54,367 bases of DNA, from contig JAYUEN010000113.1 in assembly GCA_043739185.1 (NCBI GenBank), positions 1 to 54,367 of the forward strand, read 5' to 3'. Below, piece after piece: positions 1-54,367 of the stretch. Source of the DNA: Bdellovibrionales bacterium (GTDB taxonomy: Bacteria > Bdellovibrionota > Bdellovibrionia > Bdellovibrionales > JAMPXM01). The notes below the pieces were generated by a model. That model did no database searches, was not told where the DNA came from, and was given only the letters and a program-made list of their open reading frames with translations. Each line of letters starts with the position of its first letter. The first letter of the stretch is position 1. Position numbers and translations under genes: made by a program.

Positions 1-20
1 AAAAATGCCCGTATCACCCC

Positions 21-52
21 AAAAATACCCTAGGGAGAGAATCCCCCTAGGG
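21..52 (-). terminator. Intrinsic terminator of the flagellin-1 transcript
   Basis: Minus strand reads CCCTAGGGGGA-TTC-TCTCCCTAGGG followed by TATTTTT, about 125 nt after the flagellin stop. Confidence 0.75.
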
Positions 53-175
53 CGGGCTTAAGAGTAGAGTCTGTGGGCTACTACTCCAAATTCTAATAAA
101 AACTAAAATCAAAACTAATAAAAAAATTAAGTACGCTGACAAGCGGAGCGACGACTTGCTCACTCCACTTAAGTT

Positions 176-1000
176 TTATAACAACTTAAGTGCTGAGGCG
201 GGTGATTGATTCGCCTGCGCCATCACTGAAATCGCTGCCTGTTGCAAGATCGATGAAGAGGTCATTTCTGAACTCTCAAAGGCAACATCGGCATCCCTCA
301 ATCGAGAATTCGCAGCTGATAAGTTTTCAAATTGAATATCTAAGTTTGACGTAGTTGTATTCAATCGGCTTTGTACGGCACCAAAGTCCGCACGCATTTT
401 ACCAACTTTACCTAAAGCATCGTCAACCATTCCGAGCGCATCCCGAGCGTCTCCTTTAGACTCAACATTCAAACTGCTGATTCCAAGAGTGCTGTTAGTT
501 GCATCTGCATTTAAACTATATTTAATGACATTTTCTTCGCCAGCAAATGCTCCCACTTGGAACTCCAATTGCTCGCCTGAACCGTCGAGTAAAATTTTAT
601 TACCAAATCGAGTCGTTTTCGCAATCCGATCCGACTCTGCGGTGAGCTGCTTAACCTCTTGATTTAAGAAGCCCCGCTCAGTATCTCCGATATTATCTGA
701 AGCCGCTTGCACTCCAAGTTCGCGCAATCTGATCAAGATATTGCTGATCTCATTGAGACCGCCTTCACTCACTTGCACGAGTGAAATTGCGTTATTAGAG
801 TTGGATCTCGCTTGTGCAATACCACGAGTTTGACCTCGGATATTCTCTGAAATGGCGAGACCGGCGGCATCGTCGGATGCCGATACGATTCTACTACCTG
901 ATGACAATGCTGCGAGTGCATGTGCATTTCGCTTCTGCTGCACTCCTAAGTTTCTTTGCGCGTCGATCGCCGCAATATTCGTCGAAATTCTTAAGCCCAT
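176..1000 (-). CDS. fliC: Flagellin (274 aa, short type)
   Basis: MGLRISTN...LSSGSRI..A.DDAAGLAISE N-terminus and RADFGAVQSRL...SRLRDAD.A.E C-terminus. Start moved to ATG 1000 (GGGGG SD upstream), which gives the same length as the paralog. Confidence 0.97.
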   Translation of the reverse strand: MGLRISTNIAAIDAQRNLGVQQKRNAHALAALSSGSRIVSASDDAAGLAISENIRGQTRGIAQARSNSNNAISLVQVSEGGLNEISNILIRLRELGVQAASDNIGDTERGFLNQEVKQLTAESDRIAKTTRFGNKILLDGSGEQLEFQVGAFAGEENVIKYSLNADATNSTLGISSLNVESKGDARDALGMVDDALGKVGKMRADFGAVQSRLNTTTSNLDIQFENLSAANSRLRDADVAFESSEMTSSSILQQAAISVMAQANQSPASALKLL

Positions 1001-1299
1001 AAAGCCCCCTACATGAAATTCGAATCCATTCTTGCCCACAACGCACACGCATTTGTTCCCTATGAACAAGGCGCACACTTCATCCATGCATAAAGTTTTC
1101 TAAAACTTTTAAAAAATTAAAATTTTAAAACTTCACTAACATTTATTTGGCACTCGATATTGAGTGCTGGGCTGGAGACAAGCTCTCTCCCTTAAGCAGT
1201 GACTGCTACTTAAGAGAGGGAACCATCTTTTGAAGAGGGGTATTTTCAGTGACTGCTGAAATACTTTCTTCGGAGACTGTCCAACCGTGTTCATACAAC

Positions 1300-1326
1300 T
1301 GATCGGACCTAGGTCTAGAAACTTTA
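1300..1326 (-). promoter_or_regulatory. Sigma-28 (FliA) promoter of flagellin 1
   Basis: TAAA-N15-TCCGATCA on the minus strand, matching TAAA-N15-GCCGATAA with exact spacing. Confidence 0.8.
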
Positions 1327-1428
1327 GTCTTTAGTCTAGTCTAGTTTTTGGCGTAGCGCGTCTTCTCGCTAGTATTACTAGAAAATGGCAAATAAAAAAT
1401 ATTTTATTTTTCTGGATAAAGGTCTAGT

Positions 1429-1848
1429 TTAACGCGCCGAATTATGAAATGTCAGCAGGCACCTTTGGGTAACGCTACCCAGAATCGCTGCAGCACCAAT
1501 GCTTTCAGCATCAATACTTATGAAGTCGACGAGTTCGGTGGTTTCTGCTCCTGATTTTTGAATGACAAAATGATTTGCCGAATTGGCTTGAGCAATTGGA
1601 ATGTCATTCGCCTTGGCAAGATCAATCAATTTTTGGTTTTGATTGAGGTCCGCTTTATTAATCTGCTCGAAAGAAATTCCGGGAAAGTTGGATTCAACCT
1701 TACTTTCTTTTCTTGTCACTGAAATGGAGTTATTTGATGAGTCGAAGTTGGCTATAAATTCTAAGCTACTTGAAATTTTGCAATCAACGCTAACAACTGA
1801 AAATGCTTGTGAACTAATAAGCAAAGTAGCAAATAAAAAAGTTTTCAC
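1429..1848 (-). CDS. Hypothetical secreted protein
   Basis: 139-aa ORF with Sec-type signal peptide MKTFLFATLLISSQAFS and an AGAGG SD. Confidence 0.7.
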   Translation of the reverse strand: MKTFLFATLLISSQAFSVVSVDCKISSSLEFIANFDSSNNSISVTRKESKVESNFPGISFEQINKADLNQNQKLIDLAKANDIPIAQANSANHFVIQKSGAETTELVDFISIDAESIGAAAILGSVTQRCLLTFHNSAR

Positions 1849-1970
1849 GAAAAGCCTCTCTTTGTCTGCGCAGCCATTGCGTGACCCAAGAATAGGTTCT
1901 TCTTATTTCATATTCAAGAATTAAAATCTGGCAAATAATTCACAGAATAATTTCCGCATTTTTAAAGACA

Positions 1971-2795
1971 TTACAGTAGTTTCAAGGACTTTTGAGGTTC
2001 TTGGTTCGCCTGTGCCAAAACAGCAACGCCGAACTCTTTTAAAATTTGCCCGCGTGCAAGTTCTGAAGTTTCAAATGCCACATCTGTATCCACAATTCTC
2101 CCTCGAGCCGCAGAAATATTTTCGTATTGTTGATCTAAATTATTTCCTGCAATTTCAAGTCTACTTTGAATAGCGCCGAAGCCCGCCCTGGTTTTTGAAA
2201 TTTTAGCTATGGCACTATCAATATCTGCCAAATTGCTTTTGGCATCGCCTTTATCCGCAATCGTAAGTCCCGAAACGCCAAGAGAAGAGCCGGTTGTATC
2301 GGCGTCCATTTTATAGCGAATCACATCTTGCTGACCATTTTGCGTTCCCAGGTGAAATTCATATTCTGTACTATCACCTTGCAAGAGTTGTTTGCGACCA
2401 AAGGTAGTGGTCTTTGCAATACGATCTACCTCGCTTGTAAGCCCGGTGAATTCTGTATTGAGATACTCTCTCTCGTCATCACCCACAGTATCGCTAGCCG
2501 CCTGAATTGCGAGTTCACGCAGTCTAATCAAAATATTATTTTGTTCGTTGAGCCCGCCCTCAGCAACTTGGATCAATCCCTTTGCGCCTTCGGCATTATT
2601 TTTTGCTTGTTTTAAGCTAGAGGCTTGTCCCCGAAGGACTTCGCTGATTGCAAAGCCCGCGGCATCGTCTCCGGCTGAGACAATTCTTGAGCCTGACGAA
2701 AGTGCCTCTAAGGCATGATCCGTCGCTTTTTGCGCCTTCCCCAACTGCCGTTGGGCAGCTATGGATGCGACATTCGTTCCGATTCGTAAACCCAT
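1971..2795 (-). CDS. fliC: Flagellin (274 aa, paralog 2)
   Basis: Conserved flagellin N- and C-terminal helical motifs and a GAGAGGT SD. Confidence 0.97.
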   Translation of the reverse strand: MGLRIGTNVASIAAQRQLGKAQKATDHALEALSSGSRIVSAGDDAAGFAISEVLRGQASSLKQAKNNAEGAKGLIQVAEGGLNEQNNILIRLRELAIQAASDTVGDDEREYLNTEFTGLTSEVDRIAKTTTFGRKQLLQGDSTEYEFHLGTQNGQQDVIRYKMDADTTGSSLGVSGLTIADKGDAKSNLADIDSAIAKISKTRAGFGAIQSRLEIAGNNLDQQYENISAARGRIVDTDVAFETSELARGQILKEFGVAVLAQANQEPQKSLKLL

Positions 2796-2944
2796 TGGAC
2801 ACCTCTCTTCTGAAAGAATGAGAAGTAGCCCACAGACGATTGTTTTTTAAATTCACACGCGCATACGCACGCATCTATTTATGTCTCAATTACATGAGCC
2901 CTATTCCAGGCAATTGAGAAGAAAGATTTCAGCAGTCTTGGATT

Positions 2945-2971
2945 TTATCGGACGCGATGCGTCTTAACTTA
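2945..2971 (-). promoter_or_regulatory. Sigma-28 promoter of flagellin 2
   Basis: TAAG-N15-TCCGATAA on the minus strand. Confidence 0.8.
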
Positions 2972-2991
2972 AATAAATATTTTGCAGAGCG

Positions 2992-3687
2992 TTAAACCTC
3001 TACAATTAAAAGACTTTCCCGATGTACCTGAAGGGATAGTGCAAGCATTGTCTGCATTTGCTCACTCGCCAATACAAACTCTATTCCCCATCTTTCACCA
3101 CCTGAGTAGGGGCCAATATGACGAACAATTCCGTTCAGATCCGAAACTGCTCTCACCGGATGATGAATTCGACATTTGACGTGTTGATTGAGCTTCCCTT
3201 TTCCCTGCAATGAAGTTGGTACGACCGCCGAAATTCCTCCGGCACTAATGTCGGTTACCATGAGCTCTGAGGGGGTACTCCCTTCACCAACGCCTTCAAT
3301 TAGGAGTTTCAACGTATTCAACTTCAATGTATTGACCCGAAAATTTCGGCGCCGCTGAAGCCGTCTGAGCTCGGTATTGAGAGTAAAAATCACATCGTCA
3401 CCAATGGTATAATCCACAGGTCCTCGCATCGCATACTGCCCAGAGGCGATTGAAAAAATCATATAAACAATTTCATCTTTTTTGATTTTGCGAGTTTGCT
3501 CAACCGGGGTCATATACAAAGCTTGTTTTTCAAGCCGAATAAAACGAAAGGTAAAAGTGAGATCATCGTCGGTAACCAACATCAAAGAAGAAGGAGCCTT
3601 TACCAGGTCTTTGAATGCCGCCAAACGATCATTATCATTTTTTAATACTTCAAATACTTCAAATAGCTTTTTAGCCTCTATACTCAT
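2992..3687 (-). CDS. PilZ-domain (YcgR-like) c-di-GMP-binding protein
   Basis: QRRRNFRV (RxxxR) and DISAGG (DxSxxG) motifs, plus a C-terminal GIEF. Confidence 0.9.
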   Translation of the reverse strand: MSIEAKKLFEVFEVLKNDNDRLAAFKDLVKAPSSLMLVTDDDLTFTFRFIRLEKQALYMTPVEQTRKIKKDEIVYMIFSIASGQYAMRGPVDYTIGDDVIFTLNTELRRLQRRRNFRVNTLKLNTLKLLIEGVGEGSTPSELMVTDISAGGISAVVPTSLQGKGKLNQHVKCRIHHPVRAVSDLNGIVRHIGPYSGGERWGIEFVLASEQMQTMLALSLQVHRESLLIVEV

Positions 3688-3729
3688 GCAAATATTTTGA
3701 CTTATTTTTTGATAATTACCAAGTCGGGC

Positions 3730-4143
3730 TTACAAAAATTTATTGATGCAAGTCCCAATGACGACACTATTATAATCCGCAACCCAAGCATAAGTTTCAA
3801 GCGCTCGCCGCAAGTGTTCTTGTGGTGCCGGAGAGAGAATGTGCTCTTTCAATTTAAGATCTTTTACCTGGACCCCCGTTTGAGTTTCCTGCGGAACTGC
3901 CGTTGGTTTGGCTTTACGTTCGCGCTTAATATAATCAGCTAAACGCAAAATCCCTTTTTTCGTTTCATCACTTTGTGTATTGAAATCCTCTGGTGGAGGG
4001 GATTGGACTTCTAATATTTGCGCTACCTTGGGTGGCTCAAGTTTTTCTGATTCACGTTTTACTTTAGACGCAGGTGGAACCATAAATGTCGCAATTTGTG
4101 ACAGTTGTGATTCTGAAAATAGTCCTGCATTTTGGTCGCTCAA
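3730..4143 (-). CDS. Hypothetical protein
   Basis: 137-aa ORF with a GAGGGA SD, downstream of a sigma-28 motif and upstream of the PilZ gene. Confidence 0.6.
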   Translation of the reverse strand: MSDQNAGLFSESQLSQIATFMVPPASKVKRESEKLEPPKVAQILEVQSPPPEDFNTQSDETKKGILRLADYIKRERKAKPTAVPQETQTGVQVKDLKLKEHILSPAPQEHLRRALETYAWVADYNSVVIGTCINKFL

Positions 4144-4195
4144 CTGAACATCCCTCTGATTTCTCGTTAGAAGAAATTTGGAGCTCGACTATCTC

Positions 4196-4222
4196 CTATC
4201 GGAAGGTCCAGATTAAATATTA
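4196..4222 (-). promoter_or_regulatory. Probable sigma-28 promoter for the hypothetical + PilZ genes
   Basis: TAAT-N15-TCCGATAG on the minus strand. Confidence 0.6.
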
Positions 4223-4278
4223 ATACGATGCGTTAGCGCAATGAACTTATTATGTTTTGTAGATCTTTGTGGTCGCTA

Positions 4279-4314
4279 CGGGCGGTGCCCCTATGGCCCT
4301 TGCGGGCGGTGCCC
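4279..4314. repeat. 12-bp GC-rich direct repeat (CGGGCGGTGCCC x2)
   Basis: Exact copies at 4279-4290 and 4303-4314, just after the meaB stop. Confidence 0.7.
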
Positions 4315-4317
4315 ATT

Positions 4318-5220
4318 TCAAAATGGATCATGTGAAAGTACTTTTGCCAAATCTTCAAAGTTTGCAATCTGATCTGAAATGAGATGAATCTTTTTCTCCA
4401 TTTGATTTCGGAGCAAGGCACGAGCTTCGGCGCGTATTCGCTTAAGACTCATACGCGCTTTTTGCCAATCAGCTTTGGCTCTTTGGCTTTCAAGCAGCTG
4501 AAAAAATTCTTTTACTCCTTGAGCTTGCGTTGCGATCATCGAAATAATTTGGGATTGCATGGCATGAGGCCGTGGATCTAAGTGCAAAGATTGCTCGAGT
4601 TCATTTCTGAAACTTTCAGCACCGGGACGATCAAATTTATTTACAATGAAAAGCTCGGCAATTTCTAATAGGCCGGCCTTCATAGCCTGAATTGAATCTC
4701 CTGATTCCGGAACCAAAACAACACTTACAAAATCGGCAACATTCATAATCTCTAATTCGGTCTGCCCAACGCCAACCGTTTCGATTAAAACGAAATCAAA
4801 TCCTGCCAAGTCAAATGCTCTTACCATTAGGTAAGCCGAGGCACTGAGCCCCCCAAGACTTCCTCGAGAGCCGAGCGATCTAATAAATACTTTGGGGTCT
4901 GAAAAGTGTTCGGTATAGCGAATGCGATCACCTAAGACCGCGCCTTTAGAAAATGGGCTTGAGGGGTCGACCGCGATGATTCCAACTGAGAGATTTTGAC
5001 TGCGAATTTCAGATATCAATTTTGAAATGAGGGTCGATTTTCCGGCTCCGGGAGGGCCCGTAATACCTACCCGAAAAGAGAGTTTTTTCGCCTTATTCAA
5101 ATCAGGATGTAGGGAGAGTTCTTTTGGGCCTTCGCGTTCAAGTACGCTGAGCAGTTTTGCGAGGGCGGTAAAATCCTGTTGCTTGACTCGCTCAATTAGC
5201 TGCTGTGTTTGGTCACTCAT
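4318..5220 (-). CDS. meaB: Methylmalonyl-CoA mutase-associated GTPase MeaB/ArgK
   Basis: GITGPPGAGKST P-loop, AVDPSSPFSKGAVLGDRIR, IETVGVGQ and NKFD motifs. Confidence 0.95.
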   Translation of the reverse strand: MSDQTQQLIERVKQQDFTALAKLLSVLEREGPKELSLHPDLNKAKKLSFRVGITGPPGAGKSTLISKLISEIRSQNLSVGIIAVDPSSPFSKGAVLGDRIRYTEHFSDPKVFIRSLGSRGSLGGLSASAYLMVRAFDLAGFDFVLIETVGVGQTELEIMNVADFVSVVLVPESGDSIQAMKAGLLEIAELFIVNKFDRPGAESFRNELEQSLHLDPRPHAMQSQIISMIATQAQGVKEFFQLLESQRAKADWQKARMSLKRIRAEARALLRNQMEKKIHLISDQIANFEDLAKVLSHDPF

Positions 5221-5392
5221 AAGTTAAGGGCAATTAAAGCTAACTCCTTAAAAAAACTCAAACTTTATTATCTCTGCTTTCAAGTGTTCAAAAGTAAGAC
5301 AGACGTAATCCCTAGGCCGAAAAGCGTCCCTTAGAGCACCCATTTTAAGTAAGTAAATTCAGCTGTTTAAGTGAGGCCAAAGTGGACCCCTT

Positions 5393-5407
5393 AGGCGCGA
5401 TTCCTGC
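5393..5407 (+). promoter_or_regulatory. Possible sigma-54 promoter
   Basis: AGGCGC-GATTC-CTGC has the correct GG-N10-GC spacing, about 28 nt upstream of ATG 5435. Confidence 0.45.
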
Positions 5408-5434
5408 GATACCAACAGGTATGAGGGAGGCCTT

Positions 5435-6595
5435 ATGCAAAACACTAAAATACCAATAGCGCTTTTCATTCTTGGCTTGGGAGTCTTGTCTTATCAATTC
5501 ATTATGCATCCAACTGCGAAAGAACAAGCTTTCACAAAACATTTTTTAGTTGGTCGCGGCGATCTAGCTGAAGATGTTTCGAATTCAAATGATGAAGTGA
5601 AACCACATAAGCTTCCAAAATTAACTCATCCCGAAGTTGCAGGCTTGGCTCCGGCGACAAAGACTCCAAGTGAAATTCCGGTGGTCACGGCTCCTGCGCC
5701 GATCCCAGTACCAGTCGATATGGCAGCCCTTGCGAAAGCAACAGATGAAAAAGCCAAACCGGCCGACAAGAAAAAGAAGAAAAAGAAAAAAACAGTTTCA
5801 CCAAATCCCGATTCAAATGCCCAGAACCAGAATCAAATTCAAGCACCGGCCCCAACTTCAGATTTAAACGCAAATCAAGATGTCCCGCCAGCTCCGGTGC
5901 CAGCGCCGGCGCAAGCAAATACTGCCAATCCCGGTGGAGCCCTGGCCAATACCCCAGCCGCCAATACCAATGCGCTCGTAAAATATTATGAGAACATCTT
6001 ATTAAAAGAGCCAAGCACTTCTGAAACTCAAAAATTTGTTTCGGCCCACAAAGCGAAACAAATAACAGATGATGTTTACTTCACGGTTGCTGCTGCGATG
6101 ATGGCAGATTCTCGGCTCCAAATGAAAGATCTTGCGGTTTTTGTTTATAGCCAGGACTTACACATAAAAAGCTTTGTGGCTTTAGTCAATATTCTCGATA
6201 CAGACGCGAACAACGACATCGTTAAAACGGATAGTCTTAAATACCTCAATATGTATTCAGATGTAACCATTCAGGGTTCGGTAAATGTTTTAGCGCAAGC
6301 ATTGGCAATGCCAATTACGACACGAAGCTTGCATATTGAAGCACTTAAATTACTTGATACCGCGGCCAAACAATATGCCCAGCTTGAAATGTCACAACCA
6401 CTTCCTGCTCCAGGACAGGTCAGTACTTTTGCTTATAGTCCGGCCAACGCCCAGAAGCTTTTTATACCCTTCATAAATCTCTTAACTGCGCTCGTGCATA
6501 ACTCAACGGATGGCACCACCAAGAGTATTGCCAGCCAGGATTTGGGTGATTTACAAGGCTTGTTTGGCAGCCAAAGCGCAAGCATCAATCCTTAA
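5435..6595 (+). CDS. Hypothetical membrane-anchored protein with Pro/Ala/Lys-rich linker and helical C-terminal domain
   Basis: 386-aa ORF, GGGAGG SD, N-terminal hydrophobic helix, poly-Lys and PAP repeats. Confidence 0.8.
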   Translation: MQNTKIPIALFILGLGVLSYQFIMHPTAKEQAFTKHFLVGRGDLAEDVSNSNDEVKPHKLPKLTHPEVAGLAPATKTPSEIPVVTAPAPIPVPVDMAALAKATDEKAKPADKKKKKKKKTVSPNPDSNAQNQNQIQAPAPTSDLNANQDVPPAPVPAPAQANTANPGGALANTPAANTNALVKYYENILLKEPSTSETQKFVSAHKAKQITDDVYFTVAAAMMADSRLQMKDLAVFVYSQDLHIKSFVALVNILDTDANNDIVKTDSLKYLNMYSDVTIQGSVNVLAQALAMPITTRSLHIEALKLLDTAAKQYAQLEMSQPLPAPGQVSTFAYSPANAQKLFIPFINLLTALVHNSTDGTTKSIASQDLGDLQGLFGSQSASINP

Positions 6596-6601
6596 TTGAT
6601 C

Positions 6602-6632
6602 CTATAGTCCGTTACGGACTATAGAGATTTTT
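6602..6632 (+). terminator. Probable intrinsic terminator
   Basis: Inverted repeat CTATAGTCCGT-T-ACGGACTATAG followed by AGATTTTT, right after the stop at 6595. Confidence 0.6.
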
Positions 6633-6672
6633 AAATTGAAAAATCCCGAGGGACCATTAAGATAAGGGTCCA

Positions 6673-7407
6673 ATGAAAATCATAAGATATCTTATTCTCC
6701 TCTCTATTCTTTTGCCCTGTTTATCTCAGGCTGTGATCGACCTTCCTCTGAATTTAACCAAGTCAGATCGCGAAGAAAGCTTAAGAATTCTTGGCTTCGG
6801 AACTAGTTCTAAGATTCTCTCAGATCCCTTCCCTCTCGGCGGCTACTCTGGTTTTGAATTTGGAGTTTCTGTATCAAGTATTCCTACCAATCAAATTAAA
6901 ACTCTCGGCAGTAAATTGGCCACAGGCCAATCGGATATCTCTTATTCTTCATTTTCAATCGGCAAGGGCCTGTACAATAATATTGATGTGTTTTTCAATT
7001 TAACACCCTATGTGCAGTCCATTCAAATGAGTCAATTTGGAGGCCAGTTGCGTTGGTCCTTTTTTCAAGCTGAAAATTTGCCCTTGAGTTTTTCACTCCT
7101 CTTCAACGCCAACTCAAGCAATATTTCGAATCAACTTTCACTCAGAACCTATGGCGCCGACCTCATTGGCGGTTTAAATGTTGATCGTGTCGCGCTTTTT
7201 TCTGGCGCAGGCCTGGTCAGCAGCGCTGGAGATTTTCTTGGCGGCCCAAGAGGAATCACCGATACTGGCTATCAAGAAAGTGAGAGTGTGAGCGGCGTTC
7301 ATTTTCTATTCGGAGTCAATGTTCGCTTGGCCGATTTTTTCTTAAACCTTGAGGTCGATCATTATCGTGATACGGTTTTCAGCGGCAAATTAGGTCTGCG
7401 GCTTTAA
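6673..7407 (+). CDS. Hypothetical exported protein, probable outer-membrane beta-barrel
   Basis: Signal peptide, alternating Gly/aromatic beta-strand pattern, C-terminal GKLGLRL. Confidence 0.7.
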   Translation: MKIIRYLILLSILLPCLSQAVIDLPLNLTKSDREESLRILGFGTSSKILSDPFPLGGYSGFEFGVSVSSIPTNQIKTLGSKLATGQSDISYSSFSIGKGLYNNIDVFFNLTPYVQSIQMSQFGGQLRWSFFQAENLPLSFSLLFNANSSNISNQLSLRTYGADLIGGLNVDRVALFSGAGLVSSAGDFLGGPRGITDTGYQESESVSGVHFLFGVNVRLADFFLNLEVDHYRDTVFSGKLGLRL

Positions 7408-7427
7408 TGATTAAAACCAATTAGCTC

Positions 7428-7898
7428 TTAGAGCCGCTTTATTTTTTCAACAATCGCAGTGGTTGAGCGTCCCTCTACAAAACGCAAGGATTTCGTAACT
7501 CCACCATAGGATTTTACAAAGTCATAACCAATAATTTTCTCTTCAGGCCAGTCGCCGCCTTTTACCAAAATATCTGGTTTAACAACTTTGATAATCTCGA
7601 GCGGAGTTGGCTCTGCAAAAACGCTTACAAAGGAAACACATTCTAGGGCCGCCAAAATTTCAGACCGATCTTCTTGATTTTGGAGAGGTCGCTCTTCGCC
7701 TTTTAGCTTTCTCACACTTTCATCACTGTTTATGGCCAAAACGAGGTAATCACCAAGGCTGCGCGCTTCCTTCAAATAATGAATGTGACCAATATGAAGA
7801 ATATCAAAACAGCCATTTGTGAAAACAATTTTCTTGCCTGGCCGAACCGATGTGATGATCCGACTCAGCTCCTGCCAATTTTTGATAATTTTATTCAT
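7428..7898 (-). CDS. rfaE2: D-glycero-beta-D-manno-heptose 1-phosphate adenylyltransferase
   Basis: FTNGCFDILHIGH, NSDESVRKLKG..RP, VKGGDW and STT motifs. Confidence 0.95.
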   Translation of the reverse strand: MNKIIKNWQELSRIITSVRPGKKIVFTNGCFDILHIGHIHYLKEARSLGDYLVLAINSDESVRKLKGEERPLQNQEDRSEILAALECVSFVSVFAEPTPLEIIKVVKPDILVKGGDWPEEKIIGYDFVKSYGGVTKSLRFVEGRSTTAIVEKIKRL

Positions 7899-7940
7899 TT
7901 ATTACCAGGAGCATGAAATAGTTCGCTTTTTTTAGTAAAC

Positions 7941-8981
7941 TCAAAAATTGAGTCCCTGCTGAGTGATCTTCTGAAGTTTCAAACCCGTCAGTGGAGCCGC
8001 TAGATCGCGACCAAAAAGTTCAGACAGAAACGGAATCAATACAAATCCGGTTGCGGCGAATAAGAGTCCGCGAAAAACTACTTGTACGGGATACAATGCC
8101 TTACTCTTCTGCTCGTCGGTCCCAAGTTGAATCTCGTAAGTCCACTCACCAATACTTTGTCCAAAAATAGTGCTGCGAGAAACCAAGATGTACATTTGCA
8201 AAACCATTAAAAATAAAATGCCAATTTGTGCTTGTACAAAATGATCTGTTTTAGAGTTTGAAAGAAGTCCTACCAAGTCTGCTTTGGTAACAAGTAATAC
8301 TCCCACCAAGAGTGTCAGACTCACACCGATTGCAAAAATCGAATCAAGTATGGCTGCTGGAATGCAAGTCACAAGAGTTAAATCTTGAGTCTTTTTTAAA
8401 GTCATGGTGGCAGAAGTCGCCGTCATTGGGTTTGCGGTCTTGGTATGAAGCGAAAAGCCCACTTTCGCATTAGGCGCTATCGTATTTGAAAGCGACGTCG
8501 CTGCGGGATTCATGCTTGAGCTCGAAAGCTTTTGCTCATTCGTTAACTTGTTTTTCTCAATGGCTTGATTGCGAAGAGCGCTCAATGAGGCAGGCGCTCC
8601 TGGTACCGGTATGCTAAAGCTTGCCGCTTTTGTGAGATTATTTTGCTTCGGCAAATTGGGCGAAGAATAATCTTTTCGCCCTATCGGCTCATAAATTTTA
8701 GTACGATCCGGAGTGGTCTTTGGCAAATTCAATTCTTGCGCAAATTTTTTGGTTTCTTTCAAAGAATCTTCATCTAAAAAATTATACTCTGGCTTTAAGC
8801 TCGGAATAAATGCTGGCTTAGTCGATGCCGATTCTGGAGAGTTATTTTTAATCGGCGTAGGCTTTTGATCCTGTCTCTGCACGCTATTTGTTTGCGTATC
8901 AGAACTTGGAGTATTCGTATTGCGATGAAAACCTAAACCCTCAGTGATTGGCTTAAATTCGAGATCTTCAAATAGTTCCAT
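7941..8981 (-). CDS. RDD-family membrane protein with long disordered N-terminus
   Basis: FKPITEGLGFH N-terminus; C-terminal TM helices with AAILD...GQSIGEW, as in RDD domains. Confidence 0.7.
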   Translation of the reverse strand: MELFEDLEFKPITEGLGFHRNTNTPSSDTQTNSVQRQDQKPTPIKNNSPESASTKPAFIPSLKPEYNFLDEDSLKETKKFAQELNLPKTTPDRTKIYEPIGRKDYSSPNLPKQNNLTKAASFSIPVPGAPASLSALRNQAIEKNKLTNEQKLSSSSMNPAATSLSNTIAPNAKVGFSLHTKTANPMTATSATMTLKKTQDLTLVTCIPAAILDSIFAIGVSLTLLVGVLLVTKADLVGLLSNSKTDHFVQAQIGILFLMVLQMYILVSRSTIFGQSIGEWTYEIQLGTDEQKSKALYPVQVVFRGLLFAATGFVLIPFLSELFGRDLAAPLTGLKLQKITQQGLNF

Positions 8982-8990
8982 TTCGCCTCC

Positions 8991-9794
8991 TCATTCCTGC
9001 TGCCGCCCGCTTTCAAGTTCATACTTTATGACGCTCACAAGGGCGACGCAAGCCGTTTCAACACGTAATACTTGAGATCCTAAAGTAATTGCTTTCAAAG
9101 AGCATTTTTTAAACAATTCAACCTCATGTTCCGAAAACCCACCCTCACTACCAACAAATACATAAATTTTCTGGATTTCTGTCGATGGCTTAAAGTTTTG
9201 AAGAATTTCATGGAGATAGGATTTTAGGCCGCATTTAGCCTCGCCTTCATAAGCAAATACACCGGATACGAGACTCCCGGGAGTAAGACTCGCGGCCTGC
9301 TGCTCTCGGTTAAAAACTTGCAATAATTCGCTCAATTGTAAAGCTGGGAGGATCGGCATGATATCGCCGCGCCCAGATTGCTGAGTGGCTCCCTGAATGA
9401 TCTTTTGAAAACGCGGTCCCTTTTTGACCAGAACATCATCTGGCTTTCGAATAAAACTATAATCGCTAAAAAAAGGCTGAATCGAATGTACACCTAACTC
9501 TACTGATTTTTCGAGAATATTTTCAAAGACGTTAAATCGTGGCAGGCTCACTGCCAAAATCAAATGGGGTTTTGAAATGGGCTCGATCTCTCTTTCTTCA
9601 AGAATTTTTGCTAAAGACTCATTTTTACTTTCAGAAACAATCTCAACAAAATAGGCTTTGCGATTTTCACTTAAAACTTCGAAGCGGTCCTTAAGACGCA
9701 TGCGACACACATCTCGAATATGATGAAGGATCTCCCCCTGAAGTCTTATAGATTCAACGTCGATGAAATTTAGTGGCACCCAATATCTTCGCAT
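8991..9794 (-). CDS. rsmE: 16S rRNA m3U1498 methyltransferase
   Basis: HHIRDVCR, EKSVELGV, QQSGR, VGSEGGFS and LGSQVLRVETA (SPOUT). Confidence 0.95.
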   Translation of the reverse strand: MRRYWVPLNFIDVESIRLQGEILHHIRDVCRMRLKDRFEVLSENRKAYFVEIVSESKNESLAKILEEREIEPISKPHLILAVSLPRFNVFENILEKSVELGVHSIQPFFSDYSFIRKPDDVLVKKGPRFQKIIQGATQQSGRGDIMPILPALQLSELLQVFNREQQAASLTPGSLVSGVFAYEGEAKCGLKSYLHEILQNFKPSTEIQKIYVFVGSEGGFSEHEVELFKKCSLKAITLGSQVLRVETACVALVSVIKYELESGRQQE

Positions 9795-9808
9795 AACTTA
9801 CTAAGCCT

Positions 9809-10696
9809 TCAAGATTCGATTAAAAAGGCCACCCATTCGCCATCTTCGATACGCTCTCGGACTTTTAAATTGGTATCTTTAAGAAATTGGGCGAGGAATT
9901 GTTCAGCTCGTTCTTTGAGAATTCCTGACATAATAATTTTGCCGTCTTTAGCTCTAAGCCTGAGAACATCATTTTTTATCGTCAATAAAACACCATCGAT
10001 GATATTGGCTATGATCAAGTCAAACGAATCTTTAATTTGCGCTACTTCTTTTTCTGGAATTTCAATTTTTTTGCAGTTGTTATTTTCAATATTTTCACGT
10101 GCTACTCGGCGTGCCTCAGGATCATTGTCGATCGCCAAAATTTTACCAGCACCCATTTTTTCAGCTATGATCGACAAAATTCCGGTGCCGGTTCCAACAT
10201 CCAAAACCATTGTAGGCGTTTGCAAGCGAATCCAATTTCGCACAATCAATTGCGCTGCAAGCTTGGTGGTTTCGTGAGTACCTGTTCCAAATGCCATTCC
10301 GGGTTCCATCTTAATAATTTGTTTAGCTTCTTTGGGAGCCTCTCGCCAAGAGGGCACAATCCAAAACGGATCAACAAATAAAAAAGACTCAAAGCCCTTT
10401 TTCCATTCTTCTAACCAATCACGATCTTGCTCAATGAAGCGCTCGGCTTTTGTGTCTGAAAATTCGACCTCAAGTTTTAGAAAAAAATTCTCAGGTGGTT
10501 GTTCCGGAAAGATCACATTAACATTGATTTTTTCGGTCTCGCGAATCTCCGCTGTATAAATTAAGTCGGGTTGCGTGAATTCGAGTTCTTCAAAAACACC
10601 CTGCGCACCATGCTCAAAACAAAAGGAGGTAAAATAATCTTCGCTGGCTTGATCTAAGTTTTTGACCAAAACTCGGCAGTAAAATCCACCTAGCAT
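9809..10696 (-). CDS. prmA: Ribosomal protein L11 methyltransferase
   Basis: DWLEEWKK, PGMAFGTGTHETT, LDVGTGTGILSI, ANI and SGI motifs. Confidence 0.96.
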   Translation of the reverse strand: MLGGFYCRVLVKNLDQASEDYFTSFCFEHGAQGVFEELEFTQPDLIYTAEIRETEKINVNVIFPEQPPENFFLKLEVEFSDTKAERFIEQDRDWLEEWKKGFESFLFVDPFWIVPSWREAPKEAKQIIKMEPGMAFGTGTHETTKLAAQLIVRNWIRLQTPTMVLDVGTGTGILSIIAEKMGAGKILAIDNDPEARRVARENIENNNCKKIEIPEKEVAQIKDSFDLIIANIIDGVLLTIKNDVLRLRAKDGKIIMSGILKERAEQFLAQFLKDTNLKVRERIEDGEWVAFLIES

Positions 10697-11141
10697 AAAT
10701 CCTCCTCATTTGGCCTCATTTTATAGCAAAACCATGACTGCGCAGCAACTAAAGAAATGAAGGCGAAGCTTAAGTTAGGAAAAAATCATAATATTTTCAC
10801 GCTTTTTAGACATTCCTTCTGAGTCCTGTCTAAGTTTCGGGCCAAATTTCGATTTGATAAAAATCACTTTCATGCGAGTTGAGTGGTTCCATTACTTTTA
10901 TTAGAGAGAAGAGAACTTAGGTTAGGTCTCAAGATGATCTAAAAAGATTTCAATTTTTCGCAATATGTTTTCAAATATTATCAAGTTAATATTTGGTATC
11001 AGCAATGAGTTTTCCCAAATGAAATGTGCCCACTTTCACTAACACCTCGTGCCTTTACTTTAAAAAATGCCACCAACAAAATCTATCGGTAGATCTTATC
11101 ACCTTTTTAATCTTAAATAATTTTAAGGGAGACTATATAGC

Positions 11142-11813
11142 ATGATGCTTAAAAAATATTTTACGGCACAATTTGAAGCCAGTTTCACCCGATATTTAAC
11201 CTATTTGGCAGGATGCCTTGTCTTTTCAATCGGAGCCAAACTCTTTATCGACTCTAAACTGGGTACAGATCCTCTAGATGTTCTCTGCATTGGCATGACG
11301 AAGCACTTACCTATTACAATCGGAATTGCATCCGGAATTATTGCCATAGTATTTCTGAGTACCTGGTCTCTATGGAATAAAAAGCTGCCGCCCCTAACTC
11401 CTTTTTTCACTACCTTTTCGGTCGGCTGTTTGATTGACCTCTGGAATTGGCTTCAGATTCAAAAACTGACTATGTATTTCTTGCAGCCTGCATGGATGTT
11501 AGTTTTCGGAGTGCTCTTATGCGCCTACGCCTCTTCACTCATCATTATGAGCGGAATCGGAATTCGCATAATGGATTTAGTGGCAATCACAATTGTTGAA
11601 AGATGGAACTGGTCATTTTTCAAAGCCAAAATGCTTTTAGAAATGATTTTATTTACAAGCGGCTGGGTTTTAGGCGGGCCTGTTGGTTTCGGCACCATGG
11701 CTTTTCTGATGGTCGTTGGCCCTTTTATTCAGCCCTTTATGTCGCTCAACGAACGGCATTTAGAAATGACCAATTACGGAATTTCAAAAAACCAAGAATC
11801 CGTAACAGAATAA
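11142..11813 (+). CDS. YczE/YyaS/YitT-family membrane protein
   Basis: Internally duplicated TM pattern with LGTDPLDV and GWVLGGPVGFGT. Confidence 0.85.
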   Translation: MMLKKYFTAQFEASFTRYLTYLAGCLVFSIGAKLFIDSKLGTDPLDVLCIGMTKHLPITIGIASGIIAIVFLSTWSLWNKKLPPLTPFFTTFSVGCLIDLWNWLQIQKLTMYFLQPAWMLVFGVLLCAYASSLIIMSGIGIRIMDLVAITIVERWNWSFFKAKMLLEMILFTSGWVLGGPVGFGTMAFLMVVGPFIQPFMSLNERHLEMTNYGISKNQESVTE

Positions 11814-11869
11814 ATTTTTGATCAACTTAAAGATAATTTTTAATCAGATTTTTTAGAAGGAGTGATTTT

Positions 11870-13504
11870 ATGATTTTAAATTCTAAACTTTTGGCCTTCT
11901 TGATTGCAGGGATTCTTTCTTCAAGCGTGGCTTGGTCGATGCCAAAAGCCAAATCTAAATCCGGAAAGATAGACCAGGTAACTTATGCAAAAATTGTTGA
12001 GGAGCTCTCACCGAAGATCAGTCATACAGCCGAGGAGCCACTTTATACTCCTGCTGAAATTGAAAAGATAAAAACTGAAATTGCGAACCAAAGAACACCT
12101 GCCACTGGTGACGGCACAGCCGCAAGCCAAGAGTTCAAAGATTTAGCAGACGAACTTTTAAGAATAAGTTCTGCGCCTCGCCCCTCGTTTGACAAACCTG
12201 AACTATTGACCACCAATACAGATCGACTCGAGATTTTTTTGGCTAAATTAGAACACGACTATAAGGATTATAAAAATACCGATACCAAGCTTTTTGCTTC
12301 ACAATTTATTCCGCTCAGAACTTTACGCGGAGTCGTCTGGAAAATGATCGGCTTATTTCAAGACCGTGACACTCGACCCGCTCACTCATTGGCTTTAACA
12401 GCCTTTAAGAGTTTTGCCGGGCAAATGAATATTGCCATCCCAGATAAGTCCTGGGAAGTAGGTTTTGATTACATCACCCAACCCTATGTTCGAGACATGG
12501 TAACCAAAGATGGCTCTAGCATCGAACTTTCAAAGGCGTTTGCAGATCTCGCTGAGTTTCAGGGCTTCATGGCTCAATTTCGCGAGGTACTTGAAACCTC
12601 ACGAACGCAACTATTTGAATTGAAGGTATCAGACGGCGGGCCCGTTGTTCTCTGGGATCAAAAAGTTTTCTTTGGACCAAAGAGTTTAAAAGATGACCTC
12701 AAGAGATATAAAAGAGTTGGTGAGCTAGAAAAGCAATTGATGCTTTCAAATCTCTTTTTTACACTTTCACAGCTGGATTTTATGTTGGCTTATAGTCTTA
12801 ATGGCGCACTTGATTTGTCGACCAAAATTGGTTGGACCTTTGGTATTGACGGCCAATTTATAGCTGGCGTTGAAGGTGTGACCGCCCAAGACTTTCACGA
12901 TAAAATTTTAAAGCAGCATCCTGAAGTTGGAATTGGAATGAACAATAGAGTGGCTAAGGTGCAGGAGGCCTTCAAAAATCTAAAACACGCCACCGGAACC
13001 CTCGAATTGGCTTGGGAAAGGACAAAAGAGAGCCGAAATGGCGGAGTTTGGCTCTTGAATTCAGGTTATGTGCTGCGCGATCGCTCCTTTGTCGATTCAA
13101 AATTCATAGACTTTGCAAGAGCTCTTAAAAATCGAGTCATGATTAAGAATAGCATTACGGGTGAAGAAGCGATGGTTGATATTCCTGCATTTTTAAATTC
13201 TGGCGGGCCTAAAAAACTTGCGGACTTACTTCCCACGAGCTTCACTCCAGGTCTTAAAGGAAATTCAGAGTGGATCACAATAGTTTTAACTGACAGCAAT
13301 AAAGTGCAACATACTTCTGAATTTCGTGATTATCGCAAGGGCAGCCCACGAGGATATGATCGTTCAAAATTTGCTTTGTTATTTCCCAATTTAGCGAAGC
13401 CCGAATTCAATAATGATCAAGAGCTCAACAGATCTCTTCGAGTCCTCAATTCAGTTTTAGGAAATTTTACTGCCATTAGTCTCCTCGGTGGAGTTCCACA
13501 ATAG
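11870..13504 (+). CDS. Large hypothetical secreted protein
   Basis: 544-aa ORF, AAGGAG SD, signal peptide ending SVAWS; no recognised domain. Confidence 0.8.
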   Translation: MILNSKLLAFLIAGILSSSVAWSMPKAKSKSGKIDQVTYAKIVEELSPKISHTAEEPLYTPAEIEKIKTEIANQRTPATGDGTAASQEFKDLADELLRISSAPRPSFDKPELLTTNTDRLEIFLAKLEHDYKDYKNTDTKLFASQFIPLRTLRGVVWKMIGLFQDRDTRPAHSLALTAFKSFAGQMNIAIPDKSWEVGFDYITQPYVRDMVTKDGSSIELSKAFADLAEFQGFMAQFREVLETSRTQLFELKVSDGGPVVLWDQKVFFGPKSLKDDLKRYKRVGELEKQLMLSNLFFTLSQLDFMLAYSLNGALDLSTKIGWTFGIDGQFIAGVEGVTAQDFHDKILKQHPEVGIGMNNRVAKVQEAFKNLKHATGTLELAWERTKESRNGGVWLLNSGYVLRDRSFVDSKFIDFARALKNRVMIKNSITGEEAMVDIPAFLNSGGPKKLADLLPTSFTPGLKGNSEWITIVLTDSNKVQHTSEFRDYRKGSPRGYDRSKFALLFPNLAKPEFNNDQELNRSLRVLNSVLGNFTAISLLGGVPQ

Positions 13505-14577
13505 AACTTTCAGCATCTATTCTTCTTGTTGGAGCCACGGGTTATACCGGACAACTCGTGGCTGAAGAGCTGTTAAAGAGAAAAATAAGTTTTCAGATTA
13601 CAGGACACAGTCTCGAAAAACTTTCTCCCCTCGCCTCGAACTGGCATGTGCCGTTCTTTTCAATGAATCTTGAAGTGGCTTCCGAACTTAAAAAAATTCC
13701 TTCTGAAATTAAATATATCTTAAATTGCGCAGGTCCTTTTAATTTGTTTGCGGTAAATTTATTAGAATATATTTCTTCAAAAAAAATAATTTATCTCGAT
13801 GTTTCCGGCGAAGAGTCTTTTGTTTATAATTCTTATCAGCAAAATGAAAAAACTCAAAGCACCCTCATTCACGCTTGTGCCTTTGAATCTTTTGTTGCAG
13901 ACGCCCTGGCCTTGCGCTTAAAAAAAACTAACTTAAGCTTTTTAGGGCTTTCTTCATTTTATTATTTTTCAAATCCAAGGGTTTCTCCCGGGACTCGCTT
14001 GTCGATGCAGCTCGTGAGACATTTTCAAAATCATGCTTATGAAAATTCAAAATGGATAAATTGTGCTCCGGGAGAAAAAAATCTCGAAATTCGCTTTGAA
14101 GGTCTCGATAGTAAGTATTGTAAAGCTATCTTTGCTCCTTACCCAGAAGTGGTGTTTTTTGCGAGCGCCCATAAAAGTCAGAATGCGCACTCGTATATTT
14201 TAACCAAAGAAAATGATTGGACCCCATTTGGTAATGACCCAAAAGAAGAAAAATCGATTGAGCAATTGTTAGTTAAGCACCGAAGTCTCAATCGGCCCGG
14301 TCCAGATCTTGAGGACAGAAAAGACGGCCGTTTTATGGTTGGTGTTCATGCGACTTATCAAGACCAAAGCGTAGGTCGCGCTCAAGTATTTGGCTTCGAC
14401 ACTTATCAAATCACCGCCAGCATAATAGTTGAAATGCTTGAAGCTTTGAGAAGATTACCTGAGCTTCCGAGCGGAGTATTTGCCCCCTCACAGCTAGTTG
14501 ATTCATTTCATATTTTGGAGTCACTCAGAGAGGAATTTTCTCTTAGTTTTAATTTTCAGGCTTCAAGCTCGGGATGA
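13501..14577 (+). CDS. Saccharopine dehydrogenase-like NAD(P)-binding oxidoreductase (trans-acting enoyl reductase-like family)
   Basis: The frame is open upstream of GTG 13558 and encodes the Rossmann motif ILLVGATGYTGQLV. It also has LNCAGPF, YLDVSGE and SPGT. The start is inferred at ATA 13501. Confidence 0.8.
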   Translation: MELSASILLVGATGYTGQLVAEELLKRKISFQITGHSLEKLSPLASNWHVPFFSMNLEVASELKKIPSEIKYILNCAGPFNLFAVNLLEYISSKKIIYLDVSGEESFVYNSYQQNEKTQSTLIHACAFESFVADALALRLKKTNLSFLGLSSFYYFSNPRVSPGTRLSMQLVRHFQNHAYENSKWINCAPGEKNLEIRFEGLDSKYCKAIFAPYPEVVFFASAHKSQNAHSYILTKENDWTPFGNDPKEEKSIEQLLVKHRSLNRPGPDLEDRKDGRFMVGVHATYQDQSVGRAQVFGFDTYQITASIIVEMLEALRRLPELPSGVFAPSQLVDSFHILESLREEFSLSFNFQASSSG

Positions 14578-15719
14578 GTATGAACAGTGTCAATAGATAA
14601 ACTCACAGCTCTAAAGGCATTTTTCAGATCTAATTTTAAATCATCTGGATCTTCAAAACCAAAACACAATCTCACTAAGCCCTCATCTAGACCAATCGCA
14701 TATTTCTCCTCAGCGCTCATTGAAGCATGACTGCCAGTAAATGGTTGTGCTACCATTGAAGTGACCGCCGCCATGCCAGTGCCGGTTTTGAAGAGTCTTA
14801 AATGACGAATAAACTCTGCATATTTATTTTTGAGATCATCGCGAAATTGAAAAAACACAATGCCGCCATAGGCTTTAAGCTGCTCGCCATCAACCTTTGG
14901 ATAGAAAACACTTTTAATCTCAGGAAAATTCTTTAGATAAGCTAGCATTTCTTTTGTTATGCGTTCATGTTCACGCATTCTCAACGGCAGGGTCTGAAGA
15001 CTACGGCAAAGTAACCAAGCACTATGAGGCGCCAATATACAACCCGTGAAAAAACGATCTTGCTTGAGCTGCTCATGTAAATCTTCACGGTTGGTCAAAA
15101 TCACTCCGCCCATGACATCACTATGGCCAGAAAAATACTTTGTGGCACTATGAAGCGAAAGATCGGCTCCCCATTTTGTAGGTGACTGAAACATGGGCGT
15201 CGCCCAGGTATTATCTACCACCACAAGTGCATTGGGATTATTGGCCTTAACAAGCTTTGAAACCTCAGCAATTGAAATGCTTTTTAAAAATGGATTGGTT
15301 GGGGTTTCAAATAATACCATATTTGTCCGCGCGGGAATCTTGAAATGATTTTCTCTTTTAGATAGGTCGAGACTGACTAACTTTATTTTTCGGCGCGCAG
15401 CCACTCGTTGAAAATATTTAAAGGAACAGCCATAAATATCCTGATTCACCACCAAAGTATCGCCGGGCTCAAGCAAATCGATCGTCAATGAGATCGCACT
15501 CATTCCGGTTGTTACTGAAATGGCAAATTCAGTTCCTTCTAAAGTTTTGACAACTTTTTCAAACTCCTCAGAATTCGGATTGGATTTGCGGGTATAAAAA
15601 TGACTTGATCCAGACTGAAAGGCGCTACATTGAAAGAGCGGTGTGGTCACCGGCAGGGAACCTTCAATGGCTACTTTAGTAATTAAAGCCTTGGTTGTAG
15701 CTTTAAATTCTTGATCCAT
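14556..15719 (-). CDS. Cys/Met-metabolism PLP enzyme (cystathionine gamma-synthase/lyase family)
   Basis: YTRKSNPN, TGMSAI, FETPTNP, VVDNTWATP, HSATKYFSGHSD (PLP Lys) and LVRLCFGFED. Confidence 0.93.
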   Translation of the reverse strand: MDQEFKATTKALITKVAIEGSLPVTTPLFQCSAFQSGSSHFYTRKSNPNSEEFEKVVKTLEGTEFAISVTTGMSAISLTIDLLEPGDTLVVNQDIYGCSFKYFQRVAARRKIKLVSLDLSKRENHFKIPARTNMVLFETPTNPFLKSISIAEVSKLVKANNPNALVVVDNTWATPMFQSPTKWGADLSLHSATKYFSGHSDVMGGVILTNREDLHEQLKQDRFFTGCILAPHSAWLLCRSLQTLPLRMREHERITKEMLAYLKNFPEIKSVFYPKVDGEQLKAYGGIVFFQFRDDLKNKYAEFIRHLRLFKTGTGMAAVTSMVAQPFTGSHASMSAEEKYAIGLDEGLVRLCFGFEDPDDLKLDLKNAFRAVSLSIDTVHTHPELEA

Positions 15720-15743
15720 CTTGGTTCCTTCCGCCTATTTAAA

Positions 15744-17171
15744 TTAAAGAGTCGCACTCGTCTGAGTTTGGCCATTCACACCTTCATCGGTCATGGCCGC
15801 AACCACCGGAAAATGTGCGCGATCTAGGACGGGTAATATATCAATCTCTTGATCATTGTCCCAGCTCACTTCAATTCCTGATTCTTGATCTGAGGCTCTT
15901 GAAATGATCACCCGGGTGAGGCCAGAGCCACCCAATTGATAATTCTCTAAATGTTTTCCACCAGCATGTTTAATTTGAACATTTGCCATTTTACTTTGGC
16001 CTTTGTTTCTCGCTACCAAGTGCACACTCTTAACGTCTTTGGTCCAATTAAAATGAGAAGAATGAAGCGCATGAATTGCGCTTGGTTCTTTGCGCGCTCG
16101 CTCTTTGGCCATCCAAGGTTCTTTGATTGGTGAAGCTGCTCCGCAGTTTGAACAATTTCCTTGAGCATCTAGCCCGAGTACTTCACCAGTTAAGCCAAAG
16201 CGCTTCACTTGTAGGTGATCGCATTTTTCACATTTGGTATCACTAACTCCGCCCTCATAAACATTACCAAGATAACAATATTTCAATCCTGCTGCCTTTG
16301 CCAATTTGTGGGCATTGAGCAAAATTGAAATTGGAGTGCGTTCGACATGGGTGTATTTAAAAGCAGGATGGGCGCCGACAAAATGAAGTGGAATGCGATC
16401 GCCTATATTATTTAAAACCCAATCAATGGTTTTTTTAATATCTTCGGATTTCTCGTTTAACTCCATTACCAAAAGCTGACTCACCTCTAAATGTTTACCC
16501 GACGCTGCCACTTGTTTGATGCGATCGAGAACCGGCTGCATTTCACCCTTGGTGATTTTTCGATAAAATTCTGGCGACATTGATTTCAATGAAACGCTGA
16601 AAATATCAATAACATCGATCAACTCACTAACAGGTTTTTCTTCTATATAAAAAGCAGATTTATACAGAGTTTTAATACCGGCTTTGTTAGCAAGCTTTGA
16701 GGTTTCATAAACAAATTCATGCCAAACCACTGGATCATTGTAGGTCCAAGAAATGATACCTATATTGTTTTGCTGTGCGAGCTTGATGATTTGCTCAGGT
16801 GTATAGGTGTGCACAACATTATCATCTAAATATTTCACCTGTGAGGTTTGCCAATTTTGGCAATAGTCACAAGCCATCATACAACCAATATTGCCAAGGC
16901 TCAAAATACGTGCGCCAGGCGCAAAGTGATAGATGGCTTCGGTTTCAACGCATTCTTCGGTTGCAGCAACAGATTTACCAAAATTATAGGTTTGAAATTC
17001 TCCGTCTTTATTGCCCCGAACTTTACAAAAACCCATTTGACCAGGAGAGGTCTTGCAATGTCTTGGGCATAAAGTGCATTCGACACGGCCGCCATCTTCT
17101 TTAAAAGGCTTCCAGTGCATGGCGATTTGTGAGGTATCTTTCCAACTTAGTTTATTTATGATCTCAGACAT
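15744..17171 (-). CDS. Radical SAM enzyme, AmmeMemoRadiSam (AmrS)-like, with C-terminal extension
   Basis: N-terminal CTLCPRHC...GFCKVR, CMMACDYCQNWQTSQ (CxxxCxxC), TYNDP, YCYLGNV and C-terminal CEKC...CSNCG. Confidence 0.88.
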   Translation of the reverse strand: MSEIINKLSWKDTSQIAMHWKPFKEDGGRVECTLCPRHCKTSPGQMGFCKVRGNKDGEFQTYNFGKSVAATEECVETEAIYHFAPGARILSLGNIGCMMACDYCQNWQTSQVKYLDDNVVHTYTPEQIIKLAQQNNIGIISWTYNDPVVWHEFVYETSKLANKAGIKTLYKSAFYIEEKPVSELIDVIDIFSVSLKSMSPEFYRKITKGEMQPVLDRIKQVAASGKHLEVSQLLVMELNEKSEDIKKTIDWVLNNIGDRIPLHFVGAHPAFKYTHVERTPISILLNAHKLAKAAGLKYCYLGNVYEGGVSDTKCEKCDHLQVKRFGLTGEVLGLDAQGNCSNCGAASPIKEPWMAKERARKEPSAIHALHSSHFNWTKDVKSVHLVARNKGQSKMANVQIKHAGGKHLENYQLGGSGLTRVIISRASDQESGIEVSWDNDQEIDILPVLDRAHFPVVAAMTDEGVNGQTQTSATL

Positions 17172-17754
17172 TTAGTTCTCCCTCGGTTTTATGTGAAACT
17201 TGGTAACCGCGAATTTGAAACTCATTTACCAAATCTTCTTTTTTAAACGGAATTAGCTTATCAATCACAGCTCTTTCAGCAAGAATAAAATTCAACATTT
17301 TTTTACTTCCGAATCGCTGTTCTGCTTCATCTGAAAAGTCTTTCAGAGTTAATTTTACGTCAAGACGGTGTAACTGAAGGCGGGGATCCTCAAAACTTTT
17401 GCTTTGATAGCGCTCCGTCTCAATACCGATCTTTTTAGAATTGCTAAGAACTTTCGTATTCTTTGAAAAAAATCTTGAGTAACGGAGAGTTTCCCAGGGC
17501 TCAAGACCGAGCATTAAATCGAGGTCACCCTCAAGCATTTGTGTCGAGTAATTTCTTGCTTCAGGCTCATTCTTAAAGAACAATCGCAATACTGAATGAA
17601 TTGAGCCCAGCTGCTGAGCACCACCCTTGTGAATCGAACTCTGAACTAAGATCTTATGTTTCTCACAGAGTGCGACCAATATTTGGGTCAAAGTCATGAC
17701 CCCTTGGCCACCAACACCTGCAATGATCATATCAAAAGAGTTTTTAGGATTCAT
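17164..17754 (-). CDS. iorB: Indolepyruvate/2-oxoacid:ferredoxin oxidoreductase beta subunit-like
   Basis: IIAGVGGQGV, HKGGAQQLGSIHS and DLMLGLEPWETLRY. Start taken at ATG 17754, overlapping the iorA end. Confidence 0.85.
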   Translation of the reverse strand: MNPKNSFDMIIAGVGGQGVMTLTQILVALCEKHKILVQSSIHKGGAQQLGSIHSVLRLFFKNEPEARNYSTQMLEGDLDLMLGLEPWETLRYSRFFSKNTKVLSNSKKIGIETERYQSKSFEDPRLQLHRLDVKLTLKDFSDEAEQRFGSKKMLNFILAERAVIDKLIPFKKEDLVNEFQIRGYQVSHKTEGELNV

Positions 17755-19585
17755 AGTGAACCGCAATTGAATCATTTGGACAGATCTCGATACAAACTCC
17801 ACAACGCATACAGCGATCTAAGTCTACTTTCAAATCACGTGACTCGGTATTGATCAGTTGAATTGCTGGGCAACCCAATTCTGAATAACATTTCGTACAA
17901 CTGCCACATTTCTCATTTTCAATTTTGAGCATTTTAGTTTTGCGACGCTTAATGGTTTCTTCGTCAGGCAAAAGCGCACAGTCACCCTTAACCCACAATA
18001 CCCGCACGCCTTTTGTATTCATTTCGACCTTGAGGCGATTTTCAAAACCAAGAGGATCAAATGCGTCTACCTCAAAAAAGCGATCCACACCAATACTTTC
18101 AAGAAGCTTGAGGTGGTCAAAGCGAGTGTCGGCAGATGGCGACTTTTGGTGCCCGGTCATTGCAATACTGCGATTATCAAATACCAAGTGCAGAAGATCT
18201 ATCTTGTTTACGACTGCACTCTGAAGAGAGGTAATCCCAGCATGAAAAAAACTACCTTCGCCACCGGTTGAAATGACTTTTTGATTTTTTAAAATTTGCG
18301 CCATTCCTTGAGAAATCCCGATCCCGGCATTCATACATAATAACCAATCAGCTCTTTGAGGAGGCAATGAAGAACAGCCGATATCGCCGCCAATGATGGT
18401 ATCCGTACCTTTGGTTACTTGATCAATTACGAAAAATGAAGAGCGGTGCGGACAGCCCTCGCAAAAAGTCCCAAGACGTTCTTGCACTTCTTGAGTTTTA
18501 AGAGTGGCCTTTGTTATGGCCAGGCCAAATTTTTCACTTAAAAATTCAAAGACCTGCTGAAAGCTAAGTTCACCATACGCTGGAAAAAATTCTTTGCCGT
18601 AAACCGCGCATTCCAATTCGTTGAACAATTTCATTTTGATTTGATTTTCAAGAAATCCATCTTGATCTTCGATAATCAAAATTTCCTTTTTAGTTTTTGC
18701 AAATTCTTTTAAACTTGCAGTGTGTAAAGGAAAAACCAAATCCATATTCAAAAGCTCAACTCTGGATTCAAGTCCTAGCCTTTTAATACTTTCAAAAGCA
18801 TGGCCAAAACCAACCCCTCTTGTGATCAGGCCAATTTCAGCCTCTGAATTGAAATAGCTTTGAGAAAAAGATTCTTGCTTTGAAAGCTGCATGAGCTTTT
18901 CAAGTTGTTTGCGATGATTAAAAACCGCTTTTTGCCCGACATTGATATAGCGAGCGGGATCTTTTTCAAAATAAAAGCGACGCTTTGAAGCCTGAGGATT
19001 TTTCGGAACATCAATTCGATCTGTGTGATGCGCAATTCGACTTGGGATGAAAATAAAAACCGGCAATTGATATTTCTCTGAAAGTTCGAAGGCTGCAATC
19101 GTATAGGTTTGAATGTCTCGAACATTTTTTGGCTCAAATAAGGGAAAGCCAACCTGCGGAACATACCAATGCGGATCTTCTTCACCCGTACTACTGTTGG
19201 CACCAGGATCGGTACCAACTACAATCACCATTCCACCTTTGACACCCGTCAAACCCAGATAATTAATCGGATCGGCCGCAATATTAAGTCCAACATGTTT
19301 CATGACGACCATTGAACGCGCGCCACAAAAACTTGCTCCAGCCGCAGCCAAAGTTGCAATATGTTCATTAAGTGAGTCATTAAAAATAATGTTGAGCTGT
19401 TGTTCGCGATCAATTTTCTTTAATATTGGTTCAACTAAATTAACCGGCGAGCCCGGATAATGACTGAAAAAATTCACTCCAGCTTCGACCGCAGCCCATG
19501 CCAATGCATCATTGCCTCTCGCAAATACTTCTTCGCGTTGCAGTCTAGCTGAACTCAATTCGTGCGATTCAGAAGATATTTGCAC
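17744..19585 (-). CDS. iorA: Indolepyruvate/2-oxoacid:ferredoxin oxidoreductase alpha subunit-like
   Basis: GNDALAWAA, YPGSP, MKHVGLNIAADP, FCEGCPHR, GDIGC, TPP motif GEGS...DN..AMTGHQ, and two C-terminal 4Fe-4S motifs. Confidence 0.92.
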   Translation of the reverse strand: MQISSESHELSSARLQREEVFARGNDALAWAAVEAGVNFFSHYPGSPVNLVEPILKKIDREQQLNIIFNDSLNEHIATLAAAGASFCGARSMVVMKHVGLNIAADPINYLGLTGVKGGMVIVVGTDPGANSSTGEEDPHWYVPQVGFPLFEPKNVRDIQTYTIAAFELSEKYQLPVFIFIPSRIAHHTDRIDVPKNPQASKRRFYFEKDPARYINVGQKAVFNHRKQLEKLMQLSKQESFSQSYFNSEAEIGLITRGVGFGHAFESIKRLGLESRVELLNMDLVFPLHTASLKEFAKTKKEILIIEDQDGFLENQIKMKLFNELECAVYGKEFFPAYGELSFQQVFEFLSEKFGLAITKATLKTQEVQERLGTFCEGCPHRSSFFVIDQVTKGTDTIIGGDIGCSSLPPQRADWLLCMNAGIGISQGMAQILKNQKVISTGGEGSFFHAGITSLQSAVVNKIDLLHLVFDNRSIAMTGHQKSPSADTRFDHLKLLESIGVDRFFEVDAFDPLGFENRLKVEMNTKGVRVLWVKGDCALLPDEETIKRRKTKMLKIENEKCGSCTKCYSELGCPAIQLINTESRDLKVDLDRCMRCGVCIEICPNDSIAVHYES

Positions 19586-20739
19586 TAGTGTGTCGCTTCT
19601 AACGGCTCTTGCCGAGGAAAACTGGTCTTTGTAAAAGACGGTGGAGCTAAACTAAGAAAGTTCGGGACAATTCGCCCGGGCAAAATTATATTGCCTCCCC
19701 CAATTTTTGCGCCATGCCCATAGGCAATGCCAAATAAATATTGTTTGGAATCGAGCCGCCCGCGAGAAGTCTCAATCTGAATACTTTTTTGATCGAGTCT
19801 CAAATCACAATTAATTACAGCCATCGCAGTAGCAGCCTTACCAAATATTGAAAATTGATATGGGCCGTGAATCAGAAAAACCTCATCATATGTCATGCAC
19901 GCATTGATCTGATTGCCGTTTGAGACGTAATTGTTTTTTCCCAGAACAGAGTATTTAACGAGTGTATGTTCCTCTAATGAAGTCCCAGAGCCCAGTTTCG
20001 ATACTCTAACAACTGAATAGGCTCCAATGGTTACATTGTCGCCAAGTTCACAGCCCTCTAAAATTGCCGTCGGGTGAATCTTACAATTTTTTCCTATTTT
20101 ATTTCTCAAGCTCAAGGCTCTGAAAAATAATTTCGAATTTGTCGCCAGCCAGCGTTTGATAATGAATTCAGGCAACAGAGTTCTTAAACCTACATAATTT
20201 AAAAATAAAAATGCCAGATTTGCCTGGAGCAAATGAAAGGGCGAGAGAATTTGAATTACAAAGGTATCGCATTGATCAAAAGAATAAAAACCTTCTTGTA
20301 AAATCTGTTTAGGAATTGAAATGCGATTTTCATAAATCTCTTGTGGAATATAAAAGTCTTGTGTGGCCGCAGAGGCTTTAACCCTATAGTAAAAACTAAA
20401 TTTCAAATTTTCTTCTTCAAGCAGGGACTGGGGCAAGCAATAGCGAGTATTGAAGGTATTTGGATTCAAACAAAAGCGTAGTGCCTGGTCTGGCAAAGTT
20501 CTCGAAGCTTTCAAAACTTTCTTCACAAAGTTTTTGGTGAAGACCAGATCATCTTCAAAAATAAAATAATGAGAGTCTAGAATTTCCTTTTCATTTGTTA
20601 CTTCAATAAGCTCAAAGCCCAATGCGTGAATAATTGAGTATTGCAGCTCTGCCAATGGCTTTTCGTAAACGGGTACTTCACCGATACGGTCGCCAAAACT
20701 AAAAAGATTTCGCCCGGTTTTGAGTCGATAAAATTTCAT
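19585..20739 (-). CDS. Left-handed beta-helix (hexapeptide repeat) transferase-like protein
   Basis: IGKNCKIHPTAIL..CELGDNVTIGAYSVV...LGKNNYV...GHGAKIGGG repeats; the N-terminal ~210 aa are unassigned. Confidence 0.75.
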   Translation of the reverse strand: MKFYRLKTGRNLFSFGDRIGEVPVYEKPLAELQYSIIHALGFELIEVTNEKEILDSHYFIFEDDLVFTKNFVKKVLKASRTLPDQALRFCLNPNTFNTRYCLPQSLLEEENLKFSFYYRVKASAATQDFYIPQEIYENRISIPKQILQEGFYSFDQCDTFVIQILSPFHLLQANLAFLFLNYVGLRTLLPEFIIKRWLATNSKLFFRALSLRNKIGKNCKIHPTAILEGCELGDNVTIGAYSVVRVSKLGSGTSLEEHTLVKYSVLGKNNYVSNGNQINACMTYDEVFLIHGPYQFSIFGKAATAMAVINCDLRLDQKSIQIETSRGRLDSKQYLFGIAYGHGAKIGGGNIILPGRIVPNFLSLAPPSFTKTSFPRQEPLEATH

Positions 20740-20748
20740 GACTTTTTA

Positions 20749-21153
20749 TTAAACATCCATAAGCTTACGGTTAACTAGGCCACAGAGTGATCGTACAGAA
20801 AATAAATATGGAATTTGATGCACCATAATCCCTGGCGTGAATTTTTCTTTTGAAACTTCGGGCATGAGTTCTTGCAAAACTCTGAGCCCCTCAGGCGTAA
20901 TTATATTATCTACGGCAAAAGGCAGTTCACCGAGTTGCGCTCTTGCGCTTTTTTCAAGCTCACCAATTTTTATTTCAATACTAAATTCGTCTTCAATTTG
21001 ATAAATCAAATCAATCATATCAATCGAATCGATACTCAAATCACCGATGAGAGTTTTATCTAAAGTCACGTCTTGGACTGAAAGGCCCGTCGCCTTGGTT
21101 ATGCAACGACGAACGCCACTGCTAATATGCTCAGGTGTTTCAACTGTCATCAT
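20749..21153 (-). CDS. Acyl carrier protein, elongated type
   Basis: DLSIDSIDMIDLIYQIEDEFSIEI phosphopantetheine motif; 134 aa with a long insert. Confidence 0.9.
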   Translation of the reverse strand: MMTVETPEHISSGVRRCITKATGLSVQDVTLDKTLIGDLSIDSIDMIDLIYQIEDEFSIEIKIGELEKSARAQLGELPFAVDNIITPEGLRVLQELMPEVSKEKFTPGIMVHQIPYLFSVRSLCGLVNRKLMDV

Positions 21154-21911
21154 AAACTAATTCCCCCATCGACATTTAATATATGACCCGTAATAAAAGA
21201 TCCGGTTTTTTCACTAGCGAGAAATAAAACGGCCTGGGCCACTTCGTTTGGAAGCCCCATCCGGTTGAGTGGAGTTCTTTCGAGTACAATCTCCCCGGCA
21301 CGATCCATCAAAGCTTTACTCATTTTAGTATCAATCGCCCCAGGTGCGACGGCGTTTATGCGAACACCTTTTCGGCCCAATTCGAGCGCCAAAATTTCAG
21401 TCATGCGATTCATTGCAGCTTTAGCCGCTCCATAGGCCGAAACACCTCGGCCGGTGGCCGAACCAACAATTGAAGAGATATTAACGACTGAGCCCTTTTT
21501 TTCTCGCAGCATATATTTACAAACTTTTTTAGTGAGTCGAGCGGTCATATTCAAATTGAAATCAATGCAACTCTGCCAATCTTCGTCTTCCATCATCAAA
21601 AATGGGACCTCGACCGCAGAACCAGCGTTGTTCACCAAAATATCAATACGCTTATATTTGGCGATCACCATTTCGATGCCGCTTTCAAGACTGGTTTGGT
21701 CCCCAATATCGATATCAAAAATTTCAAGAAGCATTTCATCAACCGCTTCGGTTTTCATCCAGGTTATTATTTCAGGCATTCGCTCTAAGCCGCCACGAAC
21801 AAAGCAAAGCACCTGCGCCCGCTCTTTTAAAAAAGCTTGCGCGATCGCCATACCAATACCGCCATTGGCACCTGTCAATAGTACAATTTGACGTTCAAGC
21901 CCGAGATCCAT
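21150..21911 (-). CDS. 3-oxoacyl-ACP reductase (FabG-like SDR)
   Basis: TGANGGIG, NNAG, YGAAK and NAVAPGAIDT. Confidence 0.92.
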   Translation of the reverse strand: MDLGLERQIVLLTGANGGIGMAIAQAFLKERAQVLCFVRGGLERMPEIITWMKTEAVDEMLLEIFDIDIGDQTSLESGIEMVIAKYKRIDILVNNAGSAVEVPFLMMEDEDWQSCIDFNLNMTARLTKKVCKYMLREKKGSVVNISSIVGSATGRGVSAYGAAKAAMNRMTEILALELGRKGVRINAVAPGAIDTKMSKALMDRAGEIVLERTPLNRMGLPNEVAQAVLFLASEKTGSFITGHILNVDGGISL

Positions 21912-21921
21912 AGTTTTGATC

Positions 21922-23199
21922 CTAAATTTTTTGAATGGCTAAGACCGTGTTTACTCCACCAAAAGCAAAGGAGTTTGACAAGGCCTTTCTAATTTCTTTA
22001 TTTTCGTTCTCATCCTGCACCAAGTGAAGCTTCGATTCTTCAATTGGGCGCGATAAATTACGCGTGCGGGGAATCAAATTTCTTTGCATACATATTGATA
22101 ACAAACAAAGCTCCATGATTCCTGCGGCGGCGATCATATGGCCATGTCGGTCCTTAGTTGAACTCACTGATATGTGTTTGGCATCGTCGCCAAATACTTC
22201 TTGAATTGCTTTTACCTCCAAAGGATCATTTGCGATGGTACCTGTTCCATGTAGATTAATATAGTCTACGTCTTTGCTTGACCAATTGCTCATGCGGAGG
22301 GCTTGCTCAATTGCTTTTTTCATTCCGCGAGCCTCCGGATCTGGTGCTGTGATTTTGTAGCCATCCAAGCTATTGCCAAAACCAGTTAGTTCTAATCTTG
22401 GTTCAAGGCGGCGAGATTTTACAAAGTTCTCAGAGGCCAAAACCATCAAGCCCGCACCCTCGCCAAGTAAGACGCTGCCGCGATTTTTATCTAGAGGCTT
22501 GCATATTTTATCGGGCGCCTCTGGGCTTGGCGAAATAATGCCAAGCTTTGAAAATGCGACCAAACCCAAGGTATTTAAAAGTGAATCTGTTCCTCCCACC
22601 AAGACAAGATCCATTTGATCGCGAAGAATGGCTTGCATTCCGAATGCGACGGCTTGGCTCGAAGCAGAGCATGCGGTCAAAGTAGACTTTTGAAAACCCG
22701 CGATTTTTAATTCCCGAGCCAAAATTATGCAGGCAACATCTAACGGATTTGCAATGATGTTCATACGATCACCGGTCGCATTTAAATCACGATACAAAGA
22801 TATAACGTCCTTGAACTCAGGCCGGCTCTGCATGAGATGATGCAGATTTTCGATGGGTGTAATATCAAGCCCCAATCCAAATATAAGACCGGCACGCTGC
22901 GGATTATGATCGCTAAAATAATTTTTCAAGCGCTCTTTCATGACACTATAACAAGCCAAAATCATTTCGAGCTTGCGGTCAAAATGGCACGCCTGCCTAA
23001 TTGGCTCTGAAAAGGCTTGAAGCCACGGCGATAGATTCTCTGTGATCTCGGCACCAAAGTCGCAGGCCAATCCCTCGGTTGAAAAGCGAGAAAGTTTTTT
23101 TGCTCCCGAATAATCACTTTGTAGCTTTTGCCAAGTCTCAATCTGACCAATACCAATTGAGCTCACCAAATCAAAATCAACCACGAAGACTCGACTCAT
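21922..23199 (-). CDS. Beta-ketoacyl-ACP synthase (FabF-like), catalytic triad intact
   Basis: TACSAS (Cys), HGTGT (His), K..HGH (His) and NSFAFGG.N. Confidence 0.93.
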   Translation of the reverse strand: MSRVFVVDFDLVSSIGIGQIETWQKLQSDYSGAKKLSRFSTEGLACDFGAEITENLSPWLQAFSEPIRQACHFDRKLEMILACYSVMKERLKNYFSDHNPQRAGLIFGLGLDITPIENLHHLMQSRPEFKDVISLYRDLNATGDRMNIIANPLDVACIILARELKIAGFQKSTLTACSASSQAVAFGMQAILRDQMDLVLVGGTDSLLNTLGLVAFSKLGIISPSPEAPDKICKPLDKNRGSVLLGEGAGLMVLASENFVKSRRLEPRLELTGFGNSLDGYKITAPDPEARGMKKAIEQALRMSNWSSKDVDYINLHGTGTIANDPLEVKAIQEVFGDDAKHISVSSTKDRHGHMIAAAGIMELCLLSICMQRNLIPRTRNLSRPIEESKLHLVQDENENKEIRKALSNSFAFGGVNTVLAIQKI

Positions 23200-24317
23200 T
23201 GGCCCACCTCAATCAAAGGCGCCCCAAGCTGAATACAACTTTCTCGAAAAAAGGTGTCGGTATTGAGACAATCCACTTCCGTTTGCCTATTCTCCTTAAT
23301 TAACTGAAAACCCAAAGCGATATTCAAAAGCACAGAAGCGCAGCCTGTATCACCTAAATTTTTGTAAGGACTCAAGCTTGAAGTCCAATGATTGCAAACC
23401 GCTTTTTGTTCTTCTAAAAAACTCTCTTGACTGGCTCCACCACTGTAGATTGCAAATTCTTGGGCATTGCTATGAAAGTCATAATAATATTTTTGACTTT
23501 CGTCCCGCTTAAAATCAGGCAGCGCCTCTTTAGTTTTCACCCCAAAGACTTCGCAAAGAGCTTTCAGCTTTTTAGTTCGCAAAGATTTTTCTGACTCAAG
23601 AATGAGGGCCACTGCGGCCGGACTCTCACAAAAGGATTGCCCCTCCGGACATAAACCCAAATTCATAAGCTGAGAATAAAATCCTCCTCCGCTTGAAGCC
23701 CCAATCACCACACGATCACTTTCGCCAAATTGAATGGCGTCAATGGCCTCTGAAAAAGCATAATAGCTTGCATGAGAAGTGCTGCCAAAACTCGTATTTT
23801 GTCCCCTGAAACCAAAAAGTTGTGCGGCATAAGCTTGCGCCGAATTGGTGAGGGCCTTCAGTGCAAAAAGCGGATGAATATCTCGACTGACTTGCTCATT
23901 TCTCTTTAAATCACTTGAAGACAAATGATCATTGATAAGTTCATAGATGCTCTGAATTTCTTCGGTCAAACCAGAAGCGCTCGCCCCAGTACTGACAAAC
24001 AGAGGGACCTCGGACCAATTCGATTCGCCATAGCTCTTCAACATTTTAGCCAAGCAGATACACATCGCAATAACATCTACTCGCATCGACTTTACGTCTT
24101 TTATTGAAGGATGGTGCGGATCTGAGGGATCCAATGAGAAATCCAAAGATTCAATCACTTTTTGTTTCGAGATTTTGACTTTATAATTTAGGTTGGTCTC
24201 GCGACTCGAATTATTTTCACTTTGTAAGTTTTTTTGCAAAAACTCACTTAAGCCTTGCGCCGGAGGCACAAGCACTTCAGCTGCAGTAATGAAAACTCGA
24301 TTTTTATGTGTATTCAT
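23196..24317 (-). CDS. Ketosynthase-like protein lacking catalytic residues (chain-length-factor-like partner)
   Basis: Thiolase-fold cues (RVFITA, HPLFALKALTNS...FGFRGQN, ESPAAVALILESE, LGDTG.AS), but STSHAS in place of TAC and no HGTGT. Confidence 0.7.
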   Translation of the reverse strand: MNTHKNRVFITAAEVLVPPAQGLSEFLQKNLQSENNSSRETNLNYKVKISKQKVIESLDFSLDPSDPHHPSIKDVKSMRVDVIAMCICLAKMLKSYGESNWSEVPLFVSTGASASGLTEEIQSIYELINDHLSSSDLKRNEQVSRDIHPLFALKALTNSAQAYAAQLFGFRGQNTSFGSTSHASYYAFSEAIDAIQFGESDRVVIGASSGGGFYSQLMNLGLCPEGQSFCESPAAVALILESEKSLRTKKLKALCEVFGVKTKEALPDFKRDESQKYYYDFHSNAQEFAIYSGGASQESFLEEQKAVCNHWTSSLSPYKNLGDTGCASVLLNIALGFQLIKENRQTEVDCLNTDTFFRESCIQLGAPLIEVGQ

Positions 24318-24813
24318 TCATCTTATGGCCATTAAATAAAAAATTCACATAGTTCGCTCGCTGCGAAAGTAGCTCTGGATTTTTCATTTTACTGCGCGGG
24401 AAAAATACCAATGAAATCTCTGCCGATGCCCTGAACTCCTTTTCAACCGAAACCGTTACGATTCCGCTGCCATAATTTTTTTCAAGACTCGTCAATTCCC
24501 CATGAATTTCCATGCGGTCACCTGGAATCAAAAACTTTTTGAATTTGGCTTTATTGAGCATACTCAAAATCGACCAAACTCCATCCTTGTTCTCGGGATA
24601 GACATCTGGATAAGTTTCCTCCATTAAAATGCCGAGTGCTTGGCACATAGCTTCGATGATCAGAACTCCGGGCACAATTGGCATCGTAGGAAAGTGATCG
24701 GCAAAAATATCTTCGGTTTGCGTCCAGCATTTGATCGCATCGATTGACTTATTTTTTTCAAGGTGGACAACGCGATCCAGCATATAAAAACGCATGCAAT
24801 AATTAGAAATCAC
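24304..24813 (-). CDS. 3-hydroxyacyl-ACP dehydratase (FabZ-like)
   Basis: FYMLDRV, F.DHFPTMPIVPGVLIIEAMCQ and KF...PGD. Start is GTG 24813 or ATG 24795. Confidence 0.92.
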   Translation of the reverse strand: MISNYCMRFYMLDRVVHLEKNKSIDAIKCWTQTEDIFADHFPTMPIVPGVLIIEAMCQALGILMEETYPDVYPENKDGVWSILSMLNKAKFKKFLIPGDRMEIHGELTSLEKNYGSGIVTVSVEKEFRASAEISLVFFPRSKMKNPELLSQRANYVNFLFNGHKMNEYT

Positions 24814-24931
24814 ATCACCCTACAAATCAATAGCGGAATTGAGGATTCTCTATCTCACATCAAGTCATTATTGAAGTCTCATTGAATACTTTCTAAAGCT
24901 TTGTTGAGATTCAATTCAGGAGCCTCACAAA

Positions 24932-25735
24932 ATGTTTAAAGACAGATCATGGAATTTTGTTAATTCAGGATTGATGCTCGGAATTCATTTGGCAGCACTT
25001 TCGGCTCTTTTTATGCCGATCCAGAAGTTTTATTTTATTTTATTTTTCGTGCATTATGTGTGGTTTGGCTATTCGAGTTCACTGTACTATCATCGCTGTC
25101 TCACGCATCGTTCATTTGAAATTTCAACTCCCCTTCATATCTTTTTTCTTTTAGGTGGTCTCATCGGACTAGGGGGTGATCCCATCAGTTGGGTCGCTAT
25201 CCATCGCTATCACCATGCACACGCCGATCAGGACGACGATGCACACAGCCCACAAAAGGGCTTTTGGTACGCCTATTTGCTATGGCAAATGAAAATGGAT
25301 ATGAAACAAATTCAGCTTTGGCAAAAAGCTTGCGATGATTTGAGAAAATTTTGGTTCATTCGCCTTGCACAAGGAAATTTGCCCACTCTTATCGTTCATT
25401 CAATCTACGCCTTAATGATTTATCATTTGTTTGGAGGAGCCGCTCTTCTCTTCGGATTTTATTTGCCTCTAGTCTTAAGTTATCAATTTTTTTGGATGCT
25501 CATCGCCTCTTTGTGCCATCATTCAAAATTTGGAGTGCGCGCCGCAAATACAAAGGATCAAAGTCGAAATATCTGGTGGCTAGGACCTTTCAGCTTCGGC
25601 GAATCCTTTCACAACAATCACCATGAAATGCCAAAAAAACTACGCGTCGGAAAACGTTGGTTCGAATGGGATCTTACGGCCAGGACTGTAGAGCTTTTAG
25701 AGAGTATCGGCTTAGCCAAATCAATTGTCCGTTAA
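24932..25735 (+). CDS. Membrane fatty-acyl desaturase (delta-9/stearoyl-CoA desaturase family)
   Basis: His boxes HRCLTH, HRYHH and GESFHNNHH, plus D.HSP; AGGAG SD. Confidence 0.93.
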   Translation: MFKDRSWNFVNSGLMLGIHLAALSALFMPIQKFYFILFFVHYVWFGYSSSLYYHRCLTHRSFEISTPLHIFFLLGGLIGLGGDPISWVAIHRYHHAHADQDDDAHSPQKGFWYAYLLWQMKMDMKQIQLWQKACDDLRKFWFIRLAQGNLPTLIVHSIYALMIYHLFGGAALLFGFYLPLVLSYQFFWMLIASLCHHSKFGVRAANTKDQSRNIWWLGPFSFGESFHNNHHEMPKKLRVGKRWFEWDLTARTVELLESIGLAKSIVR

Positions 25736-27885
25736 TTTTTTTTCTGGAGAGCTCTCAGTAACCAGATGTCCCCAAATGTTGATACCATTATTCCGATAGC
25801 TAAAAAGACGCCGTAAATTCGCGGCGAAACAAAGTACGAACCCAAAAATATAATACAGGAACCGGCAATCAAGAGTGAAATAACCAGCGAGCCGGTTCCG
25901 CGTCTCATTAGTCCTTCATTTAAACTTTTCTTTCTTGCTGCAAAAAGAAATTGAATGGCATTGTCTCCTGCCAGGCCAACTAGAACACACATAAAGAGAC
26001 AGGCCATAAAATCAATTTTGGTACCAAAGATCCAATACAAACTGATAATAAAAAATGGTCCCCACAATGAGCTAATGAGAATCGAAAAATAGGGCCTTGG
26101 CGACCCACTCAAAAGTCTAACCAGTAAAGTGAGTACGAACCCCAATAATACCAAACTGGTAGCAAAGCTTTCAATAAATTCCGCTGGCACTTGTTCTGAA
26201 AATTCCGCTTGGGCTGCTGCTTCGCTGGTCACAAAACAGTTGGTGCGACACAAAGTCGTGATTTGCCGAAGAAGTCTCATGAGAACTTCAGTTCGAGTAT
26301 CTTTCACGTAAATGACAGCTCTTGCTTTATGTGACTTCGAGTAAAAGCTTTTGAAAAATTCACTGTCTTTTAATTCGCTTGCCGCCAATTCCTTATTTTC
26401 CTTAGATAAGTTTTCTGTAAAAAAATCCTCAACCATTCGCGGACTTAAAATCTGAGAAACATTTTCAAATTTTGCAATTTGATTTAGGATTTGCTCATTT
26501 GTCGGCTCATTCTTTTCAAATACTATATGCAAGAGGCTTTCCCAGCCGCGGCTTGATTTCAATTCCTCTAGCCCCCGAATAAAACTATGACTTGACGCCA
26601 TCATTTCTTTCGGAGCACCTGAAATTTGAAGATGAAAAAGACCATAAAATCCGAGTGCAAAAATCAACATTAAAGCACGAGCCAAAAGTCGATTGAGCTT
26701 GAGATTAAGAAAACGCACGGAGAGCTCAGGACGAAATGCTTTGCTCACATTCGTCAAACTTCTAAAATAGGGAAATTGGGCCATAAGCGCAGGCAGGACA
26801 ATAAAGCATGCCAGCCACTCAACAAAACTGCCAAAGGCCGCCCATATTCCAAAACGCTTCATGATAAGCATATTTGTAACTACCAGAGATCCGAAACCGA
26901 ATATGGTCGTGAGCGAAGTAAAAAAACTCGGCACCACAATACTTCGCATTGCCTTTCGCCATGAGGTTTGACGTTGAAGTTGTTCACTGCATATAAATAA
27001 ATAGTCCTCTAAAGCTGCCACTGAGAGCATGAGAAACAGGCCACTTGAGATCAAATCAATCGGAATTTTAAATAGAGACATTGTTCCGAAGGTCAAGGTA
27101 GCCATGATTATTAGCGTGAGGACAAAACTCAATCCACTTCTCCAAGTACCAAAAAAAAAGCGAAAGCTCAGCAATAAAAAAATCAGCAAGTAAAAATTCA
27201 ATTCATTATTTCGCTGAATGCCTTCGTGACAAAAGAATTGAAATGCAGCCTCTCCTGTAACGAAGTAAGCTCCCACCTTTTTGAATTTTTCAGCAAGATT
27301 TTTAAGTACTTCTCCCACTGGGCGCGGATCAAAACTACCGTAAAATTGAGACTGGGTCTCGCTCTTAAAAGTCAAATCAACGGCTAAATCTTGCCCTTGC
27401 TTAGACGTGAGTATTCCTTTCCATGGAGTCGCTTTTAATCCCTCAACTTCTTCGGGCAGATTTTTATCAATTAGTCTAAAATACCACATTTCATCCGTCG
27501 AAATTTTTGGACGTCTTATATCAAAGGGCGAACCAAGCCTTAATAAATTTGAATTGCTATAGTCTTCATTTGCGATCCAGCCGCGAATATTAAAGATTTC
27601 ACTTTGCGTAAAATATTCTTTAGAGGCCGGCTTAAAAATGATGAGCATCGAACTACCCAAATCAAAATCCGTCCGCATTTCACGAAATTTTGTGGCATAA
27701 GAAAGTGTCGGGTCTTCAAGATCGTGAATCGCATAAAGAGTTCTAATTTGGCCTAAACTTAGAAATGCCAGAAGGAGAAGGGCGGCCGTCACAGACAAAA
27801 TGAGCTTGGGTGAGCGCACGGAGAGACGATGAAATTTCAATAGAAAAATCCAAAATCTGAAGAATATTTTCTGAATTCCGAGCAT
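25732..27885 (-). CDS. MMPL/RND-family lipid exporter
   Basis: Two repeats of TM + periplasmic loop + TM bundle; FTSLTTIFGFGSL and GLAGDNAIQF. Confidence 0.85.
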   Translation of the reverse strand: MLGIQKIFFRFWIFLLKFHRLSVRSPKLILSVTAALLLLAFLSLGQIRTLYAIHDLEDPTLSYATKFREMRTDFDLGSSMLIIFKPASKEYFTQSEIFNIRGWIANEDYSNSNLLRLGSPFDIRRPKISTDEMWYFRLIDKNLPEEVEGLKATPWKGILTSKQGQDLAVDLTFKSETQSQFYGSFDPRPVGEVLKNLAEKFKKVGAYFVTGEAAFQFFCHEGIQRNNELNFYLLIFLLLSFRFFFGTWRSGLSFVLTLIIMATLTFGTMSLFKIPIDLISSGLFLMLSVAALEDYLFICSEQLQRQTSWRKAMRSIVVPSFFTSLTTIFGFGSLVVTNMLIMKRFGIWAAFGSFVEWLACFIVLPALMAQFPYFRSLTNVSKAFRPELSVRFLNLKLNRLLARALMLIFALGFYGLFHLQISGAPKEMMASSHSFIRGLEELKSSRGWESLLHIVFEKNEPTNEQILNQIAKFENVSQILSPRMVEDFFTENLSKENKELAASELKDSEFFKSFYSKSHKARAVIYVKDTRTEVLMRLLRQITTLCRTNCFVTSEAAAQAEFSEQVPAEFIESFATSLVLLGFVLTLLVRLLSGSPRPYFSILISSLWGPFFIISLYWIFGTKIDFMACLFMCVLVGLAGDNAIQFLFAARKKSLNEGLMRRGTGSLVISLLIAGSCIIFLGSYFVSPRIYGVFLAIGIMVSTFGDIWLLRALQKKN

Positions 27886-27910
27886 TTTTACCTACTGCTT
27901 GATGCAATAC

Positions 27911-28588
27911 TTATTCACAGCTCACTTTGATTTTTTTAAAATCTTTAAGGTCGAAATTGAACTTATGCGGGGTCAGTTTGGCTTTTTGAGCCGATAGCTC
28001 CGAAAGCTTTTCTGAATCTTTACCCTTAGGAATTGGGCCAGATTTTTTAATAATAACGACCCGCTCATCATCTATCTTCTTAATTTGGGCTATGACATTT
28101 TCACAGCTCTTATCTTTTGCTTTCGTCTCAATGAGAAAACTCCCCACATCTGGCGCATCTTCTTGTGGGCTCATGATCACATTCACTTCAAAGTCATTGG
28201 TGTACTCAAGTGCTAAACCAAAGCTGTCTTCACTCATTAAAAGCGCAAGCTCGCCATTTTCAGGATTCCACACCACTACTTCATAGAAGGAGTAATCGCC
28301 GTCGCTTCCTTTTAAGATAAGACTTTGCAGTTTTTTTGATTTCTTGATTTCGCTCAATTGATTTAAATTGCCGTCGCCGACACCGGGCCAGACCAAAAGC
28401 TTCTTTATTTCTTTACCGGTTTTTGAATCTTTCGAGATCAAGAATTGCTTCGCGCCGTCTTCAAAAAAAATGATATTAGATTTCGCAGCTTTGATAAGGA
28501 CAGCATTATGAGTTAGCTGGTCGGCTTTTGCGGCGGCCGAGACCAAAAAGCAAAAGACCGTTAAAAATTGAAGGTTTTTTGATTTCAT
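27911..28588 (-). CDS. Hypothetical secreted protein
   Basis: Signal peptide ending AAKA, GGGAG SD, 225 aa. Confidence 0.75.
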   Translation of the reverse strand: MKSKNLQFLTVFCFLVSAAAKADQLTHNAVLIKAAKSNIIFFEDGAKQFLISKDSKTGKEIKKLLVWPGVGDGNLNQLSEIKKSKKLQSLILKGSDGDYSFYEVVVWNPENGELALLMSEDSFGLALEYTNDFEVNVIMSPQEDAPDVGSFLIETKAKDKSCENVIAQIKKIDDERVVIIKKSGPIPKGKDSEKLSELSAQKAKLTPHKFNFDLKDFKKIKVSCE

Positions 28589-28669
28589 TTATTCTCCCGT
28601 CTTGTTAGGATGTTTTGATATAGTTTGTGAGTCAAAGTAAAAGGTACCGAGGGAATAAAGATCGAATAT

Positions 28670-29026
28670 TTGAATTCACCATGGTTGCGAGAATTGATTT
28701 ATTGGTCGAATACACTCGTCTTCGCCGGAGCATGGATTGGTTTAAAGTTTCTAGACGAAAATCAAAATCGTGGCGGGCTGATAGGTCAAAACTATTCGGA
28801 TAGCCTCTGGCTAATTTATATTTCGGGCTTTGTTCTCACTGGCGCGTTCAATTTGGTCTCTTTTAAATTCCGAAGTCTGAAATGGGGAGTCTTTGTCACA
28901 TCCGTATTGCTCAGCTTATTGCTGGGATTTCTGACTTTTCAGTATAAGAGCTTTCGCATCATTAACCTTGTTTTGGTGTCGATTTTAACATGTTTGAATT
29001 TTTTGTTTTTAGAGCTTCAAGATTAA
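28670..29026 (+). CDS. Small hypothetical membrane protein (about 4 TM)
   Basis: 118-aa hydrophobic ORF filling an intergenic gap; TTG start uncertain. Confidence 0.55.
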   Translation: MNSPWLRELIYWSNTLVFAGAWIGLKFLDENQNRGGLIGQNYSDSLWLIYISGFVLTGAFNLVSFKFRSLKWGVFVTSVLLSLLLGFLTFQYKSFRIINLVLVSILTCLNFLFLELQD

Positions 29027-29039
29027 AACAGTAAATTGA

Positions 29040-29063
29040 GCCTGATCTTTTTCAAAATCAGGC
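29040..29063. terminator. Probable hairpin terminator between convergent genes
   Basis: GCCTGAT-N10-ATCAGGC. Confidence 0.45.
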
Positions 29064-29074
29064 CTTCGAATTCC

Positions 29075-29491
29075 TTATCGCAAACTGCAATGCAATTGAT
29101 ATTTGTGACCAATTTCATCGCCGACATCGCGCCCATCATTAAAATACGCCGTTTGATTTAAGCTGAATGACATATCGTAAACCGGAGTGCTGATCACATC
29201 GCTTGTGATTCGATCGTGCCTTACAACAGTAAATCTAAAAATTGGGGTTCCAGAAACATATTTTTCTATATTAACCCAAGCCACGACATAAAAACGTGGT
29301 GAATAGGATTGCGAATTATAATCTACATAATAGGTCTTTGCACCGCCAGCTCCTGGCAGCCAAGTAAATCTAACAGGTACGCCGATAGAATCACGGGCCG
29401 TCGTAACATTCATATCGCATACAACTGTCGCCTCTGCCCTTGAAAAGCTCGCAAGAAACAAAAGACTCATTAAACAAAAAATACGGATCAT
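29075..29491 (-). CDS. Hypothetical secreted protein
   Basis: GGAGGT SD before ATG 29491, signal peptide ending SRA, Cys near both mature termini. Confidence 0.75.
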   Translation of the reverse strand: MIRIFCLMSLLFLASFSRAEATVVCDMNVTTARDSIGVPVRFTWLPGAGGAKTYYVDYNSQSYSPRFYVVAWVNIEKYVSGTPIFRFTVVRHDRITSDVISTPVYDMSFSLNQTAYFNDGRDVGDEIGHKYQLHCSLR

Positions 29492-29663
29492 AAATACCTC
29501 CAAAAAATGTTGGTGCTGAGGTTTTCAAAGATTAATTCTTAGGTCAAACAATTTCACATCATGTGAAATCAGCGAGTCATTTCATATTAAGGAAGGCAAA
29601 ACTGAAGTAATGTGGGTGAATTCCTATATTGAAACACTTCGCTTTTTAAATTTGCCTTTTTAA

Positions 29664-29703
29664 TTTGCATGATGCAAACTGGTTTGTATAGCAAACTAGT
29701 TTG
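29664..29703. promoter_or_regulatory. Tandem palindromic operator
   Basis: Overlapping TTTGCATGATGCAAA, CAAACTGGTTTG, TTTGTATAGCAAA and CAAACTAGTTTG immediately before the SD of an operon encoding a wHTH regulator. Confidence 0.65.
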
Positions 29704-29714
29704 TGGAGGTAGAA

Positions 29715-30392
29715 ATGTCGAAATTAAATAAGGATAGCAAAAACCAAAATGATCTCAATCTTGCTCTCTCTGATATTGAATTTTTTAGAGAACTGATCGA
29801 GGGAAAGCATCAAGACATACCCGATCGAGCTGAGCTCGCCATGACTTCACTCGTAACCGGCACTTCGCTTATCTTGTTGCTAAGCGAGCGCTTTGTTTTT
29901 ACGCACCTCTCTGACGAAATGATAAGTCTTGGGCAAAATTCTAACTTAAGATCGACCCTGTTAATTCAAGCTATCCTTATATTAGGGATACTAGGTCTCG
30001 GTGTTTATGGCCTGGCCTGGCTGAGGGCACGCAATCTTCAATCTTCGATAGGTCGAATTATAAATCGAAAGATTAAATTTTTGAGACTTGAATACTTCTT
30101 TCCAGACTTACTTCTAAAAGTCTTTATTTTTTCGCTCGTCATACTCTCAGGACAATTGCAATTCGTTGCTGCACTGCTGGTAGCTTTTTCGGCTGACTAT
30201 GCAATGCAGGGAAAGTTTTTTCGCTTTCAATATGCAGTTCGTCTGATCTTAGGAATTGCGCTTTACTTGGTTGCAGCTGAAATGATTTTGACTGATGCAC
30301 ATGCGCTTTTTATTCCGCTTGTGATCTTCACTGCCATGTCACTTTTTTCATTTCTGTCTATTTTAATTGAAAGGACTTCTCGCCGTGGCTGA
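29715..30392 (+). CDS. Hypothetical multi-pass membrane protein
   Basis: GGAGGT SD, N-terminal LSDIEFFRELIE helix, then about 6 TM segments. Confidence 0.8.
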   Translation: MSKLNKDSKNQNDLNLALSDIEFFRELIEGKHQDIPDRAELAMTSLVTGTSLILLLSERFVFTHLSDEMISLGQNSNLRSTLLIQAILILGILGLGVYGLAWLRARNLQSSIGRIINRKIKFLRLEYFFPDLLLKVFIFSLVILSGQLQFVAALLVAFSADYAMQGKFFRFQYAVRLILGIALYLVAAEMILTDAHALFIPLVIFTAMSLFSFLSILIERTSRRG

Positions 30393-30696
30393 AAAAGTGG
30401 CGCCAGTTGTAAATGGGATATTTTATGATCGGGCAAAGCTGATGATTATGGTTCATCTGATTCACACGACAGAAGCTTTGAGTTTTTTAGAACTACTTCA
30501 AGCAACACAATTAACCAAAGGTAATCTTTCTTCTCATCTCAAAAAGCTTGAAGCAGAGAAGTTATTGAAAATAAAAAAAGAATTCGTAGAAAAAAAACCT
30601 CGCACTTCTATCGAAATAACGAGCAAAGGGAGAAATGCCCTCAAAGAACATTTAGACGAAATGCAGTCACTTATCAAATTGGCCAAAAACCAATAG
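30385..30696 (+). CDS. Winged-HTH transcriptional regulator (ArsR/MarR-like)
   Basis: LSFLEL...LTKGNLSSHLKKLE...K.FVEKKPRT...T.KGR.A; GTG start overlaps the upstream gene end. Confidence 0.9.
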   Translation: MAEKVAPVVNGIFYDRAKLMIMVHLIHTTEALSFLELLQATQLTKGNLSSHLKKLEAEKLLKIKKEFVEKKPRTSIEITSKGRNALKEHLDEMQSLIKLAKNQ

Positions 30697-30703
30697 GAGT
30701 TAT

Positions 30704-31102
30704 ATGAAGAAATTTTTAAGAAAAACACTTAAATCCTTTGCGTATCTTTGTGGCTTCATTTTGCTTTTTATAGGTGGCTGTGAAAGTTTTAAATATATAG
30801 GCGCAAGACCAGTTCGAGAAATTTGCGCAAGCCTGCCCGTGGGACACACTTTTAACGCCGGCGAGTTCTCAAGAGAAATTAATAATCATAAAATCATCGG
30901 ATCTATTTCTCGCGAGACTGATAAACCGCAAAATATTTCTTTAAATTCAAAAGAGGCAGCGCAAGAAATTGCAGATATCGATATGAATAAATTGCCAGGT
31001 CATGCTTCAGCAACGATTGCAGTGGGTTTTCCTAAATATTCTTGCAAGCTGAGCTTTGCAAACGGGCAAATTTTGACCAATAAATCTTATTGGTGGGATT
31101 AG
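30704..31102 (+). CDS. Hypothetical membrane-anchored protein or lipoprotein
   Basis: AGGAG SD; hydrophobic N-terminus ending IGGC. Confidence 0.7.
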   Translation: MKKFLRKTLKSFAYLCGFILLFIGGCESFKYIGARPVREICASLPVGHTFNAGEFSREINNHKIIGSISRETDKPQNISLNSKEAAQEIADIDMNKLPGHASATIAVGFPKYSCKLSFANGQILTNKSYWWD

Positions 31103-31117
31103 AGCTCTTTCATTCAG

Positions 31118-31831
31118 CTAAAGTACTTTTTCATTTTTCTTTTCAGTATTTAAATTCGATTGCGGAGCCGGCGGTGGCACTGCGAGCTTCACCATCTCGG
31201 CAGCTTTGCTTTCAGCTTGCGGCTTTTGAGCAGGCTCAGCTTCCTTATTTGCTGATGGCACAATATTAGTCGGCACAGCTAAGGACTTATTTGTAGAGGC
31301 TGCCGGTGCTGTCAGCGCAGGGACCACGGCTTTTTCAGCCTGTTTTACCGGGGCAAACTTTATGGGCGGCAGATCTTCATCCGTCTCTTGATCTATATCT
31401 GCTGACGCGGTTTTGCGTTTTGCTTTGACCGCAACTGGCGCCTCCATACTGGCTGAATCTATATCTAATACATCACCAATCATAATGCCTTCGTAATCAA
31501 CTCCGGGGCGCTCGTCATTTGATGTTTGCGTAACCAATCGGCCAACACTTATATGTTTATCAACTTGTATGATATGCAACTTCGCAATTTGAATTTTGAG
31601 GCTTCCTTGATTTGAATTCTTCGCAGGATCTAAAACGCTTGAGTTGCGAATGACATTTAAATACATTCCCTTTTTAATTCCCGATTCGCCGCCAGCATTC
31701 ACATAATAATCCTTAAAAGCAGGCTCATTATTTTCCATGGGGAGAGTTTTATGAATTTCAAAAATAGAATAATCCGCCGCTAAACTCATAGGTGATATGA
31801 GTAGCAATCCAAAGAGCGCTTTCAAAAACAT
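31118..31831 (-). CDS. Hypothetical exported protein linked to the flagellar locus
   Basis: Signal peptide, YYVNAG...GIKKG beta-domain (reminiscent of FlgT C-terminal), Pro/Ala-rich tail. Confidence 0.75.
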   Translation of the reverse strand: MFLKALFGLLLISPMSLAADYSIFEIHKTLPMENNEPAFKDYYVNAGGESGIKKGMYLNVIRNSSVLDPAKNSNQGSLKIQIAKLHIIQVDKHISVGRLVTQTSNDERPGVDYEGIMIGDVLDIDSASMEAPVAVKAKRKTASADIDQETDEDLPPIKFAPVKQAEKAVVPALTAPAASTNKSLAVPTNIVPSANKEAEPAQKPQAESKAAEMVKLAVPPPAPQSNLNTEKKNEKVL

Positions 31832-31898
31832 TTGGCTTCCCTTCCAATGGGGAAAACCTTCCTAGCCTTCCAAGAGTCTCGCCATACTGGCATTGATT

Positions 31899-31926
31899 AG
31901 ATCGGAAGAAGATTCGAAATGCTTGA
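31899..31926 (-). promoter_or_regulatory. Possible sigma-28 promoter
   Basis: (T)CAAG-N15-TCCGATCT on the minus strand. Confidence 0.45.
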
Positions 31927-32053
31927 GATTGAGACATTGAATTAGACGTTCGGCGGGTAAATGAAATCGGTTTTCTGAGGCTGGCAAGCTGATTACAGAA
32001 ATCTGAAACTGAAACTGGCAAACAGCTAACCGCTGCAGCTGCCAGAAAACTGC

Positions 32054-32605
32054 TTATTTCAGCTCAGGAATAATCGTCGGCTGCAAATTACTAACGGTTT
32101 CAGGAAGTTTTATAGCAACTCCCCAATCAGAAGCACGACTTTTGATTGAAGCTTTGGGATTGCTAACCAGGCGCTGCTGAAGTTTCGCAAAAATTGGCTC
32201 TTTGATTGCCAAGCTATTATCTTGCAAAACACACTGACGTGCAATTTTACGATCAATATTAATTACGATTGGCGCTTTCATATTGGCTGTCATCAAAGTC
32301 GGATCATTTGGTATTGTAATAATCGAGAAAAACCTGGTGCGCTCATTTGCGGCCAATTTAATCGCCTCAATATCATGACGAGTCAGCGCCACTTGATAAT
32401 TCTGTATAAATAGTTCTGGTTCTAGAATTGGAAAGGCAATATCGGCAGACTCACAGCTTTGCAACCAAGCAAAAATCTCATCGTGCGGATCATCAAGAAG
32501 AACAAATCGACGAAGATTTGCAAATCCTAAAATCCCCTCGAAGAAATCTAAAACATCTTCTTCTTTAATCTCAACAGGTCCGAATCTGGATGTCTGAATG
32601 AGCAT
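32054..32605 (-). CDS. fliW: Flagellar assembly factor / CsrA antagonist FliW
   Basis: IQTSRFG, F.EGILGF, WLQS and TANMKAPIVIN; GGAGGG SD before ATG 32605; adjacent to csrA. Confidence 0.95.
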   Translation of the reverse strand: MLIQTSRFGPVEIKEEDVLDFFEGILGFANLRRFVLLDDPHDEIFAWLQSCESADIAFPILEPELFIQNYQVALTRHDIEAIKLAANERTRFFSIITIPNDPTLMTANMKAPIVINIDRKIARQCVLQDNSLAIKEPIFAKLQQRLVSNPKASIKSRASDWGVAIKLPETVSNLQPTIIPELK

Positions 32606-32741
32606 AGAAATCCCCCTCCACTTGAGGATGACCAAAAAGTCTCTCAATTATTGAGACACCTCAAGCCAATCGACCGGTGAGTTGTGAACTGCTTTTATAA
32701 AAAAATAGTACCCAACATCTAAAAGTATGAATGATTTTTTT

Positions 32742-32770
32742 CAATCGGCAAGAAAAATTACTAGACTTTA
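32742..32770 (-). promoter_or_regulatory. Possible sigma-28 promoter of fliW
   Basis: TAAA-N17-GCCGATTG; the spacing is 2 nt longer than consensus. Confidence 0.35.
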
Positions 32771-32828
32771 GAAGGATTAAGTCTCGCCTTGCGTTAGTAT
32801 AAAAAATTGAACTGCTTTTGGGAGCTTT

Positions 32829-33056
32829 CTAGGGCTTCAAAAGCTTGGCAACAGCTCTCGTATTTTCGGATGAAGATTTTGAGGACTCTTCATTCTGGCT
32901 CTGAATGGCCACATAGACTTCTTCACGATGAATTTTGGTATCCTTAGGGGCTTCTATCCCAAGTCTAACTTGTTTACCCTTAATTTGGACTATTCTGATC
33001 TTGATATGATCATCGATGGCGATACTCTCACCAAGTTTGCGTGTCAGAACTAACAT
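32829..33056 (-). CDS. csrA: Carbon storage regulator CsrA
   Basis: [12 protein letters not shown]...[10 protein letters not shown]...IHREEVY. Confidence 0.98.
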
Positions 33057-33202
33057 GAGATAAACTCCTTCAACATCCAGGTCAAAGTTGAATTAATGAG
33101 ACTTATTGCCACATGAATCCAAAACAAGATCTGTTCAAGATTTGAACTTTTCTCGTCAATTACATTTACGGTAAAAGCGAATCGAAACATTAGCTATAAT
33201 TG

Positions 33203-34321
33203 CTAACGGAGAAAGTCAAGAAGACTCGGCTGGATCAATTTACCAGATGTGGCAAGGGTCGCTTTAAGGGCACTTTCAGATTTATTAATATCGCTAACCA
33301 GCTGAAATGTATCCGCGTCTTCGATGTTTGAAGACATGGTTTTGGCGTCAATGGTCCCCTTAGAAATGCTCTCTGTTGCCGCATTCAAGGTACCAACTCT
33401 AGACCCAAGTTCAGCTCTCGAAAGTACAACCTGTTCTAGGGCTGTATCAATCTTATCAATAGATTCTTGAATAGAAGGCTTGTCATTGGTCCGGAGCGCA
33501 ATTTCAAAGCCCTTTAAGACACTGAAAATATCAATGCCCCGCTCCGCCAATTTGCGCTCTAGCTCCGCCTGTTTTTTCGAAAGCTCATCAGCACTCTCAG
33601 GGCTCATCTGCTTTTCTGAAGCGGGAGCTCGAATCGCAGGAAGCTCATAATCAGGAACTTGCAATGTTTTGCGTTCTCTTATGGGTTTTTCATGTTGAGG
33701 AGCCATTGGAGCTTGATTTGGAGAAGAAAAATTTTGGGAAGAGTCAGGGCCGGCATCCGCAGGAGCCTTTAAACCTCTTCCCAAAAACACAAGATTGCCA
33801 GGAATATTCATGGCAAGTTTTGCTTCTTTATCTATAATAATTTCCATTAGGCCGTTGTCACCATGGTAATTACCTTCTGGATCAAAGGGCGGCTGCTGCG
33901 TTCTATATCCACCAAATAAAAAGCGATCACCTAGCTTTCGATTTCCGATTTGAATAGATTGGGATAAGAGCTGTGCAACTTCACTTGCAACCAACTCTCT
34001 GGATTTTGGTCCGGATGAGGCATCATTGGCTTGATTGATGGCAAGTTCTTTTGCGCGAATAAGAGCGTCGCTTAGTTCGCCAAGCGACTGTTCCGAATAC
34101 TCGAGAAAAGCCTTTGCTCCCGATATAGATTTTAAAAACTGATTGTTTCCGTTCACCTCAGTACGCATGCCAAGCACTCGAGTTGCGCCCAATGGATCAT
34201 CCGATGGCTTGGTCACCTTTTTTTGCAAAGCCGCTTGATTTTGCAACTCCGACATCTCAGAACGATTTCGTCCTAAGTTGGTGGTGACTTGCTCATAATT
34301 CATTTTATCAGCGATGCGCAT
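33203..34321 (-). CDS. flgL: Flagellar hook-associated protein 3
   Basis: KPSDDP, FLFGG...PPF and RAELGSR...S.IEDAD...SLLDFLR. Confidence 0.96.
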   Translation of the reverse strand: MRIADKMNYEQVTTNLGRNRSEMSELQNQAALQKKVTKPSDDPLGATRVLGMRTEVNGNNQFLKSISGAKAFLEYSEQSLGELSDALIRAKELAINQANDASSGPKSRELVASEVAQLLSQSIQIGNRKLGDRFLFGGYRTQQPPFDPEGNYHGDNGLMEIIIDKEAKLAMNIPGNLVFLGRGLKAPADAGPDSSQNFSSPNQAPMAPQHEKPIRERKTLQVPDYELPAIRAPASEKQMSPESADELSKKQAELERKLAERGIDIFSVLKGFEIALRTNDKPSIQESIDKIDTALEQVVLSRAELGSRVGTLNAATESISKGTIDAKTMSSNIEDADTFQLVSDINKSESALKATLATSGKLIQPSLLDFLR

Positions 34322-34328
34322 TTAGTTC

Positions 34329-35756
34329 CTAAAGTCGTTTTAAATTTAATACCGTATCCATCATTTCATCTGCGGTCTTAACGATTCGAGCTGAGGCATC
34401 AAAGGCTTTTTGAAACTCGATCATTTTGGTGGTCTCTTCATCGAGACTCACACCACTGATGCTTTCACGAATATTCGCAAGTTGCTTAACAATGCCGTCT
34501 TGCGCATCGTGTGCATTATTGGTTTTCTTCGCAATGACGCCCACTTTACCGACCATGGTATTGTAGTACTCATCCACACTTGCATTGCCATCTGAGAGAA
34601 TTTTTTCGTATTGCAGTCCTGCAATTTTATTGGCAATGCGATTGTCCCCTGAGGCGCCGGCTTTTTCTCCAGCTGCTATGCGCGAAGAGTCCTTTAAAAT
34701 ATCGTCATTGAGTTTTAAATACTGCGAAGCATGTTTGACATCCATCGGCTGCTCAAAGAAATCAACACCGGTTTGATTATAAGAATTGAATCCCTTTGAG
34801 TGGATATCATTGACCTCGTCAGCCAGGGTATAAGCCATTTCATCAACGCCGTCTTTTAAGTCGTTGATAATCGTATCTCGCACCTCAAGTAACCCACCAA
34901 TCGATCCGCCGTGCAATTGCTCGGTGACTTTAAAAGGTGAAGCGTATTCTGAGCTTTTGTACATAATATCGAAATTTCCTTCGCCCTTGTTTTCAGATTC
35001 AGGAGTCGATTGTACAAATAACTGTTTGGCATCATAGCCCGCCACCAGCAGAGCATTATTGCCAGCTGAAACGGTGACGGTGCCATCCGCTCCCTCGGCC
35101 CAGCGAATATTTACCTTTTCACCCAATTTTTTAACTAATAGATCGCGGCGATCACGCTCATCATTTGCAGAGGCACCAGTCAATTCAACAGTCTGAATTT
35201 TCTCGTTGAGGCTTGCAATTTCGGTCGACATTCCGTTGATCTCATTCACATGAGTTTTTATTTGTTGATCGAGATCACTTTGAACGCCGGTGAGCTGTGC
35301 ATTGATGCGTTTGAAATCTTTCGTCACATAGTCGGCAGTCTCTTTTACCAGAGATCTTGTTGCCAGACTTTCAGGATTATTTGAAAGTTCACGAAAGGCA
35401 TTGAAGAACTCAGACATAAATTGATTGAGACCCTTGTTGACCTGTTCATTATAGATAGACTCGACCCGAGTCATAGCATCTTGTTTGCCTGACAAATAAC
35501 CTAAGTGAGATTCTTCAACGCCAATTTGTCTTTCAAGATAGGGATTATTGACCCGATTGATTGCGGCCGCTTTTGCACCCATCCCCACTCTGAGTTTGCC
35601 TTCACCTATTGGGAGATTGGTGACTTGATCAACACGTTGACGAGAATATCCTTCAACACTTTTGGAAGCGATGTTATGGCCAACGGTTTGCAACGCCGTC
35701 TGAGAATTCATCAGAGAGCGTTTTCCCATATCCATTAGGGCGTTGATTTTTGACAT
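34329..35756 (-). CDS. flgK: Flagellar hook-associated protein 1
   Basis: TVGHNIA....GYSRQRV and RESISGVSLDEE...FQKAFDASARI. Confidence 0.97.
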   Translation of the reverse strand: MSKINALMDMGKRSLMNSQTALQTVGHNIASKSVEGYSRQRVDQVTNLPIGEGKLRVGMGAKAAAINRVNNPYLERQIGVEESHLGYLSGKQDAMTRVESIYNEQVNKGLNQFMSEFFNAFRELSNNPESLATRSLVKETADYVTKDFKRINAQLTGVQSDLDQQIKTHVNEINGMSTEIASLNEKIQTVELTGASANDERDRRDLLVKKLGEKVNIRWAEGADGTVTVSAGNNALLVAGYDAKQLFVQSTPESENKGEGNFDIMYKSSEYASPFKVTEQLHGGSIGGLLEVRDTIINDLKDGVDEMAYTLADEVNDIHSKGFNSYNQTGVDFFEQPMDVKHASQYLKLNDDILKDSSRIAAGEKAGASGDNRIANKIAGLQYEKILSDGNASVDEYYNTMVGKVGVIAKKTNNAHDAQDGIVKQLANIRESISGVSLDEETTKMIEFQKAFDASARIVKTADEMMDTVLNLKRL

Positions 35757-35787
35757 CCTGTCCTCTGTCCGCTCAGCACTTCATGCG

Positions 35788-36315
35788 CTAAACTTCTTTT
35801 CTAACCAAATTCCCAGCCGCATCTGATTTTTGCGGCAACATCGATCCTTGTTTTGCGTAGGTAGGTTTTGCCTGCAAAGTATCGCGAATCGCAGACATCG
35901 CCCCGGTGATATTTTTCAAAGCACTACTCACCAATTCTTCATTCTGTTTATTCACTTCACTGACTCTTTTGATAAGCAAATCTAAAACAGAGTGAAGGTT
36001 TCTCAAGCGATCGCCTTTGCTCTCTTCAAGTTTTGACGCTAGCTCGAGCAAGCGTGGCTGATCGACATCCGTTCCAGTTGCAAGAGCTAAATCACGCGCA
36101 CACTTCATGCGCGAGTTTTCGAGCGAACGTACGCGAACTAAAATGGCATCTTTGGCTTTGTTATTCTCATTGAGATCTTCAATTTTGGCCGCTACCAAAA
36201 TGTCCTTTTCCTTACGCACAATTTCAAGCAGGGCACGATAAGCCTTGATCAATTGATCTAAGTTTTCAGAGAGGAGCTGGTAAATTTCGTCTTTTCTTGC
36301 ATCCATGTTATTCAT
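35788..36315 (-). CDS. flgN: Flagellar export chaperone FlgN
   Basis: Helical protein with N..N..L and TY...G; lies between flgM and flgK. Confidence 0.85.
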   Translation of the reverse strand: MNNMDARKDEIYQLLSENLDQLIKAYRALLEIVRKEKDILVAAKIEDLNENNKAKDAILVRVRSLENSRMKCARDLALATGTDVDQPRLLELASKLEESKGDRLRNLHSVLDLLIKRVSEVNKQNEELVSSALKNITGAMSAIRDTLQAKPTYAKQGSMLPQKSDAAGNLVRKEV

Positions 36316-36350
36316 CCTTAAAGAACATAGTTAAAATTTTAAAATCAAAT

Positions 36351-36665
36351 TTAAGAAGGCATTAATAAATGCTCATCGACCATTTTGTCTGCAATTGCAG
36401 ACGCGTCGACATTGTATTTTCCTTCATCTATCATTTTTTGAAGTCGAGCTACTTTTGCTTCATCAACAGTATTGTCTGGCGTAGCAAGTTCTTTTGCTTT
36501 TTTAATACTTTGTGCACGTTCGGACAATTCTACTTTCGATGAGTCTCCGAGTGCTGATGCGCCGACTGATTTTTTATCACGGGCACCATCGACACCGACT
36601 TTTGCAGACTTCGCAGAATCAATATTTGCGGCATTTGCGGTGCTGGTTTTGTTTGATACTTTCAT
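36351..36665 (-). CDS. flgM: Anti-sigma-28 factor FlgM
   Basis: VELSERA and KVARLQKMIDEGKYNVDASAIADKM. Confidence 0.95.
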   Translation of the reverse strand: MKVSNKTSTANAANIDSAKSAKVGVDGARDKKSVGASALGDSSKVELSERAQSIKKAKELATPDNTVDEAKVARLQKMIDEGKYNVDASAIADKMVDEHLLMPS

Positions 36666-36740
36666 TAGACCCTCCGTGGGTTTAAATACCTAAGCTCACT
36701 CTTATTGTATCATAGTGAGACAATGAATTACGAGGGCTAT

Positions 36741-37520
36741 TTATAGGCCGAGATTGGGTTCTTGCTCTTTGTCTGGTTGGCGCGGAAGTGCCGCTTCTTG
36801 AACTGGTGCCGAAAGATTCCAAAAAAAGGATTTAATTTCAGGACTTAGAGTTGCGATTGGCGTGCCTTGTTTGAGCTCCGCATTTTTTGGAAGTGACAAA
36901 AAGACGCCATCAAAAATGAAGGTAGATTTGAAGCCACCATGATGCTCCATGGTCACGGCAGTTTTGCCATCTAACATTTTACTTTGAGAAACAAATTTTC
37001 CGTCCCAAGGAAGCTGCACTTGAGTCGGAGTACCTTCTGCATTTTCTTTGAGTTCAATCTTAAGCGGCATTTGAGACTTTTGGCTAGTTGGTAGCGCTCG
37101 AACATGAGAAACATCTTTGTCAGTCAACTTCATCATGCCGCCAGCCTTAAGCGCTTTCATGCCTGGAGTATTGTCAAAGTAGCGCTCCATGAGTTGGTCG
37201 TAAATAAGCTTTTGCATTCCGACCCCACCTTGATCTCCCCACGCTTCGACATATTGATTATCAAGTTCTTCACGATATATTTTTTCACCCATGCTGGGCT
37301 TCATATAACCCATCTCTCCTGAGCCACGCATAGCCTTTACCATTTCTCTCAAAAATTGCTTTTCATAGAGTTTTGCAACTTCATCAACTTTTTGATTGCG
37401 AGGAGCTAAAGCAGGTTTTTCGGCGCCAGGAATAATTTGTTCTGCACGAGCGTTCTCAACACGTTCACGCTGAGCCGAAGGCTGTGCTAAATTTGCTTTA
37501 TCTATTTTCCCAATACTCAT
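36741..37520 (-). CDS. flgJ: FlgJ-like rod-binding protein with degenerate M23-like C-terminal domain
   Basis: Rod-binding motif YEKQFLREMVKAMR...IYREELD..Y....GG.GM...IY.QL; follows flgI. Confidence 0.85.
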   Translation of the reverse strand: MSIGKIDKANLAQPSAQRERVENARAEQIIPGAEKPALAPRNQKVDEVAKLYEKQFLREMVKAMRGSGEMGYMKPSMGEKIYREELDNQYVEAWGDQGGVGMQKLIYDQLMERYFDNTPGMKALKAGGMMKLTDKDVSHVRALPTSQKSQMPLKIELKENAEGTPTQVQLPWDGKFVSQSKMLDGKTAVTMEHHGGFKSTFIFDGVFLSLPKNAELKQGTPIATLSPEIKSFFWNLSAPVQEAALPRQPDKEQEPNLGL

Positions 37521-37548
37521 TTGTACCTTTGATTAGACCATCATAATT

Positions 37549-37670
37549 CGGGGTTGTGATTTTGAATCAGATCAAGGCGCGATGACTGAGGAGACCGAGC
37601 CGTAGTTCCTCTACGGCGCAGGGTAACCGAAGGAAGAGCAACGAAGAGCTGATTCAAAAGCGCAAGCCCG
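37549..37670. repeat. 122-bp palindromic element (MITE/REP-like), copy A
   Basis: Terminal inverted repeats match at 19/22 positions; central hairpin GCCGTAG-TTCCT-CTACGGC. Confidence 0.75.
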
Positions 37671-37682
37671 CACAAGAAAAAA

Positions 37683-37860
37683 GGGGAGATGAGAGAGAAA
37701 CCTATGTGCATCCTGCACTTACTCTGAGCCCAAAGTCTTTCACCATCTCTGGCTTAGCTGACTTTTCTTTCTGTTTCCTGCTCGAAACGTATGGCCCTAT
37801 CCATCCTGGTTAAGATCTCTAACTCAACTTCCCCCGCACTTAAACACATCCATGTGTTCA
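37683..37860 (-). ncRNA. Candidate CsrA-binding structured RNA (CsrB/RsmZ-like, or a flgJ leader)
   Basis: Four GGA-bearing hairpins or motifs: AACACATGGATGTGTT, CCAGGATGG, GTTTCGAGCAGGAAAC and GTGCAGGATGCAC; no ORF is called in this gap. Confidence 0.5.
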
Positions 37861-37916
37861 AGTTAAACCGTCTTCTCATTTATTTTATGTCATTTTGTCT
37901 CATATCAAAACACTTT

Positions 37917-38927
37917 TTATAAAATTTCGAGCTCGGCCTGGAGCGCGCCGGCTGCTTTCAAATTTTGTAATATCGTAATCAGGTCCTTTGGCGAGACTCC
38001 GAAAGTATTAAGTGCTTTTACTAAGTCACCAACACTTGTTCCGGTGTCTAGAACTGCAACTCTTTCACCAGACTGGTCTTTACCTTTCGATTTTGCTGTG
38101 CCCTCCACCTTAACCGTGAGATCACCGTGAGAAATCGCAACTCGTGAAATTTTCACATTATCGCCTATCACAACCGTCCCGGTCTTTTCGTTCACCACAA
38201 CACGCGCACGGATATCAGGCGCAACATCTAAATTTTCAATCGCCGCCAGCAATTCGACGGCTCTGCCTTCATACGAAAATGGCACCACGATATCGACGGT
38301 CCCAGCGTCCTTTGCTGAAGCGTATTTTCCTGAGAGATCTAAATTAATGCGCTTTGCGAGTCGCGCAGCCGTCGTAAAATCAGGATTGTGCAGTGTTAAA
38401 CGAAACATTTTTTTATTTGTAAAATCCTCACCGACATCGCGCTCGATAATAGCGCCATTTGGGAGTCTCCCTACCGTGGGATGCACATCTGCACCACTTC
38501 CAACAAGAATGGCACCTTGCCCGACTGCATAGACTTGTTGATCCGCAGCTCGTAGCGGGCTCTGCACAAGAGTGCCGCCAGCGAGACTCGAAGCATCTCC
38601 TATTGAATTGACAGTGATATCAATGCGATTTCCGGCTCTTCCAAATGGAGGCAAAGTGGCGGTTATTAAAACGGCCGCGACATTTTTACTGGCCACTTCT
38701 TTTTCTTCGAGCTTCATGCCAACTTTATCAAAGAGCCTAAACATTGATTTATTGGTGAATTCATTTTTGCTATCGCCAGTACCCTTTAGGCCAACAACTA
38801 TTCCGTATCCGATGAGCTGATTGTCTCGAACTCCTCGGACATTGGCGATATCTTTGATCCGAGCGGCATGCACGATCGAACCCAAAAATAAAAAAACAAG
38901 AATTTCAAACAACAACAAACTTTTCAT
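37917..38927 (-). CDS. flgI: Flagellar P-ring protein
   Basis: ARIKDIA...GVRDNQLIGYGIVVGLKGTGD and LK.AGALQAELEIL. Confidence 0.98.
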   Translation of the reverse strand: MKSLLLFEILVFLFLGSIVHAARIKDIANVRGVRDNQLIGYGIVVGLKGTGDSKNEFTNKSMFRLFDKVGMKLEEKEVASKNVAAVLITATLPPFGRAGNRIDITVNSIGDASSLAGGTLVQSPLRAADQQVYAVGQGAILVGSGADVHPTVGRLPNGAIIERDVGEDFTNKKMFRLTLHNPDFTTAARLAKRINLDLSGKYASAKDAGTVDIVVPFSYEGRAVELLAAIENLDVAPDIRARVVVNEKTGTVVIGDNVKISRVAISHGDLTVKVEGTAKSKGKDQSGERVAVLDTGTSVGDLVKALNTFGVSPKDLITILQNLKAAGALQAELEIL

Positions 38928-39745
38928 AAACTCTGTGCCTTTTTCGTATTGACGATGTCAAACTGCGAATCCAAAAGTTTACTCGCAGGCGTGCCGTCAT
39001 CATTAAAATCTTCAGGTCTTACAATTCCAGTAACTATGGCTTTGTATTCGCGCTTGCCAATCATAAAGGCCTGCAGACCCTTCACTCGATAACTGCCATC
39101 CTTCATAATTTCAGTGATTCGTGTGGGTATGCTTTGTACATCAAATTTAGCATCCGTTTTGGGTGGCGCCTCTTCGTTCGCGGCTTCTTTGGCTTGTGCG
39201 TTTGCCGCGGCTTCTTTAGCTGCTGCCGCATTGGCCGGCGCAGCACCAGCCGCACCCGGCGCTGGCGGATTCGCCGCCGGAGCTTGAGGCGGATTGACTC
39301 CTTGGGAAGCCGGCGCTCGATTTAAAAGGCTCTCCGGGTGATCTATCTTATCTAGTAATTTTGCAATCACATGAACTTTAGTTTGCAGCTGTTTTTGTGG
39401 CGCGCCATCTAATTTCACATTCAACATATCGCCAATCAGGCGCACCGTATTTGGCGAAAAGAGATAGGCATTTTGGCCTTCCATCATCCATAGAGACCCG
39501 GCATTAGAACCAAGCCCTGCTTCTTCTTCCATGCGATCTTTTGTCATGCGATATTTTCTTGCTGTGGATGCCTTCAAATTATCTTGCTTAGAAAAGCGCG
39601 CGGCCGCCTCTCCTCTTTTCTCTGCTGAATCTTTTGGATCTTCTTTTCCAAATGCCGAGCGAATGCTTTTATTTATACTCGCACAGCCTGAAAACAGAAC
39701 CACGAAGGTGAGCGCCAAAAAAATAGATGATTTGAATATTTTCAT
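38924..39745 (-). CDS. flgH: Flagellar L-ring lipoprotein
   Basis: Lipobox LFSGC, GSLW, GD.L.V and TGIVRPED; lies between flgA and flgI. Confidence 0.9.
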   Translation of the reverse strand: MKIFKSSIFLALTFVVLFSGCASINKSIRSAFGKEDPKDSAEKRGEAAARFSKQDNLKASTARKYRMTKDRMEEEAGLGSNAGSLWMMEGQNAYLFSPNTVRLIGDMLNVKLDGAPQKQLQTKVHVIAKLLDKIDHPESLLNRAPASQGVNPPQAPAANPPAPGAAGAAPANAAAAKEAAANAQAKEAANEEAPPKTDAKFDVQSIPTRITEIMKDGSYRVKGLQAFMIGKREYKAIVTGIVRPEDFNDDGTPASKLLDSQFDIVNTKKAQSL

Positions 39746-40716
39746 CGGATTTCTACCATTCCTTTGTCTGTCGCAAGGCCCGAAATGATTTTTTGCGTTC
39801 TTTGTATTTTAACTTTTACAAAATCACCCTTATAAGCATTTTGTTGAGCCACGCCATCGATCGAAACTTGCCAACCGTCTTCGCCCATAAAAACCTTTAC
39901 GGTGTCACCAGCTCGTACAAGGCTTTGCTTGCGAATCACTGAACTTCCGATAATTTGATTGGGCATGATATTGTGAATCGCAGAAGAAAACTTGAGATCT
40001 TCAAGTGAGGCAATATTGTCATTGAGATAAGTGATATCCTTTTTTTCATAATTGAAATCGTCATCTTTGATATTTTCACCATTATTTATATTGCGCTTTG
40101 CTACCGGCACAAGTTTTCGAATGATAATATGGCCAGTGAGCCAGTAAAGTCTCTTTGCACCCTCTTGGCTTATCACTTCTAACGGAATTGAAAAAGAGCC
40201 CTTGGGGCTTTGGTTTTCAATTTTAATTTTCCAACGCGAACCTGGCCCCAAATCTTCATTGAGAATCGGCAGCACCAGGCTCGAAATCTCATATTCGCAG
40301 GTGAGGCATTGTTTCTTCAGTTCAAATAGGAGTTCGCTCTCGACATCTGAACTTTCGAGCTTGGTACTCTTTCTCAAGATGAGCACTTCACTAGGAATAT
40401 TCAAAACGATTTTATTAGAGTCTTGAATTTCTTGAAGCTTGGCTCGTAGAATCTGGGCAAAACCAATATTAGAAAAACGACGATTCGCTCCGCGCTCAGG
40501 AGTTTCAATAATTTCAAGCGCATTTAGATTTTCTAAGCGAGTTGAATCAAAACCAGAAAGTTCGGCGACATCTTTAAGGAGAACGAATTTTTGTTCACCA
40601 ATCTTAGATTCAGCGTGAACAGAAATGCGCGGTATGGGCTCACGAGCAGGATTGTTTTCAGCCTGCGCCATATACCCATTCAGAAGAAAACAAAGAATTA
40701 AAGCCAATTTACTCAA
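39742..40716 (-). CDS. flgA: P-ring formation chaperone FlgA
   Basis: C-terminal SAF and LVRAGDTV...G.A.Q....GD.VKV; operon position. Confidence 0.9.
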   Translation of the reverse strand: MSKLALILCFLLNGYMAQAENNPAREPIPRISVHAESKIGEQKFVLLKDVAELSGFDSTRLENLNALEIIETPERGANRRFSNIGFAQILRAKLQEIQDSNKIVLNIPSEVLILRKSTKLESSDVESELLFELKKQCLTCEYEISSLVLPILNEDLGPGSRWKIKIENQSPKGSFSIPLEVISQEGAKRLYWLTGHIIIRKLVPVAKRNINNGENIKDDDFNYEKKDITYLNDNIASLEDLKFSSAIHNIMPNQIIGSSVIRKQSLVRAGDTVKVFMGEDGWQVSIDGVAQQNAYKGDFVKVKIQRTQKIISGLATDKGMVEIR

Positions 40717-40722
40717 TTTTTA

Positions 40723-41508
40723 TTACCTCAAATTATTCATGTATTGCAACATTTGATCAGATGCCTGTATGACTTTCGAATTCGTTTCGTAAGCTCGTTG
40801 AGCGGTGATCATATTGACCATTTCATCTACAATATTGACATTGCTAGTTTCAAGTTCGCCTTGCGAAATAGCACCCAAACCATTTTGGCCGGGCACACCC
40901 TGCTGTGCCACTCCACTGGCCTGAGAAGGCATAAAAAGATTTTTCCCCATCGATTTCAATCCCGCCGGATTTACGAAATTAACAACTTGAATTTGACCTA
41001 TGCTTTGAGGAGCAGTTGAATTTCCGAGGATAACTTGCACTTGGCCATTTGGTGAAATTTCAATTCCAGCTGAGTTGGGTGGAATGGTAATTTCGGGCTG
41101 AAGCGCATTGCCATTGCGGTCTACAATTTTTCCGTTTGGATCTTTTTTAAATGATCCATCTCTTGTATAGGCAATTTGTCCGTCGCTGGTTTGAACAGCA
41201 AAAAAACCGGTTCCGCCAATTGAAAGATCAAGCGGATTTTTTGTTGCTTTAACTGAGCCAATCTCAAAATCTTTCTGTACGGACGCTGTTCTCACACCCA
41301 GGCCGGTTTGAACTCCGGTTGGAGAAACCGCATTCAAACCGCTGGCTGCTCCAGGCTCTTTTTGGGTTTGATACATGAGATCTTCAAATTCGGCGCGTGA
41401 TCTTTTGAAGCCGTTACTCGATACGTTTGCCAGGTTATTGGCAATCACATCCATATTTGTTTGTTGCGCTGCCATGCCTGTTGCCGCAGTATTCAAAGCT
41501 TTTAACAT
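40723..41508 (-). CDS. flgG: Distal rod protein FlgG
   Basis: ALNTAATGM.AQQ...ANNLAN...GFK..RAEFEDLMYQ, YTRDG and LE.SNVNIV.EMV.MI.AQRAYE. Confidence 0.97.
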   Translation of the reverse strand: MLKALNTAATGMAAQQTNMDVIANNLANVSSNGFKRSRAEFEDLMYQTQKEPGAASGLNAVSPTGVQTGLGVRTASVQKDFEIGSVKATKNPLDLSIGGTGFFAVQTSDGQIAYTRDGSFKKDPNGKIVDRNGNALQPEITIPPNSAGIEISPNGQVQVILGNSTAPQSIGQIQVVNFVNPAGLKSMGKNLFMPSQASGVAQQGVPGQNGLGAISQGELETSNVNIVDEMVNMITAQRAYETNSKVIQASDQMLQYMNNLR

Positions 41509-41540
41509 AAACAATCCTTGTTTATAGTTTCAATCATTCA

Positions 41541-42356
41541 CTATCCTTGAGTTAATTTCGGGACATCATTGACTAAACGCTTGTGCATTTCATCGTATGC
41601 TTGAATTGCTTTTTGTGTGCTTTCAAAAGTTCGTGTTGCGGTGATCATATCGGTCATTTCACGAACGGTATTGACGTTACTCGCCTCAATTGTTCCTTGA
41701 TGAACTACCGATTCAGGAGAAAGACTTAGTTTTGGATCTAAATTATCTTTGAAACCAAAGAGTCCACTTCCGGTTTTTAAAAGACTGTCGCGATTTCCGA
41801 CTTCAAGCACCGCTAACTTTCCAAGATTTTCTTGCCCTTCAAAAATTTCACCTTGCGGAGAAATCGAAAGCTTGGCGCCATTGGTTTTGATCATTCGGCT
41901 TTGAGGATCTGCGCCTAAGCCACCATCCTTCAAAACGGGATAACCTTGCTTGGTCACCACTCGCCCTTCGCTATCCAAAGAAAAATTTCCGGCCCGGGTG
42001 AGCTTGACCCCGTCGGGTGTTAGAATTTCAAAAAATCCTTTTCCTTCAATTGCAATATCCAGAGGGTTACCTGTTTGTTTTAAAAAGCCCTGCTGAAAAT
42101 CGGTATAAGTACCGGCAGAATCAACAAATGATTTATCTCCGCCCTGCATATCATAAAAGCTTTCAATACTGGCCGGAATACGAGGGACCTCTACCACTGC
42201 AGGTTGCTTTTCATACGCGGATAAATATTCTTTGAATATTTGACTGTCCCGTTTGAAACCAGGGGTATTGACGTTGGCCAAGTTATTGGCGATGGTCTCT
42301 AACCTCTGAGTTTGTGCCATTGCTCCACTGACTGCTGTGTAAATACCTTTACTCAT
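41541..42356 (-). CDS. flgF: Proximal rod protein FlgF
   Basis: GIYTAVSG...ANNLANVNTPGFK, TRAGNF and EASNVN; precedes flgG. Confidence 0.93.
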   Translation of the reverse strand: MSKGIYTAVSGAMAQTQRLETIANNLANVNTPGFKRDSQIFKEYLSAYEKQPAVVEVPRIPASIESFYDMQGGDKSFVDSAGTYTDFQQGFLKQTGNPLDIAIEGKGFFEILTPDGVKLTRAGNFSLDSEGRVVTKQGYPVLKDGGLGADPQSRMIKTNGAKLSISPQGEIFEGQENLGKLAVLEVGNRDSLLKTGSGLFGFKDNLDPKLSLSPESVVHQGTIEASNVNTVREMTDMITATRTFESTQKAIQAYDEMHKRLVNDVPKLTQG

Positions 42357-42368
42357 GCAAATAGACTG

Positions 42369-42384
42369 AGCAAGCGATATGCCA
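42369..42384 (-). promoter_or_regulatory. Sigma-54 promoter of the flgF operon
   Basis: TGGCAT-ATCGC-TTGCT, a near-consensus -24/-12 element. Confidence 0.85.
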
Positions 42385-42655
42385 GTTGCTGCACGCTTTG
42401 GTCTGGTTAAATGAATTTCTAGCCTTTGATCTATTTTTAATAATCAAAATCAAATTAGACTCAAGCGAATTGAAATTAATCCGAGGCTACTCAAGTCAAA
42501 TACAAACCTACTCTATTAAAGTCTAGCTCCTCGGGCACGACACTTGAAGTTTTTGCGTCAAGCCGCTGACAGACCGTCAAGTAAGATACTAGTCAAAGGA
42601 TTAGCAATTCAATTCTGGACCAGCATCTAGATTCACAATTGTCTAGAATGATAGA

Positions 42656-43801
42656 ATGCACACACGACCAGTCTGGTTCGGCTTTCATTCTACGCTCATA
42701 ACGATTTCTCTGGCGGCGAGTTCAACGCCGACATTAAGCCTTGCGAACATTCAACAATCTAAAAAAGAAATTCTAACTGAGCTCAATTACCTTTATTTAG
42801 ATGAGAAGGCTCCTGATTTTGATTCGACACCCAATCAAAATACAAAAAATATGGCGCCAGTTTTTAAAAATATTACGGTACTAGGAGAAGGTCCCGCTCT
42901 TCAGAAGTCGCCTCTGATCAACGCTCACGCGACTCCTCCGAAAAAAGCTAGCAAGACATTAGATGGCTCGAAGGTTCAAATCTCAGATGATAGTGAGAAT
43001 GGGCTCATTTTTGACATTCCTGTTACCTACAATACGAGTGTCCGAAAATGGATAAAATATTTTCAAACTGTCGGGCGCATCACCTATCGCAGGTGGCTCG
43101 AAAGATCGTCTCGCTATCTACCCAATATACAACAAGAACTCGCACAAGCAGGATTGCCACAAGACTTAGCTTATCTCGCCATGATTGAAAGTGGATTTTC
43201 TCCTAAGGCCGAAAGCACGGCCAGTGCCGTTGGTATTTGGCAGTTTATGGCTCCGACCGGAAACCAATATGGCCTGCATACCAATTGGTGGCTAGATGAG
43301 AGACGCGATTATTTTAAAAGTACGCAAGCGGCCATTTGGTATATGTCGGATTTATACAAGATATTTGGCAGCTGGTACTTGGTTGCGGCAAGTTACAATA
43401 TGGGTGAAGCTCGAGTGAAAAAATTGATTGAGCGCTATCATACAAATAATTTTTGGACGCTCGCAGATATGGGCCTTCTATCCGAAGAAACAAAAAATTA
43501 TGTACCTAAAGTTTTAGCTGCCATGTTGATTGCAAAGGCACCCGCCCTTTATGGTTTTCGGGATATTGAATATCATTTACCCGAATCCTTTGAGTACTTT
43601 CATATTCCTGGGGGAACCGACCTTGAAAAACTCGCAGCCCATTTGGGGGTCAGCGCTAGGCATTTAAAAGAACTCAATCCTGAACTCATTCACGGCTACG
43701 TACCCAGGGGAGTCGCCAAGCATCTCATTCGCATTCCAAAAGGTTCAGTACTTGCCGTTTCAGACTATGTGAAAGCAAAAATGCCAAGTAGAGAAAATTG
43801 A
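42656..43801 (+). CDS. MltD-family lytic transglycosylase with LysM-like C-terminus
   Basis: LAMIESGF, AVGIWQFM, DERRD, ASYNMGE, ETKNYVPK and LKELNPEL. Confidence 0.93.
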   Translation: MHTRPVWFGFHSTLITISLAASSTPTLSLANIQQSKKEILTELNYLYLDEKAPDFDSTPNQNTKNMAPVFKNITVLGEGPALQKSPLINAHATPPKKASKTLDGSKVQISDDSENGLIFDIPVTYNTSVRKWIKYFQTVGRITYRRWLERSSRYLPNIQQELAQAGLPQDLAYLAMIESGFSPKAESTASAVGIWQFMAPTGNQYGLHTNWWLDERRDYFKSTQAAIWYMSDLYKIFGSWYLVAASYNMGEARVKKLIERYHTNNFWTLADMGLLSEETKNYVPKVLAAMLIAKAPALYGFRDIEYHLPESFEYFHIPGGTDLEKLAAHLGVSARHLKELNPELIHGYVPRGVAKHLIRIPKGSVLAVSDYVKAKMPSREN

Positions 43802-43826
43802 TCATTCGTTTACCTGGACAGACACT

Positions 43827-45053
43827 ATGAGAAAGCAAAAAATCCTGGTTCAAAAATATGGTGGCGCCAGCCTTTCGGATGCCAATCAAATTCGCGATAT
43901 CGCACTAAAGATCAGTCAACTGCACGCCGGAGATTACGGTCTCATTATTGTAGTAAGCGCCATGGGGCAAGCCACCGACGCACTCATCAGTTTGGCTTAC
44001 CAAGTGAGTCCTCATCCGAATCGCCGCGAACTAGATATGTTGGTTTCAACCGGAGAAAGAGTGTCGATGTCACTGATGAGTATGGCGATCAATGATCGTC
44101 AATGCAAAGCCATCAGCCTCACTGGCAGTCAGGCCGGAGTTTTGACAGATGATGCACATTCATCGGCCCGAATTATTGATCTCAAACCTATCCGGATTGA
44201 ATCTGAATTAAATAAAAATACTGTGGTCATCATCGCGGGCTTTCAAGGTGTGTCTCCCAATTCAAAAGAAATTACGACTTTGGGACGTGGCGGATCAGAT
44301 ACCACAGCTGTGGCATTTGCAGCTTATTTTAAAGCAGAGCGCTGTGAAATTTTGAAAGAGGTCCCGGGAGTATTCTCAGCAGATCCCAACAGCATCAAAG
44401 AAGCTGAACTGATTTCTAAACTTCATTATTTGCAACTTCTTGATATGACTTACTGGGGCGCTAAAGTTTTGCATTACCGCAGTGTTGAACTTGCTTATCT
44501 TTTGAAAATTCCAATTAAGATTGCTCTTGCCCATGACAATGGTGAAGGCCAATCTACAATTATAGATGGAGAAACCACGATGTTTGAGCAGGCACGTATT
44601 CTTTCGGTCAATTCTCATAAAGAAGTCCGCTGGATTGAAGTCGCAAAAACCGATCTCAATTCTGCAATTCAAGAATTCTTCAGTATGTTAAAAGAAGAGT
44701 CTTTGCCTTCGCCGCAAATTCTCGATACCGAAAGGCGAATCGCTTCCTTCGCCATTTTAATTACCGCTCCGAACGAACAACTCAATTCAATTTTGCAAGC
44801 CTGTCTGCGCACCAAGAGAGCAAGGTTTGAAACCACTGAGCTTTCTACCGTTAGTGTCACCTGCAAGGGTTCTTATGCCTCTACTTTACCAGATGAAATT
44901 TGCTCGCACCTCGGGAGAAAAAAAATTGCGACCTACAAACTCTTACTAAGTGCGATGAGTTTATCGGTAATTGTCGATGCCAAAGAACGTGAGCGCACCA
45001 TTCAAAGTGTTCACGAAATCCGCGACGGCAGTTTGCCAGATGAGAGAGAATAA
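43827..45053 (+). CDS. lysC: Aspartate kinase
   Basis: VQKYGGAS, VVSAMG, TGERVS, AGFQG, TTLGRGGSDTTAVA and GAKVLH. Confidence 0.95.
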   Translation: MRKQKILVQKYGGASLSDANQIRDIALKISQLHAGDYGLIIVVSAMGQATDALISLAYQVSPHPNRRELDMLVSTGERVSMSLMSMAINDRQCKAISLTGSQAGVLTDDAHSSARIIDLKPIRIESELNKNTVVIIAGFQGVSPNSKEITTLGRGGSDTTAVAFAAYFKAERCEILKEVPGVFSADPNSIKEAELISKLHYLQLLDMTYWGAKVLHYRSVELAYLLKIPIKIALAHDNGEGQSTIIDGETTMFEQARILSVNSHKEVRWIEVAKTDLNSAIQEFFSMLKEESLPSPQILDTERRIASFAILITAPNEQLNSILQACLRTKRARFETTELSTVSVTCKGSYASTLPDEICSHLGRKKIATYKLLLSAMSLSVIVDAKERERTIQSVHEIRDGSLPDERE

Positions 45054-45292
45054 GTTTTTTGTTTGGGCTTGGGTTTGGGCAAATCAAAACAATGGTATAG
45101 GCGCTAGATTTTCTTCACGGCAATATCGTTGCACTTCGGACTTGAATCTTTAGTTGGCGCGCGAGCAAGATCCTCTAATGCCTGAGGAACTCTCGCCTCT
45201 GAACTGTGTCGCCACCAGTTGTCGCTAGTTGGCCTATTAATACCAAACTATTCCCTAAGCGAAATTGCTCTTCTTGCATATTGAATACCTTC

Positions 45293-45326
45293 GATACCAC
45301 CGAAACCCCCCTGTGGTGGCATCTAC
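45293..45326 (-). repeat. GTAG-led REP-like hairpin
   Basis: GTA-GATGCCACC-N13-GGTGGTATC on the minus strand, upstream of an HUH transposase gene. Confidence 0.5.
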
Positions 45327-45444
45327 TCTAGTCGCTTTACGTAAACCCTATCTTGCAGAGGTGTAAACCATGTGCTGCAACAAAGTGTACACCCGCCAAA
45401 AAAATCTTGACCAATCAACCTTCGTTCACCATACTACTCGAAGA

Positions 45445-45972
45445 ATGAAAAATCCACAAACCAAATTCCTAAGGAATCAACCGAAAGCTTATGGCGGCGA
45501 TTTACTCAATAAGCGCAAAGCACGCCAGGGCCCAAGGCCGCTCGTCACCAAACATACAATGCATCTCACGATGCGCTCGACGCAGGCCGTGGGAGAATGG
45601 TCGTTTGCACGCCCAAATAATCGCAAGAACATTGCCAAGATTATTTCGAAGTTCTCAAATAAATACGGAGTGAAAGTGCTGTCGATGGCAAATGTTGGCA
45701 ATCACTTGCACTTTCAGATTAAATTGTCGAATCGCTTTACTTATAAAAAATTTATCAGAGCGATTAGTTCGGCAATTGTGATGGCGGTTACTAAAGTAAG
45801 TCGCAAGAAAAAGCTCGAGAAACATTTTTGGAATTATCGGCCATTTACCAGAGTCATCACGAGCATTAGGGAATTTTTGAATTTGAAAGATTATATTAGG
45901 ATCAATCAACTTGAAGGCTTTGGCGTGGCTCGGGCCACTGCAATTAATATTGTCAAAAATTATTCGGGGTAA
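45445..45972 (+). mobile_element. HUH/Y1 transposase (IS200/RAYT superfamily)
   Basis: MHLTMRS, NVGNHLHF (HUH), FW..RPFTR and DYIRIN (catalytic Tyr). TTGACC-N17-CATACT at 45407-45435 supports a start at ATG 45445. Confidence 0.85.
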
Positions 45973-46286
45973 AAATTCCTCCTGATTAGCTAATTAAGAA
46001 CCAATCGTCATTTCCCAAGAGCTCAGCTTTGTGCATACACAAAGTCGAAGCTCAGGCGGACTAGTCAGGACAGGGCCAATCAATGCAGGCCAATTAGCGC
46101 CTCAAAAACTTGATCCACATTGCCTTCCAAACAGAATCTAACCACTACTAAATACGCATGAGGCCTAGTAATGAAATGCGATTCATTTGCGCAATCCAAT
46201 CGCTCAGACAAATATAAAAGTCATTTCGAATAATTGCTGAAGAACTATGCAGGCAAATCTCTCAACGGATTTTTAAAAACAGCGCT

Positions 46287-46613
46287 TCAAACTTCTTCGT
46301 CAGGAGTTGCCAATTCAAGGCAAATTCTCGCAACGAGGCCAGGCTGGGGGGAGAGCTGGCAAGCAAGTCGAATTTCATTTTTGAAGCCTCGATCGTTTGC
46401 CATCTCTTGTTCAATTTCATTGCGTTCTGGTAAGCTCGCAATGTCACTTTCAATTTCAATGCGGCAGGTACCGCAAGTACCCATTCCACCGCAAGAATGC
46501 GCGATTTCAACTTGCTCCCTCAGAGCAACTTCAAGCACGCTTTCTTCATTAGTAAATGTCACGCTCGTTTGATTCGGCATGAATAAAATTGAGCCTTTAG
46601 GAGCCTTTTTCAC
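46287..46613 (-). CDS. 2Fe-2S ferredoxin
   Basis: HSCGGMGTCGTC and RLACQ. Confidence 0.92.
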   Translation of the reverse strand: MKKAPKGSILFMPNQTSVTFTNEESVLEVALREQVEIAHSCGGMGTCGTCRIEIESDIASLPERNEIEQEMANDRGFKNEIRLACQLSPQPGLVARICLELATPDEEV

Positions 46614-46743
46614 TTGATCTCAACTCTGTTAGATAGTTTTGACTTGGGCTTATTTATTTAATAAATGTTCTTTCTTTTGATTGCAATATCATTCGACCTC
46701 GACCAAATTGGATCAATGGGGTTTTAGCCAGGGGGAGGCAAAA

Positions 46744-47361
46744 ATGAGATTTATAGCATTCGATTTAGAAACTACAGGCTTTGTAGCGGGTGTGGATCAA
46801 ATTGTTGAAATCGGCGCCGTTCGTTTCATTGATGGCCAGGTTGAATCCGTTTTTGCGACCTTGATAGACCCTCAGATTTCAATTCCTGAAGCTGCCAGCC
46901 GTGTAAACGGCATCACCGATCAAATGTTAAAGGGCAAACCAAAAATTGATGATATCTTAGAGCCTTTTGCGCAATTTTGCGGAAGCGATTTGTTGGTGGC
47001 ACATAACGCCCCCTTTGATTGTCAATTTATGACAGCGGATTATAAAAAATTTGAGATGACGGCTCCGAAGGGTATTGTTTTGGATACCTGCGCGATGGCG
47101 CGAAATGTCTTTCGCGGACTTGCAAATTATAAATTGGGAACTCTTGTCCAGTATCTTCAAATTGAGGCTGCTGGTTTTCACCGTGCAGAAGCCGATGCAA
47201 ATTACTGTGGTCAACTTTTTCACAAAATGCATCAACGCCTAAGCGACTCTAGCTCTCAAAGCATCGAAAGTATGGTTAAACTCACAGGCAAACCTGAGTT
47301 TCGCTTTCCCGTCATTGAGCGCAAACCCAAACAAATGGGCTTTTTGGATATGTTAGTATAA
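46744..47361 (+). CDS. DEDDh 3'-5' exonuclease (DnaQ/epsilon-like)
   Basis: FDLETTG, AHNAPFD, DT and HRAEADA; GGAGG SD before ATG 46744. Confidence 0.93.
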   Translation: MRFIAFDLETTGFVAGVDQIVEIGAVRFIDGQVESVFATLIDPQISIPEAASRVNGITDQMLKGKPKIDDILEPFAQFCGSDLLVAHNAPFDCQFMTADYKKFEMTAPKGIVLDTCAMARNVFRGLANYKLGTLVQYLQIEAAGFHRAEADANYCGQLFHKMHQRLSDSSSQSIESMVKLTGKPEFRFPVIERKPKQMGFLDMLV

Positions 47362-47370
47362 CAAGACCTA

Positions 47371-47493
47371 TAGATGAGCCCAAAATTGATGCGATCGAGG
47401 CGTCCGAGGAGAAGGCGCGGAGGCCTACTTCCTGTAGGCCGCACAAGCTGACGACGAAGGCAACGAAGGTCCCATCAATTTTGGGCTCATCTA
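47371..47493. repeat. 123-bp palindromic element (MITE/REP-like), copy B
   Basis: Perfect 21-bp terminal inverted repeats TAGATGAGCCCAAAATTGATG; central hairpin GGCCTAC-TTCCT-GTAGGCC. Confidence 0.85.
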
Positions 47494-49109
47494 CAAAGCT
47501 TTGCCGCGATGGGCATTCTTCGCCCTCGCCCGAAAGAATGCGAACTGACTTTTAAAATGGGTGGTGATTGCCATCTTTTGAATTCGCTCTTTAAAATCTT
47601 TTCTTGCAGCCACAATTCAACCTTTGATGACGGCATTTTAGATTTTTCGACTAAGTTGCAAACCGCCTGATCGAGCTGATCATAAGGCGGCAAACTATCT
47701 TGATCTACTTGATTGGGCCGCAATTCAGCTGAGGGCGCTCGGCTGATAATATCTTTTGGAATAATATTTTCTCGAGAATTAATAAACTCAGCCAGCTCAT
47801 AAACTTGTTTCTTTAACAGATCACCTAGTGGATTGAGCGCACCACACATATCACCGTAGAGCGTTGCATAGCCGGTGGCGAGCTCTGACTTATTTCCGGT
47901 CGTCAAGAGAAGGCTATTCTCTTTATTTGAATAGGCCATTAAGATATTGCCCCGTAGCCGAGACTGTAAATTCTCATTGAGCACACCAAAATCAAATGGG
48001 CCGAGTGAGTCTTGTAATTCCTCAAGCATAGTTTCATAAGTCGACTGAATAGATATCTCATGCAAGCGAGTTTTCAAATTCTTTGCGAGCATTCGGGCCA
48101 ATTTTAAGCTCAAGTCAGAGCTATGTGGTCCGGGAAGAGCAAGTCCCACGACATTCTCTGCCCCCAATGCATCAACCGCAAGACAGGCAACTACTGCCGA
48201 ATCAATTCCGCCGCTAAATCCCAAATGCACTTTTTGAAAACCGGTCTTTCGCACAAAATCTTTTATCCCTAAAGAAAGCGCAGAAAAAATCTCAGCTACT
48301 CCGTCTTTTTTATTCCCAACTGCTTTTGAGGAATGAGCCTGACTCAAATCAAAAATTTGTAAATGTTCTTTAAAGCGCGGCGCCTGCAAAAGCATTTGGC
48401 CTTTTTTATTTAAAACAAAACTGGCACCATCAAAAATAACTTCATCTTGAGCGCCCACCATATTGGTATAAATCATCGGGGCCTTCAAACGCTGTACTAC
48501 TTTCTTTGCGACCTGAATCCGCAAATTGAGCTTGCCCGAATAAAACGGAGAAGCGCTTAAATTCAATATGGCATCTAATTTTTTCTCTTTAATTTTCAAA
48601 ATTGGATTTTCATTGTATTGCGAAGGATAGTCCTTAATGCCCCAAGCCCAAATGTCCTCACAAATACTTACTAAGAATTTTTTTGAATGAAGAGTAAAAA
48701 TATTTTTTTGCAAATCACCGCTGGCAAAAAAGCGCGCTTCATCAAAGATATCGTAACTTGGCAACAATTCCTTATTAAAGATCTTGGGCTTTTGGCCTTT
48801 GCGAATCAAAACCGCAGAGTTGAAATAAGCTTTTCCTGAACTTTTGGGCGCTTCGGTAATAAGTCCGATCAATGCCGAGATATTCTTAGGCATTTTTTTA
48901 TGAATACTCTTTAAACTTAAAAGTTGTTTTTTAACCAGGGCCCGATACTCGAGCATATCAAGCGGCAAATATCCAAACAAAGCTGACTCAGGAAAAATCA
49001 CCAAATCACAATTTTGCTCGGCCGCGGTTTGCACATAAGAAAGAATACGAGCGGCATTTGAATCAAAATCACCGAGATGGGAGTTGAATTGTACTTGTGC
49101 GATTTTCAT
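47487..49109 (-). CDS. nadE: Glutamine-dependent NAD+ synthetase
   Basis: Nitrilase domain (FPE, K.LLP.Y.IFDE.R.F, ICEDIW) plus SGGIDS, ENLQSRLRG, TGNKSE and PSAELRP.Q.DQDSLPPY. Confidence 0.97.
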   Translation of the reverse strand: MKIAQVQFNSHLGDFDSNAARILSYVQTAAEQNCDLVIFPESALFGYLPLDMLEYRALVKKQLLSLKSIHKKMPKNISALIGLITEAPKSSGKAYFNSAVLIRKGQKPKIFNKELLPSYDIFDEARFFASGDLQKNIFTLHSKKFLVSICEDIWAWGIKDYPSQYNENPILKIKEKKLDAILNLSASPFYSGKLNLRIQVAKKVVQRLKAPMIYTNMVGAQDEVIFDGASFVLNKKGQMLLQAPRFKEHLQIFDLSQAHSSKAVGNKKDGVAEIFSALSLGIKDFVRKTGFQKVHLGFSGGIDSAVVACLAVDALGAENVVGLALPGPHSSDLSLKLARMLAKNLKTRLHEISIQSTYETMLEELQDSLGPFDFGVLNENLQSRLRGNILMAYSNKENSLLLTTGNKSELATGYATLYGDMCGALNPLGDLLKKQVYELAEFINSRENIIPKDIISRAPSAELRPNQVDQDSLPPYDQLDQAVCNLVEKSKMPSSKVELWLQEKILKSEFKRWQSPPILKVSSHSFGRGRRMPIAAKLCR

Positions 49110-49148
49110 TTACAAAGCTTTCAAAGAAAAATGCTTTTAACGAAAGAC

Positions 49149-49613
49149 TCAAGTGAGCTTAGGCTTCTCTATGTTGATGCGCTTGCTAAAGCCATCTTGA
49201 TAATGATGCCAAAATTGAATTTTTCTTTCAGGATACTTCCAGCAAAAATACCCATCATTGGAGTCAAAATCGAGTAACCACAAGCCCTTTGGCAAGGCCC
49301 CCAGTTTGGTCATCTTATTTTGCCAATCCTGAATCAATTGATTTATTTGCAATTCAATCTTATCAACAAGGAGTGGGCTCTTGCCTTCAAACAAATGCAG
49401 TCGGTCCATCAATTGCGTAACTTCTTCACTGTATTTTTTGGTAATTCTAAAAATTATTGGCAACAATTGTTGCGCTTCGCCAATATTAAAAATGGCGCGT
49501 GCGCCCGCTGGATGTAAATTAACTGCAGAAACACTCCCGGCTTCGCTACTACCAAAATGACGATTTTTCCCATTGTGAACGACGAAGTTCACTTCTTGCT
49601 GACTGATGTCCAC
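49149..49613 (-). CDS. DUF2203-like protein
   Basis: F...EA..LLP.I and KGLWLLDF.....YFCWKYPE..I.FWH...GF..R. Confidence 0.8.
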   Translation of the reverse strand: MDISQQEVNFVVHNGKNRHFGSSEAGSVSAVNLHPAGARAIFNIGEAQQLLPIIFRITKKYSEEVTQLMDRLHLFEGKSPLLVDKIELQINQLIQDWQNKMTKLGALPKGLWLLDFDSNDGYFCWKYPERKIQFWHHYQDGFSKRINIEKPKLT

Positions 49614-49773
49614 TGATGCCCCCTAGTACCCCAATAAATGAGATATGTTTCTGACATACAATGGACCTAAAGTGAAAAGCTTTTTTCAAACTTTCATTTA
49701 ATTATATTTTTTCTATACATAAAGATTTGACGACTTTTTGTGAAATTTCGACGCTCATAGCCTGATACAAGTT

Positions 49774-50805
49774 TTACAAAAGCTGTTTTGCTTTTAGACT
49801 TTGAATAATTCCAGCGGCATTTACAGCTTGAATGCCCAATGGCTGGCCAAGTTCCTTTAAGAGAATTGCCAATTTATCATTCTCAAAATTTGGTTCAGAC
49901 TTTAATGCTTCTGCAACTTCGTCGGCAAGATTTACACACTGGGCGATTTGTAACATTTTCGAAGAACGCGATTTGAGTAAGTCTAAATCATGATGAAAGG
50001 CTACAACCTCTTCAACTTCCGCCATAAATTCAGTTGCGATTAAGAGCATACTCCCCATTTCACAGTGAGAGATATTTAGATACCTTCTTTCAATTTCAAG
50101 CTCGAGTGCATTTTTCCATTGTTTGTTTTCACGGTGACGCGAGAATTCTTTGAGTATCCAGGAGCTTTCTTCGGGATAAATGAGCCACATAAGGCCGCGC
50201 CCCACTTCGTGGCATAAGCCCGCCATAAATGCCTGCTTACACATCGTGCTTGAGAGTTTTGAAAGATTTGCAAAAGACCATGCCAATGCAGCCGACCTGA
50301 TACTATGCGCCCATAAATCTTTGAAAGGGGCTTCAAAACGCGCCTTAAGATTGCGATGAACCAAAAGATGATCTAAGAAATCAAAGAGAAAGCCAGCGAC
50401 CCAGGCGCCACCGCTGAAGTCTCCGCCCAATTTTTTAGTCACCAATTCTGTTTCTTCGGCAAATTTGAGAAAATTTTTCTCTTTGAGTATTTTTTCAAAA
50501 ATTTTGTCTTGATCTTGAATTGTACAAGACAGAATACAATTGGAAAATACAAAGTCTCGAACGCGATTTTTTCCGATCAAAACCACCGCATGGGAAATCG
50601 ATTGAACAGAGCCATTTTTAAGCTGTAGATTTGCATCTAAGATAATTTGACGGCTTACAGTGCTGTCGGTTTTTAAACAGTCTTCAAAATCACTCGCTTT
50701 GTCATCGCCCGCAATGATGGGTTTTAAAATCATTTTTGTAATATCATTGAGCTCAAAAAATCGGAGAGCATCACGATAAAGTTCACGCTGTACTTGACGC
50801 TGCAT
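49774..50805 (-). CDS. HDOD-domain protein
   Basis: SISHAVVLIG, LWAHSI, AFMAGLCHEVGR, HCEMG, HH and LAD. Confidence 0.88.
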   Translation of the reverse strand: MQRQVQRELYRDALRFFELNDITKMILKPIIAGDDKASDFEDCLKTDSTVSRQIILDANLQLKNGSVQSISHAVVLIGKNRVRDFVFSNCILSCTIQDQDKIFEKILKEKNFLKFAEETELVTKKLGGDFSGGAWVAGFLFDFLDHLLVHRNLKARFEAPFKDLWAHSIRSAALAWSFANLSKLSSTMCKQAFMAGLCHEVGRGLMWLIYPEESSWILKEFSRHRENKQWKNALELEIERRYLNISHCEMGSMLLIATEFMAEVEEVVAFHHDLDLLKSRSSKMLQIAQCVNLADEVAEALKSEPNFENDKLAILLKELGQPLGIQAVNAAGIIQSLKAKQLL

Positions 50806-51746
50806 TAGTCGTCTCCGCCCTTGCTAATTTGCATGGCCTGGCCACCTACAAAAATAATGATAGCAATAATTATACAGGCGATTAAAAACCATTTTAGTAG
50901 CATTGAAAAACCAAAGCCATCCGAGTTGATATCGGTATCCTTGGCCGCTGGAGCTCGTGAGGGATCAACAGTGAGCTCTTTGGGGCGCAAAGCTCCGGAA
51001 TTGGTTTTGGCAACTTCTTTCGGCGCCAGTCGCTCTTGACGATCGGCTTCTTCACTTTCTAATTTAAAATTTCGATTCATGCCGTTCATATTGACCGCGA
51101 AAGGACCTTTCGGCTTTAAGTCCTTATAATCAAATTGTTCTCCGATTTTGACAAAGGAGTCTTCCGATGCGTCCTTACCTGCGCCACTTCCGCCTGACGA
51201 ATTTACAATTTTTCGACCCGGAGCTCTTCGACCTTGTCCTCCCGCAGCCCCACCACCGCCTGCGCCTTCGCCGCCGGCGGCCGCTCCGCCGCCTGCATCG
51301 GCAGCACCGCCGTTATTTGCAATATTCGGTGGTGCCTTCTTCGCATTTTTTCCGGCAGCTGCTCCGCCATTTTTAGCATCTTGATTGCCGCCATTTTGTC
51401 CGTTGTTGCCGCCATTTGTGCCGCCCGTTCCACCGCCGCCATTGCCATTGCCATTGCCATTAAAGGCGGTTTGAACACTTGAGTTAAAAGCTGATAAACA
51501 TGAGGACGCGGCGTCTGACGACTGGCCACTTAATTCTCCGGTCTCAAGCAGACAAGCAATAAATTTTCCTTTACCAAAAAGTGCTTCGACATAGGTATTA
51601 AAAGAAACACTAAGCTGTTTGAGCGGGCCCAGTACCAGAGCAAGAATGATAACCAAAAGCAAAATATACTCGACTGTCGCTTGACCGCGATTGTTCTTCG
51701 AACCTATTAGGAAACGGCTCTTGAGCTGGCCTAAAGTCGCGTGCAT
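50805..51746 (-). CDS. Flp/TadE-like prepilin-motif protein with Gly-rich linker and C-terminal TM helix
   Basis: NRG|QATVEYILLLVIIL class III signal (G at -1, E at +5, Y at +6). Confidence 0.75.
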   Translation of the reverse strand: MHATLGQLKSRFLIGSKNNRGQATVEYILLLVIILALVLGPLKQLSVSFNTYVEALFGKGKFIACLLETGELSGQSSDAASSCLSAFNSSVQTAFNGNGNGNGGGGTGGTNGGNNGQNGGNQDAKNGGAAAGKNAKKAPPNIANNGGAADAGGGAAAGGEGAGGGGAAGGQGRRAPGRKIVNSSGGSGAGKDASEDSFVKIGEQFDYKDLKPKGPFAVNMNGMNRNFKLESEEADRQERLAPKEVAKTNSGALRPKELTVDPSRAPAAKDTDINSDGFGFSMLLKWFLIACIIIAIIIFVGGQAMQISKGGDD

Positions 51747-51845
51747 TTATTAAAAGCTCCATCAAAAAATCGAATTTTAGGTTACAATTGAACGAGTTTA
51801 TCGCCTTAGTATTTCTAATCACTTAACGGCATTTTGAGACGCAAA

Positions 51846-52862
51846 ATGAAGCATTTAATTAAAAAAGCCATAGGATATTCAATAGCGATTTTAGCCACTG
51901 TTCAGCTTGCCGGAGCCGCCCCTCCCTTAGTTAAAACCAAGGTTTCGCCAGCTTTAAACGCTAAAATCAAGCTCGCAAATACCATGCTCAAAGCCAATAA
52001 AAATAATGATGTGATTTCGCTATTGAAGCCGCTTTCTGCTGATTTACCCAGGCATGGCTTACTTGCGCTTTCAAAAGCCTATCATGCACAGAAGAATTTT
52101 CTCGAAGAAAACCGAATCCTCGAAACTATTTTGGGCCAAAATGACAAAGATTACTATGTTCAAAATCTATTGGCTGAATGTTTCCTTGCAAACCGTGAAC
52201 TAGAAAAGGCCGTGGATAACTTTAGTGCAGCAAAAGAATTGAAAAGTGATTATTTGCCAGCATACGAAGGTCTTGAAAAAACCTATGAAGCCAAAGGCCA
52301 AATCGACGACGCGAGACAGACTTATTTAGAAATGATTCGTGTTTTCGGTGCAAAGAAATTTTATTTCAATGAAGTTTGCAGATTGTATTCTGTTGAAGGC
52401 TCTGTACAAGAAGGAATAGTAGCCTGTCAAAAAGCGACTTCTTATGATTCTAGTATTGCTGCCAATCATATTTATCTCGGAAGAATGTTAATCGAAAACG
52501 AGCAGGCCGAACGCGGCGAGATGATCATTCTGAAAGCCGCAAAGCAATTTCAAAAGTCCGATCTTGCACAGATTACCGCCGCCAATATTAAGTTTAAGCA
52601 TAAACAATGGCATGAAGCCGCGGACATTTATGCACAAGCAACCATTGCCAACTCGCAATCTGATGAGGGCTTCATCGGCTGGGCTAAATCACTTTTCGAA
52701 ATGCAAAAATATACAGATGCTAAACTGGCATATTCCAAAGCCTGCAGTCTAAATAAAAAATATCTAAGCGAGCTTCGCAATGCTATTGCAGAGCTGAGAC
52801 AAAAGGACCAAATTGTTTTAGCAAATCAATACGAAAGTATATTGCCTCGCTGCGGGGGCTAA
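51846..52862 (+). CDS. Exported tetratricopeptide-repeat protein
   Basis: Signal peptide and repeated TPR-like helices (LAECFL...AV..F..A..L...Y.PAY.GL). Confidence 0.85.
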   Translation: MKHLIKKAIGYSIAILATVQLAGAAPPLVKTKVSPALNAKIKLANTMLKANKNNDVISLLKPLSADLPRHGLLALSKAYHAQKNFLEENRILETILGQNDKDYYVQNLLAECFLANRELEKAVDNFSAAKELKSDYLPAYEGLEKTYEAKGQIDDARQTYLEMIRVFGAKKFYFNEVCRLYSVEGSVQEGIVACQKATSYDSSIAANHIYLGRMLIENEQAERGEMIILKAAKQFQKSDLAQITAANIKFKHKQWHEAADIYAQATIANSQSDEGFIGWAKSLFEMQKYTDAKLAYSKACSLNKKYLSELRNAIAELRQKDQIVLANQYESILPRCGG

Positions 52863-53034
52863 GGGCCTGTACTGTCGCTAAATACACACGACTCAATGCA
52901 AAATCAAGGTAGCACCGCTTTATCCTGTTATGGCAACATTTATAGATATGCCACATAGTAGAATTTAAAATCTTAATGACCGCATTTTTCTTCGGTGTAG
53001 GCTAAGCTCAGATGTTTAATTCAGGGAGCCTTTT

Positions 53035-53535
53035 ATGACCGCACAAAATAGTAAAGCAACAGCCACTCTTGCTGGGGGATGTTTTTGGGGAATGGAGGAA
53101 ATACTCCGAAATATAAAAGGTGTTCTCAATACTGAAGTTGGCTATACCGGAGGCGAATTCAAAGATCCAACATATGAAGATATGAAAACAGGTCGCACCG
53201 GCCATGCTGAGGCCATTCAAATTGAGTTTGATGCCGCTCTACTTAGCTTCGAGAAGCTTTTGGATTATTTCTTTCGAATGCACGATCCGACAACTCTGAA
53301 TCGTCAAGGGGGCGATGTCGGGACCCAGTATCGCTCGGCAATATTTTACACTGATGAGAACCAAAAGAGCATCGCACAAAAAGTCATCAGTGAGACTGAT
53401 AAGTCAGGACGTTGGCCTAAAAAAATTGTAACCCAAGTGGTTCCGCTGTTGCATTTCTATTCGGCCGAAAAATATCATCAAGACTATTTACTTAAAAATC
53501 CTGGTGGATATACCTGCCATTTTTTGAGAGATTAG
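53035..53535 (+). CDS. msrA: Peptide methionine sulfoxide reductase A
   Basis: AGGCFWG, GYTGG, TGHAE, RQGGDVGTQYRSAIF and AE.YHQDY. Confidence 0.98.
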   Translation: MTAQNSKATATLAGGCFWGMEEILRNIKGVLNTEVGYTGGEFKDPTYEDMKTGRTGHAEAIQIEFDAALLSFEKLLDYFFRMHDPTTLNRQGGDVGTQYRSAIFYTDENQKSIAQKVISETDKSGRWPKKIVTQVVPLLHFYSAEKYHQDYLLKNPGGYTCHFLRD

Positions 53536-53597
53536 GACTTGGCCTTTTAAGATAAGATAAAATAAAAAAATTATTTAACTCAACTCAAGGAGAATAT

Positions 53598-54367
53598 ATG
53601 AAAACAATGAAATTAGGAATTTTAGCTACCGGCACACTCTTATTTGTCTTCGGCTGTGCCAATCCGAATAAGGCCGAAAAGATTGAAACCAAGGGCGAAA
53701 AAATGAAAGCCGTAGGAGACAATACTTCGGTTGGACTTAATAAAAAAGGCGAAATGATTTCTCGAAAAAAAGTTGAGATGGCCGATCATCTTCAGCAGTT
53801 GCAAAGACGAGTTTATACTTTAGAAGAAGAAGTCTATGGCAACGACGAAATGGGTAACAAGGGCAAATGGGGCGTCCTAAGGGATTGTCTGAAGCAAGCC
53901 AACTCTAAAGAATTAGGCGGGGACGGTAAAATTCACCCAATGCCAGATCGCCGACAAGTTACAAAAAAAGAAGGCCAAATGAAAATTGGTTTGGATGAGC
54001 AAGGCAATTTAGTTGGAGTCTCGGATGAATATTTAAAAGATCGCATTGAACGCTTCAACGGTTATGAAGAAATTTTACAAAAAGACAAAGATTTTTATGA
54101 TGAGAAACTTCAAATTTGCCAAGCCATGATCGACGAAAAAAACTTTGATGCGAAAAATGTGGCAAAGTTGAATTCGGCAGTCACCGCTGAAGTCAATGAA
54201 GTGCGGACTTATGTTGATCCGATGACGACTCAAATTAATAGCTTTGTTTGCTCTTATGTGAAGCCAGGAGCTTCGCTTAAACAAGTGGTCAGTCACGCAG
54301 TAGACGCAGGTTGGGTCAAAGAAGATGAAATAAAAGAACATGAAGTCGGAACCGATGTTAAAGACGC
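53598..54367 (+). CDS. Hypothetical lipoprotein (3'-truncated by the window; absent from the ORF track)
   Basis: AAGGAG SD, MKTMKLGILATGTLLFVFG-C lipobox; the frame is open to the window end. Confidence 0.85.
   Translation, partial: MKTMKLGILATGTLLFVFGCANPNKAEKIETKGEKMKAVGDNTSVGLNKKGEMISRKKVEMADHLQQLQRRVYTLEEEVYGNDEMGNKGKWGVLRDCLKQANSKELGGDGKIHPMPDRRQVTKKEGQMKIGLDEQGNLVGVSDEYLKDRIERFNGYEEILQKDKDFYDEKLQICQAMIDEKNFDAKNVAKLNSAVTAEVNEVRTYVDPMTTQINSFVCSYVKPGASLKQVVSHAVDAGWVKEDEIKEHEVGTDVKD

Follow-up and report, generated by a model that had tools for sequence, protein, structure and literature searches.

The 3′ end of a Bdellovibrionales flagellin mRNA is a conserved structured RNA with complementarity to a sister flagellin leader and to its own start codon

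Results and discussion

The mRNA of a Bdellovibrionales flagellin gene, fla1, ends in a conserved structured RNA that, judged by alignment with relatives, is under selection and whose family is absent from Rfam 15. It holds two antisense stretches: seed S1 is complementary to the leader of a sister flagellin gene, fla2, and seed S2 to the start codon of fla1 itself. The first of these had been pointed out in a preliminary description of this DNA. Comparative sequence evidence indicates that the observation is real, conserved and compensated by paired changes, and that the element is richer than first read. The explanation we lean towards is a two-seed 3′-end RNA that would raise fla2 expression by strand displacement and lower fla1 expression, assisted by a contact from the fla1 5′ leader.

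Flagellin genes of the window

By "the window" we mean the whole stretch of DNA analysed, 54,367 nucleotides of a Bdellovibrionales bacterium (assembly GCA_043739185.1, contig JAYUEN010000113.1, positions 1–54,367); its genome, labelled G000, measures 4.85 Mb and is 97.65% complete. The two flagellin genes lie on the minus strand, with fla2 upstream of fla1, and their proteins are 57% identical. Their promoters are called sigma-28-like by comparison with what we take to be the sigma-28 consensus.

176–1000, minus strand: fla1, flagellin of 274 aa (Pfam Flagellin_N/C), start at 1000 assigned by homology; host mRNA of the 3′ element
176–178, minus strand: fla1 stop codon
1971–2795, minus strand: fla2, flagellin of 274 aa, Pfam-supported; predicted target mRNA
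1300–1326, minus strand: sigma-28-like fla1 promoter, TAAA-N15-TCCGATCA, conserved 5′ of fla1 in relatives
2945–2972, minus strand: sigma-28-like fla2 promoter, TAAG-N15-TCCGATAA, conserved in relatives

Structure and distribution of the 3′ element

The element is about 65 nt long and is made of a hairpin (P1), a linker and a terminator.

61–87, minus strand: hairpin P1 (predicted fold); seed S1 lies in its 5′ arm and loop, and seed S2 overlaps the last part of its 3′ arm
53–63, minus strand: linker between P1 and the terminator; seed S2
21–53, minus strand: terminator-like hairpin and U tail (terminator scan; stem 53–27), the 3′ end of the element
88–126, minus strand: U/A-rich stretch (from sequence), directly 5′ of P1
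140–171, minus strand: 12-bp hairpin after the fla1 stop, with a U7 run that starts 13 nt 3′ of the stem

In an alignment of 45 elements, 94% of the cells in P1 are paired, with double-sided changes at six of seven pairs; the corresponding values for the terminator are 90% and five of seven. None of 500 shuffles matched the paired fraction, and slid controls reached at most 54%. The U/A-rich stretch is, by its sequence, a possible endonuclease entry site. The hairpin at 171–140 was considered as a terminator and judged non-canonical, being absent from the terminator-scan list with its U7 run 13 nt away; partial termination there is possible.

Tandem flagellin loci of relatives were chosen by protein, and a motif derived from them was scanned in 185,579 species genomes. 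The element is present after 65 of 74 fla1-type flagellins and after 0 of 105 other flagellin starts, 71 of which have long trailers. Truncation accounts for six of the nine fla1-type genes without a detected element and a pattern miss for two, and G004 is truly without; no element was seen in G025 and G037 either. Among the 80 matches listed of the 101 in the motif scan, 41 sit 27–856 nt past the end of a flagellin match, and one further flagellin-linked stretch is cut by a contig end; 41 of these 42 flagellin-linked matches, among those listed, carry Bdellovibrionota-type labels. The 38 of 80 listed matches that have no nearby flagellin were taken as chance. Run on a phylum sample, a covariance model of the element (R1) matches 25 of 30 genomes of the same order, a few of which had served to train it, and 9 of 9 genomes of genus g36. 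Weak matches were returned in 17 of 120 genomes of other orders, and strong ones in the phylum sample are confined to the order of the window. Searched against Rfam 15, window positions 1–5000 gave three weak matches far below the gathering score, and L252 and L071 gave none.

Complementarity of seed S1 to the fla2 leader

69–86 (core 82–69), minus strand: seed S1, antisense to fla2 leader 2837–2820
2820–2837, minus strand: stretch of the fla2 leader targeted by S1: the anti-SD arm, preceded by a short toehold (2837–2833)
2796–2832, minus strand: SD-hiding hairpin of fla2 (predicted fold, z −3.3), which buries the SD GAGAGG (2807–2802)

On the minus strand, positions 82–69 are the exact reverse complement of 2837–2824, the 14-nt match from which the preliminary description had started. 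The pairing that it had extended past a mismatch and a bulge holds as well, with one U·U mismatch, 3 bp (86–84 with 2820–2822), a 3-nt bulge and 5 bp to 2815; of this, the cofold minimum-energy structure retains only the first 3-bp extension beyond the core. The fla1 stop (176–178), the terminator stem 53–27 with its U tail and the SD-blocking hairpin (2832–2796) also lie where they had been placed. Overlooked at that stage was that the antisense stretch is itself the 5′ arm and loop of the element's own hairpin P1 (87–61). The S1 14-mer occurs at these two sites only in the 4.85-Mb genome; a third match, on contig C381, was discarded as the same locus again, within a 98-nt contig overlap. Among 20,000 random 147-nt genome windows, seven complement the 175-nt trailer over at least 14 nt.

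Cognate pairings were compared with permuted ones in 50 genomes that have both the element and an upstream-flagellin leader, clustered at 75% fla2 identity into 31 lineages. Left out beforehand were G025, G033 and G037, where the first gene is not fla2-like, and L117, where the flagellin matches are broken; G016, G019 and G034 lacked a leader, a trailer or a detected element. Across the 31 lineages the proposed complementarity is conserved and covaries. The cognate duplexes sum to −1161 kcal/mol versus −962 ± 23 kcal/mol when permuted (0 of 100,000 permutations; z −8.5), a significance that permutation overstates because the lineages are kin. The 20 protein-selected lineages alone give −801 versus −652 kcal/mol, and four control pairings in the same genomes gave z-scores between −1.3 and +0.3. 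Three columns that flank the invariant S1 core are Watson-Crick in 24 of 27, 19 of 28 and 16 of 27 cases, versus 9.6, 10.4 and 8.2 when permuted, and the first of them, 3 nt 5′ of the core, contains A-U (11), C-G (9), U-A (3) and G-C (1) pairs.

In some genomes the site has been replaced as a whole. G051, found by protein and not by the motif, forms 23 of 24 S1 pairs between partners 4 kb apart, with the CCC/GGG core swapped for a U/A run in both partners. Other replaced sites occur in G010, G026 and G038, and in G034 the core is missing from both partners (co-loss). G033 is a further case of co-loss: the adjacent upstream flagellin is absent, the P1 loop is without S1, and S2 is retained. Replacement of the whole S1 site in separate families, as these genomes appear to record it, is hard to explain by descent. 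Weak S1 sites, with a helix score under 8, were found in G012, G021, G022, L111 and L145. In G009, G012 and G022 (L047, L051 and L050), the P1 3′ arm and not the loop best complements the fla2 leader (13–17 nt), a register shift within one clade.

Predicted effect of S1 on fla2 translation

The S1 site covers the five nucleotides ahead of the fla2 SD hairpin and the 5′ arm of that hairpin. Its position varies among lineages from 19 to about 120 nt upstream, behind unrelated inserts, and folds run with coding context pair it with −18..+3 in 26 of 31 lineages. When the site is blocked, the predicted cost of opening −14..−5 falls by no less than 1 kcal/mol in 21 of 31 lineages, a drop that random blocks achieve in 4 of 31; a rise is predicted in one lineage, and 10 in all show no drop of that size. 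Counted by genome, the opening cost falls in 32 of 50. Medians for ribosome-binding site (RBS) opening in the run that compared blocking with random blocks were 7.4, 5.0 and 7.2, the 7.4 being the opening cost in kcal/mol over the 31 lineages. For the window itself, S1 binding drops the predicted RBS opening cost from 13.6 to 5.2 kcal/mol, with a net binding of the element to the fla2 leader of about −8 kcal/mol. The window dimer cofold contains a residual hairpin in which most SD bases are still paired (unpaired probability 0.05–0.5). Of the earlier claim that the trailer opens the fla2 SD in trans, the pairing and its aim at the anti-RBS arm thus stand, whereas the predicted opening of the SD is partial only. 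Because the folding models pair the S1 site with the fla2 ribosome-binding region in most lineages (the 26 of 31 above), activation of fla2 by S1 is the sign that we find them to favour, with some reserve.

The same pairing could carry the opposite sign. S1 would then block a ribosome standby site of fla2, or S1 and the 5′ loop described below would make RNase III substrates, and fla1 would silence fla2 as FlaX silences flaB. FlaX represses via upstream standby sites, according to the accessible part of its description (PMC11879080), and the partial freeing of the SD in the window would fit such a sign. So would the 4 of 50 genomes in which the S1 site ends no more than 20 nt from the start codon, and the S1 duplexes that span 16–23 bp in some genomes. 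However, S1 is aimed at the strand that, by prediction, pairs with the RBS region in 26 of 31 lineages, even at distances of 40–100 nt upstream with unrelated inserts between. When this strand is blocked, the RBS becomes costlier to open in a single lineage of the 31. We regard a negative sign as unlikely, if worth keeping in mind beside the activating one.

A second seed against the fla1 start codon

989–999, minus strand: S2 target, fla1 codons 1–4, M-G-L-R written GGC TTA AGA
1034–1040, minus strand: weaker S1 self-site in the fla1 leader, TGTGGGC at about −40

Also overlooked in the preliminary description, S2 (63–53) is antisense to the fla1 start at 999–989, through 10 Watson-Crick pairs and one G·U. 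RNA pairing across a start codon should block initiation, and from this modelled pairing we infer repression of fla1 by S2. The spelling GGC TTR AGn is used in 67 of 72 fla1-type M-G-L-R starts, but in 3 of the 48 other flagellins that begin with these residues; the genome background is 40 of 388 G-L-R tripeptides. A codon-level constraint that matches S2 is, on these counts, likely. S2 pairs at 10 or 11 of 11 positions in 55 of 65 elements, a figure that is partly circular because the linker helped to find the elements. Double-sided matching changes are seen in G034, G137, G143, G048 and five genomes of one clade, uncompensated C·A oppositions in G021, L103, L111 and L193, and poor pairing in G015, G023, G029, G031 and G039. 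A downstream flagellin starts GGC TTA AG(A) in G033 (L055) and G035 (L049) and GGC TTA CGA in G030 (L045); in these three genomes S2 may, from the match, reach a second paralog. The leader-start region on contig C8 of G000 contains a 17-nt imperfect match as well.

S2 appears from the matches to be distributed more widely than S1, and its aim is the start of its own mRNA. Four of five other-order matches inspected follow a flagellin with a matching start and keep S2 and the terminator, with S1 absent; G201, G209, G143 and G154, outside the order, are of this kind. Because the other-order matches keep S2 and the terminator without S1, S2 looks older than S1. In cofolds, S2 binds with −9.6 kcal/mol when P1 is intact and with −13.2 kcal/mol when the S1 half is removed, so a coupling of the two seeds through P1 opening is suggested.

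These observations bear on a reading in which the element is mainly a cis 3′-to-5′ clamp on its own mRNA, icaR-like, with S2 at the start codon and S1 at about −40, the fla2 mRNA being a decoy or trigger that tunes fla1. The persistence of S2 and the terminator outside the order without S1 would be expected of such a clamp, as would the keeping of S1 in genomes without a fla2-type gene. TGTGGG is also enriched in fla1 leaders, occurring in 35 of 88 (shuffled mean 4.4), in 32 of 40 fla2 leaders and in 0 of 66 other flagellin leaders. The motif is, however, missing from 53 of the 88 fla1 leaders, the S1 self-site showed no cognate specificity in the swap test (z −1.0), and a clamp leaves unexplained why the fla2 site is the anti-RBS arm. 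As the main function we consider it improbable; as an extra layer it is compatible with the two-seed explanation.

Genus g36 does not fit the two-seed explanation. Four g36 genomes have 5–6 flagellins, none of them fla2-type, yet the element, with an intact S1 core, is present in every one of the nine genomes of the genus that were sampled. In G056, neither 6 flagellin leaders nor strict-pattern searches yielded a strong S1 target. Strict searches for an S1 target gave 24 matches versus 31 in the control in G177, none of those inspected (all but one) being in a shared leader, and 7 versus 1 in G200, again with no match in a shared leader. The fla1 leaders of these genomes contain a bulged S1 self-site, recognised by eye only. 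In this genus S1 may act on fla1 itself or on an unfound target, or may be held by the structure of P1.

A predicted second contact between the fla1 and fla2 leaders

1251–1262, minus strand: APsRNA3-like module of the fla1 5′ leader, first loop; complementary to the outermost 5′ nucleotides of the fla2 mRNA
2926–2937, minus strand: start of the fla2 transcript as predicted, addressed by the fla1 first loop, just past the sigma-28-like promoter
1198–1207, minus strand: second loop of the fla1 5′ leader module, complementary over 9 nt to the leader of the flagellin on contig C8

The swap test for the first loop gave z −10.6 with the cognate ranked first in 15 (18 of 31 lineages parsable; run without composition control). 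Its predicted binding to the fla2 5′ end is −20 kcal/mol and does not open the SD. As for the second loop, GTGAYTG was seen again in the leader of the next flagellin downstream, in 5 of the 6 lineages examined.

Taken with their conservation and structure, the compensated complementarity of S1 and of the 5′ loop very probably reflects selected RNA pairing. The alternative at the DNA level is that these are inverted repeats, serving inversion or protein binding, or that they are matches by chance. Inverted repeats covary too, and two comparisons made on S1 failed to separate RNA from DNA pairing: G·U versus A·C oppositions in S1 helices (14 versus 9) do not discriminate, and the sense duplex is stronger than the antisense one in only 18 of 31 lineages. 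DNA inversion is nevertheless disfavoured, because no inverted arrangement was seen among the paired loci and because the partners lie 0.4–7 kb apart (intergenic gap) or on different contigs. Further against DNA repeats, the sites fall within covarying RNA helices and on initiation elements, and among 65 elements the S2 position that faces the U of AUG is occupied by A (31), G (32) or C (2), with U excluded by the search pattern. Against chance stand the 7 in 20,000 obtained for one genome. We hold the DNA-level and chance readings to be extremely improbable.

Two independent contacts between the same mRNAs, one of them at the extreme 5′ end, recall the hly–prsA2 pair, as far as the available text of PMC8722363 describes it. 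The pairings might accordingly serve chiefly to hold flagellin mRNAs together, for co-localisation or mutual stabilisation, with little effect on initiation. The measured positions of the two fla2 sites, which begin 25–40 nt from the end of the promoter in 10 of 17 lineages, would suit this. Against such tethering, S1 and S2 both fall on translation-initiation elements, and we think it very unlikely to be the main role.

Proposed mechanism

In the two-seed explanation, the element would act while still joined to the complete fla1 mRNA, after release as a processed 3′ fragment, or in both forms. The CCCACA loop of S1 would nucleate on the UGUGGG toehold of the fla2 leader and then zip through the anti-SD arm, weakening the hairpin that hides the RBS and so raising fla2. 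S2 would pair across fla1's own start codon and lower fla1. Opening of P1 on fla2 would free the 3′ end of P1 and strengthen S2, by which the two effects would be coupled, and the fla1 5′ leader would also cap the 5′ end of the fla2 mRNA. Overall, synthesis would pass from Fla1 to Fla2, and this would fix how much of each flagellin block enters the filament, or in what order, without Hfq or ProQ. We infer the coupling, the processing and the filament-order role from these models.

No match to PF17209 (Hfq) or PF04352 (ProQ) was found in G000 (97.65% complete), which encodes CsrA, FliW and one RNase E/G family gene. A two-seed RNA end thus sits in a genome where neither chaperone was found. The Bdellovibrio filament consists of ordered flagellin blocks, according to the accessible part of PMC2791853. 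Both fla1 and fla2 have sigma-28-like promoters, and transcription alone therefore need not explain the block order. The element would offer a base-by-base mechanism, its "on" seed directed at the sister flagellin and its "off" seed at the mRNA that carries it, and probably helps to hand filament building from one flagellin to another. A more specific version, which we put forward tentatively and hold to be rather doubtful, is a chaperone-free relay. The fla1 transcript would grip the fla2 leader by both ends, only completed fla1 transcripts would license fla2 translation, and the same strand displacement would expose the seed that shuts the fla1 start. If true, this would be a natural toehold-type switch that turns co-transcribed sigma-28 flagellin genes into a timed sequence, explaining ordered block filaments.

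Comparison with known RNAs

In the accessible text of Karunker et al. 2013 (PMC3627812), APsRNA3 lies just before and APsRNA4 just after Bd0604 of B. bacteriovorus HD100, a gene named fliC1 (PMC2791853, available part). Because the published APsRNA3 and APsRNA4 sequences flank homologous genes, fla1 appears to be the orthologue of FliC1/Bd0604. APsRNA3 corresponds to the fla1 5′ leader module. APsRNA4 is given there as 116-fold attack-phase specific at 3,500 RPKM, with Bd0604 at 11,984. Compared by eye, its printed sequence matches the start of the fla1 trailer in g36 and ends inside the P1 loop; beyond that end, the g36 trailers run on through S2 and the terminator. The printed sequence (Fig. 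S1) and the Table 2 coordinates of PMC3627812 are apparently offset by about 30 nt, and the table coordinates would take in both seeds. By this match the fla1 trailer corresponds to APsRNA4 and is transcribed in a relative, in the attack phase of B. bacteriovorus.

The statement in the preliminary description that no such RNA was known from Bdellovibrionota accordingly needs correcting: one was catalogued in 2013. In the part of PMC3627812 available, APsRNA3 and APsRNA4 are catalogued only, without target, structure conservation or function, and no homology is reported for them beyond B. bacteriovorus. The literature searched, which most subscription papers fall outside, contained no mention of APsRNA4 beyond its 2013 paper and no published function for the element or trailer. 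APsRNA4 would gain a candidate function from the pairings described here, and synonymous codons appear to be fixed by an RNA partner.

DsrA and RprA, Hfq-dependent stand-alone sRNAs, act on rpoS by pairing in trans with the strand that sequesters the RBS. The fla1 element resembles such anti-antisense activators in that the fla2 RBS is predicted to be sequestered in a stem (window z −3.3; median opening cost 7.4 kcal/mol over 31 lineages) and the element to pair with the sequestering strand (26 of 31). Unlike them, it is the terminator-linked end of a paralog's mRNA.

FlaX of Vibrio cholerae is, in the accessible part of PMC11879080, a ProQ-bound, RNase E-cut RNA of about 265 nt that represses flaB via SD and standby sites and shapes filament composition. 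Shared with it are origin in a flagellin 3′ UTR (here after 65 of 74 fla1-type genes and 0 of 105 others) and pairing with the leader of a paralogous flagellin, for which covariation argues here. In contrast to FlaX as described there, G000 yielded no match to ProQ (PF04352), the site addressed on the paralog is the anti-SD arm, the predicted effect is activation, and the host mRNA is itself the target of a second seed. As a precedent for the preliminary description, FlaX therefore holds for the flagellin 3′ origin and the paralog leader, while its sign, repression of the paralog, is the opposite one.

FliX of Escherichia coli, as far as PMC10578931 is available, likewise derives from the 3′ end of flagellin; it base-pairs with the flagellin mRNA and reduces flagellin levels. 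It is Hfq-bound, pairs inside the CDS and serves a single flagellin gene, whereas G000 has no PF17209 match and S2, by complementarity and codon constraint, would pair with its own flagellin mRNA at the start codon. In icaR of Staphylococcus aureus (PMC3868564, accessible part), a 3′ UTR motif likewise pairs with its own initiation region, and fla1 has such a 3′ motif. The icaR mRNA is repressed, as we would expect for S2; unlike S2, which spans codons 1–4 and would be coupled to a trans-acting seed, the icaR motif pairs with the SD and feeds RNase III. The hly 3′ UTR and prsA2 5′ UTR of Listeria monocytogenes (PMC8722363, available part) offer a further likeness, one UTR pairing in trans with the leader of another mRNA and coupling expression. 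That pairing differs in blocking RNase J1, in having one contact and in joining unrelated genes. The element is not a member of the FlaX, FliX, icaR or hly–prsA2 families, because the chaperones of those systems were not detected here and because the effect predicted for the paralog has the reverse sign to that of FlaX.

Genomic context

A 139-aa ORF without a Pfam match lies between fla2 and fla1 (window 1429–1848, minus strand). Similar ORF starts come after fla2 in three same-genus genomes, and most other relatives have a 400–500 nt gap at this place. On the 5′ side of fla2 are a PilZ-domain gene (2992–3687, minus strand) and a 137-aa ORF without a Pfam match (3730–4143, minus strand), the latter preceded by a sigma-28-like motif near 4215–4195, found by eye. 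A late flagellar cluster at 32054–38927 on the minus strand contains flgI, a rod-binding (FlgJ-like) gene, flgM, flgN, flgK, a flgL-like gene, csrA and fliW. The AUGGAUG in the fla1 leader near 1086–1080 resembles what we take to be a CsrA site, and CsrA/FliW control may overlay the flagellin RNA pairing.

Altered N-termini and GTG or shifted starts are found in fla2 orthologues (L082, L088, L096, L127, L132 and L147; L071, L092, L094 and L109). Because of them, fla2 may be evolving faster than fla1 and may be specialised. The end of the contig coincides exactly with the 3′ element, its 98-nt overlap with contig C381 of G000 covering window 1–98, and the G002 contig stops at the same letters, possibly at an assembly fork at the terminator.
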